Source: Octopus sinensis
Taxonomy: Eukaryota
DNA length: 64,000 nt
Reading direction: 5' to 3'
NCBI RefSeq assembly: GCF_006345805.1
Contig: NC_043000.1
Span: forward strand, 30,256,001 to 30,320,000
Made by a program: the position numbers and the translations under genes. Positions 1-64,000 of this stretch are shown in pieces; positions within the stretch are counted from its first letter, which is position 1, and the number at the start of each line of letters is the position of its first letter. The notes beneath the pieces are model-generated. The model was not told where the DNA came from. It did no database searches and saw nothing but the letters and a program-made list of their open reading frames with translations.

Positions 1-280
1 GTCTATCTGTCTATCAGTCTGTCTGTCTGTCCGTCTGTGCGTCTGTTTATCTGTCTACCTGTCTATCTGTCTGACTCTATGTATGTATGTATGTATGTAT
101 CTATCTGTCTGTCTGTCTGTCTATCGGCCTGTCTGTCTATATCAATCTATCTATCTTTCTATCTATCTATCTATCTATCTGTCCGTCCGTCTGTCTGTCT
201 GTCTATCTATCTATGTATCTATCTATATATCTACCTATCTATCTATATATCTATCTATCTATATACACATATGTATATGT
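1..280. repeat. Compound (TCTA/TCTG/TATG)n microsatellite
   Basis: Direct tetranucleotide repeats; the overlapping ORFs are low-complexity artefacts. Confidence 0.95.
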
Positions 281-414
281 AACGATAATATATTTCTGTA
301 TGCTTGGAGCCAGCAAACGATTAAGAGTGGAGTTGATTATAATCTAAGGAAGAAAATATGGGATGTTACAACTACAAACAACGCAAGAGTTATTCACACA
401 GCAATAAAGAGATA

Positions 415-798
415 AGGAGTTCTTCACTACCACGGATCACATGGTTCAGGTTCAGTCCCACTGCGTGGCACCTTGGGCAAGTGTCTTCTACTATAGCCTC
501 GGGCCGACCAAAGCCTTGTGAGTGGATTTGTTTGACGAAAACTAAAAGAAGCCCGTCGTATATATGTATATATATGTGTGTGTATATGTTTGTGTATCTG
601 TGTTTGTCTCCCCAACATCGCCTGACAACGATGCTGGTGTGTTTACGTCTCCGTAACTTAGCGGTTTGGCTAAAGAGACCGATAGTATAAGTACTAGGCT
701 TACAAAGAATAAGTCCTGGGGTCGGTTTGCTCGACTAAAGGCGGTGCTCCAGCATGCCCACAGTCAAATGACTGAAACAAGTAAAAGAGTAAAAGAGT
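415..798 (+). mobile_element. Abundant octopus-type SINE (family A) copy
   Basis: ggttcagtcccactgcgtggcaccttgggcaagtgtcttc ... internal (TA/TG)n ... gactgaaacaagtaaaagag tail; the same sequence recurs at 13.8, 47.0, 53.0, 54.7, 58.8 and 60.7 kb. Confidence 0.9.
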
Positions 799-802
799 AT
801 AT

Positions 803-847
<45 letters not shown>

Positions 848-2360
848 CGCACACATATTCAATCACACATATACGCAGGAAGAAGTGGGTGATACAGACA
901 GAATTATGGATACATACATACATATATATATACATACATGCATGAATTCCTACATGCATGCATACATACATACATAGATACACACATGTGCACATATGCA
1001 CTAAGTAAAATTATTTTGTAGCGCATTATGTAAAATATAATTCCATTTGCAATCATGTTTTCCTGTTGACAAAGCATTAATCCTCAGTCGGGAATAGAAA
1101 CATGGGAGATAGTAATGTTGAATTTTCTAAGGATTTAGCAGAAACGAAGTGAAAATTCAATAATCGATAATTGAACAATTTTCAAATCATCAAAGGCTGT
1201 ACACGCCCAATTACCATATCAACTGAATCAGCTTACTCCGTCGATTTTATTAAGCATTTGTGAAATAGTATCTGTATTTTTTTAAAATCGTCCTCGTATG
1301 ATTAGGAACAGTTTTTACGTGAGCAAAGTCTTTTGGGATATAATTGTAACAAAATATATATTACCTGCTTTTACACCTAAATCACACAAATAGTTTTCAC
1401 AATGCAGCTGTCTCCCTGTCTCATCCAAAATAATCTATTGGTGCTGTTCTTGTTATGGTTATTTTTATTGGTGTTATATTATTATCGTTGTTACTCTTAT
1501 GATTGTTATTATTTGTCTAATTTGTTATTGGCGATTGAACATCAATAATTAATCTGATTCTGTGCCTCGTGAGGACTGATTCCAACATCTAAGTCTTGCC
1601 ACATTAATTAGATGGTTATTCTCAGTACAGATAATCGTTAATGTGTTTCTTCACAGCCATTTTTCAACGGAATTCTTCATTTCTTATTCACGTCGTTGCG
1701 TCTCTTCTGTAAACGGACGTCTTCCTCCCACACTTATTTCATCACCAACTTTTACATCGCTTTACACATCTCTTTTTCTGTTCCATTAAAGCTAATTTAC
1801 TGCTTTTTCTCAAACCATTCGCAGTCACATTCGATTTCTTACAAATACCAATCATTGAAAATACCGAAATGAGTTTCATTCTGTAGAATCACCATGTTTA
1901 CAAATATTATGATTAGAATTATTTGTCTTCTTTTACATCGTTGATTCTTATTTCGGTTTTAAACATTGGCACAGCAAACGTGGTTTATCTACACGGTTTA
2001 CAAGCAACTAGCGCAAAGTGACAGCTTGTTAGCAGTCATAAAACGAATTTAAAGCAATTTTGCTTGTAATACTGTCAAGACTTTCCATATTTAGTAATTC
2101 TCTTGAGTTAAACATTAAAATTGTTGGAGAATCAAACTAAATATCTGCAGATTTTTATTGTATCTTCTACGATAAATTTCTCCATTGAAATGGAAAAACA
2201 TTCTGTCATCATATTTTCAATAAACAACAGCGGTAAACTATATGTCTTACAGAAAATGGTTTCCTCCGGTACATGCCAGGTTCAAATACAACTGAAGACG
2301 TCCTTACACTTCAGTTTTCTGAGAGCATTAATATGACTCAAACAAGATGTAATATTATTT

Positions 2361-2600
<240 letters not shown>

Positions 2601-2619
2601 AATAATATTAATAATAATC

Positions 2620-3765
2620 TCACTCCTCTGGAACTTCACCATTCAAACTGACAGAAAGATAGATGCAAATGGGCCAGACATCATATTGAAAGACTTCAGA
2701 CAAAGACCATGCCTCCTCATTGATATGACTGTCCCAATCGATATAAACGTATCTGTCAAGACCTACCAAAAACTGAGCAAATATAAAAATCTTGAAATAG
2801 AAATCAGCAAAATGTGGAACCTGAAGACTAAAACAATACCTGTTGTCATAGATGCCCTGGGAATGATAGCAAAAGGGGCTGATTGCTACCTAACTCAGAT
2901 ACCAGGAAACCCAAAAATGGCAGAAATACAAAAGATAGTGCTCATGGGAACTGCTCATATCCTACGCAAAATACTTTCTATGTATCCCAAGTTTTAAAAC
3001 AAACCTAGTTTTCGTTTTTTTTTTTTTAGACATTCACTGGTACAACACTAAATACAAAACAAAATATATGGCACACTAGGCATAACAACAACATGAACTT
3101 CCAACCTGTTGTCTCTTGAGGTCTGGGTGAGACTTGGAGCCAACTTGTACAAATATAAAGCAAAAGTCAAACATAGAATAATAATAATAATAACAAATGC
3201 CCTGATGCAGTACCAGACAGTGGCTCTCATGGCTTCTGAGCTTAACTGATTGGAAGTGTTATCATGTACATTGTTTTGTCTTGGTATAAAAGATGGGCTA
3301 CAGCAAATATTCTGCTCAATACCACAGATTTGCTTGTCAGTTGTTTGACCTTAACCAGTTGACCATGTCCCTTAGTGGCTGATGATATGTGCATCTCTGA
3401 CCACAAGCAGAAGTAGTGGGGGAGCATCAAATCCATGTGTTGAGAGGGATTCTTTGGGGTTTGAATAATTCACCTCTGGAAACATGGGTGTTTTGCTCAA
3501 CATCCTTAAACATCCCTTATTCAGGGACCTTTTGAGCGGGATGGGTTACTCGACCAGAAGACAATTCTAACTGGGCCCTACCTGCAAGGTCATGCGCTGT
3601 TTATCTTGATATGAGATCACCATGTCGCCCACATATGTTTGTGATGCATGTGCCTAGTGTACCCTTATCAGACGGGTAGTCATGATGGTTATATTGGTCT
3701 TCGTATATTTTACCCCAGAGTCACTTTGATGGCATGCACTGCTCTCTCACTCAATTATAATAATA
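2620..3765 (+). mobile_element. 5'-truncated R4/Dong-like non-LTR retrotransposon: restriction-like endonuclease C-terminus plus 3' UTR
   Basis: ORF 2593-2997 has PDIILKD..CLLIDMTVP..K..KLSKYKNL..W..IPVVIDALG, a PD-(D/E)xK RLE pattern; flanked by (TAA)n. That 3000-3765 is its UTR is inferred. Confidence 0.8.
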
Positions 3766-3769
3766 ATAA

Positions 3770-3950
3770 CATCGAAAAATATCTCACGAATGAGAACCTA
3801 GGTTCAAAATTTCCCCAAGACACCTGATGAAGGCTGGAGGGTATATCAGTCGAAACGTTGTGATAACAACAAACAAGATGAGGATAAATATCTGTCAAAT
3901 GTAAATAATGTAAATAATGTACATAATTCCTCATGTCTTAAATATAGAAC
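3770..3950 (+). mobile_element. PLE-type terminal segment containing a minimal hammerhead motif (3819-3864)
   Basis: gacac-CTGATGA-a-ggctg..cagtc-GAAA-cg-T-T-gtgat; homologous to 48245-48410 (minus) and 48745-48945. Confidence 0.7.
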
Positions 3951-4049
3951 AGGTATATTGGAGTTCGCTTTTGGATGTCAACTATATTAAACAAGCAATT
4001 TTGGTTTAAAATTTTGGTACGAGGCCAGCAATTTTGTGAAAGGGGATTA

Positions 4050-4380
4050 GTCCGTTACATCGACCACAGTGCTCAGCTGTTACCTATTTTAACGAATATG
4101 CAAAGATAAAAGGCATAATCAATCTCGGCAGAAATAGATGTAAAAGTGTAAGGAAGGACGAAACGCCGCTAAGTATTTTACACGGCGCAGTAACAATTCT
4201 GTCAGATCACCGCCTTTTAAGTAAATAATAATGATTTCAAATATTGGCACAAGGCCAGCAATTTTGGAAGAGGCGCTAGTCGGCTTTATCGACCCCGGAA
4301 TGATTAAAGGCCCAATCGACCACAGCGGCACTTTGAACTCAGTACGGCGACGCAATGAATCTGCTAGCTCGCTGCCTTTA
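4050..4380 (-). mobile_element. Degenerate SINE family C copies
   Basis: ctttgaactcag, aaggacgaaacgccgctaagtatttt and aaattttggtacgaggccagcaa motifs shared with 16.7, 41.3 and 44.9 kb. Confidence 0.55.
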
Positions 4381-4766
4381 AATGATTTTTAGAAACTATA
4401 ATACAGCAAAGATGAGTCAACCAATAGTGACACACGTCTATAAAAAGAAAACTAATATGCTATGAACCAAATTAAGAATTCGACATTTGTTTCTGACAAA
4501 TAAAGGTAATTTTTGGTTTTTGCTTGTCGATAACCACAAGAATCTGTAGATCTGGTGAGGAGTCTTACGTCAACGACTTTATCGAGATTATTAACGACTT
4601 AATGAGGCTTGATGGAGGAATGTAAAATACATTACAAGCATAGATATTTAACACAAATATTGTTTTTTACTTTCCTGCCAACTGAACAATTTAATAAACC
4701 ACACAGACACTTCAAGACACAAGATACGATGGCAGCGTCGTATATTACATACACAATCCATACATC

Positions 4767-5110
<344 letters not shown>

Positions 5111-5578
5111 ACATAGATGTATGTGTGTGTTTCTCTGTGTATCTGTGAGTGAATTAATGCAAACATGCATGCACACACATACACGCAAACACACACACAC
5201 ACAACTATATATTTGTGTATGTATGTATTTGTATATGTATGTATGTATATATGTGTATGTATGTATGTAAGTATTAGAGATCGTTATATTTCCATGGAAC
5301 TAAATATATCGGTATTGGTAAATGGATTACTTCCATTTTATTACATATTATCTGTCTATTTGTTATGTCTTCCAATTTATTTACTTCAATTTAATTTGGA
5401 ACATTGGAAAACTTGGTTACAGAGAGCCTCGTTGCCGTGGCAACGACCATCGACAATAAATTGCTATTCAAAATTTTGTGTAAAACATAAGAAATATGCA
5501 GAAAAATCAAAAGCAACTAAACTGATGCCATCTCATAAGTAGCCTGCTCAGAACCGAAGAAAACCGCGAGCACACACA

Positions 5579-5640
<62 letters not shown>

Positions 5641-5646
5641 CACATA

Positions 5647-5678
<32 letters not shown>

Positions 5679-5736
5679 CGTACACAAACATACAGACAAC
5701 ACACACCACACACACACACACACAACACACACACAA

Positions 5737-5788
<52 letters not shown>

Positions 5789-6009
5789 CGTACACAAACA
5801 TACAGACCACACACACACACAAATACACACATGCTCACGCATATATACATTATTTGACATGAACGTATGTATATATATATATATATTTATATAATCATAT
5901 ATAATCATATATATATATGCGTGGGTGTGGGTGTAAATGAATCTTTGTATATATATATACAAAGATTCATTTACACCCACACCCATATATATATATATAT
6001 ATATATATA

Positions 6010-6360
6010 AATTTATATAAATAAGGATGAAGTCGTTATTTTAATATCGATCTTATCAGGTGGCCAGCATGGGAATAAAAACCTTCAAAGGTAATAAATT
6101 ATTATTAAAATTATAATTTATGGTATCTAAGAGATACCACCATGCTGGAAATAGCAGCCAAAACATGACTCTAAAACCACATTAAATGTTATTACACCAC
6201 CAGGAGAGAAGACAAAGTGACAAATAAACTAGCAAAAAATTACTGGATAATTCCTGTAAAATCCGAGATCTGGAATGAACATTTTATGTGGTTTTAGAGT
6301 TAAGTTTTGGCAGCAATTTCCAGCGTGGTGGTATCTCTTAGATGCCTTAAATTACAATTA
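6010..6360. repeat. Fold-back repeat, same family as 57885-58320
   Basis: Arms about 6111-6190 and 6278-6360 are reverse complements. Confidence 0.8.
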
Positions 6361-6642
6361 TATATATATATATATAGCAATTAAGGACAACTACTTAATA
6401 AGGAAAACTTAACAAGAAATTGTCAGGTAGATAGCGTGAAAACCTCATAAGAGAAAAAAAATTTCGAAAATAATTATTTCTTATTGAACATATTAATTTA
6501 TATATAGAGGGCATTATACATACATGCCAGATGGCATTATACATACATGCCACACGCTAAGAGGGACAATTAGTCATTTCTACCAAAAATATTACTAATC
6601 CCACCGAATGCAATTTTTCAAAGTAAGACATTTAAAAAATAT

Positions 6643-6690
6643 AGACCTGTATCACCGTGATTTCATACTTACGTATTCATCAGCAGGCCT
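6643..6690 (-). ncRNA. Type I hammerhead ribozyme
   Basis: Reverse complement of the 7151-7198 motif with all core nucleotides intact. Confidence 0.85.
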
Positions 6691-7150
6691 GGATGTATCA
6701 TACATAAACGACCCTGCTTCGCTTAAGCCGATCAGCTAACTGATCAACATCAACGAAGCACATGGGTGAGTTTACATATATTACATCCTGTAAATGTCAC
6801 ACTTTTACGAATTGCATTTCGGGAAAGGAAAAGTTTTTTTCGGAATAAAAATTTAGCAATTAAGGACAACTACTTAATAAGGAAAACTTAACAAGAAATT
6901 GTCAGGTAGATAGCGTGAAAACCTCATAAGAGAAAAAATTTCGAAAATAATTATTTCTTATTGAACATATTAATTTATATATAGAGGGCATTATACATAC
7001 ATGCCAGATGGCATTATACATACATGCCACACGTAAAAGTCTGACATTTACAGGATGTAATATATGTAAACTCACCCATGTGCTTCGTTGATGTTGATCA
7101 GTTAGCTGATCGGCTTAAGCGAGGCAGGGTCGTTTATGTATGATACATCC

Positions 7151-7198
7151 AGGCCTGCTGATGAATACGTAAGTATGAAATCACGGTGATACAGGTCT
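7151..7198 (+). ncRNA. Type I hammerhead ribozyme
   Basis: Stem I aggcctg/caggtct, CTGATGA core, stem II atac-gtaa-gtat, GAAA, stem III atcac-g-gtgat, predicted cleavage after AUA at 7191. Confidence 0.85.
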
Positions 7199-7334
7199 AT
7201 ATTTTTTAAATGTCTTACTTTGAAAAATTGCATTCGGTGGGATTAGTAATATTTTTGGTAGAAATGACTAATTGTCCCTCTTAGCGTGTGGCATGTATGT
7301 ATAATGCCATCTGGCATGTATGTATAATGCCCTC

Positions 7335-7379
<45 letters not shown>

Positions 7380-7496
7380 TGTATTTGTATATACAGATAT
7401 GTGTGTATATGTTTGTGCGCATGTTTATATATATATATATATATGTATGTTGTATTTGTATATACAGATATGTGTGTATATGTTTGTGCGCATGTT

Positions 7497-7554
<58 letters not shown>

Positions 7555-7725
7555 TACGTGTATGTGTGTGTGAGTGTGTGTTTGTTTGTGTGTGTGTCGG
7601 AACAACAAGAATCCCTTTCAGTTTTAATCAAATACAACATTTGTTAAGACTTTTCCCCCCTATTCTGTCTCTTGTCTTGTCTGCTTTTTGGCGTTCATTC
7701 CATCCATAATATATATATATATATA

Positions 7726-7770
<45 letters not shown>

Positions 7771-8107
7771 GTGTGTGTGTGTGTGTACATATATATAGTT
7801 CATTATAAGATATCAAGATGTATAAATATTAATCAGGAAGCAATAATAATTATGATGTCAGCGTGAATTTGAATGCTACGGCGATGTATTATTATTACAA
7901 AGCAAACTACCAAACCGATCACTGTGAAACTATCTTCACACTTTCATAAATCTTCAATGAACCCGAAAGCAATAACCTTATCTTCAACCTTTCTCTGTAG
8001 ACGAACATAAACGTTTCGTCAACCCATGCATTCAAGTATACATATATACTTACACACAAAAAAACACGCACAGATTCACGCTCACACACACACACACGTG
8101 TATGTAG

Positions 8108-8142
<35 letters not shown>

Positions 8143-8249
8143 GCATAGGCGCACACACATATACATATGGTTATTTATAGTTTTATGTACTTTAGATTTT
8201 ATCAATGTATTGGATATTTGATTTTCAACGGTTTTCTATCTTTTGGTTT

Positions 8250-8760
8250 CTAATATCTCAGGCCAACTTTCATTTTCACCTTGCCGCCTTTGAGTGCTTT
8301 GATCGCCCTTAGGACTTGAACCTCTGTGAGGTTAATCTTCACCCCTAGCTGCACGTCTTGTCCACAAGATTTCAATGCGACTAGGTTTAAATCAATAAAG
8401 TATTCTTTCCACATTTCAAGGATGTTTTTCGCTGTAGAGGGAATTCCAACTGAGTTTTAATAGCAGGCGAGGATGAGGAATTCTTGGTACCACACTTGCG
8501 GTCGATCTGCCAAAATCCTTTCGAAGTCAGAAGTGGAAGGATTTGGGCTAAACCCCAAATCATTCCACACTTTCGCCTTGAGCGCTTTTACTGTCTCCGT
8601 TTTAAACTTTACCCTCTTAGTGCACCGCATGCGCAAATGGGGTGATTTGTACACGAGCGAAGATTGGTAGACTCCTTTCATCATTAACTTCCTGGTTCAA
8701 GTTATTAACTACATTCTGGTTTCTGCAACTCTCATCACTTGTGGTAAATAATGTTGGTTA
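8250..8760 (-). mobile_element. Degraded RTE-like LINE ORF fragment
   Basis: Minus-strand translation ..NILEMWKEYF..EVQVLRAIKALKGGK resembles the linker upstream of the RTE RT. Confidence 0.55.
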
Positions 8761-9179
8761 CTGAACGAAAGAGTGCAAGCGGTCTAAAAAGAGTGCCTCC
8801 GAAAGATTTTTGGAGCAACGTTATTCAACTGCGTGTGTATCTCGGAGACCAGCGAGTCTCTCTAGGTGGAGGCGATAGTTTTTCCGCATTAGGAAATAAG
8901 ATCACGTGGTTAGAATGTAGAATTAAGATCAGGTGGTTAGAATGTCACAATAAGGAATCTCAGAACGAAAGATTTATGTCAAACTAACCAACGGGAGAAG
9001 TAAGAGTTGACCAAAACCGAGAGAGATTCTATGGCACCAAGTTTACCAACGTTCCAAATTATATTTGTGTAAATAGATCGAGAAACATAACAAATGGACA
9101 AATAATATGTAATAAACTGGAAGTAATTCATTTACTAATACCAATATATTTAGTTCCATGGTCGTCTCGTTTGGTCAGG

Positions 9180-10515
9180 CTTAGGAATTAAGCATGAAAA
9201 TATAATCATGGTTGTTCATGATAGGACAATGTATAGTTGGTGACTGAATCAATCCAAAGCTTTCGATAGGGTAGACCACTGATACTTGGAGGCTGTTCGC
9301 ATAGCGGCTGGTTTCAGTCCCGTCTCCCGCGGCTGGGTAGCTTCTTTGTACAGAGGCATCCGTTCGGTAATTCGCGTGAATGGACATCTATCGAGACCTT
9401 TCGACATTGCACATTCGGTCCGTCAAGGATACCTCTCTCGTCGCTTTTGTACGTATTGACACTCGAGCCACTACCGCAGAAGCTGGCGACGCTGAGGGGC
9501 ATCCCGCAAGAATTGCGATGCGGAACGGGCGTGTCCGCATACGCACACGACGTCACCGCCATAGTGTCTAGCCAGGAGCACATCGAGCTGGTCTGCGTGA
9601 CACGGAAAGACTACGAAGCGAAAATCAACCAGAAAAATCAGTGGGCTTGCGGCTCGGCACTTGGAAGTCAAACCCATGTCGTCTAATAGCACCTCCGTCG
9701 TGAGGCGCTGGACTGACGGTCCGGTTGAGTGGTTTGGGGTCTAGTTTGGTGCGGAGCGACAAACGGAGAAGAACTGGAACGAGAAAACGAGTATGGTGGT
9801 CACTCTCGCCGGCAATGGGCCGAGAGGAAGCTGTCCCTAAATGGTCGGGCGGAGATGGCGAAGACGTACATCGCGTCCGTCATCTACTACAGCCTGAACA
9901 TCGTGCCTGAACACCCTACCATCACCAAAATAGAACGCATTCTGTTCGGCTTCTTGTGGGAAGGATGCATTCTGATGGTCAGGCGATCCATTTGCTGCTA
10001 AAACTCGTTAAAAGGAGGGCTGGGCATGCCGTGGCTGATAATGCCAGACATGCGCTGAGACTGCGACATCTCCGGATCTACGTAGAAAGCCGGTGAACAG
10101 GTGTGGTCGCCGTTTGTGAGGTGAAATTTCCCGCAGCTCGTCTCCATGACTGAATTGCAGTCGTGGATCAAAAAGAGGCCAAGGAAGGGCGAATGACACC
10201 GCGAGTGTCGGTTGCTCTCGAGCAACTATGCTGTCCCGGGTCGACCTTGAGCAACTGCAACAGGACTAATATAAGGAATGGGTGGAGGGGAGGCACGTTG
10301 ACAATCTCGGGGCGAACCTGGGAGCCGACGAGGTATAGCTGACCGCCTGTGCAAGACGTCTTTCGGGTCGGGACCTATGGACAACAATCAAAGATCCCTG
10401 GCCTGCCAGTGCTATCGAGAAGCGCTACCCGTTCGGGATAAGCTCTACAGGCATGACTCGACAAACACGGAGCTGTCCTGCTCGAGATGCGGTCAGAGCG
10501 ACGAAACCGTTTAGC
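9180..10515 (+). mobile_element. Degraded Tx1/L1-clade LINE ORF2 (RT to CCHC zinc knuckle)
   Basis: KAFDRVDH, SVRQG, YAHD (for YADD), GGLGMP and CSRCGQSDETV motifs across frameshifts. Confidence 0.85.
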
Positions 10516-11401
10516 CCGAACTCGTGCAGTATTCAACCATTTCCGATCTGTGGGCCCAACAACCCTGGTTGCCCCAATGCCTCCGCCTGTAACTACTCCT
10601 CAGAATTGACTTCAAAATACCTCGACCGTGTCCTTGCCCCACTAGTGGCTTCACTACCCTCCCACATCCACGACACTAATCATGCTCTCCGTCTTTTCAA
10701 CTCTTGCTTCTTCCCTCCTGGCCGCTCTAAACTTCTCTTTACTCTTGAAATCAAGAGTCTATATACGGTGATCCTACACAAGGAACACCTACTTGCTCTG
10801 AAACACCTCCTAGACATTCGACCCAACCCCCACCTGACACCTCCAAATGTCGTCTGGCCGAAATTGTTCTCTCCGTCACCTGATTCTCTTTCTCGGGGAA
10901 TTTTTAACAGCATGTACTCGGGAGTGGCCATGGGAACGAGAATGGGCCCTAACTATGCGTATCTGTTCGTTGGCTACGTTGAGGCCCAGATATTCTCACG
11001 ATTCACTGGCCCCACTCCTGAACTATATGGCCATTATATTGATGACTGTATCGGTGCGACCTCACTCTCCCGCCAACAACTAGACTCTTTCTTCTCTTTT
11101 ATCCAATCCTTCCATCCATTCCACGAATTCTCCTACTCTATTTCCAACACTTCCGTTGCATTTCTCGACATTTCGGTCAACATACACCTCCCCACTCACA
11201 CTACATCATCCACTACAAACATAACCTCTCCTCCTCCCACCCTACCTCCACCAAGCTCCCTAACCCCTACTCCCAATTCTTTTGTTTATGCAGGTTCGGC
11301 AGTGATGACCGTGATTTTGAGAATCTGTCTTAACAGATACATACATACATATATACATACATACATACATATATACATACATACATACATACACACATAC
11401 A

Positions 11402-11435
<34 letters not shown>

Positions 11436-11930
11436 CATACATACATACATACATACATGCATGCATGCATGCATGCATACATACATACATACATACATAC
11501 ATACATACATACTACATACATACACACACACATACATACATACATACATACATACATACATACATACATACATACACACATACATACATACATACGCATA
11601 CATACATACATACATATAATAGGCAGCTGGTGCACTCAGGATCGCTGATCAGGGATCTTCCCTCACCGCAATCCACTCAGCCCTTGTCAGAGCTCCTTCC
11701 GTGGACCGTGCCCCTGCTTACCCGCCCCACTGTTGCCCTTTCTAGTTTCCACTCACCTACCACCCCTCTACCCTGCACCTCCTACGCACAATTCTCCGAG
11801 CCTTCTACCTCGCACATCTTCCTCAACCTACCCCTTCCCTCCTTCAAACGAGCCTATAACCTGCATGACAAACTGGTCCACAGTTTTCTTCCCAACCCCA
11901 TCTCACAACATGGGTCTTACCCCTGCTCCC
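10515..11930 (+). mobile_element. Penelope-like element RT fragment interrupted by (CATA)n
   Basis: ORF 10453-11619: SKYLDRVLAPLV..HIHDT, IKSLYT, GVAMGTRMGPNYA, YIDDC, AFLDI. Confidence 0.9.
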
Positions 11931-12026
11931 TGTCTATATATAGACGATAGGTAGATAAATTTACTTGGAATACATGCGTGGTGTTCAATCATATGATATA
12001 AATAACACATACCCACACACATAATA

Positions 12027-12094
<68 letters not shown>

Positions 12095-12745
12095 TGTTTA
12101 CATATATATATTACATACTTACATATATATGCATATAGAATACATATATGCGTACAGGACGTCACAGAATGTAAACAGCATGAAATACGAAAGCAAGGAA
12201 TGCGAACTATTTGGCGAACAACGAACGAAACAAATGGAAAAGAAGACAAGCAACATTCATCAGTTGTTACCTGTTTTATCTACTCCACATTTCGAGCATT
12301 TACGGCAATATATGCCTTTGTATAAACAGTTGCTCCCGCAAAGCAAATTAAATGAAATTCGGGATTTGCGGAGAGTCAAAGTTGATAACAAAAGCAGGAG
12401 AGTGAAAGCAGAATGAGAAAGAGCAGAGACAAGCATTATGGTGATATTCAAACGAAAATACATCTGTATGTAAACCTCATCATATTAAATGTTTGTATGT
12501 AGGAGTGCATCCCATTGACAGAGAGGACCCTTAGAAATATATTAATTTGTATAAGGCGGCATGAAAGATTTTACATGTATAAAAATATATTGACAATGAA
12601 TTGCTGAAATCAACTACAATCGCGTTGTAAGTCACATTCTTTCTGTTGTAAAAACTCGCCTGAAGGTAAGCAAATATCATGAGAGTACCAGCTGCCTGCT
12701 ATATGTATGTATATGTGTATGTATGTATATATGCATGTATGTATG

Positions 12746-12776
<31 letters not shown>

Positions 12777-12920
12777 CTAGGTATGTAGGTATGTAATATA
12801 TGTGTGTGTGTGTATACATACATATATATGTGATGTGTGTTTGTGTATATATACATAACGTACATGTATAGTTATGTATTTATGTATAAATATATGCAGA
12901 CACACATTCACACTTACACA

Positions 12921-12997
<77 letters not shown>

Positions 12998-13294
12998 TAC
13001 CCGCTCTACTTGTTAGATCATTTAAATTCTATCATGATTGACATATTGCTTATATTTCATGTAAAAAAACTGGAGACCAATTTAATATCAGCATTCGTTG
13101 TCATGGCCAGCTAGCCATGTTTAACTATGTTCCAAATACTTCTGATATAAAGAAATTGGAAGAGAAAATATAGAGATGATACGTACGCTATTAACAAGTC
13201 AAACATATTCTACTATACTAGTTGTGATCTATATAAAGTATTTATACATATATATATAGGCAGATATGTATATACGTATGTGTATATATACGTA

Positions 13295-13440
13295 ATAGAA
13301 ATATTAAAATAACTAAGTCTCTCCTTTGTGTATCAAATAGCTAACTTAAGGCGATGGCCTCATGGAGCTAATAAGCGGACAGCTTTTTTCTTATTTTTAT
13401 AAGAATGCCATATTAGTATGGCGATAACTATTATTATATA
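13295..13440. repeat. Short fold-back fragment of the 362-bp HHR family at 40.1-41.0 kb
   Basis: tttgtgtatcaaatagctaacttaaggcg..cgataactatt matches 40.5/40.9 kb and is preceded by an inverted tagaaatattaaaataactaagtctctc. Confidence 0.8.
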
Positions 13441-13792
13441 TACGTATATATTTGCAAATATATATTTGTAGTATAATAAATGGATTCAGAAAATCGTGTG
13501 GCTATTACAGAAAGCTCCTCCAACGAACTCGGCTATCAGTTCACATATTAATTCAATACAGAAGGGACGAGTGGTGAATATATTTATTCAACCGCTTGGC
13601 ATCCGTTGGATGAATTTTTCTTTTTAGACTTGTGTTTTGGTGCCTCGTCTTTGTCCAACAAAATGACCATCCCGAAATACAACAATGTATGTATGCATGT
13701 ATGTATGCATGTATGTATGTATGTATATATGTATGTATTATATATATGTGTGTGTATGTGTGTGTATATATATATATATATATGTGAGTGTA

Positions 13793-13831
<39 letters not shown>

Positions 13832-13834
<3 letters not shown>

Positions 13835-14420
13835 TCCGGGTTCAGTTCCACTGCGTGGCACCTTGGGCAAGTGTCTTCTACTTTAGCTTCGGGTCGACCA
13901 AAGCCTTGTGTATGGATTTGGTAGACGGAAACTGAAAGAAGCTCAAGAAGCCCGTCGTAATATATGTGGGTGGGTGTGTGGGTGTGGGTGTGTGTGTTTG
14001 TGTGTGTGTGTATGTGTGAGTGTGTGCGTGTGTGTTTGTGTGTCTCTGTTTGTTTCACCACCATCGCTTGACAAGCAATGTTGGTGTGTTTACATCCCCG
14101 TAACAAAGCAGTTCGGCAACAGAGACCGATAAACTAGGTACTAAGCTTATAAAGAATAAGTCCTGGGATCGATTTGTTCGATTAAAGGCGGTGCTCATTC
14201 ATGGTCAAATGACTGAAACCAATAAAAAAAATGAAATAAAAAATAAATATATACACACACACACACATATATAAATATATATATATAATATATATATATT
14301 ATGGTGTGTGTGTGTGTGTGTGTGTGTGTATTTATTTTTATTTCATTTTTTTATTGGTTTCAGTCATTTGACCATGAATGAGCACCGCCTTTAGTCGAAC
14401 AAATCGATCCCAGGACTTAT
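13832..14420 (+). mobile_element. SINE family A copy with an inverted duplicate of its 3' end (about 14310-14420)
   Basis: Homology to 415-798; the inverted arm shares a private deletion. Confidence 0.85.
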
Positions 14421-14589
14421 ACAAATATTCTACAATTATATACATAATTATAATTAGGGGTCAGCTAATTGCTTCACTACATACCGAATTTAGAAATAGG
14501 AGTTAAATTCCTCTTCTTCTACTGTAAGAATCTCCACGACAGTAACAGACTTTTTTATGTGGGCCCCAAAAAAACAATGATCAACACGA

Positions 14590-14637
<48 letters not shown>

Positions 14638-14744
14638 TATATATATATATTTGTATATATATATATATATATACATACATATACATAGGTATATTATAAT
14701 ATATATATATTATATATTATATATATATATATATTATATTTGTG

Positions 14745-15335
14745 TTTTGCCCGACCCCACCTTGAATACTGCTGTCCACTGTGGTCTCCCTACACAAAGC
14801 CAAATATTATTAGAATTGAAGCTCCCCAAAGGTCAATCACAAAAAAGATAGATGACATGCTCAGACCTTGACTACTGGGGTAGACTAGAGAAGCTGAAAC
14901 TGTATTCACTCCAACGCCGTGAACGCTACATTATCTGTATGATGTGGAAAATATTCCATCAGCACTGTCCGAATGATGTGGCATCACCTTCCAAATACAT
15001 CCAAGGCTTGGACCACGTGCCATCCGTCCACACAAAAATCTAATCGCATCACATACCGACAATACGGCACAACTATTTCACCTCAATTGGACCCGCTCTC
15101 TCAACATTACACCAGGACACGTCAAAAAAGAAATGACCAACAAAATTCAAGACGTCTTTGGAACAATTCCTTCAAACAGTCCCGGACAATCCACCCACAC
15201 CCGGATAGTCTCCGCAAACAATAACTCTCTGCTTGAATGGGCCTTGGTGCCCAATCCTGAATTGAAAGACTTCGCCAGGTGGTGCTATTAAGTTAGACAT
15301 GGCCTGGGCCAATCCTGGCCAAAACCTTTCTAAGT
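14745..15335 (+). mobile_element. CR1/L2-group LINE 3' end
   Basis: LDYWGRLEKLKLYSLQRRERYIICMMWKI is the typical CR1/L2 ORF2 C-terminal motif. Confidence 0.75.
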
Positions 15336-16719
15336 TATTCTAAGTTATATATATATATATACATACATACATATACATATGTATATATATATATAATATA
15401 TATATATACATATATATATATACATATATATATATACATACATATACATATGTGTATACATATATATATATATATAATATTCATCACATTTTGGACTACA
15501 TGACGTTTATATAAACAAGTGCGTATAAGGTATATATGCATCATTTTTGATGAAGTGTATCCACAACTATAACAGAAACACCTACGTAGTCATTGTTCTT
15601 TCCTGCATACTTCAATAAGTTTTCGATATTCTTGAAAGCAGTAATTCTTATTGTTGAAGTACTACTGAGATAGGTTTAAACTTTCTGGAGAAACTCTACT
15701 GGTACTGAAGTGCTATGAGGACTGGATGACCGTGCTTCGTGCAGAGCGAAGAATCTCTTTGTGCTTCATAATACACGAAATAGTGAAGAATACATTCAAT
15801 AACATTGAGAAAAACTTGCCGATATACAAACAAAAATGACTCCGTGAAAGCCATTGAAATAACATTATAAGAGAATAGCCAAGTGCGTATCAAACTATAT
15901 AGTGCCGTAGAAAGGCTTGCTTCTGTTTGAGGGAAACTATCTCCATATATATTGTAATTTGAATGCAGTATATCTAAGAAGAGAATTTCTTTCAGATGAA
16001 AATCTTTCGACACTTTTTATACATTTGATACGATGCAATGATGCTGATGTTGAATTAACACTGATTCAGTTGCATTTAATGAACGGACACACACACATAT
16101 CATTATGAATCCATTCAAGAATGAATATAGAAGAAATAAATGAAGTTAAAAGTGCCCAGAGAATATGAAGATTTATTCATATCTAAATTGATACACTTCA
16201 ACGGTTTCTCATTTCTTTGATTTCCAAAAGTGTAAATTTTGAGGAACTCGAAGCCGTTTAGGTTCAAGATTTGATTCTCATTTTAAGGAATCAAATTCTG
16301 AACGGAAACTCTGATTGAGGCTCTTCCTGCGAACTCAAGATCTTCAAAACACTTCTGCAGTTCAAATAGATATTTTTTTTCTAACGGCTAAACTAGAAAA
16401 TATCATACTCCATTTCAACACATCCCCGCCTTCACCTCGAACTGTCCTTATTATATACATAAGCACTAGCATTAAAACGTTACATTAAACAGCTACTTTA
16501 GAAATCATTTAACATGTTCCCAACTTTCATCCTAAATTCTCACAACAACCTTTCTAAGTGCATACTGGTTCATGCATATATACATACACATACACCAACA
16601 CACAAACACATACGCACGCAAACACACACACACATATATGCTAAAGTGATTCGACTGTTGCACATAAAATAATCGTGTGAACAAAAGGGGTCAGTGGATG
16701 TAAAAAAACCTCAAGTAAT

Positions 16720-16900
16720 GGGTTAACTAGCTTAATGTTAACACGCCGGGCAAAATGCTTAGCAGTATTTCGTCTGCCGCTACGTTCTGAGTTCAAATTC
16801 CCCTGAGGTCGCACTGGGGTTGATATAATCGATTTAATCCATTTGTCAGTCCTTGTTCGTCCCTTCTGTGGGTAGTAAAGAAATAGATTTATATGTGAAC
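16720..16900 (+). mobile_element. SINE family C fragment
   Basis: aatgcttagcagtatttcgtc..gttctgagttcaaattcc B-box-like segment. Confidence 0.6.
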
Positions 16901-17423
16901 TGATGTTGTTTTGAATTTTCTACAGATAGGTGGACTATGTGTGTGATGGTGAGTGCAGAGAAAGGGGATGGCGCTAGGAATATGGCACGGGTGCCATGGG
17001 TGAGGCAGCCTGAAAAACTTTGAGAACTACTGATATAGAAAATGGAGGCTGGCACATCTTCGAAATTTATCTCCATTTATTTTACAATTTCATACAGTAT
17101 GGCTTTATTGATATTACGACCATAAAAAAATACTTATAAAATCGTAAAATCAAAGGAAATAAATTTCGAATATCTACCAGTTTCAATTCTCTATATTGTT
17201 ATAAATATTATATATATATATATATGTGTGTGTGTGTATGTGTGCGTGTGTGTTTATGTATATGTATATATATATATGCATACATACATATATATATATA
17301 TATGTGTATATACACATACATGCGTACACACACACACACATACAAACACACGCACACACATATTATATATACATTTATATATACGTAACATACGTACATC
17401 ATACATGCATATATATATATGTA

Positions 17424-17512
<89 letters not shown>

Positions 17513-17565
17513 GGCTTTTCATTTGGAAAGAACGTTCTTTCCAAATGATAAGCCCTACCTATTAT

Positions 17566-17597
<32 letters not shown>

Positions 17598-17989
17598 GGT
17601 ATGTATGTATGTACGTATGTAAATGTATGTATGTATGTATGTTTGTATGTATGTATGTATGTATGTATGTATGTATACACACATACAAGAAAATGGAAGA
17701 TGTGGCTTCGGAGTTTCTTTTTTTAATTTTTATTTTCATTTTGAAGTCTATTGCTATACATAATTAGGTGCATACATATGTACATGGCCCCAATTTTGCA
17801 CATATGCGTGAGTCGAAAATATATATTATAAAATATCTATATGGCAAGAAGAAAATGGAGGGAATCCAGAGGCAGTATTCATCAGCTGTTAGATATTATA
17901 TTATGTCTATTTCATATATTTAAATTTATTTATGAATGTATTATAAAATATCTAAATTTCTATAAAAACATCATGATCTGCTTGACTGA

Positions 17990-18590
17990 TATTCTCTACC
18001 TTCCCAAAACAAACAGGTGAAATCGCCAAAATACAGCAAACAAAAGGGAAATAAATCTGCATATCGACGGAGCTTACCACCTACGAACATTCTTTTCGGA
18101 ATCTTTAGAACGCTGACACATCTAAACAAACACACTTCTCAGCGCAACTTTAACCGTATCATTTTCAATACAAAATGTAAAATTTCCTTTTCCTATCCAA
18201 ATAAAAACTAACACCAACTAAACCTAGTGACACATCTATTGACCAACTAACCCCTTAAACCTGCTTTCACACTAAACGCCTAGAAAAAATCGCTTGGCCT
18301 AAAACTGACTCACCTAAATAAACAGACCTGATTATAAAGTTCTAAATGCATGAAGAAATTCTGAAAAGTAACACAAACTGAAATTTAATCAATAAAACTT
18401 TTCCATAATACCTTCCACTCACAACCCACTCCACAACCTTATCATTCACCTAAATCAGAAAATTTGAACTTAATGGAGACTATATAAAGCCAAGGTTAAC
18501 AAACATGTACCACAGTCCGATAATAGATTACAAAGCCAAAGTCTCCAAGTCATTGTCAATACTTGTTAACTACTGAGTAAAGCCTCAGTT
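17990..18590 (+). mobile_element. Highly degraded CR1-like 3' end
   Basis: RLEKI..TDLII-like motif; weak. Confidence 0.35.
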
Positions 18591-18737
18591 AAATATAAAG
18601 CTATATATATATATATACATATATGTGAATGCGTGTGTTTGTGTGTGCGTGTATATATATATATTAATATATATTATATATATACACGAACACATGCACA
18701 CATATGGGCACATTTATTTGTATATTATATATATACA

Positions 18738-18795
<58 letters not shown>

Positions 18796-18816
18796 ATATA
18801 TGTTTATATATGTGCG

Positions 18817-18993
18817 TGTGTATTTAGGGATTAACCACTAGGTGGATAACCATACACTATAAGAAGATCGCATACGATCTAACTGCAGAGAAAAAAATGT
18901 TCTCTGGAGAACATGTTTTTCTTTGTAGTTAGGTCGTATGTGATCTTCTAGCGTATGGTTATCCACCTAGTGGTTTATCTCTAAATATACACA
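18817..18993. repeat. Near-perfect fold-back hairpin
   Basis: Centre aatgttctc-tg-gagaacat at about 18905; arms about 85 bp. Confidence 0.85.
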
Positions 18994-19122
18994 TGTATTG
19001 AATTTTTTTCTGATTTTTCAGATTTTTCTATATGCTAGGCTACTGGTTTTAAATTGATATTAATTAAATTAATATTCAATTTATCTCCCTCATTATTTAA
19101 ATTTTTATATATACACACACAC

Positions 19123-19153
<31 letters not shown>

Positions 19154-19194
19154 GCATTTATATATAGGTTAGTTGAAATATATTTGTCACATAT

Positions 19195-19503
19195 TTCAAC
19201 TGTTAAAGACAAATACGCTGCAGTTACCGTGGAGAAAAAATCTCTCTCCTATGGTAAAAAGGTGTGAAAACCTCCAGTTTGTTCAGTGCCGCCATCTCTC
19301 GGGAATCTCAGACAACGATATTTTGAGTTTTTGGGCTCTTGTCAATGAGATATACGTAAGAGAGGCAACTCTGGATGAACCTAAGGAAGCTATAACTCTC
19401 GAGAGATAGCGACACAGAGAGAACTTGGTATTTTCACACGTTTTTAACCATAGATATTTTTTTCTCCACGGTAGCTGCAACGCATTTGCCTTTAGCAGTT
19501 GAA
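19195..19503. mobile_element. MITE-like element with long imperfect inverted arms
   Basis: ttcaactgttaaagacaaatacgctgcagttaccgtggagaaaaaa pairs with tttttctccacggtagctgcaacgcatttgcctttagcagttgaa. Confidence 0.6.
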
Positions 19504-19653
19504 TTCAACTTACCTAAGTTCTGCTCGTGCCTAACATTTCTTTGCGCTTATGCTCCGTTAAATATATAAATAGTATATACATATATATATATATATAATA
19601 TATATACATATATATATAAGTATATATATATATTATATAATATATATAAGTAT

Positions 19654-19743
<90 letters not shown>

Positions 19744-19750
19744 TATATAT

Positions 19751-19976
19751 AAATTAGAGATGAAATCACTAATATTCAACTCAAACAGTGACAGACATAA
19801 ACCAACACCATAAATAACAAATAATATATATGCTTATAAAACATACAACTTATAACTGGATTTCAAAAATTATAAATTAAATGTTTTGTAAAAATATATA
19901 TTATTTGTTATTTATGTTATGGTTTATGTCTGTCAATGTTTGAGTTGCATAATAGTGGTTTCATATCTAATTTATA
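19751..19976. repeat. AT-rich fold-back repeat
   Basis: aaattagagatgaaatcact..ctcaaacagtgacagacataaacc pairs with ggtttatgtctgtcaatgtttgag..agtggtttcatatctaattt. Confidence 0.8.
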
Positions 19977-20074
19977 TTTTATATTTTATATAGTTATACT
20001 ATGAAATTTGATTTAATATTAAATTGAATTTTTTCCCTGTAAGTTTGGAGTTATACTCCCTAATATTATTATTA

Positions 20075-20755
<681 letters not shown>

Positions 20756-22362
20756 GCAAATAATACTTTCAATTTAGACATATGACCGGCATTACATGAA
20801 GAGGTAATGAAGATTACTTAGTTATATCGCCTCAAATTGTGGAAAAGTACTTAATTTTATAGACAGAATCAATACAAAGCAGACGTCGATGGGGTGTGAA
20901 TTCCGAACGTACAAGCTGAAAGATAATCCACAAAGCATTTCCCCGACTGTGTAAACAGTGTACCAGCTAACCCCCTTAAAATAATTAAAATTACATCGAA
21001 ATGTTGTTGTCCGTAACTTATAATATGTATGGAAAATACATTTTTACTTGATATTTACCGCTCGGAAAATTTGTTTATCCTTTGAAGGTCAACGCTTACA
21101 TATTGTCATACGATTCTGTTATCCGATTATAAGACTGAATTTAATCTTTTCTAATTCGTGTATTATTTTATACAAAATTGTTTTCCCTGCAACATGCGAA
21201 AATAGCCGAAACCTCGACATTACCATATATATTTAGCATACAGAGACACCATCGTGTTCTTAACCATTATTTTTACTCATTTACTCCAGATCAGCCACCA
21301 TTTCATGAAAACTATGAACTGCAGATTAATCAATGATCAGTAACAAACATTCAAATTATTTTCAAAACTGTGTTATATATAATCTAGAATAATAAAAATA
21401 TGCCTGTGTGTCGATGTGTGTGCTTTAATGTCTGTGTTTCAAACCTCCGCCTCGCTTTATAACTAGCGTTGGTTTAAGTAACCGCTTAAGTACCCATATC
21501 TTAATGGTTGCGTAAAACAGGCTGTCAGAACAAATTCCCCGGATAAAAAAATTATAATTACTCGGATCGATCTGCTTGATTAAAATCTATTTAAGGTGTA
21601 GGCCAATATCTGGAAAAATTAAAAGCTAAAAGATAATCGTGGGTTTACATCAGTGAAGTTAGAAATCATATATAAGATCTATGTCCCATTAAAATAAACC
21701 TGCTATTGGTACGATGATTTCTCCCCTCTTCCTATGGTTGAATCGTTTTCTGAAGCAGAGTGGAAAGAACCGATGTGGAATTTACATAAAGTCTTCATTT
21801 GTGCTCTTTGGTTATGTGCTACAGGTGTAGGTGATTTCAGTGTGAATGAAATATTTTTCAGCATTGCCTAGGCTACATGTTTTTGGACTTGGGCCGTAAT
21901 TGTTGTACTACCATAAAAGATTTGAGCGTCTTAAATGTTAGCTAGAGTGGCCTAACTGGGAGGATTGTCATTTGTTGCTATCGACGCAAACTATATTTAT
22001 ATATCATTCGATATATAGGTAATTACGTTAATGATCGCACAATCTCCGAAGGACATGGGTAGTAAAAATATCACTTAACTAACGAAGTAACCACCATACG
22101 TGCACGGAGCAAATAGACTATAAAACTGAATATAAAATTGAATATTTAGCATTTCAATCTATAATGATTAAAGTTGTATTTATACATTCATACATTCATG
22201 CGTGTATGCGGTAGAGTTATAAAATAGCGAACGAATGGAATTGTAATAACCCATATCACACACACACACGCACACACATATGTATATACATTGATATACG
22301 TGTTTGAATATTTATATATGTATGTATATGTATATGTGTGTGTGTGAGCGAGTATGTATGTG

Positions 22363-22396
<34 letters not shown>

Positions 22397-23213
22397 ATAT
22401 ATATGTGTATATACATATGTGTGCATGGCTGTACGTATAATCACAACAATAATACATCATTCGGTCCAGTACGATCTTACAAAAAATCTCATTAATTCAT
22501 TTCATTATTATTTATTTTTGAAGAAATGTCCTCAGAGAGAAAGACCACAACAATAGAATATTTGCGAAGCGAAATCAACAATATCGGAGAAAACCCGCTG
22601 TGACAACATTCTTTTCTTTTTTTTCTGATTTTACATAATATTGATCAGTTGGGACATTGAAATACAATTCCGGTTCTTTGGATGCTGAGCTGAAAACACA
22701 AAACATTATTCTGCAGACTTTCTATTCGACATTTTGCTAGAATGAAAACTGAACTTATTGGCTAAAATATAAGGAAAACGCAAATTTGTCATTATTTTAT
22801 TGCCGAGAATATTTGCAGTAATTTATATGAATCATCGTGCGTTTTGCTGGTTTACTGTGTTGGCAGTTTTCAGTCATATGACGCCAATCAGAAGCACTGC
22901 ATGGTGGTGTGTGGTCATTGAACGCAAGTCGCTATTTGATTACTTAATAAAGCCACAGAGTGAACAGTAGGATGAATGTATGGAGGTGAATAGCAGAGTC
23001 AATAATGAAGAGAATTGAATGAAATAAGCAAGGACATGAACGTATATACGTGTGCGTATGAGTGTGTGTGTATATATATATATGTGTGTGTATATGGGCA
23101 TGTATATGTATGTATATGTATATTTCTCTCTCTTTCCCTCTCTATCACTCTCTCTATATATATAAAGAGAGAGAGTGCTAGAGAGGGAAAGAGATATATA
23201 TATATAGATATAT

Positions 23214-23253
<40 letters not shown>

Positions 23254-23466
23254 CATATATATATATATATACGCCTTAGTGTGTTGGTATAATCCTATGT
23301 AGTATATGTGTGTGTGTGTGAGCGTGTGTGAGTGTGTGTATATATATATATATATTATTTATACACATATATATTTGTGTGCGTGTAAATATGTATGCAT
23401 GTATGTATTACCTATACGGATGTGTTTAAATTTATATATATATATGTGTGTGTGTGTGTATGTGTA

Positions 23467-23542
<76 letters not shown>

Positions 23543-24184
23543 TATATACATACATACACATATATATCGTTGTGGGTGTGTGAGATTGTAAATTATATTA
23601 CGTTGCGTTTATTTAGAGAAACATGTTGCTTTTACGGGCGTGTAAAATCAATGAAAAAGAAAAAAAATCTAACGCTTCCTCTTGGTGTATATTTGAACTT
23701 GGTATTACAGACAATATCCCAATTATGTGAACAATACTCGCAGAACATTTCCAATAATTAAATTATTGCTATATCCTGCTGACAACCATCGAGTGGACAC
23801 GTGGAGCGAACGAGGGTGAGTCCTCTGGTAATGTATTTTATTAACACTGAAATAATCAACTTCAGTTTGTTTAGTTAACGACTACGTTATTGCGCACAAG
23901 AGTTATACAGGACAACGTTTTCATCAAATTTGTCTGCAGCAAATAAATATAATAAACATAGGTTTCGTTATCAGTCACAATATTTTATGTCCGTATTAAG
24001 GACAAAGAAGATCTTGTGACTTTCATTCGTGTATTGAAAATTAAGACAAATAGAAATGAACCTGAATTGAGATAAAATAAAAAATTATAAATGAAATCAT
24101 GTCGCTGGAAGATCGCAAATTTTATTTGGTGTTAAATTCTCCGGCGAAGTTTCGTGGTTTATTGGTTTGGGTATTCTGCTCGAG

Positions 24185-24470
24185 TTCTTAAAGGTTTGAG
24201 TTCGATACACGTCGGCGCAATGTGTCCTTGAGCAAGACACTTTATTTCCTGTTGCTCCAGTCCACTCAGCTGCCAAAAGTGAGTTGTACCTGTAATGCAC
24301 AGGTACATTCCTTGGCATATTCTGTGTCACGCTGAATCTTTCTGAGAACTACGTTAAGGGTATGAGCATCTGCGGAGTACTGAGCCACTTGCGGGTTATT
24401 TTCACAAGCAGTCTGTTCGGTTGATCAGATCAACTGGTACCCTTGTCGTCGGGAAAGACGAGGTGCCAGT
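24185..24470 (+). mobile_element. tRNA-derived SINE family B (CORE-like central domain)
   Basis: gagttcgatac B box, then tgtgtccttgagcaagacactttatttc..gctccagtccactcagctg. Confidence 0.75.
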
Positions 24471-25528
24471 TTTAAATTATCCGTTTAAGGTGGTTTTGGA
24501 TTCATGTGTCCTCGGTTCACAAACGACTGCATAAAATGGAAAATTATGGCGTCATCATATAGGCAAGAATTGAGCACTTGATGTAGATCTTAATCCTTCA
24601 TGACATGGCTATATGTCTAAGAGGCTCACAATGGAACCTCATGGTTTCGGGTTCTATCCTATAATGGACAATTGTCTTCTGTTGTAAACCCGAAACGACC
24701 AATGCCTTAGGATGGAATTCGTCAGGCTGAAATTTTGTAGAAGCCCGTCGTATATATATATAGCGAAACTAATTTTTCGCTTTCTTAAAACGCAATGTTC
24801 TGGACTTACGATACTTTTGTATAATATCAACGATATATATATATATATATATATATATAAGAAAAAAGGTTTGAAAATGCAATTTAAACGATGTTTATTA
24901 CTTAACCGGTTTCACTCTTTGGTAAAAGATTGTCAAAGTTACATTTAAGGAAACATTGAATAATATGGGTTCAAAAAAAGTTTTTTACATAATTGTCACA
25001 TTGAAATTATGCATTCAAAAAGTTTTTTACATAATTGTCACATTGGATATTATGAATTCAAAAATGTTTTTTTATACATAATTGTCACATTACATGTATA
25101 AATATGGTGTGGTGGTAACAGAGAGTTCAATAGTGTGATGAGAATATTTGGGAAAATTTGGCAGCAGAAAGGATAAAACAAATATATTATTGGGAATTGG
25201 TTGCGTTAATTATTGGTTGTCGCAAATTGTCACATTACATGTATATATATACAATCTTTGGTATATATATACAGCCTTTTGACAGCAAAAATTAAAATGG
25301 ATTTTTTATACATCTCAGAATATTTTAAGTACAAGGCGAGAATAGAATATGTTTTTACTGACCTGTCGGTATTAGCAGAAAGGCTGAACTGAGAGAACAG
25401 AGGAAGTAGCCAATGTGGTGTATACTTCCCCTTATGCATGAATGATTTTGGGGTTATCAGGAGGTTAGTATGCGGGTGTGAATAGATGTGTCCGTGCCTG
25501 CTGGTCAGATAGCGTCTGTTTGTCACAC

Positions 25529-25563
<35 letters not shown>

Positions 25564-27051
25564 ACAACACAACACACACACACACACATAGTAAACAAAC
25601 ACACACACCACATACAAACAATACACACCACACACACAGAACAACACCCACCACAAAACAACACACGCACCCACATATATCACATATACACACACACACA
25701 AATATAATATGTATCTATATATAACATACACAGATATATAACACACATACACACACAACACCACACACACACACACACACAAACACACGCACACATACAT
25801 ACATAATATAAATATCACACAAATACACCTAGCATATATATACACACATACAATACACACATACAGCATGTAAGTAATATACATACACAATATATGCATG
25901 CAATATACATATGCAGTACATACATATAATATATATATATATAGACAATGCATATACATATATACACATATACATATAAATAGTGTTTACATACACATAC
26001 ATAGATGTACCACATATACACACAATACACATACATACAATGCATACACATACACGTACGCATACATATAATATATATATACACACACACACACATAACA
26101 TACATACACAATACATACATATATATACACGCAAAGCACATACATGTATTCATGCACATATAGCACACCTACAATATACATATATACAATGCACACATAC
26201 ACACACATATATACACTTAATTGTACACATACATATACAATACACATACATACAATATACATATACACAATGCGCATGCAAATAATGTACATGTTTATAC
26301 ACACATAAACAGGCAAATAAATATACACACACACATACACACACACACATATATATACACATATATATATATATATATATACACACATACATACATACAT
26401 ACATGCACATACATATATTTTTCACACACATACACACACATATATATATATAAAAAATTCACACCCCCCCACACACACAAATTACAAACCTATAGCGTAC
26501 ACACTCAAATATATCTCTACATGCCGCACACACACACAAACAAAGTACTAACATATACACACATACCATGCATATACACACACAACACACACACATATAT
26601 ATATATATAAACAAATACACATGTAAAAACATACATACGTACACAATGCTCACACACACACACACACACACATACACACACACCCGCACACAGTGCACAC
26701 ACACACACATATATACACACGTGCACACACACACAACGCGCGCGCACATACACATATACACACACACGCACACAGTGCACACACACACACACACATATAT
26801 ATATACACCCGCGCACACACACACACAACGTGCACACACACAACGTGCACACACACACACACACACAACACTCACACACATACATCACCTACATATATAT
26901 AATGCATGCGTGTGCATGCCACGTATGTGTGCGGTCAATGCCCGCTAGTGTGTCCTATGCGTGCCGATGCGCGCATGTGCCCGCCCGCACGATATGCTGT
27001 GAGCGTGCGCGCGTCCCTGTGTGCTTGCTCTGGATGTGTTTCCAGGGGCTA

Positions 27052-29325
27052 TGTTAGAGTATGTTTAGTTGTGGTCTGTATTTTTGAATAAGATTACTTT
27101 CCTTATTATTCGTGTTTGGTCTGTGGTGTTGTCCGAGCATTGGTATAGTGGGAAGACTAAGAATTTGGGGGACTTATTGTGTGCACAAAGGTCTAAGTGT
27201 CCACTTAGTGGTATCTGTCTTGTGGAGGGGTCCCTCAGTTGTTGTGTGGTGAACTGTCATTCTGTCTCTGAGGGTAAGGCTCGTTTGCCCTATGTAGTCT
27301 TCGTGGCATCCTTCACACCTTATGACGTAGAGTAAATTTTTTGATGCGCACGTGAAATTATTTTTTATGATGAATGTGTGTCCCGAGTGGAACTTGTACG
27401 ACGATCCCTCAATGAGGTGGATGCAGGTCTTGCAGTTGGGGCGACCACATTTTTTGATGATGGGCGGTGGGTTTGTGTCGTGTAATTTTGCGTTGGTGAG
27501 GAGGTTTTTTAGGGATTTAGGTTGTCTCTTACTTTCTATTATTTTATGAGCTGCCAGTATTTTTTTCAGGCGTGGGTCTTGATTTAGTTGTGGAATGTTG
27601 TTGTATATAATAGTGTAAGCTTCTGCATTCCTTGGGTTGTGTGTTGAGAGATAAGGGAGGCTATTGACTGTACTGTGGATGTGTTTGGGTTTTCGAAGGT
27701 CTTGAATGTTGATTGATTTGGCCCGTTCTATTCCATTGTCTACTAGTGATGCCGGGTAATGTCTTTCGAGAAGAATTGCCCTTAGTTCCCGGAGTCTTCT
27801 ATTTCGTGTTGTGTCATTTGAGACAATAGTGCAGATTCTTCTCGCTAGGTTGAAGGGGATATTTGTCTTTGTGTGTTTTGGGTGATTGGAGGTGAATAGA
27901 AGGTATTGTTTAGAGTCAGTGGGTTTGTAATGGATGTCAGTTTCAATGTTGACGCCTTTTTAATGATTAGTATGTCAAGAAAAGGGAGTTGGTCCTGACT
28001 ATATTCCATTGTGAATTGAATGTTGTATTTACACTGTTGATAAGGTTTTTGAAGTCTATAAGTTGGTCGAGTGTGTGGGACCATAGGATGAGGCAATCAT
28101 CTAAGTAGCGTTTCCAGTTCTCCAACAGGTATTTGTGGAAAGACTGGCCGTACTTATATTTGGATTTTTCATAGATATGTGATTCCAGGTAGGCCATCAC
28201 CAGGTTTGCATAGGTAGGTGCAACTTTCGTACCCATTGCAGTTCCTGAGACCTGTCTGTAAGTGTTGTTGTAGAAATACATGAAGTTGTTTTGCAGAATA
28301 AATTGAGGCCCTCAATTATGAATTCTTTTTTAATTCTTTCCGGGATCTCATTGGGATATTTATCCAGCCAGAATTTAATGGCTTCCAGTCCAAATTCATG
28401 TGGGATTGTGGTGTAAAGATTAATAACATCAAAAGAAACGATTAAGGTGTCTTTATCGGCATGTTTGGGGGAGATGGTTAATAGGTCCAGGTCATCTCTT
28501 ACAATACTTGGAATGTGTTTCAGTATTGGCTTTAAGATGATATCTATAAAGTTGCTAAGTCTGTGTGTTTCACAACTTGGGCCTGCCACTATTGGTCTCA
28601 GTTTGAGATCAGTGGGATGTGGTATAGTGATGCAGGTTGAAGTGGACTTTTTGCAAGCTTCTGTGATAATTTGACTCTTGTGTATTTTTGGAAGCCCATA
28701 GAGTGTGCTGGTTTTGCAATTAAATTTAGTAATGTAGTCACATTCCTTTGCTGTCAAGTCATTCCGGTGTTGGTAAATGAGTGCCTTCAGATTGGTCATT
28801 GTTTTGGATTGCTGGTAGTCGACTACTCTTTCGTAGTATGTGGTATCCTCTAAAAGGAGAGATACAGAGTTTTTATTGCTCAGTATTCATAACAACGACC
28901 GTACTACCCTTATCAGCTTCCTTTATTGTGACGTCATGATTGTCTCGTAGCGTATGGATGATTTCCCATTCTCTTTTACTGGTGTTGGGTTTGAGTTTAG
29001 GTTGTGGGAGTTCACCATAAGGGAAGTTGGAGATGTAATCGCAAAATTTGTCTAAGGTTTTGTTTTTGCCTTTTATGGGATTATAGTTGCTTTTGTTACA
29101 GACCATTGATTCGTCGTTATTATTAGTTTTCCTGTTAAAAAATTCCTCTGTGAGGCGTAATTTTCTGCAAAAGTGCGAGATGTCATCCTGTATTTCCCTC
29201 AGGTTAGGGTATTGCGGAGTTGGGGTGAATTTTAGTCCTCTTGAAAGGATTTTTATTTGTGGTGTCGACAGGTTTAGGTTAGAAAGATTCACTATTTTTG
29301 GTTTTTCGGGGTTGGTATCTACCAT
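27052..29325 (-). pseudogene. PLE polyprotein: RT plus Cys-rich linker plus GIY-YIG endonuclease, frameshifted
   Basis: IVNLSNLNL..LSRGLKFTPTP; LRPIVAG; SFDVINLYTTIPH; GTAMGTKVAPTYANL; RYLDDC; CGRPNCKTC; LYVIRCEGCHEDYIGQT. Confidence 0.92.
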
Positions 29326-29862
29326 CTGGTGTCGTGGAAACTGATGCCCTTGCCTAATAAAGGAATCCTGGGGGTTCTTCTATTTGCGGTATTTTGCTGT
29401 ATGTGATTCTGTCCCCCGTTGACATGTCTGTTGAAGAGGTTTTGGTTGTTGTGATTCTGTCCCCCGTTGCTATGTTGTCTGTTGAGGAGGTTTTGGTTGT
29501 TCCAGGGTTGGGTTGTTGGTGTGGCCTCCTGGAAGAGTTTTGGTTATTCCAGGGTTTGGGTTGTTTGTCCTGGGTGTAATGTTGGTTCCTTAGAGTGGGT
29601 TGGAAACTATTCATGGTTTAGAAGTGAATCCCTATATGTTGGGGGAGAACTCTGAGTTAGGAGCGGTTTGGGTTGGAATCTACAATCATAGTTCAGAGAT
29701 GGGTTTCTAAGTGATGGGTAGGATCTCCGAATCTGGAACGGTTCTTGTGTGGGTTGGGGTCTATGTTGTCTGGTAAAGTTTTGTCGTGTGATGATGGGTG
29801 TCTCGGTTCTTTTGATGGGATTGTAGTGCTGTCTGTAAGTTCTGTTGTTGTTGTTGTCGATG

Positions 29863-30720
29863 TTAGGGGTGGTGGTGTGTGTTCGGTGTTTTGTGGTTGG
29901 TTTTCTTTGTTTTTGGCGAGGGGTGTGTTGAAGTAGATATTTTAAAATATGGGTTGCTTGAAAGGTGTTCCTTTGTGAACTCTGTTTCATAATTAGGGAA
30001 CCAGCTGTTTTTTTCCATTCGCTGGAGGGATGTTATTTCTTCATCCTCGCAGTTTTTTCTCCAGAGTTTGGTGGTTTCATCAAGGAGTGCTCCTTCACAG
30101 TGTTTTGAGATTTCAATCTGCATTTCATTGTCAAGGGTCTTGGATTTTTCTTCACTGGCGTTGGCTCTGAGCCGCAAGGGTTCTACTTCCGTTTTGAATT
30201 TTTCAAAAGCTAGTTTCTCCTGAGTTTTTTTTTGGTTTTCTGGTTCATTTTGGATGGGTTTTATTTGTAGTTTTCTGGGTAGGATGATAGGGGTGGAGTT
30301 GAGCCACTTTTCATAAATGTCAGCTTTGTTGTTATTTTTTATGAAATTCCAGAAGGCAAACTTACGCGCTTTGAGATTTTTACTCCAGGTGTTGTTAAGA
30401 GAGCTTTTAATTGAGAAGCAGTCTTTAGTTTGCTCCTGCTTTGGGAGCACTGCCGTCTCTATGGATTTCATTAGGTTTTGCAGTGTTGGGATGATGTCAG
30501 GGATTTGATTGGTTGTTTTGGCCTCCATGAGTCCATTTAGGTATAAGTGCGATTGTTCGACTTTGTTTATTATGGTTGAAAGTTTCGAGGAGATTTCTTG
30601 TAATTCTTTTAGGATATTTTGGTTCATTAAAGATTCTGCTTGTTGTGATTTGGGTGGCATTTTCGGGACTCGTGTGATGTTTATATATATATAAAAAAGT
30701 TGCGTTGTGGGGTATCGCAC
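29863..30720 (-). CDS. PLE-internal upstream ORF (285 aa), charged and probably helical, function unknown
   Basis: Long complex ORF directly downstream of the 5' pLTR on the same strand as the RT; likely start MPPKSQ. Confidence 0.6.
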   Translation of the reverse strand: MRYPTTQLFYIYINITRVPKMPPKSQQAESLMNQNILKELQEISSKLSTIINKVEQSHLYLNGLMEAKTTNQIPDIIPTLQNLMKSIETAVLPKQEQTKDCFSIKSSLNNTWSKNLKARKFAFWNFIKNNNKADIYEKWLNSTPIILPRKLQIKPIQNEPENQKKTQEKLAFEKFKTEVEPLRLRANASEEKSKTLDNEMQIEISKHCEGALLDETTKLWRKNCEDEEITSLQRMEKNSWFPNYETEFTKEHLSSNPYFKISTSTHPSPKTKKTNHKTPNTHHHP

Positions 30721-31884
30721 GAGTGGGATTATATAAGAAAAAAGGTTTCAAAATGCAATTTAAACGATGTTTATTTACTTAACCGGTTTCACTCTTTGGT
30801 AAAAGATTGTCAAAAGTTACATTTAAGGAAACATTGAATAATATGGGTTCAAAAAAAGTTTTTACATAATTGTCACATTGAATATTATGCATTCAAAAAA
30901 GTTTTTACATAATTGTCACATTGGATATTATGAATTCAAAAATGTTTTTTTATACATAATTGTCACATTACATGTATAAATATAGTGTTTGGTAACAGAG
31001 AAGTTCAATAGTGTGATGAGAATATTTGGGAAAATTTGGCAGAAAAGGATAAAACAAATATATTATTGGGAATTGGTTGCGTTAATTATTGGTTGTCGCA
31101 AATTGTCACATTACATGTATATATATACAATCTTTGGTATATATATACAGCCTTTTGACAGCAAAAATTAAAATGGATTTTTTATACATCTCAGAATATT
31201 TTAAGTACAAGGCGAGAATATGTTTTTACTGACCTGTCGGTATTAGCAGAAAGGCTGAACTGAGAGAACAGAGGAAGTAGCCAATGTGGTGTATACTTCC
31301 CCTTTATGCATGAATGATTTTGGGGTTATCAGGAGGTTAGTATGCGGGTGTGAATAGATGTGTCCGTGCCTGCTGGTCAGATAGCGTCTGTTTGTCACAC
31401 ACATATATATACACACACACACACATAGTAAACAAGTATATATATACCAAAGATTGTATATATATACATGTAATGTGACAATTTGCGACAACCAATAATT
31501 AACGCAACCAATTCCCAATAATATATTTGTTTTATCCTTTTCTGCCAATTTTTCCAAATATTCTCATCACACTATTGACCTTCTCTGTTACCAAACACTA
31601 TATTTATACATGTAATGTGACAATTATGTATAAAAAAACATTTTTGAATTCATAATATCCAATGTGACAATTATGTAAAAACTTTTTTGAATGCATAATA
31701 TTCAATGTGACAATTATGTAAAAAACTTTTTTTGAACCCATATTATTCAATGTTTCCTTAAATGTAACTTTTGACAATCTTTTACCAAAGAGTGAAACCG
31801 GTTAAGTAAATAAACATCGTTTAAATTGCATTTTGAAACCTTTTTTCTTATATAATCCCACTCGTGCGATACCCCACAACTCAA

Positions 31885-31933
<49 letters not shown>

Positions 31934-32944
31934 GTGGTGCTCCTGCATGGCCATAGTAAAATGACTGAAACAAGTAAAAGAATAAAGAATAAAAGAAATA
32001 TATGTGTGTATATATGTATATATATATATAAATATGTATATGTACATGTGTATGTGTATGTGCATGTGAATGCATGCATATATATTTGTGTACGTACGTA
32101 TGTACATAAATTGCATTTTGTTTTGAAAATTGTTGTCTAAATTAGTTATCTAAAACCAAAAGACACCATGAAATGCCCACATCAGCACAAACCTTTGTAA
32201 TATTTATCATGATATTCCACATAGTATCACACCAATTATCGTAATCTGAATTATTAGTGTTGCATTTAATGAAGCAAACCTGGTGTTGAGAGATTCATCA
32301 CCAGATATCTACCAGGAAATCATCTAAGTGCACTTTACGGATTGTTCAATGCTTGGAAATATTAGCTGTTATATCTCTATTATCTATTATAGTTGATTTA
32401 ATAAAACTAAACATGGATTACGTAAATGAATGTTCATTAGATAATCGTGCTAATTATCAAAAACAAAAGATTATTCTATATTTTCGCTGTGTGTGACATA
32501 AATAGCTGCAACATTTCACTCAAGAGTCACTATAATACGCCAGAAATCAAAAGGTACTTTGAACAATGTAATATAAAATATAAAGTTATCGACATAAGGA
32601 TGGGCATGGCTGAGGCTGTTTTGGATCGAAATTCTGCTTGGTGAAAGCAAGCGTCCAGCAACAAAACAAAATTCAGTGTCCAACTAAATTTACATTTGTG
32701 CCTATTATTTTAGTTCAAGCCAATAAAAGCATTCATAGTTTTGGTTTCAGTGATGAAGCAATTACAACATTCCATTCTGTCGTTCAGATGTTACATTACT
32801 ATATATTAATGCTAGGATGGCGAGCGGGAAGAATTGTTGGCACACCGGACAAATGCAGAACAGTATTTCGTCTGTCTTTACGTTTTTATTATCATCATCG
32901 TCGTCGTCGTCGTCGTCATCATCATCATCATCATCATTATTACT

Positions 32945-34260
32945 TATTGTCTTTGCACAGCTTCTAACGCTGGAGATGTACTACGATGTCAGCTGTTCAC
33001 TACCAGCGAACTAAGGTAACACCCTTTACTTTTCGACCATCATCCAGAGTATTCGAACTAAGGTAACATCCGGAGTATTCGAGCGGTTCCAAGCAGTGCT
33101 GGTTTCTACAAGTGCTCCATCCTTATTGCGACCCCTATTTGTTCCACGTAGTTCTCAAGATTTTTACTCACTGTTCTCAGGGCTCCGACAACTATTGGTA
33201 CTGCTGCTACCTTTTCACTGGCAACTGCTTAACCTCCCAAGCTAACCTTTCTTTCTTCCTTAACGCATACCTTGTTGTCAGCTGGGCATGCTATATCTAT
33301 GATCCGGCATCGTTGGCGTCCTTTCTTATTTAACACTATGTCTGGTTTCGTATTCTCTATCTCATGATCGCAATGAATCATAAAATCTCATAGGATCTTT
33401 GCATTTCTATTTTCGATGATGCATTCTGGTTTATGTTCGTACCACGTTTTTGCTCTGTCAAGTCCAATGGACAATCTTTGTTATGTTGTCATGACGTCTC
33501 TTATATTCTTTCTGGACTAATGGCGTACATTGACAGGTAATATGCCATACCGTTTCACTATTTGTCCATAAATTCTGCACTTATCACTTTCTGATGTATT
33601 GTCTTTTCTGTATTTGATGTAATTGATTCTTAATGCTAGCTCTTGAGCAGCACAGATTCGAGCATCCGTTTCTGGTTTTAAATCACTTTTAGTCATCCAT
33701 AGCCATCTTTTTTCTCTGTCTGTCTTATCTTCCTCTCTGTCCATCTCTCTCTTCAGCTTTCCTTTCTACAGCCATAACCATGTCTCACTAGTACTATTTG
33801 CTGCAGCTATTTTGGGGAATCTACCACGCCTTCTCCTATCACTCAGATAATTTCTGTTCTTTTTTCTGGCTTTTAACTTCGTTTGGGTTTTTGCTTTCCC
33901 TTTTCCTTGATGTGACTCTAGCAGCTTTTGATAAACTTTCTTCAGTATTACTTACGTAGAGATCTATATCTACTCTATCTAATTACACGCAGTCTTCTAC
34001 TAATATTAACCCTCTTCGGCTTTCCTTTCTAGATAAGTATAATCTTGCTACTGTTGCCCTTGGGTGGAGTCCTCCATTCATATTGAAGTATTTCCTAGTT
34101 TTTCTGTCTTTCTTTGCTAGTTGAGTTTTTGTCCAATCTATAAAAGCTGCTGAGTACCTAAATAATAATATTGCCCAAGAATTTACAGCCTTCACTAGCC
34201 TTCGACTTAGCCTTCCATCCTCCTTTCGAGGGCGATAAAATGAGATAAGTACCAAGAACT
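32945..34260 (-). mobile_element. R4/Dong-like non-LTR retrotransposon 3' fragment
   Basis: DRKTRKYFNMNGGLHPRATVARLYLSRKESRRGL, LKPETDARICAAQELALR, IIDIACPADN; ends in (TGA/TAA)n. Confidence 0.85.
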
Positions 34261-35447
34261 GGGATTGAGGTAATCAACTGAAACCCTACCCCGATATTGC
34301 TGGTCTTCGACCAAACTTTCAGACCAATATTCATATTCCTTGAACACCGAATGAAATGTTTAATATAATTTTCTATTTTTCTTCATGTACAAATTCCTTT
34401 AATTGCATTCATATATACAAGTTCAGCATTTTTAGAGTATAACTCGATATGCTAATGTTCAGAATAAAGTCACATTATCCCGTTCCATTCCGAAAGAATG
34501 ATGATACTTAATATATTTGCCAAAAATGTATTCGTCTGATACATTAAAGTTTGAGCTAATATAGTTTATTGAATATATGTTTTATTAATATTGTTATAAA
34601 CAGCCTGCACATACACGGGTAGTTGATGTGTGGAAAATACGTATTACTATACTTATTCAATGGTTAAGTATATTTGGCAGAGTTTTAGGTGGAATACAAA
34701 CGACTTACAACAGTTACGACGGCCAGTATAATGGCTGTTTTATCGCGTGTCACTTTTACTTCTCATACAAAGGACGCTATGATGCTAGGAAATAATTTAT
34801 GGTCTTGCAACAATTCAGCTTTGTACATAGACATGCAAAACATATGTATGGAAGCGAGTGAAGGAAAATAAGGAATATAAGTTAGACTAATGCAATTATT
34901 TCCAAGAACTTACAAAGAAATATAGTTAACAATAGCTTCTATGGAAGAGGTAGCTTCGTATACATCCCAAGATAGTTTCTAAGAAACGATTCACATTGTT
35001 ACTAACTTTCATACAAATGATTTACTGGGACATTTTTACAATACTTGATATATATATATTACTTAATTTTCACTGTTAATGGCCGCCAAAATCATTGAGG
35101 TTATCTATACGCGTCAGCCATTTATTTATATAACATTCTGCATGTTTAGTTATTGACGAGGTTTTAGTTTATTCATCGGTTTATATTGTTTGCCTGTTGT
35201 TGAGTGTTAGACCGGCTGAATCAGTGAAGTGGCAGAAAAAACTACTTCGAAGTGCTTGAAATGTGAGTTCAAATCCCGTCTACGTCAGCATTTCTCTTCC
35301 TTCTTCACAGCTTGATAAAATAAAGTACTAGTAAATCTGCCAATCTAGTACTTGAGTACAATAAATTATTTCCTGATCAAATTTGTATCCATCGGCAAAA
35401 TCAAAAAAAGGCAAAGGAAATGAGATCATTGTCAGGGCCATCGTTTT

Positions 35448-35485
<38 letters not shown>

Positions 35486-35489
35486 GACG

Positions 35490-35790
35490 GACTCGCGGTC
35501 ATAGGATCGCGGTTTCGATTCCCGAACAGGGCGTTCTGAGTGTTTATTGAACGAAAACACTTAAACCTCCACGAGGATTCAGCAGTGGATGGTGGCGAAC
35601 CCTGCTGTACTCTTTCACCACAACTTTCTCACACTCTTTCTTCCTGTTTCAAAGGGCCAGCCTTGTCACACTTTGTGTCATGCTGAATCTCCCCGAGATC
35701 TACGTTAATGGTACACATGCCTGTGGAGTTAATTGCAAGTTAATTTAACAAGTAGGCTGTTCCGTTGATTGGTTCAACTAGAACTCTCCT
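35490..35790 (+). mobile_element. SINE family B copy
   Basis: ggtttcgattcc B box; aagggccagccttgtcacact..tgctgaatctcccc. Confidence 0.7.
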
Positions 35791-35929
35791 CTACATCACC
35801 GAAAGAGTGCCGTAGTAATATATACATGATCAAATGACACTCTTCTTTTACAACAATCAGACAAAGTAATAGTATCCGTAGTATTTCGGGAAGATAATAA
35901 CACCAATAATTATCACACGCACTGGTTAC

Positions 35930-36135
35930 AAAAACACGAAGAAGAAACACAACGACGTGGTACATACAAAGAATTAGCAGACGCTAAGGGAATTAAAGGA
36001 AGGTGGATTTACGTTTCGAACAAAGTTCTTCTACCGAAAGAGGAGACAGAGGAAAGTCCAAGAGAAAAGGAAGACGGAGGAAAAAGAAATTCGCCAACGA
36101 TTCGCATGTGGTTACATTTTGAAATGACCAGTAGG
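35930..36135 (-). mobile_element. PLE-terminal repeat family D with a decayed HHR motif
   Basis: Homologous to 57455-57850 and 60478-60655; reverse complement contains ..gttcGAAAcgtaaatcc. Confidence 0.6.
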
Positions 36136-36424
36136 AAATGTATGGAGAAAAAGTTCTTTCTAAGACAGGAGAGTGTAAGAGAAGGAGGTACTGTATGTAT
36201 GTTTGAGTATGTGCGTGCTCGCAACTCTGTGTGTGTATGTGTGTGTGTGTGTGTGGATGTGGATGTGTGTGTGTGTTGTGTATGTGGTGTTTTTTGGTGT
36301 TGGCTGTTTATATGTATGTATATATATATAAAGGCAAAGATGCTTGCCAGAGGTGAATATAAAAAATTTAATCTTGTCTGTAGGAAGAACATTAAATAAA
36401 TTTACAACCCGGATGTGGATAACT

Positions 36425-36730
36425 TTTATGGTTGAGATATTCGGCTCATGATCGTATGGTCATGAGTTCAATTCCCGAGAACGCGTTGTGTCCTTGAGCG
36501 AGACACTTTATTTTAACGTTGCTCCAGACCACTCAGCTGGCTAAAATGAGTAGTCCCTGTATTACAAAGGGCCAGCCTTGTAAAACTCTGTGTCTTGCTG
36601 AATCTCCCTGAGGACTATGTTAAATGTACACGTGTCTGTGGAATGCTCAACCTCTTGCCCGTTAATTTCACGTGCACGCTTTTCCGTCGATCGTATCAGC
36701 TGGGACCCTCGTCGAAGTAACCGATAGTGT
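36425..36730 (+). mobile_element. SINE family B copy
   Basis: gagttcaattcc, gcgttgtgtccttgagcgagacactttatt. Confidence 0.8.
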
Positions 36731-36761
36731 GTTCCTATATATATATATTCTTACTAGCAAA

Positions 36762-36800
36762 TGCACCCGTCCTTTGGGCGGTGTAATTATTATAACGGTG
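36762..36800 (-). mobile_element. Helitron-type 3' terminus
   Basis: Reverse complement reads cgccc-aaaggac-gggtg hairpin followed by ctag|t; 5' end not located. Confidence 0.45.
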
Positions 36801-37328
36801 CACTCCTGTGAACGGTTTAAGCTGAATTAACCCGTAGTTAGATGTCTTTTCGAGTTGATAAGCGTAAAATGTATAATTACCACTTTCGTTATCAGTTTAT
36901 GATATAGTATTAAGAAACTTACGTAATAAATAAATTTCTTAAAATACAAATTTAGTAGTTAGTAATAAATAAAAGTCCATGAAATGGGATCACAATTAAT
37001 TACAGTATGAATTAGGGCCCCTATGTCTTACTTGAAGCGTTTTACATCACGTACTTTTTTTTGTGCTTTGTTAATTGTCATCGAACTAGGGGCAGTCTTT
37101 TGGGTTTAGCGGAATTTTAAGAAAGTCTCGTTTCTCAGTTTTCTTCGCTGTTCGAAAAACGTTCATTTCTATGTTTTTGTTTTTATGTTTTCGTTTCTCA
37201 TATTGTTCAACATTTTTTTGATGTCCTGTACCCATATATGCATATATATATACATATATATGTAGGTAAGAACAAATATGTATGTATATATGCATATATT
37301 TATATATTATTTATATCATATATATATA

Positions 37329-37380
<52 letters not shown>

Positions 37381-38099
37381 TAGAGATCCCCTTTGTTAAC
37401 AGATCGCGTCGGTACGTGTATGTTCAGCGACCTAAGTTACGGACGGTCAGGAATGTGATGTCGTCTGCTTTCCGGCAGAGAACAGAAGCACTGCATTCAA
37501 AATCTTCGGATGGTGTTAAAAATATTTTCTGTCTTCTCTCTTTCTCGCACACATGCACACATGCATTTTCGTGTGTATGTGTATGTGCCTGTGTGTGTGT
37601 GTATGTTTGTGTGTGTGTTTATGTGTATGTTTGTGTGTGTATGTGTATGTATATATGTGTGTGTGCGTGTGCGTGTTTGTGAAACAATCCTTACGCGATT
37701 CTTCCTTCTTTGAATAGTTGACCTTGTGATCTTCAAAAGTGTCTTAATATTATATCCGTTGCGACAAATCTATTTTTAAGATCGAACACCAGTTTGCTTG
37801 GGGTTACTCTCTCCTTAAATGTGCAAGTGACATATACGACAAAAAGAGAGAAAAAAATCTTGATTGCAGAATATTCCAAAGACCTTCTATACAGTTCTAT
37901 GAAATAACATTTGTGGATAAATTGTCTACATACAAATATGTTTTGGAAGATAGTCTGTATAGATATATTCTTTGGAAACTTATGAATAAAGACTTAGAGG
38001 CAGAAACTAGTTTTGGATATCGAGAATACGACAATTCAGTTGGCATTAAAGGGAAATATTCAGTAAAATTTTGTTTCGTGTAATAGGGAGTTTTCAAAA

Positions 38100-38715
38100 C
38101 GTCCGGCTGTTTTCATATTAACTGAAGGCCAAGAGTCCGAATGTGACTTTCAGGTATCCCCCACTAGAAAAAAATCCAGGTTAGTCAAGCCTGGGGAACG
38201 TGAAGGCCATTTAAATTTGACTTCACACGTGTTTCCAGCGAGATGGGGCAACTGCTCATGCTGCAAGAGAAACAATGCAGTTTCTAGGGCAGTGCTATGG
38301 AGAGAAAATAATCTCCCGCTACGGCAACGTCAACTGGTCTTCACGTTGCTCAGATTAGACCAACCCGGATATTTTCTTACGGGAAAACCTGAATGAGAGC
38401 TTTTACGCTAATAAACCGGAGATCCTGGTTCAACTGAAGGAGAACATCAACAGAGAAGTCAGAGAAGTGAGGTCTGAAACTCTTGAGGTTGTTATGGTGC
38501 AAGTTTTTGAAAACCAAAAAACGTGTGAAGACAAAAATGGCTGCCATTTAAGCGATGTCTAATTTCAAATATAATGTAGTGGTGTTGCAAAATGTGACTT
38601 CTGCATATTAATTACCATTATGTCCTTCATATTATATCAACGGTTCATGCATGTATTTGTACTGTTAAGGAAGCTAACAAAAACTGAAACCCACAGTGAC
38701 TTTTGGGATACCCTG
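38100..38715 (+). mobile_element. Tc1/mariner-superfamily (DD37D-like) 3' half with terminal repeat
   Basis: FQRDGATAHAARETM..NKPEILVQLKENI; ends ttttgggataccctg followed by TA. Confidence 0.7.
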
Positions 38716-38910
38716 TATATATATATATATATAGAAGACAAAAAAGAGTGAAAAACTACAGAAGGCTTGCGATATTTGGTTAAAGAATATATTTAAATCG
38801 TTTTGTTAGAAAAATGTTATAAAATTTGCGTTATAGTAACATAGTTTTGGGAGAAATGAAAATATGGAACGCTTCATTAATTTGCGTGTCATCCTTGCGC
38901 CGGGGGCATT

Positions 38911-39017
38911 GTACTAGCTACGGCGGTACATATTCTAAAACTGGAACGATACAGAGAAGATTAGCATGGCCCATACGCGAGGATGACACGCAAATTCGTG
39001 AAGCGTTCCATATTTTT
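38911..39017 (+). ncRNA. U6: U6 snRNA copy, probable pseudogene
   Basis: gtactagctacggcggtacata..ACAGAGAAGATTAGCATGGCCC..GGATGACACGCAAATTCGTGAAGCGTTCCATATTTTT; the upstream promoter is replaced by an inverted partial copy. Confidence 0.9.
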
Positions 39018-39241
39018 ATTTCTCCAACAACTATGTTACTATACGCAAATTATAATATTTTTCTAACATAAGGATTTAAATATATTCTTTAACCATATAA
39101 CACAAGACTTCTGTAGTTTTTTCACTCTTTTTTCTCTTTCATACATCCAACGAGGTGCTTTCACATACCAACTCTCTTACCTAATAAGCAGACAGCTTTT
39201 TTCTTATTTTTATAAGAATGCCATATTAGTATGGCGATAAC

Positions 39242-39321
<80 letters not shown>

Positions 39322-40046
39322 CAGAGTTAGCACATGAATGTGAAACAAGGTGGGAAAAAACGTAACTGGAATACTGGAGCTGCAAAACCACCCCAAACTT
39401 CTACTCAGAATCTCACGTTCATGTTCGTTAGGCAGTTGTGATCAGGAATGGAATAAAAAAAATGTGATTGTACGTATAATGTATATTTGGTTATGATTCA
39501 AATTGGCATTTTCACATTTGAATTTGATTGGTTGATTCCACTAATGATGTTTCAGAAGCATGCAAGTTGAAACAGTAAATATACAAATAGAAAAGGAATA
39601 TAAAATAAAAATGAAAAAGATGTTACATAAATGTCGCGTTGTATAAAATCGAAGAAAGCCTTGAGTCGGATAAAAAGCTTGAGTCAGAAAGAATTCATGA
39701 AGATTAAAATAATTAATGGGAAATAAACATATAATTATTTAAAATATAATAATAACATAATACATACATACACACACATATAAATAATTGTATATATATA
39801 TTGAAATTAATCAAAAGATATACTAAGTGTGTCTACCTGCTGGAAATAACAGCTAAAAGTCAGATTTAATTTGCCAAAATAGCATGTTCTTTGATTAATT
39901 TTAATCCTTCAGCTATTTAATGCTTCTTTGGGCCCTGCAATCGCCTATATTATTGCTTCTGTTATTATCATTTTTAAATTGCCACATTAGATACTAACAG
40001 AGTCAAGGATATCTTCAGAAATAATTTTTTGTGAATGAATTGCTCC

Positions 40047-40110
<64 letters not shown>

Positions 40111-40335
40111 GAAATATTAAAATTACTAAGTCTCTCTAAAAGAGAACACGGCAGCGTTCCCGGAAAATAATAGTTATCGCCATACTAATATGGCATTCTT
40201 ATAAAAATAAGAATAAAGCTGACCGCTTATTAGCTCCATGAGGCCATCGCCTTAAGTTAGCTATCTGATACACAAACTGTATCCATATAACCTTCGAACA
40301 AGGGAGGTCAGTCGCTCCACACTACTTGACCGACA

Positions 40336-40377
40336 GCTACAGACGCGTTTCGGGGTATTGCCCCTTTTCAATGTAGC
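40336..40377 (-). ncRNA. Minimal type I hammerhead ribozyme, U3-A8 core variant
   Basis: Exact reverse complement of 40773-40814. Confidence 0.75.
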
Positions 40378-40772
40378 GTAGTCAGACCAGTAGGTGTCGC
40401 TTCTGACAATCTCTGTTCGAAGGTTTTATTTACCCCGAAACGCGTATGTAGCTGTCGGTCAAGTAGTGTGGAGCGACTGACCTCCCTTGTTCGAAGGTTA
40501 TATGGATACAGTTTGTGTATCAAATAGCTAACTTAAGGCGATTGCCTCATGGAGCTAATAAGCGGTCAGCTTTATTCTTATTTTTATAAGAATGCCATAT
40601 TAGTATGGCGATAACTATTATTTTCCGGGAACGCTGCCGTGTTCTCTTTTAGAGAGACTTAGTAATTTTAATATTTCTATTATTGAAAACAAGTGGATGT
40701 ATTCCACCGAAACTAGGTAAATAAAACCTTCGAACAGAGATTGTCAGAAGCGACACCTACTGGTCTGACTAC

Positions 40773-40814
40773 GCTACATTGAAAAGGGGCAATACCCCGA
40801 AACGCGTCTGTAGC
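40773..40814 (+). ncRNA. Minimal type I hammerhead ribozyme, U3-A8 core variant
   Basis: gctaca-TTGAAAA-gggg-caata-cccc-GAAA-cgcg-TC-tgtagc; predicted GUC cleavage after 40808. Confidence 0.75.
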
Positions 40815-41009
40815 TGTCGGTCAAGTAGTGTGGGGCGACTGACCTCCCTTGTTCGAAGGTTATATGGATACAGTTTGTGTATCAAATAGCTAACTTAAGG
40901 CGATGGCCTCATGGAGCTAATAAGCGGTCAGCTTTATTCTTATTTTTATAAGAATGCCATATTAGTATGGCGATAACTATTATATATATATATATATATA
41001 TATACACGA

Positions 41010-41156
41010 TGTTTTGTTTCAGTATACGTCTACCAAACCAATTCGCCATGCATTAGTCGGCCCGAGGCTATAGTAGAAAACACTTGACCAAGGTGCTACT
41101 TTGTGCGACTGAATTCAGAACCATATTGTTGAGAAGCAAGCTTCTCACACAGCCAT
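41010..41156 (-). mobile_element. SINE family A 5' fragment
   Basis: gtcggcccgaggctatagtagaaaacacttgaccaaggtg. Confidence 0.75.
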
Positions 41157-41214
41157 TTAGATTATATAAGTTTGATTGTGTTTCGAACGTTGAAGAAGAA
41201 AATTGTGGTTAATA

Positions 41215-41420
41215 TTGGTTTCAAATTTTGACATAAAGCCTGCAAAATCTAGTATTGGTTTAATCTATTACATCGACCCTATTGCTTAACTAGTACTAAT
41301 TTTATAGACCCGAAAGAAGGAAATGCAAAGTGGACCTCGTCGGAATTTGATCACAGAACGTAAAGAGCCGGACGAAATGCTACAAACCGTTTTGCCTATC
41401 ATGCTAAAGAATCTGCTAGT
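41215..41420 (-). mobile_element. SINE family C fragment
   Basis: aaatgcaaagtggacctcgtcggaatttgatcacagaacgtaaagag. Confidence 0.6.
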
Positions 41421-42310
41421 TAGCCGCCTTAATCTTGGCTTATATTGAGCATTGCTGTTTCTGGGTTTAATATACACTGCATCGGCAGTAGTTGTTGTCA
41501 AGGTGAGGCAAATCATCTCAGAACAGCACTAGGGTATCGATTTCAGATAACCTTTTAGAATTGCAATCTAATTCATCAATTTTTACCATTTTCCCTGATC
41601 GCAACCTTGTCTAGGAAAGATTATTTCTTTAATAAACAAAAATACCCATTCAAAATGGACGTTTTTGTAATAATGTCAGTTACTGTGTTATCGTCGCTAT
41701 AGTGACGATACCATTATCAATGATAATGGTATCAAAACCCTTAGCGACACCAATGAGAATCACAATGTTATTTATAATTACTTTCAAAAATCTTTACGAA
41801 TGTTGTCCACGTGATTTAACTGAAACAATAGGAAACAAAGGTGTGCTACACTAACCCAGGTAGGAAAGGTTATCTGCAGTTTTGCCTTGGCTCTTTATAA
41901 AAATATGACGTTAACCAGTAACTATTGTACTCAGCGGTGTTGGTTTTTACATTGCGGATAATTTTATGCGATATGCATCTCACCTTAGTTCAATCTTACA
42001 CAATGTGATCGATATATCTGACTTGAAGAAACTATATTAAAGAATGATCTAAAATCGATTGTATTTTTAGGTCATTTGCTATTTCACTGGAAAAGGTAAT
42101 AAAATGATTGTCAAGCGTGAAATTGCTATTATTGTCATACTTTCATTTCTTCATATTTTTTTGGCATTATATTATAATGTCTGTGGCAAGTTCTTTACGA
42201 TTTTAATACAGAAAACGATATATTAGGAAGAGTTGCATTTGACAAACATCCTCAGGCATGTACTTCAGCATATCTGCTGCATAGTAAATATACTACTTCA
42301 ACTGAAGGTA

Positions 42311-42378
<68 letters not shown>

Positions 42379-42379
42379 T

Positions 42380-42505
42380 ATTTTTAAATCTCTCTAAAGA
42401 AGCCTACGGCAGCAGTACTGGATATTAATAGTTATCACCAAGCTAACATGGCGATTCGTGATCCTAGTTTTCTGCACTGCCATGTTAGCTTGGCGATAAC
42501 TATTA

Positions 42506-42510
<5 letters not shown>
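42380..42510. repeat. Fold-back fragment of a diverged relative of the 362-bp family
   Basis: aatagttatcaccaagctaacatggc pairs with gccatgttagcttggcgataactatt. Confidence 0.7.
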
Positions 42511-42598
<88 letters not shown>

Positions 42599-43463
42599 CA
42601 TATGCATATATATACATGTTCATATAATATATATATATACCATTAGAACATTTTAGCTCTTATTTCTAGCAATATAGGTGTTTCTTTTTAGTACGCTAGT
42701 CACATTTAGCAACAGTTATAGAAAAAAGAAAGAAGAGCAGGAAGAGGGGGAAAAGGGTGAAGAGAGAAAGAAAACAAAATGACTTTCAGTGATGACCAAA
42801 TCGTACCTTTTTTGGGGTGGGGGGAGGTCACCATCCTTAAACCTATTCAAGTACAATGGTAGAGACTAAATAAATGAATAAATGTATGAATGGTGAATAG
42901 GAAGGTGGACACCTCTTCTCTTTCTCTTTCTCTCTACGTATATGTCTACCTACCTATCTATCTATCTATCTATCTAACTATCAGCCTATATTTCCTACCT
43001 ACCTATATTTCTATCTATCCATCTCCATTTTCATGGAACCTCACCCAGAAAACAATAACAATATTCACTTCTAAATAAACCCCACATAAAAAAATGTTTT
43101 ATATAAATGAACAAGTTGTTTGTACATTCATAAAATTTTATTTGACAAGTTCTAGAAAGGAACGAAAGTGTTAATAATAATGAAGAAATGAAAGGATTTT
43201 TTTCCAAAATTCTGACGACTTTTTTTCTCTCTATTAAATATCTGTACATGACACATAATACTCTATACATACATGCATACATACATACATGCATACATAC
43301 ATACATGCATACATACGTACATAGATACATACACACATACATACACACATACATACACACATACATACATACATACATACATACATACATACATACATAC
43401 ATACATACATACATACATACATGCATGCATACATACATATATATATATCTTTATATATATATA

Positions 43464-43498
<35 letters not shown>

Positions 43499-43763
43499 CA
43501 AGGCTGTCGTATATACATATATGTGTGTGTGCGTGTGCGTACGCGTCTTTGTGTTTGCGTTCGTCCCAAACCAATGCTTCACAACCGTTGGTGATGTTTT
43601 TACTTCCCCATAAATTAGCACGTCGGTAAAAAAGACTGATATTAGAAGTGCATGGTTTTAAATAATATAAGCACTGGTCCCGAGTCAATACACTAATAAA
43701 TCTTCAACGGATGGCCGCAATCTAATGTCTGAAAGATGTAAAATATAATATATAAAAGATATA

Positions 43764-43990
43764 TACAGTAATTCCTCGCTATATCGCAGTTCAACTGTCG
43801 CGGTTCATCTATCACGGTTCACCTATCGCGGTTTATTTTTTAAGCTTACGTCGATTCCTTCGTCGTGTTGTTTTGCATTTATAATAAAATAGATATATAC
43901 AAATTATAAAATCGATAAAAAATAGACAGTACGGTACTGTTTATACTCCGCGGATTTTCACCTATTGCGGGATGTAACACCAGCGATATA
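43764..43990 (+). mobile_element. Tigger/pogo-like MITE remnant
   Basis: Begins ta-cagtaattcctcgctatatcgc, a Tigger-type terminus; the other end is partial. Confidence 0.55.
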
Positions 43991-45129
43991 TATTTAGTTG
44001 GAATTTTTAGAAAAACAAAACACGAATACAGGTGTGTAAACAACAAACAGGCGTATTAGTTTAACGCTCAGGAAGGTGAGAAAGTCTTTTGCGTTTGGAG
44101 CTTACGCTTTTCAACAGAAACGAACACTAGGAAATAAACAGAGAGAGAATATAAAAAAAAAACTTTTGGAGCTACCCGTCAATACATATGTACATATATG
44201 TGTGTGTGGTGTGTGTGTGTGTGTGTGTGTAATTTATAAAAACAGCAATTGTGTGTGAGCTAGTATATGTTCCATGCACGGAACGTACAGTAATGAGACG
44301 AAATTTTGCAGAATGTCGTGCAGTATCCGCCACTCGTTCAAATTGAAGATATAAACGAGGAAGAATGGGCAAAGAATTTATATTAACACTCCAATATTCT
44401 AAACCCACCCCCTCCTGAATGTCCTACCCTGGTACGACTTAATATCTTCACTACAGACGATTACAACTTGCGTCAATTTTGCAAAGATATTTCAGTAATA
44501 ACCTAGACCCCATTTTCATAAAGAACGACTGAAATTTAATGCTTTTAAGCATAGGTCTGCTCTTTCAAAACTCTTCTCTGCCAATCATCACCAGAAAAAT
44601 TTGTTGTTTTCTTTTTATGGTACTTTTTTCCAACCCAAAGATTTTTAGAAAGGAGTTTTTAGAAAAGGAAGATCTTTAGAAAAGGATTTTGAGAAAAAGA
44701 GCAGACTATAATAAAGAGCGTTCCAACCATGACATCTTGTCTGCTCATTTAATCATTCTCTATATAAAATGACGACATAGTGGACAGGAGAAAAGGAATA
44801 AGGAGATGAAGAATGAGAAAGAAAAAGAAGCATAAAAGTGCAAAGATCAATTTTCCGATCTTGTAGAAATATGTCCATAAGTCCTTAGGTGCAATCCTGC
44901 GTAAATCCAGGAGTTATCTGTAGTAAGTGTTCTAAGCTGTAGTTGTGAGCTTTCCGGGATCGATAAAATAAGTAACGGTGAAGCACTGGCGTCGTTGAAA
45001 TCGACTTACCTGCTTCCCGGAATTCCCTGGCTTTGTACCCAAACCTGCAACCTATATATCACGCCTAGATTTTACGTCTTTCCTTTCGGTAAAACAAGTC
45101 GAAGCTATGTATATATGTATGTATGTATG

Positions 45130-45163
<34 letters not shown>

Positions 45164-45257
45164 TGTATGTATGTATGTATGTGTGTATGTATGTATGTAT
45201 GTATGTATGCATGTATGTATGTTTGTATGTATGTATGGTTGTATATATGTATGTGTG

Positions 45258-45289
<32 letters not shown>

Positions 45290-45779
45290 TGTATATGTAT
45301 GAATGTATGTATGTATGTGCGTGTATGTATGTATGTGTGTATGTATGTTTGTATCTATCTATCTTCCGGTTTTTATTATAAATCTTCCACTGAGGAGGGA
45401 GCTGGTTTCCTACAAAGAGACAAAGCTCCAACTTTGGGATGTAGTTAACACAGACTAATTCACAATCATAACTTGGGAAAAGTCTTGCATATTTTTACTG
45501 AAAGCATGCGTGCGTGCATGCATGTATGTATGTTCGTATGTATGTATGTATGTATGTATGTATGTATGTATGTATGTATGTATGTATGTATGTATGTATG
45601 TGTGTATGTATGTATGTGTGTATGCATGTATGTAGTTCTTCTTGCAAGGGATGAGCTCGTTTCTGACAAAGGCAAAATGCTCAAACATTTGAATGCAGAA
45701 TACAAAACGATGTCAAATTTTGAATTTGAGAAAAGCTTTGCATATTTTTACTGTTCCGCTTACAGATTGCATCTGTAGT

Positions 45780-46100
45780 GAGAGTGTTAGTTGATTGACT
45801 TCTTTTTCTGAACGACCTAGATTATCCTAATTGTCACTTAACCTTTTATTCCCAAAACCTAATACGTGAATTATTATTGTTACAAATGCAAATTTATAAT
45901 CAGGAAGTTTCGAAGCAATTTGTTCGTAGTTATCCACTTTCTCTTTGGTTTGTGAGTATCTCCACAGCAGCATGGGAGCAACCCTCTTTGAGACTGTACG
46001 TAGATTCTTGTTGCCCATGTATTTCGTAGAACGAACAGAAAAAGAGAGTTGGCAAATGGACGTATGTATTGTTTATATCTTAACCAGCAGAACGTTTAAG
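45780..46100 (-). mobile_element. Possible RLE-domain remnant of an R2/NeSL-type retroelement
   Basis: TKEKVDNYEQIASKLPDYKFAFVTIIIHVLG resembles the K..KY..L...PIIIG.LG motif. Confidence 0.35.
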
Positions 46101-46166
46101 TTAGTATGGATAATACCAGCTGGTCTTTGGTCACTTTTGTAGCAGTCAAACTACTACTACTACTAC

Positions 46167-46199
<33 letters not shown>

Positions 46200-46383
46200 A
46201 ACTCATCATTGTTCGACCGTTGTCGAGACAATGGAATTTACTATGTTACACCAGACTTCATGGTCGATCATAGCATTACGATCATGCCTGTATCCCTGGA
46301 GATTACATCAGGGTAGGAGAGTGTGCGCCCTCTGGTATCGCGAGCAGATGGCTTCCAGAGGAGAAGAGTAGAAATTACCTCGT

Positions 46384-46432
<49 letters not shown>

Positions 46433-47029
46433 GCACAGACACGCATAAAATTATATAGATATATGTATGCATTATGTATACACACACACACATACATACA
46501 TACATACATACATACATACACACATATATCTTCCAAAGTCACAGATGTGTGTAGAGTCACATAGTTATTACTAAAAAAAGTTTATAGGTTCTGCTTTTCC
46601 ACTGTATGTTATTAAAAAGTCCAAGCTGGAATTATAGCCTGTTCGTATATTTGAGTCGAACACAAATTCATACATTTCAATCGTTTGTTTTTTCATTATT
46701 TTTCTCCTTTGCAGTGTAGTATTTTAATTGTTAACTAAACATCAGAATATATTAAACGCCATAACGAAATGTCTGTCTGCAAAGAAGACAATGTAAAGCA
46801 AACAATCAACAAAAGATTTCTAGTGTCGTCCGTATCCTGTCTGACAATCATACTATTCTCTGATTAGTGAATTTCTAAATCACTTGGTAATTCCCAGATT
46901 TTCTCAAAGATGTTCACTAATTGCATAATTATATCTGAGTTTTTCCCAAGACACATTTTGCTGGAATAAAGACAGAAATCAACCGAACGTTAAGAATCAC
47001 CGATGACATAACCTATTGTTTGTATAGGC

Positions 47030-47438
47030 GTAGGAATGGCTGTGAGGCAAGTAGCTTGCTTCCCAACCACATGGTTGCGGGTTCAGTCCCACTGCGTGGC
47101 ACTTGGGCAAGTGTCTTCTACTATAGCCTCGGGCCGATCAAAGCCTTGTGAGTGGATTGGGGAGACGGAAACTGAAAGAATCCCGTCGTATATATGTACA
47201 TACATATATGTAGATGTATGTATACGTTTGTGTGTCTGTGTTTGTACCACCAACATTGCTTGACAACTGATGCTGGTGTGTTTACGTCCACGTAACTTAG
47301 CGGATCAGCAAAAGAGACCGATAGAATAAGTACTAGGCTTACAAAGAGTAAGTCGTGGGGTCGATTTGCTCGATTAAAGCTGGTGCTCTAGCATGGCCAC
47401 AGTCAAATGACTGGAACAAGTAAAAGAATAAAAGAATA
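47030..47438 (+). mobile_element. SINE family A copy
   Basis: Full-length homology including the head taggaatggctgtgaggcaagtagcttgcttccc. Confidence 0.9.
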
Positions 47439-47728
47439 GCTTTGCCCTTGGCAACGATGAAAATTGCGTCGCTCTCATTTCATTTCCTGACAGCTCTAGT
47501 TTCTGAACGAACAAGCGTCAGAATATTTGAGAGGACATGGTACACAACATAATAAACTTTCGATACGTAGCATTTACTTCGCCAAGAAAGACAACTGATA
47601 CTGAAACTAAAGCAATCCCGATAACTATTCGCAAGTTAACCCAAATGCCAATCTGGTTCAGACAAATAAAATCTTGTCTACGCATTATAGACTTCGACAA
47701 GAGATGTAACGCGGTTGAATCCATTTAA

Positions 47729-48118
47729 TCTCTCTATATATAAGCTGAAGTTTTCTGTGTATGGCAGGCTTGGTAGCCTTCAACTAACACTATCTCCCCC
47801 GAGACCCTGCGACGCAAGTTGACGAAAATTGAGAATATGATAGAAGAAGGCTTGCTCTTCCTTCCATAGAAGAAAAAATTCAAATCGGACCAAGTTAACA
47901 CGAAAAATTATTTACATCCAAAATGTGCTTTTTGTCTATGAAAATCCCTATTTTTTACGATTTTCTGACTGCTGAGTCGCCATTTTTCGGTGTATTTCAA
48001 CCAGAAAAATGTTCACTTAAAGAGAATAACAAGCTACATAATGCAAAATTTTTACTTTTCAAAAATTTCAATCTAAAGGGTCGAAACAAACCTGAGCAAC
48101 GCCGGGCGATTCTGCTAG
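47729..48118 (+). mobile_element. Non-autonomous Helitron
   Basis: Inserted between A and T; 5' TC; 3' subterminal hairpin cctgagcaacgccggg then CTAG. Confidence 0.75.
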
Positions 48119-48244
48119 TGATTAATAAACAAGCTTTCACAGAAAGGTTCACTTTTCTAAAGCATCAATTCAGGTTAAATGATCACTGGTGTCTACTGCT
48201 TCCATATTGAAATCAACCACTTTTGCATTATGCAACAGAAAATA

Positions 48245-48692
48245 CCCTCCACTCACCTTACTCCTTTGAACAATACTAGGAATATTATTTACATTATTTA
48301 CATTTGACAGATATTTGTCCTCATCTTGTTTGTTGTTAACACAGCGTTTCGGCTGATATACCTTCCGGTTTTCATCAGGTATCTTGGGGAAATTCCTAAG
48401 GTATTTTTCGATCATCATCATCGTCATCGTCGTCGTCATCGTCTTCTTCTTCTTCTTCTTCTTCTTCTTCTTCTTCTTCTTCTTCTTCTTCTTCTTCTTC
48501 TTCTTCTTCTTCTTCTTCTTCTTCTTCTTCTTCGCATTGTAATTCAGGTCACTGTCTTGAATCGAACTCGGACTCTTGGAGTTAGTAGCCCGCGCTCTTA
48601 ACCACTATGCCACAGGTATATGGCGTAGTGGTTAAGAGCGCGGGCTACTAACCCCAAGTGTCTGAGTTCGATTGTAGGCAGTGACCTGAATG

Positions 48693-48762
<70 letters not shown>

Positions 48763-48945
48763 CATTGAAAATTACCTTAGGAATGAGAACCCAGTTTCGA
48801 AATTTCCCCAAGACACCCGATGAAGACTGGTGGGTATATCAGCCGAAACGTTGTGTTAACAACAAACAGGATGAGAAAAAATATCCGTCGAATGTAAATA
48901 ATGTAAATAATGTACAAAATTCCTCATCTCTTTAATATAAAACTG
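48245..48945. mobile_element. Head-to-head pair of tRNA-headed, HHR-tailed elements
   Basis: Tail(-) 48245-48410, (CTT)n, tRNA-like(-) about 48541-48610, tRNA-like(+) about 48618-48690 with A box tggcgtagtgg and B box gagttcgatt, (TAA)n, tail(+) 48745-48945. Confidence 0.75.
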
Positions 48946-49624
48946 TGATACTAGGAATATCGAATTGTTGAAGACTTAACGTACATGTAACAGTACGTCT
49001 GCTCCAAGCTCGTCTTGCCAAAGTAGCCATGAGACTTGAAAATATCTATAGATACTATGGTTGCATTCAAACTAATATTCAGTGAAGTGTTATCATTGTT
49101 AAAACTATTTGTCCAACCTCAATAACTTGCCTTTAATTTTCCATTCAAAATATGCAAATGACCTTAATAATCACCATTGTACAGACAAGAAGTAAGAGGT
49201 AATTATGACTGAATGTCGGAGAGAGTAAGTTGTTAGTTTGACAAAGTTAAGATCCAATAGGATTGATCCAGAATTTCTATCGATACGTAGTAGATACAGC
49301 CCAGCAAAAGCTCTTCAAAACGTAATCACAATGTTGAATTCAAGTCATTGACCATTCGCCAGTAAGGCTGTGTTCGATACTGTGCATACAAATGCATTAG
49401 ATTACTGCTACTCGCAATTACGGACGACAAATGAAAGCGCAAGGAATAACGAAACAATACGAATAAACAATTTGCTATAGACATTTCGAAATAGTCACAT
49501 CCAATTTCAAAAAGCTGTTCTATTTATCCATTAGCTGGGAAAATTGCATTATATAAGAAAACTGTTCATTAAACTGTATAAAAATACCAGACAATTCTTA
49601 CAAACAATCGCTCTCTTTCCAAAC

Positions 49625-50015
49625 TCAGTGGTCAAAGAATCAGTTTAGCTTGACTCAATTCCACGTAGCACAGCTCCGCTTGACTCAACTCCGCTTGACT
49701 CAGCTCTGCTTGACTCAGCTTCGCTTGACTCAGCTCCGCTTGATCCAGGTCCGCTTGACTCAACACTGCTTGACTCAGCTTCACTTGACTCAACTCCACT
49801 TGACTCAGCTCCGTTTGACTTAGCTTCGCTTGATTCAACTCCACTTAATTGAGCTTCCCTTGACTAATACCCACCTGACACAGCTCCGCTTGACTCAGCT
49901 CCGTTTGACTCTACTTGATTCAAATCCACTTGCATCAGCTCTACTTGACTCAGCTTCACTTGACTCAGCTTCGCCTGACTCAGCTTCGCTTCACTCAACT
50001 CTGCTTGACATAGCT
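49625..50015. repeat. 15-bp minisatellite (cttgactcagctccg-like)
   Basis: About 25 degenerate tandem units; the minus strand reads as LSQAE repeats. Confidence 0.85.
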
Positions 50016-50939
50016 CCACATGAATTGCTCTAATATATAAGTGTGTATGTGTGTGTGTGTGTGTGTGTGTGCGTGCGATAATGTATGGAGGGTGCATAAT
50101 GATGTTTCAATACTGTTCAAACTACAGCTTTGTTTACTATGCAAAATTCAACGACATCAGTTGGCGTAAAGAACTAAATTTACATAAAATATAGGGATAA
50201 TCAACTGAATTGCTATCGATAAATTATTATCTCTAATTGCATTAATCAAAATTAATTTCAATGCATAATTTATTCCGGCCACATTCGAAACAAATAATAC
50301 AGAACATCTTATCACAGAACATATATCATTAGGTCCGACCGAGGATTCTAGAGCTACTCACGTTACTATGGCTAATATTGTAGTCGAATGTTCGCAGCGT
50401 CAAGACCTTAACATCCCTAATAGTAACAAAGAGACGTTAATAGGAACAAATAAATTCGGTGTTTACTGTTGAAGTATATTTAAAGTAAATCAACTCCTAG
50501 ATGTTCAATAACATGCCACGCTCATATTATCTATGCGAAAAAATGAAAACGAATTAATATTTTAAGTAGATGAATAATTCAGGAAGACTATTAAAATTAA
50601 AGACCAGCGTTCGGAATATAATTAATATATTTATTATATTCATTGTTAATTCAAAACTTGAATATAGAATATGCATGAAAATGAGATTTTGGTCGAGAGG
50701 TTAGAATTGTCGAATATGTAGTGTTTAAGTCAATATTTCCAGATGTTTATCAGTCGTCGAAATAACAATAATATGGAAATTAGCTCACCCACCAGTCTGT
50801 CTCTCTTAAGAAACATTTCATCATTATATACATATGTATGTATGTATTATGTATGTATGTATATATGTGTGTATTTATGATGTGTATATGTATATATATG
50901 ATTGTATGTATGTAAACATATATATATATATACATGCTG

Positions 50940-51150
50940 CTTGGACTACCGCTTCCAACTATGGTCCCCCAGAGAGTGTGAAACAAACTGGAACTCGAAG
51001 CAATCCAGTGCTAATCCATAAAGAAAATTGATACGATGCAAAAGATAGGCTACTGGGAGAGGCTAAAGGAACTGAGTTTCTATGCCCTGGAGAGAATACG
51101 AGAGAGGTATACGGTGATATATACTGGAAGATCATGGAGGGTTTAGTAAA
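50940..51150 (+). mobile_element. CR1-like 3' end fragment
   Basis: YWERLKELSFYALERIRERY. Confidence 0.6.
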
Positions 51151-51435
51151 AGAGTATATACATATATGTGTGTGTGTGTGTGTCATTTATTTGAACTTTA
51201 TTCGTTTTTGTCCAAGTTCATAAATTCTATTCCTTTTGTGCTTGTCTAAGTTTTATGTGTGCTAGTGCCAAGTCAAGTATACTCATGTGATGGTAACGCA
51301 TACTTAGGCTGAAACCCGTACCTGCAGCTGTCCGATCTTCTGCCTACAGAAACTAAGCTTACTTCTAAAATTGTACTTGAAACAACTTTAGATTAACGTA
51401 TCGTTGTATATGAAACCAACAGTATATTTAACACA

Positions 51436-51498
<63 letters not shown>

Positions 51499-52976
51499 AA
51501 TGCGTTGGTTGTCATGTTTTGGCCGTAATATTTTGTGACAGAGAAACATCTCATAGATCTGTTAAAAACACCGGTTCTCACTCGTAAAGCTAGTACATTG
51601 GCAAACGAAGAATTTCAACCTGTTTTGGGTTTTTTCATTGATGGATCTACCCAAAATTCTTGCTCCAATATGAATAGCAGTAAACTAAACATTTACGGGA
51701 TTGTAGGAAAACTAGACAGACTGGAATTACCTAAATATGCACGCTTGAAACAGCTTTAGATAAAAATACTGTTGTATATATATTGGAGAACTCATCGCAC
51801 CAAGAAACAGGTGTATAGAAATCTCTTGCTTGTATCCACCATTATAAAGGAAGGGCAGTAACGCTTTGTGAAACATTGCTGGCGAACTAAACGAGCTGGC
51901 AGGTGAGCTACGTCTATGGATGCTAAAGCATAGCCGTACTCCAACAGGTCGTCTGAACACAATGCATGTAGATCACTTCACTATAGAACGCATGATTCCT
52001 CTCCGAAATAATGCTGCTCGCACAACTCATGCAGAAGAAATGCAGATGGCGTGTGCAGGTTAAATATGTTCAAGCAAACTCGAACAAATGAGGACGTTGA
52101 TAATACTTATAATGTGTATATAGCAATAGCTATAATATTTTGTTTCAGAGAAACAGTTTTCTTTTTCTCATACCACCAAAGAATCACAAAACATGTTGTT
52201 TTGACTTGATTTGGTCTCTCCCTGACAGGTATGTACCAAAGAATGGTTGACGTTTGAGACTCATTACTGTTATTTTGTTGGCGCCAGTACTGATTGTCAC
52301 TAGACACTTGTATATATTCTATCGAAGGAAACAAAATTTAGATACCTCAAGAACCATAATTTGTTCTCGGTTTTCAAATCGTTAGCAATGACCACCGAAA
52401 TAATAATAAGATAGCAACAACAAAAGCAACAACAACATAAACAATAATAATGATAATAATAATCTAATATTTTACAGTGAAAATATACAGTTTAATGTCC
52501 GCAAAGCTTAAAACAGACAGAAAAATATTCTTGTCAGTTTTTTTGACAAGACTCAATAAAATATCAAGCAGACAGAAAAATAATAAAACTAAAAATAAAC
52601 CCAAAAATATAGCGGCAATAACTTCATGAAATAGTAAGTCTTTGTGTCTTTCTGTTAATTGTCGGCGTGGAAATTCACGCCGCCATCTCTTCAGTTATCT
52701 GACCATCTGAAAAAATGCTATGAAAATGACCGTTATACAAAGAGAAATTACTGTGTTATTGACCGTTATTAAGACAAAAGAGCTATTTGAATGACCGCTA
52801 AGTAAGCGGAGGCAATAAAAGTAAGGGGGTAAAATACGTTCATAGTATTCGCGTAAGCGCGCATGTCTATACCTACACATGCGAGTCCGCACACCCACGT
52901 ACATGCGCCTAAAAGTATACACTCATCCACCCTCACATGAAACGTACATATTCTCACCCGCACTATTCGCCATATA

Positions 52977-53557
<581 letters not shown>

Positions 53558-53582
53558 TATATATATTATATATATATATATT

Positions 53583-54088
53583 TAAAACATTACGTTATAT
53601 AATTAGGGTTCAGTAAAATAATTTACTTTACTACACATCGAACTTTTAGAAATAGCAGCCAAAAAATCTTAGCTATTTCTTCTACTATAAGAAAAATCTC
53701 CCAGACAATGCATACTTAAAAATAACTCACACAGGTATAGAGGGGAAAATAACGAAAGATCATACGTACATAAGATTACTTGAGAACGGCCGTTTCTGGA
53801 TTAGTTGAATATAAAGATCAACATTTCCTTCGTCAGCTCAAAGATTTCTTTTGATTTGGATTTGAGAGTACTAAAAATCGAACATACCCGTCTGATATGA
53901 GTAATCCCAGACAAACCATCTTCGACAGCTAGTACTAGTTATTTTTGAGTATGCATTATCTGGGAGATTTTTCTTATAGTAGAAGAAATAGCTAAGATAT
54001 TTTTTTTTTTGCTGCTATTTCTAAAAGTTCGGTGTGTGGTAAAGTAAATTATTTTACTGAACCCTAATTATATAACTTAATGTTTTTA
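53583..54088 (-). mobile_element. Fold-back element enclosing a hammerhead motif
   Basis: Arms at 53583-53727 and 53937-54088; HHR in the spacer. Confidence 0.75.
53780..53841 (-). ncRNA. Type I hammerhead ribozyme candidate with extended stem II
   Basis: Reverse complement: ttgag-CTGACGA-a-gga..gttga..tcaac..tcc-a-GAAA-cggccg-T-T-ctcaa. Confidence 0.65.
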
Positions 54089-54175
54089 ATATACCGTAAA
54101 TGGTCTTTTTACATACTGAACACTACTTGGTAAAATTAATTAGTAATTAATTAGTTTTACCCTTTTATTATTGAT

Positions 54176-54208
<33 letters not shown>

Positions 54209-54719
54209 AGAATCCCACACACTCGCACGCGCACCAAAAAAGTTCATACACGCGTCTGTATACGCACGAGCACAAGAAAAAACGGGGCTAAGGGTAACAA
54301 TAGAGAAAAAAGGTATAAGGGAGTATAAAAATAACCAAAGAGTAAACTACGTCTATATACGCACATACCCGTATGCACGTACACACACACACGCCTATAT
54401 AGCGCATACCCGCACACGTCTATATACGCACACAGAAAGGTTCATACACATGTCTATGTGCACACATACACAAAAAACCAGGGCTAAAGGCAAAAATACA
54501 TGAAAATATGTAAAAACACAATGAGTAAAACACGTCTATATACGCACATACTCGCATGCACGTGCACACACGCACACATCTCTATATACTCCGAAACTCG
54601 GTGTTTTATCATGGCTACCGAATAATTGTCACATATTACTTTTATAAATTTCTCTACTTACATAATACCAAGGTTTCTTTCATTCTTTTGTTGTCTTCCC
54701 ATTTTTATCAATATATATG

Positions 54720-54876
54720 TGTGTGGCTGTATGGTAAGTAGCTTGCTAACCAACCACATGGTTCCGGGTTCAGTCCCACTGCGTGGCATCTTGGGCGAGT
54801 GTCTTCTGCTATAGCCCCAGGTCGACCAATGCCTTGTGAGTGGATTTGGTAGACGGAAACTGAAAGAAGCCTGTCA

Positions 54877-54941
<65 letters not shown>

Positions 54942-56432
54942 GAGGGGCGTTCAATAAGTAATGCCCCTGACCCACTTCCCATAGCAGTAGTGCAACGAAA
55001 CTTGGCACAGTTATTAGTCTTTTTCTACATAGGAACCACCCAGAGTTACGCATTTCTCCCATTGTTTGATGCAGCTCTGGAGACCGTTTTTGGTCCTCCA
55101 ACCCGAATGTGACTTCAGAAATCAAGGCTGCATCATCTGGGAAACGCTTTCCTTTCAAAAACAACTTCATGACTGGGAAGAGGTGAAAATCAGAGGGTGC
55201 AAGGTCAGAAAAGTAGGGGGATGGGGGAGGAGTTCATAGCCATACACCTGTGCTTCTGATCTGGCGACAAGCGAGTTGTGGACCGGAGCGTTGTCCTGCA
55301 GGAGGAGGATGTCTTTGCTGATCTTGCCCCGCCTCTTGATTTTGATAACTTCTCTTAATTTCCTCAAAAGTGAAGCATAATAGGTTCCTGTAATTGTGGT
55401 ACACTTTGCCAGGAAATCTGTCATCACTACTCCGTCCTGGTCCCAGAAGACTGTGAGCATGACCTTGCCAGCGGAGGGCTGCACCCTTGCCTTCCTTGGA
55501 GGGGGTGAGTCACGGTGCTTCCACTGCATTGACTGGGCTTTGGTCTCTGGATCATCGTGATGGACCCAGGTTTCATCCTGTGTAATCAGTCTTTTGAAAA
55601 ATTTTGACTCATCTTCTTGGCACATCTCCAAATTCACCCTCGAGCACTCGACGCGTTCTTGCTTCTGGAAAGGCGTGAGCAACCTGGGAATCCATCTGGC
55701 AGACACCTTTTTCATATGCAAATGGTCATGAATGATAGTTTCCACAGACCCGGTACTAATCTTGACCTCATGGGCTATTTGGCGAATAATTATGCGTCGA
55801 TCTTCCAAAATGGCAGCCTCAACTTGATGGACAGATGCCTCATCAATGGCAGAAGGGGGCGACCAGATCTGGGAGCTGTTTCCACAGAGTTCCGACCATG
55901 TTTGAATTCACGATGCCAGAGTTTTACAAGGTCATATGATGGTGCATCATCACCATAAGTTACTTTCATTTCATCAAAAGTCTCCTGTGGTGTGCGTCCT
56001 TTCAAATACAAAAACCGGATCACTGCTCGACACTCAACAGGCTCCATTTCACACTTGACTCGGTTGAAACACCTGTAAATCAGAAACCACAATTAATTCA
56101 GAGCTGTAATTTGCCACTTACTCTATAGAGATATAAATGATTGCACATGCAAAATTTCAGCTAGATCCAACAATGCAAGTGGGTCAGAGGCATTACTTAT
56201 TGAACGTCCCTCGTATGTGTGTGTGTTTGTGTTTGTCCCCCTAGCATTGCTTGACAACCGATGCTGGTGTGTTTACGTCCCCGTCACTTAGCGGTTCGGC
56301 AAAAGAGACCGATAGAATAAGTACTGGGCTTACAAAGAATAAGTCCCGGGGTCGATTTGCTCGACTAAAGGCGGTGCTCCAGCATGGCCGCAGTCAAATG
56401 ACTGAAACAAGTAAAAGAGTAAAAGAGTAAGA
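54720..56432 (+). mobile_element. SINE family A copy split by a mariner insertion
   Basis: 5' half at about 54720-54938 and 3' half at 56216-56432. Confidence 0.9.
54941..56213 (-). mobile_element. Full-length mariner transposon (1273 bp), transposase frameshifted
   Basis: TA target duplications; TIRs cgaggggcgttcaataagtaatgcccctgacccac; MEPVECRAVIRFLYLKG..PRSGRP, WIPR, QDETW, LLQDNAPVH, LLPHPP. Confidence 0.95.
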
Positions 56433-56698
56433 GTATACTTTTCATATTTTTTATAGTGTGATGTAACGCTTTGGAATAACAATGTTTGCGGCTGAAGAGA
56501 GCTTTAAACCATCTTTTATGTCAATTATACACTGATGTAAGAACGGGTTGTTTATAAAGCTTGAACCACGTGTACCGCGATATCCTTTGTATTCTGTTTT
56601 TCATTTTATTTGATATATTCTCTCTCACCTCTGCCACTATCTGGCATATAGACGCACTTACACTTATCAAGTATTCACCCTGAATTTACAGTACCTAT

Positions 56699-56745
<47 letters not shown>

Positions 56746-57454
56746 GTTCAGTAAACAAGCCAGATATAGGATTTCCTCAAATACACGGCGAAGAAGCTCC
56801 GACTAGTCACCTTCAGCTCTTAACACCTTCTACAATTTGGATTCTTCAGAATCTGTAAGTTGGCATTCGTCAGTATTTCTCACATCTTCGCAGTGGCGAA
56901 CTTGTAGCTGTCGATAGTCGATTCATAATGTATTGCAAAAAATGAATTATTATGATGCTCGGAAGCTGATGAAAATATATGGAATCAATTTTTGCAAAAA
57001 TATTTATTTTATACAAGGAAACGACAAAACACAAACAGGAAATCAGCTACAATGGAATAAGAGATACAGATGAGAAAAAAATAAAGACTAAAATATTTGG
57101 AAAACTAAATACAAAAGTGAAATTCGATTTCTAAAAACATGAGAGAACCGACATAATCACTCAATGGCCAATAACTCGCAAAGCTCGTTAGACAGGAAGT
57201 AAACCAGTGTAAAAGCTAACAATAGCGGAAATAATCTGTGCTATAAGCAGAAACATAATGTTTGATTCTAGCTGCACATGAGCATTGCGTAGACATTACT
57301 ATTTGCAAGAATGGAATATGAAATGACGGTACTAACACGCATCGCAGACTATATTCTTTTACTGCTTGTATTTTAGTTCTTTCAGATACTGGACTGCGAC
57401 GGTGCTGGGGCATCACTTGGGAAAGATTATATATATATATAGTTAATCCAAACA

Positions 57455-57850
57455 TGAAAACACAAGGAGAAAACACAACAACGCGAAGACGTGGAACAAG
57501 TATAGTGTTATTGGACACTCAGAAAAGGGAAGAAGAAGGATTTAACGTTTCAAGCGGAGCTCTTCGTCAGAAACATAGGAAAAGGAATGATCTAAGGAAG
57601 GGAAGACGGAAGAAAAAATGGCCATATATTCATATATAAATCCTCACTAAAAAGAACAAACAAGAACACAAAAAAGACAACAACGCGAGCACGTGGTACA
57701 TGTAAAGTATTAGCAGAGGATCAAGGAAGGAAAGAAAGGTGGTGTCATGTTTCGAGCAAAGCTCTTCTTCTGAAACAAAGGAAAGTTAAATAGAAAAGGA
57801 AGACGGAGAAAAGAAAATCTCCTACGATTCGCTGTTGGTTACATTTTGAA
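57455..57850 (-). mobile_element. Two tandem copies of PLE-terminal family D with HHR remnants
   Basis: Reverse complement gtttCTGACGAagagctccgcttGAAAcgttaaat near 57540-57575; second copy near 57745-57775. Confidence 0.65.
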
Positions 57851-57884
57851 ATACACACACACACACATATGTGTGTGTGTGTGT

Positions 57885-58319
57885 ATAAAATTATAATTTA
57901 GGGTATCTAAGAGATATCTCCACGCTGGAAATAGCAGTCAAAATTTGATTCTAAGACCACATTAAATGTTCATACAGCACCAGGAAAGAAGACAAAGAGA
58001 CAAAATAAACTAGCAAAAAAATACTGGATGATTACTAGTATATTTTGTATCGTGCTGTATGGACACTTAATGTGGTTTTAGAGTCAAGATTTGACTGTTA
58101 TTTCCAGCGTGGAGGCATCTCTTATATATCCTAAATTATAATTTTAAATAATTATTACATTTGAAAGTTTTTTATTCCCATGCTGGACACCTGATAAGAT
58201 CGGTATTTTAAATATCGATGCTATCCTTATTTATATAAAGTTATATTTATACTGTGAAATTTGATTTAATCCTAAATCTAATTTTTCCCTGTAAGTTTGG
58301 ATATACTCCCTAATGTTGT

Positions 58320-58320
<1 letters not shown>
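57885..58320. repeat. Fold-back repeat, same family as 6010-6360
   Basis: Arms about 57890-57980 and 58052-58145. Confidence 0.8.
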
Positions 58321-58387
<67 letters not shown>

Positions 58388-58754
58388 ATTTACACACATA
58401 TATTAGGTGGTCTTCCACACAGGCTTTGCGTTCCAGATTTATTCGCAAGTTAGTGAATATAGACAATTACCCAGTGCCACGAAGTCTGACTGAATCTGAA
58501 ACGATGGAGTCCAAAGCAAGCTTTTAAACATAGAGGTATGTCTGTTCCTACCACATTACCCTGCCTATGGCAATAATTCTGTGAAATCGTCGACCAAATG
58601 TCTCCTATTTATCAGTGTTTATTATTAGAATATCTACACTGTCACGATCAGATTTGTCGCTATGACCAGTATGAATGCTTCGATATATGAAAACGTTTAA
58701 GAAATTGTATAAAGTCTTTCAATAGATCAGAAATCATAGAAACGTGTACAAATA

Positions 58755-59147
58755 GGCGTAGGAGTGTCTTTGTGGTAAGTAGCTTGCTTACGAACTACAT
58801 GGTTCCAGGTTGAGTCCCACTGCGTGGCATCTTGGGCAGGTGTCGTCTTCTATAGCCTCGGGCCATCCAAAGCCTTGTGAGTGGATTTAGTAGACGGAAA
58901 CTGAAAGAAGCCCGTCGTAGATAGATATATATATGTGCGTGTTTGTATATGTTTGTGTGTCTGTGTTTGCCTCCCCAACACCGCTTGACAACCGTAACTT
59001 AGCAGTTCGGTAAAAGACAGCGATAGAATAAGTACTAGGCTTAAAAATAATAAATCCTAGGGTCAATGTGCTCGACTTAAAGGCGGTACTCTAGCATCGC
59101 CACAGTCAAATGAATGAAACAAGAAAAATAGTAAAAGAGTAAAGAGT
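58755..59147 (+). mobile_element. SINE family A copy
   Basis: Homology to 415-798. Confidence 0.9.
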
Positions 59148-59694
59148 AAATACGCAAAAAAAGTAGAATGCAAGGAAACAGCTGTAATCTTCTTGGTCTT
59201 GCTATCTACATTGGTAAGAGAGCAACTCCGTAAATAAGCAATAATTGTGTATTAAACGAGATTATACTGATTATAACATAATAGATAAATAAAACGATTG
59301 TCGGACATTTTACTCGAATCTTATTAGTTTCTCCTTTCTTCCCCTGATGAAGTCGCTACGGGCGGGATCGGTGATTTCATTGACTCTTTCATGCAGAAAT
59401 AGAGAAAAGCTGAGTGAAAGCCCAGCGACCAACATTTATCTGGCATTATACATACAAGGACTGTTCAAAGAAATTTAGAGACCGTACTCTAGAATCACTA
59501 TATAATATAAAGCGGGGGGGGGGAAATATTACATGTGTTATTTTTGTTTCAGGGTCATTTACTTTCAGATATCCAACCTTTTTGTATTTACAGACGAATA
59601 CTAACAAACAAAAAGGGGAGCGGCAAATATATTTATTAGACCAAAACCGCGACCCGGCGGTCGTGATTCCGCTGCCCTGACTACTGGGCCATTG

Positions 59695-60478
59695 CAATTT
59701 TCGGTGAAAATTTTCGAAAAGATTTCGGGTAAAATTTTCAGTGAAAATTTTTGAAAAATTTTTGGGGAAAATTTTGGGTGAAAATTTTGGACAAATTTTT
59801 GTGGAAAATTTTCGAAAAATTTTTGGGGAAAATTTTCACTATAAATTTTCGAATTTATTGAGGAAAATTTTCGAAAAATTTTTTTTTAAATTTTTGTGGA
59901 AAATTTTTGGCAAAAATTTTCGAAAAATTGTTGGTGAAAATTTTTGTTAAAAGTTTCGGTGAAAATTTTCGAAAAATTTTTGGTTAAAATTTTCGAAAAA
60001 TACTGGGGAAAATTTTCGGTGAAAATTTTCGAAAACTTTTTAGCTGAAATTTTCGAAAAATATTGGGGGAAAATTTTCGGTGAAAATTTTCGGAAAATTT
60101 TTAGGTGAAATTTTCGGTGAAAATTTTCGGAAAATTTTTGGGTAAAGATTTCTGTGAAAATTTTCGAAAACTTTTTGGGTATTCCGTGAAAATATTCGGA
60201 AAATTTTTGGGTAAAATTTTCGGCAAAAATTTTCCAAAAATTGCTGTTGAAAATTTTTGGGTAAAATTTTCGAAAAATTTTTGTGTTAAGTTTTCGGTAA
60301 AAATTTTCGAAAAATATTTGGAAAAAATTTCGGCAATTTTTTCGGAAAACTTTTGGGTAAAATTTTCGGCAAAAATTTTCGAAAAATTGTTGGTGAAAAT
60401 TTTTAGGTAAAATTTTCGGTGAAAATTTTCAAAAATTTAGGAGAAATTTTTTTAAATTTTTGGGAAAAATTTTGAAAA
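59695..60478. repeat. Degenerate minisatellite of palindromic gaaaattttc(g) units
   Basis: About 780 bp of alternating A-tracts and T-tracts. Confidence 0.9.
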
Positions 60479-60655
60479 AAGCACAACAACGCGAGGACGT
60501 GGGACAAGTATAATGTTATTGGACGCTCAGGAAAGGAAAGAAAGAAGCAGGATTTAACATTTCAAGTGGAGCACTTCATCAGAAACTACGAAAAGGAAAG
60601 ATCCAACTCAGGGAATCGGAGGAAAAGAATTGCCAGCGGTACACACGCGGTCATA
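60478..60655 (-). mobile_element. PLE-terminal family D copy
   Basis: Reverse complement gtttCTGATGAagtgctccacttGAAAtgttaaat. Confidence 0.65.
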
Positions 60656-60687
60656 ATATATATATATATATATAATATATATATATA

Positions 60688-61082
60688 CTCTTTTACTCTT
60701 TTACTTTTTTACTTGTTTCAGTCAGTTGACTGCGGCCATGCTGGAGCACCGCCTTTAATCGAGCAACTCAACCCCGGGACTTATTCTTTTGTAAGCCCAG
60801 TACTTATTCTTTCGGTCTCTTTTGCAGAACCGCTAAGTAACGGGGACATAAACACACCAGCATCGGTTGTCAAGCAATGCTAGGGGGACAACACGAACAC
60901 ACAAACACACACACGCATATATATATATACATATATACGACGGGTTTCTTTCAGTTTCCGTCTACCAAATCCACTCACGAGGCTATAGTAGAAGACACTT
61001 GCCCAAGGTGCCACGCAGTGGGACTGAACCCGGAACCATGTGGTTGGTAAACAAGCTACTTACCACACAGCCACTCCTGCGC
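60688..61082 (-). mobile_element. SINE family A copy
   Basis: Reverse-complement homology. Confidence 0.9.
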
Positions 61083-62293
61083 CTATATATATATATATAT
61101 ACAAAATAAGGAAATGGAGAAAAACATCTTAATCAATCATCAACTACCAGATAATACCCAATCACATAATTTATTAAACCACCACATATGAACATTAAGG
61201 TCAGACATAATAATATAGAACAAAACAATGCACATCAATGAGTAATAAGATACAATATGTACAGTATGTATAAGTGAATATATATTGGATACATGTTATC
61301 CCATGCTGGGTTGCACTCACAAAAATTAGATTTATTTTATTTTCCATCTTTTTAATCCACATTTTACACCCTCGCATGAGGGTTACAGGCGACGGTATCA
61401 TGGGAGCAACCCATATGCTGAGTCAGTCCTTTGTTGGATTGATGAGTATCCTTGAGGATGAGCTCGTTCGCTCGACTCTCAACTGAACAGGTTGGCCGAA
61501 ACGCCGAGACTGTATGAGTTAGAGTTTTCCCGCGTCGAAGCATGAAAAAACTTTCCTGTACGTTATTTCCGTAAAAGCATTCTCTTTTTTCCCGTATAGA
61601 GCAGCCACGGAAACCTAGACTGAGAAGGAAGAGAATCGTATGACATCGAAAAGCTTTGCCTGTCACGCGCCTCATAAATACACATATGGTATGCAATTGT
61701 TTTTAATTTAGTTAGAAGGACGGTAGCTTTTGTAGGCGGTGGCTAGTGGATATCATCCACTAACGCCACTGATTGACCGGTAACTAACTTTATCGATTCC
61801 TGAAAAATGCCACTGTTCACCTTGGCAGAATTTCAACCCGGTGTGTAAAACCCAGAAACGTGTGTCTGTGTGGTAAGATTGCTTCCCAACAACAACGTTC
61901 TGGTTTCAGTCACTCTGTGTAGCACCTTAGACAAACGTCCTCTTGTGGGAGGCAATACATAAAGAGAGAGAGAGAGAGACAGAGAGAGAGACAGACAGAC
62001 AGAGAGAGAAAGATAGAGAGGAGAGAGAGAGAGAGGGAGAACCTAAGATGGCGGAAAAATATTAATAAATAACAGGGTAATTAAATATTTTGTTTTTAGA
62101 GTATTTATGATTATCAAGAAATTTGCTAAAAGTTAAGTTGTAAGTAATATCTCCTGATATTCTACATGTTGGCAAAATGATATTACCAAAGTTACCCGTC
62201 ATAAAACGGGTAACACTATAGTATAACGTATACTCAAAGCGGTTTCAAATACATTACTGCTTGTGTTCGTAACTCGCTGGAACCTTTAGTGAA

Positions 62294-62620
62294 GGCGCAT
62301 GGCTCAGTGGTTAGAGCGTCGAGCTTACGATTGTTAGGTTATGAGCTCGAATCCAGGACTGGGCCGCATGTTGTGCTCTTGAGCAAGACACTTTATTTCA
62401 CGTTGCTCCAGTTTACTCAGCAGTAGAAATGAGCTTCGACGTCACAGGTGCCAAGCTGTATCTGCTGTTGCCTTTCCCTTGGATAACACTGGTGGCGTGG
62501 AGAGGGGAGGCCGGTGTGCATAGGCGACTGATGGTCTTCCATAAAAAAACCTTGCCCGGACTCGTGCCTGGGAGAGTAACTTTCTAGGTGCAATCCCATG
62601 GTCTGTGTTATGACCGAAGG
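62294..62620 (+). mobile_element. tRNA-derived SINE (family B head, different tail)
   Basis: A box tggctcagtgg, B-box-like gctcgaatcc, tgtgctcttgagcaagacactttatttc. Confidence 0.8.
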
Positions 62621-64000
62621 GGGTCTCAGACTGCTTGTGTTATTGCTAATTAACATATATGCATCCATATATATTCTTGCAGATAGAAACGCAAACACAC
62701 AAACACACATGCCCATACATATATATATTTAACAACGGATACTGTTTAGTGTATGTTTGTGGAGAAAACAACACCGTAGTCAATCGCCTGTGGATGGTAA
62801 GTTTATGCAGAATAATGTTAAATTAATAATTGCGAGTGTTAACGTTCATCTAATCTCAGTTAAGATATATTTACAATTGAATACCAATAGCATGTAAGCA
62901 AACTTTGGTTGAACTGTCCAACTCTTTGCTTCTTGGTAGAAGACAAGCTAAGATATAGGCACAGTTCACACACACATACACATACACTCACACACGAACA
63001 CAAAGCACACACATTTCTGCATTGTGTATATCTAGATAATATACATCAGCATTGAATACATGCATATATATGTGTGATAGGGCGTATGCGTATATACATA
63101 CATGCATATACATTTATATACAAACGTATTTACACGTGTACACACACACACGCACACACATATACATAGAAATATACAACATATATAAGCGTATATATAT
63201 ATATATATATATATATGCATATATATAAATCAATATGTAACTATGAATATACATATATATATAATATATATATTAGCATTGAATACATGCATATATATGT
63301 GTGAGTGGGCGTATGTGTATATATATACATGCATATACATTTATATATATGTATATATATATACACATATATATGTGTGTGTTTAGATATAGATTGCTAG
63401 ATAGATTACATCGCATCATAATGTTACCCTCCATCTTTGTATGAGATCCAAATTCAATCACTATTGTCTTCAATTTCAAACCACTGGTCTTTTCTTTTCC
63501 CCATGAAATGTATCTTCTCATAATTTCAGCCATTCGTCACGTAAAGCATTCATTTGAAATGCCCAGTCAAATGGTGCTGACAAGTTCGGCCGATATATAC
63601 TGACTTTCAACAATGGTTTCTATACTGCCTAAATTATTAGAATCAGCAACAGTGCTACAAGTAAGCTGTCTTTTCTCTTTCTTACATGCAGTAGTTGAAG
63701 ATTGGTTTGTCAATAGAAATCTTCACAAAACTTTGCACAATAATGCGACCCATGCATACAACTAGTGATATGAAGGATTACTTTTTTTTTTATTCAAGTA
63801 TATTCAACAAATTTCAGTTGATTAGAAGAGGAGAGCGAATCATGAATAACTGGGAAAGATTCATTGTTCGGTGAGTGTGCATGTTGACAAAAAGAAACAA
63901 AATGTATTTCACATATGTATGGATGTATGAATATATGTATGTTTCCATGTATGTATGTATCTATTCTCACCCCCCCCCCCCACACACACACACAAAGAGA

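What the first reader, a model, noticed from the sequence alone, without database searches (positions are those of the whole stretch)
38735..39135. U6 snRNA plus 3' flank duplicated as a 400-bp fold-back
Seen: a full U6 (38911-39017) plus about 120 bp downstream is preceded by an inverted copy of the U6 3' half (38859-38908) and the same downstream sequence. The arms carry different substitutions, which argues against a simple assembly artefact. The U6 5' stem shows compensatory changes and a UACG loop. Established: L1-made U6 pseudogenes normally have poly(A), TSDs or chimeric tails, not fold-backs. Inference: a read-through U6 transcript was reverse-transcribed by PLE-type machinery, or this is a U6-headed SINE family.
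Basis: partly seen in the sequence, partly recalled or inferred. Interest (0 to 1): 0.7.

Follow-up and report, generated by a model that had tools for sequence, protein, structure and literature searches.

The report
Dead U6 retrocopy with inverted twin
In an octopus genome, a dead copy of the U6 splicing RNA sits head-to-head with a shortened mirror copy of itself inside a TA repeat, most likely a by-product of reverse transcription by a mobile element and not a working gene.

Summary
A full-length U6 lies at 38911-39017 (Rfam, 99.7 bits). An inverted copy of U6 nt 56-107 plus the same 126-bp downstream sequence lies at 38734-38909. The arms are about 90% identical and one extra base separates the inverted arm from U6 +1.

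The U6 is a pseudogene. Every arm-to-arm difference in the U6 part is a departure of one arm from the metazoan consensus, including three changes in the catalytic internal stem-loop of the full copy.

The whole block 38734-39244 lies between (TA)9 and (TA)38. It ends with the 64-bp 3' terminus of a 362-bp repeat family. Elsewhere in the window that family occurs three times as head-to-head twins in TA repeats, with fixed outer ends and variable inner ends.

Best reading: a chimeric U6 retrocopy whose inverted twin formed during target-primed reverse transcription. This layout is described for Penelope-like elements.

Pol III read-through is unlikely, because four T-runs lie in the path. A U6-headed SINE family could not be tested, because no other copy was found in anything searchable. 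A DNA-level snap-back at the TA tract remains a serious rival.

It is a new variant of known kinds and of moderate interest.

The parts
38716..38733 (.). (TA)9 microsatellite directly abutting the outer end of the inverted arm. It is the left half of the presumed TA-repeat target.
   Evidence: Sequence; direct-repeat family D1.
38734..38857 (-). Inverted copy of the 126-bp non-U6 sequence 'X' (X 1-126).
   Evidence: Alignment A1. 112/124 identities plus 5 gap columns. blastn E 2.5e-39.
38858..38909 (-). Inverted, 5'-truncated U6 (nt 56-107). It differs from the metazoan consensus at 5 positions.
   Evidence: Rfam partial hit of 37 bits covering the 3' half of the model. 44/52 identities to the right copy.
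38910..38910 (.). Single extra T between the inverted arm and U6 +1. It matches neither arm (a G would be expected if the arm continued).
   Evidence: Sequence; end of the arm alignment.
38911..39017 (+). Full-length U6 snRNA sequence, judged a pseudogene. ACAGAGA and AGC are intact, but C63A, G65A and A69G lie in the internal stem-loop, A25U and U31C lie upstream, and there is no independent promoter.
   Evidence: Rfam RF00026, 99.7 bits, model 1-105, with alignment to the consensus; fold.
39018..39143 (+). X 1-126: non-U6 sequence fused to the U6 oligo-T end. This is the part duplicated in the inverted arm. It contains three T5-T6 runs.
   Evidence: No other copy in the window.
39144..39180 (+). 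X 127-163: a 37-bp stretch present only on the right side. It is unique in the window.
   Evidence: blastn of 39144-39244 against the window: only positions 38-101 are repeated.
39181..39244 (+). 64-bp 3' terminus (unit positions 299-362) of a 362-bp repeat family, ending ...GGCGATAACTAT directly at the TA repeat.
   Evidence: 95.3% identity to unit 299-362. Other copies at 13368-13431, 40170-40233, 40555-40618 and 40917-40980.
39245..39320 (.). (TA)38 microsatellite, the right half of the presumed target.
   Evidence: TRF: 38 copies, 100% matches.

Best explanation
The block 38734-39244 is a composite retro-insertion into a (TA)n microsatellite of an Octopus genome (sinensis/vulgaris group).

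Proposed sequence of events. A reverse transcriptase primed on the TA-repeat DNA end and copied the last 64 nt of a 362-nt repeat-family RNA. It then copied 163 nt of an unrelated RNA (X), then a complete U6 snRNA up to its 5' end. U6 was joined to X at its oligo-U 3' end, either by template switching or by prior RNA ligation. The result is U6-X-tail next to (TA)38. The other DNA end of the same break also acquired a cDNA of the same U6-X sequence. This happened either by priming of the opposite TA end at an AUA site (X 124-126) or by the first cDNA snapping back on itself. That second cDNA stopped at U6 nt 56 and met the first one head-to-head with one extra base.

Shown: the anatomy, the exact junctions, the TA flanks, the shared 64-bp end, the decay of U6 in both arms, and the recurrence of the same twin layout in the neighbouring family.

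Inferred: that the events were RNA-templated and simultaneous, and that the enzyme is of the Penelope-like (RT plus GIY-YIG) kind. An R4/Dong-type LINE is the alternative enzyme.

The product is inert DNA. The U6 has no promoter of its own and has drifted neutrally.
For: (1) The inverted arm ends 1 nt from U6 +1, the natural end of a cDNA of U6 RNA.

(2) The U6 ends in T5 and is fused directly to unrelated sequence, with the same junction in both arms. This is the form known for U6/LINE chimeras (PMC4476161; PMC4494074). RNA ligation of U6 to other RNAs is also documented (PMC6789731, abstract).

(3) The block lies between (TA)9 and (TA)38 and ends with unit positions 299-362 of a repeat family whose other copies also end at TA repeats.

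(4) That family occurs three more times as head-to-head twins with fixed outer ends and variable inner ends:
- 40105-40434(-) unit 98->362->65 | 40431-40980(+) unit 175->362->362
- 13293-13323(-) unit 34-64 | 13325-13431(+) unit 256-362
- 42366-42457(-) unit 334->362->62 | 42478-42503(+) unit 337-362
In the 40-kb case the minus copy contains unit 98-174 followed by the 362->1 junction. That order is not contiguous in the plus copy, so it is not a simple DNA fold-back of its partner. It fits two cDNAs made on a multimeric template.

(5) In all four cases the TA repeat is at the outer ends, not at the centre of symmetry. This is the opposite of what a break-and-fold-back at a TA tract predicts.

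(6) PLE insertions are described as 5'-truncated, partially tandem, 'often' with an inverted 5'-truncated copy adjacent at the 5' end. They have a one-sided 30-40-bp extension, a bias for (TA)n in some clades, and occasional retrotransposition of host genes in trans (PMC8557442).

(7) PLEs are present and abundant. An RT plus CxxC plus GIY-YIG-like reading frame lies at 27.1-30.7 kb. A homologue locus has GIY-YIG next to the RT. PLEs make up 6.8% of the O. vulgaris genome.

(8) Both arms decayed from a consensus U6: 3 changes in the right arm and 5 in the left account for all 8 differences. Neither copy is under selection.
Against: - No second copy of X or of the U6-X junction was found anywhere, so neither the RNA template nor a family could be demonstrated.
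- The 64-bp tail and X show no similarity to the two PLE copies in the window.
- No hammerhead ribozyme is detected by Rfam in the block or in the 362-bp family.
- The link to PLE enzymes therefore rests on architecture alone. (TA)n-targeting R4/Dong LINEs, abundant in Octopus, are an alternative.
- The inverted arm lacks the 37 + 64 bp found at the right end, so the two arms did not start at the same template position.
- No target-site duplication can be read in a TA repeat.
- The 362-bp family was not seen in 141 kb of O. sinensis DNA. It may be a local cluster and not a dispersed mobile family.
- A replication fork stalling at the TA tract that abutted the U6 5' end would place a DNA-level snap-back junction at the same spot.
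Confidence: 0.55

Rival explanations
1. Post-insertion DNA-level inverted duplication. An ordinary U6-X retrocopy sat with its 5' end against a (TA)n tract. A replication fork stalled, or a break occurred, at the edge of the hairpin-prone TA tract. The free 3' end snapped back on its own strand, copied about 179 nt (U6 56-107 plus X 1-126), and rejoined the TA tract through ATA/TA microhomology.
For: The geometry is identical to the cDNA snap-back version. The TA tract begins exactly where the retrocopy's 5' end would have been, so the junction at U6 +1 is not a pure coincidence. The extra T (38910) could be the last base of the TA tract. The outer junction shows ATA/TA overlap. The region 38.7-42.6 kb is dense in long TA tracts and palindromes.
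Against: Templated snap-back insertions in end joining are usually tens of bases, not about 180 (established knowledge; not tested here). The neighbouring twins have TA repeats at their outer ends and fixed outer end-points with variable inner ones. One of them cannot be derived from its partner by a single fold-back. These points indicate an integration-coupled process acting at this kind of site.
Confidence: 0.22
2. The locus is one member of a multi-copy, U6-headed non-autonomous retroelement: a SINE-like 'head-body-tail' of U6 + X + 64-bp tail. It would be mobilised by the partner that recognises the tail, and the inverted twin would be that partner's usual insertion scar.
For: The head / unrelated body / tail-shared-with-another-family / terminal microsatellite layout is the classical SINE layout. 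snRNA-headed SINEs exist for U1 and U2 (PMC4494074). An automated annotation of O. vulgaris lists one SINE/U family (369 kb) and one SINE/U-L1 family (53 kb) (PMC13282606). Identical U6-X junctions in both arms suggest a pre-existing contiguous RNA.
Against: No second copy of X or of the junction was found in any of these searches:
- the 64-kb window
- 203 kb of fetched mollusc loci, including 141 kb of O. sinensis
- a metagenome 21-mer scan, which gave only chance hits
- a viral scan
- word-indexed protein searches
- the 150 best of 1092 U6-spanning ORFs in 1.84 billion representatives
These samples would miss anything below tens of thousands of copies. Animal U6 has no internal promoter, and the unit contains four to six T4+ runs, so it is a poor Pol III transcript.
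Confidence: 0.2
3. One reading: a genuine U6 gene was transcribed past its terminator, and the read-through RNA (U6 plus genomic downstream flank) was reverse-transcribed.
For: The U6-flank junction is the same in both arms. The flank is AT-rich, like ordinary intergenic octopus DNA.
Against: Pol III would have to ignore T5, T5, T6 and T6 in succession. The right end carries the 3' terminus of a repeat family, which a genomic flank would not be expected to supply at exactly the TA junction.
Confidence: 0.07
4. It is functional: either a working U6 gene whose upstream inverted arm supplies promoter-like elements, or a hairpin-RNA gene whose roughly 180-bp stem feeds small-RNA or RNA-editing pathways.
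For: ACAGAGA and AGC are intact and the 5' stem-loop folds. The two substitutions in the left arm create CATTAATTTG at -36 to -27, where a TATA box would lie. The hairpin is very stable.
Against: Three substitutions lie in the internal stem-loop, and C63A breaks a stem pair. The U6 part of the arms is no better conserved than the flank (84.6% against 90.3%). The arms carry mismatches and indels with no compensation. There are no expression data.
Confidence: 0.03
5. Assembly artefact, such as a chimeric or palindromic read.
For: Palindromes next to long TA tracts are hard to assemble (noted for PLE structures in PMC8557442).
Against: The arms differ by 20 substitutions and 5 indel columns, and each departs from the U6 consensus at different sites. 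Artefactual palindromes are near-perfect.
Confidence: 0.02

Closest known systems
U6/LINE-1 chimeric retrocopies (Buzdin 2002; Garcia-Perez 2007; Doucet 2015 'Group IV'; RtcB-ligated U6/L1 RNA, Moldovan 2019)
   Same: A full-length U6 starts at +1 and is fused at its oligo-U 3' end to an unrelated sequence that ends with the 3' terminus of a repeated element. The copy is dead and drifting.
   Different: There is no poly(A), no readable TSD and no L1. The target and 3' tail are a (TA)n repeat. There is an intervening 163-bp unknown piece, so it is tripartite. Part of the chimera is present a second time in inverted orientation. The host is a mollusc.
Complex insertions of Penelope-like elements (Evgen'ev and Arkhipova 2005; Craig et al. 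2021)
   Same: An inverted 5'-truncated copy lies immediately adjacent to the 5' end of the complete copy. The insertion is in (TA)n. There is extra sequence at one end only. PLEs are known to retrotranspose host sequences in trans.
   Different: The sequence is not a PLE and shares no detectable 3' end with the PLE copies in the window. There is no hammerhead ribozyme and no pseudo-LTR. The enzyme assignment is by analogy only.
SINEU, SINEs with snRNA-derived heads (Kojima 2015)
   Same: An snRNA head is joined to an unrelated body and to a tail shared with another repeat. Origin by template switch has been proposed.
   Different: SINEU heads are U1 or U2, the tails are CR1-like, and the families are multi-copy. 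Here the head is U6 and only one locus is known.
[quoted passage not shown]
   Same: Both DNA ends of the target are used as primers, giving head-to-head cDNAs joined in the middle with few or no extra bases.
   Different: Twin priming inverts the 5' part of one RNA without copying the same segment twice. Here U6 56-107 plus X 1-126 is present in both orientations.
Fold-back (snap-back) inverted duplications at stalled forks or breaks near AT-rich hairpin-forming repeats
   Same: An inverted duplication with a short spacer, 1-3-nt junction features and an adjacent long TA tract.
   Different: The TA tracts lie at the outer ends and not at the symmetry centre. The same layout recurs with fixed outer ends in an unrelated repeat family.

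Membership tests
Functional U6 snRNA gene (Rfam RF00026) | Sequence and structure match at or above the Rfam gathering score over the full model | tested here: met
   99.7 bits against 44, model 1-105.
Functional U6 snRNA gene (Rfam RF00026) | Intact catalytic elements: ACAGAGA, the AGC triad and the internal stem-loop | tested here: not met
   ACAGAGA and AGC are intact. C63A (breaks C63-G71), G65A and A69G lie in the stem-loop, and A25U and U31C lie upstream (alignment to consensus; numbering from established human U6).
Functional U6 snRNA gene (Rfam RF00026) | External type-3 Pol III promoter (PSE plus TATA at about -30) upstream | tested here: inconclusive
   The 177 bp upstream are the gene's own inverted 3' half and flank. 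Only an AT-rich CATTAATTTG lies at -36 to -27. The octopus PSE is unknown.
Functional U6 snRNA gene (Rfam RF00026) | Purifying selection relative to flanking DNA | tested here: not met
   The U6 part of the arms is 84.6% identical against 90.3% for the flank. All 8 differences are departures of one arm from the consensus.
U6/retroelement chimeric retrocopy | Full-length U6 from +1, fused at the oligo-U end to unrelated RNA-derived sequence | tested here: met
   U6 1-107 ends in T5 and is followed directly by X. The junction is the same in both arms.
U6/retroelement chimeric retrocopy | The 3' end is the 3' terminus of a retroelement, with that element's tail | tested here: inconclusive
   The last 64 bp equal unit 299-362 of a repeat family that ends at (TA)n. 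That the family is a retroelement is inferred from its twin and tandem layout, not shown.
U6/retroelement chimeric retrocopy | Target-site duplication | tested here: inconclusive
   (TA)9 and (TA)38 flank the block. No TSD can be read inside a dinucleotide repeat.
PLE-type complex insertion | Inverted 5'-truncated copy immediately adjacent to the 5' end | tested here: met
   38734-38909(-) abuts U6 +1 with 1 nt between them. Definition from PMC8557442.
PLE-type complex insertion | Microsatellite, often (TA)n, insertion site | tested here: met
   The same holds for the three twins of the 362-bp family.
PLE-type complex insertion | 3' end shared with an autonomous RT plus GIY-YIG element | tested here: not met
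   X and the 64-bp tail show no similarity to the PLE copies at 10.4-12 kb and 27.1-30.7 kb or to anything else in the window. A genome-wide test was not possible.
PLE-type complex insertion | Hammerhead ribozyme in the repeat (canonical EN+ PLEs and retrozymes) | tested here: not met
   No hammerhead hit at gathering score or at E<=10. By eye only, there is a decayed look-alike in the 362-bp unit.
snRNA-headed SINE (SINEU-like) | Head derived from an snRNA | tested here: met
snRNA-headed SINE (SINEU-like) | Many dispersed copies sharing head, body and tail | not testable with these tools
   No second copy in the window, in 203 kb of mollusc loci, or in the metagenome, viral or protein-library searches. 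The host assembly itself cannot be searched by DNA here.
L1-type twin priming | 5' segment inverted without duplication of the same segment | tested here: not met
   U6 56-107 plus X 1-126 occurs in both orientations.

The most novel reading that the evidence does not exclude
Octopus genomes contain a true U6-headed non-autonomous retroelement, which would be the first SINE-like family built on U6. Its RNA would be made by ligation of the 2',3'-cyclic-phosphate end of U6 to the 5'-OH end of a ribozyme-processed or otherwise cleaved repeat RNA. A (TA)n-targeting Penelope-like or R4-type enzyme would mobilise it. Each insertion would leave a long perfect-to-imperfect hairpin that could feed RNA-editing or small-RNA pathways.
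Probability: 0.12. Interest if true: 0.65.

Novelty: new variant of a known kind. Interest (0 to 1): 0.4.

Why it matters
How Penelope-like elements integrate is still unknown. Their tandem and inverted scars are usually studied on the elements themselves, where ends are hard to define. A host RNA with a known 5' and 3' end (U6) caught inside such a scar works as a ruler. It shows that one cDNA ran to the exact 5' end of its template and that the opposing copy was joined with a single extra base.

If more such loci exist, they would give precise junction statistics for a poorly understood class of reverse transcription. They would also extend U6 chimeric retrocopies, so far a mammalian L1 phenomenon (with fungal parallels), to molluscs and to a different machinery.

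If it is a one-off or a DNA-level event, it is an ordinary pseudogene in a rearrangement-prone TA-rich region.

Tried and rejected
- **Other copies of the flank in the window.** A 24-mer with 3 mismatches and blastn at word size 7 found only the two arms.
- **Metagenome scan.** The scan used the U6-3'-end/flank junction 21-mer. All 19 loci match only the 21-30 nt and have no U6.
- **Viral scan.** A scan with a conserved flank 22-mer found nothing.
- **Protein-word searches.** The 81-aa ORF across the fold-back found only mammalian U6 pseudogene ORFs. A frame-joined translation of flank plus tail found nothing.
- **Exhaustive phmmer of the 81-aa ORF.** It found 1092 U6-spanning ORFs. Among the best 150, none shares the flank or the inverted-arm coding part. 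The cluster look-up gave no organism names.
- **Exact look-up of a window ORF.** Not on record.
- **Eight mollusc loci (203 kb).** No U6, X, tail or 362-bp unit.
- **Relation of X to the 362-bp unit, or of the left flank to the tail.** Local alignments are no better than shuffles.
- **Hammerhead ribozymes.** None detected.
- **A MITE or DNA transposon with long terminal inverted repeats.** This would still need the inverted duplication to arise first. The ends show no similarity to the mariner copies, and the putative mariner end at 38694-38716 has no partner in the window.
- **Bacterial promoter/terminator and tRNA scans.** Irrelevant or empty.

Full report
**1. The observation**

Rfam finds a single family in the 64-kb window. 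It is a full-length U6 at 38911-39017 on the plus strand, scoring 99.7 bits against a gathering score of 44 and covering model positions 1-105. A permissive scan of 38000-42000 adds a second, partial U6 on the minus strand at 38858-38910 (37 bits, E 8e-7). It matches only the 3' half of the model.

The repeat finder reports two long inverted-repeat pairs, 38832-38909/38966-39043 and 38751-38822/39050-39121. Together, with small indels between them, they form one fold-back. I aligned 38966-39143 against the reverse complement of 38731-38909. The results were:

| Segment | Identities | Other |
|---|---|---|
| U6 part | 44/52 | |
| Downstream part | 112/124 | 5 gap columns |
| Both | | 8 transitions, 12 transversions |

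The spacer between the arms is U6 nt 1-55 plus one extra T (38910). The 413 nt fold as one DNA hairpin of -144.7 kcal/mol, with z = -24.5 against shuffles.

**2. The host**

The window is AT-rich, at about 35% G+C. It is full of microsatellites and transposon fragments.

A reverse-transcriptase ORF at 28197-28799 finds its best relatives in Mytilus and in several Octopus species. At the DNA level, the comparison with fetched loci was:

| Species | Result |
|---|---|
| O. sinensis (five loci) | Share interspersed repeats with the window at 92-98% identity |
| O. bimaculoides (one locus) | 83% |
| Argonauta (one locus) | Only an old element, at 64% |

The window therefore comes from the O. sinensis/vulgaris group.

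**3. The U6 is a pseudogene**

In nt 56-107 the two arms differ at 8 positions. At each position one arm keeps the metazoan consensus. The right, full copy has C63A, G65A and A69G. The left copy has G59C, U64G, C87A, G88A and U107C (alignments). The common ancestor was thus a consensus U6, and both copies have drifted since.

The three changes in the full copy lie in the internal stem-loop. By the established human and yeast structure, C63A breaks the C63-G71 pair. The U6 part of the arms (84.6%) is no better conserved than the flank (90.3%). The 177 bp upstream of +1 are the copy's own inverted 3' half and flank, so there is no independent promoter.

The 5' stem-loop does fold with an A3-U17 pair and a UACG loop. 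However, among 146 U6-spanning ORFs recovered from a 1.84-billion-protein library, the commonest N-terminal form encodes A at position 3. That form is CTCFGS, seen 51 times. Forms with G15 are also frequent: CTRFGG 15 times and CTSFGG once. CTSFGG is one base away from this copy. The 'compensatory change' is therefore an ordinary lineage variant of U6 and not evidence of selection on this locus.

**4. What lies around it**

The left arm starts directly after (TA)9 at 38716-38733. To the right, the shared 126 bp (39018-39143) continue into 37 bp that are unique in the window. Next come 64 bp (39181-39244) that are the 3' terminus of a repeat family, and then (TA)38.

The family has a 362-bp unit, which I defined as 40619-40980. 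Mapping all its pieces onto that unit gives three further loci:

| Minus-strand copy | Unit positions | Plus-strand copy | Unit positions | Note |
|---|---|---|---|---|
| 40105-40434 | 98->362->65 | 40431-40980 | 175->362->362 | 99.4-99.5% identical to the unit |
| 13293-13323 | 34-64 | 13325-13431 | 256-362 | |
| 42366-42457 | 334->362->62 | 42478-42503 | 337-362 | Diverged |

All three share the same features:
- They lie between TA-rich tracts.
- The two copies sit head-to-head.
- The outer ends are fixed: unit 62-65 on the minus copy and unit 362 on the plus copy.
- The inner ends vary.

In the 40-kb case the minus copy contains unit 98-174 and then crosses the 362->1 junction. That order does not exist contiguously in its partner. 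It therefore cannot be a single fold-back copy of the partner. Both look like independent copies of a multimeric template that started at defined 3' sites and were 5'-truncated at different points.

The U6 block has the same layout: (TA)9 | minus: U6 56-107 + X 1-126 | T | plus: U6 1-107 + X 1-163 + unit 299-362 | (TA)38.

**5. Mechanism**

The layout consists of variable 5' ends meeting in the middle, defined 3' ends facing outward into a microsatellite, partial tandems, and extra sequence at one end only. This is what Craig et al. describe for Penelope-like elements. In their words, insertions are 5'-truncated and partially tandem. [quoted passage not shown] A 30-40-bp extension occurs at one end, and (TA)n is a preferred target in Naiads. 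They also note that PLEs sometimes retrotranspose host genes in trans (PMC8557442).

PLEs are present in the window and abundant in the host:
- 27.1-30.7 kb (minus strand) carries RT motifs.
- The same reading frame carries a CGRPNCKTC linker and an LLYVIRC...YIGQT GIY-YIG-like core.
- Pfam support for these is weak: RVT_1 at E 2.6e-4 and GIY-YIG at E 0.063.
- A homologue locus has GIY-YIG next to the RT.
- PLEs make up 6.8% of the O. vulgaris genome (PMC13282606).

I therefore read the U6 block as a by-product of that kind of integration. One cDNA started at the TA repeat on the 64-nt tail and continued through X. It then ran through a complete U6 to its 5' end. A second, opposing cDNA of the same U6-X sequence stopped at U6 nt 56, and the two were joined with one extra base.

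The second copy may have come from priming by the other TA end at the AUA of X 124-126. Alternatively the first cDNA snapped back on itself. One locus cannot tell these apart.

**6. How U6 came to be joined to X**

A Pol III read-through transcript would have to pass T5 (39013-17), T5 (39058-62), T6 (39117-22) and T6 (39128-33), which is unlikely.

The known routes are two. One is template switching from a retroelement RNA to the 3' end of U6, which gives full-length U6 fused to a 5'-truncated partner (PMC4476161; PMC4494074). Tripartite chimeras from double jumps are also described in a fungus (PMC2104539). The other route is ligation of U6 to another RNA before reverse transcription (PMC6789731). 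The identical junction in both arms fits either a single cDNA that was then copied or a pre-formed chimeric RNA.

**7. What could not be settled**

I found no second copy of X or of the U6-X junction anywhere I could search:
- the window
- 203 kb of fetched mollusc loci
- a metagenome junction scan, which gave only chance 21-mers
- a viral scan
- two word-indexed protein searches
- the best 150 of 1092 U6-spanning ORFs

These samples cannot exclude a family of hundreds or thousands of copies. An automated O. vulgaris annotation does list one SINE/U family (369 kb) and one SINE/U-L1 family (53 kb).

The tail and X are unrelated to the PLE copies in the window. No hammerhead ribozyme is detected. 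R4/Dong LINEs are abundant in Octopus and, from general knowledge, target simple repeats. They are an alternative enzyme. The 362-bp family was absent from 141 kb of O. sinensis DNA, so it may be a local cluster.

**8. The main rival**

The main rival is a DNA-level snap-back after insertion. If a plain U6-X retrocopy abutted the TA tract, a fork stalling at that hairpin-prone tract would leave a free 3' end exactly at U6 +1. That end could fold back, copy about 180 nt and rejoin the TA tract by microhomology.

Three points argue against this. The copied length is large. The TA tracts lie at the outer ends in all four twins and not at the centres. The neighbouring family shows fixed outer and variable inner ends. 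I give this rival about 0.2.

**9. Verdict**

| Aspect | Verdict |
|---|---|
| Observation | Confirmed |
RNA-mediated, PLE-like architecture: yes. Read-through: unlikely. SINE family: untested. |
| Novelty | A new variant of known kinds: a U6 chimeric retrocopy combined with a PLE-style inverted twin, in a mollusc |
| Function | None |
| Interest | Moderate, mainly as a natural 'ruler' for an obscure integration mechanism |

Noticed in passing
window 40105-40980: A young head-to-head twin plus partial tandem of a 362-bp unit. The minus copy (40105-40434) is unit 98->362->65 and the plus copy (40431-40980) is unit 175->362->362. The arms are 99% identical, 4 nt are shared at the junction, and (TA)30 and (TA)12 lie at the outer ends. 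It is much younger than the U6 fold-back, whose arms are about 90% identical.
   Followed up: yes
window 42313-42560 and 13239-13451: Two more twins of the same family in TA-rich tracts. They have the same outer end-points (unit 62-65 on the minus copy, 362 on the plus copy) but different inner breakpoints. The 42.4-kb copy is only 76-89% identical to the unit.
   Followed up: yes
window 40760-40810 (unit positions about 148-198), also in the other copies: By eye, GCUACA-UUGAAAA-GGGGCAAUACCCC-GAAAC-GCG-UC-UGUAGC has the helix I / helix II / GAAAC / palindromic-loop layout of the minimal hammerheads of Penelope-like elements. The CUGANGA box reads UUGAAAA. Rfam finds no hammerhead even at E<=10.
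   Followed up: partly
window 27177-30720 (minus strand): A Penelope-like element in several frame-shifted ORFs. It has an N-terminal 285-aa ORF, RT motifs (YRQVSGTAMGT..., RYLDDCLILW), a CGRPNCKTC linker and a GIY-YIG-like core (LLYVIRCEGCHEDYIGQT). A long (TG)n-type microsatellite follows it. Pfam support is weak: RVT_1 at E 2.6e-4 and GIY-YIG at E 0.063.
   Followed up: partly
window 9200-12000 (plus strand): A LINE-type RT fragment (about 9.2-10.4 kb) is followed by a second PLE-like RT fragment (10453-11950; GVAMGTRMGPNYAYLFVGYVE, YIDDCIG, FKRAYNLHDKLVHS). The PLE-like fragment is interrupted by an (ATAC)-like microsatellite that is read through as YIHT repeats.
   Followed up: no
window 55167-55808 (minus) and 38217-38562 (plus): A mariner-type transposase ORF (Pfam Transposase_1, E 8e-24). 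A separate transposase C-terminal remnant ends about 150 bp upstream of the (TA)9. The sequence ACAGGGTATCCCAAAAGTCACTG (38694-38716, minus strand) looks like a mariner terminal repeat ending at the TA tract, but it has no partner in the window.
   Followed up: partly
window 41686-41754 (minus): A hairpin scoring 28.5 bits against mir-451 (gathering score 66.5), built around a 27-nt perfect palindrome at 41707-41733. It is probably a chance hairpin or part of another fold-back repeat.
   Followed up: no
protein P0131 (217 aa), P0133 (623 aa) and P0156 cluster (4 members on one 124-kb ENA contig): Some public contigs carry two to four U6 copies in one reading frame or on one contig, which suggests tandem U6 gene arrays in unidentified organisms. 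P0156 encodes the 5' stem GUACUAGCUUCGGCGGUAC, one base away from the copy studied here.
   Followed up: partly
window 56212-56420, 54723-54900, 20101-20700, 3177-3735: Interspersed repeats shared with O. sinensis loci at 94-98% identity (206-596 bp). They were used only to place the window taxonomically and were not classified.
   Followed up: no
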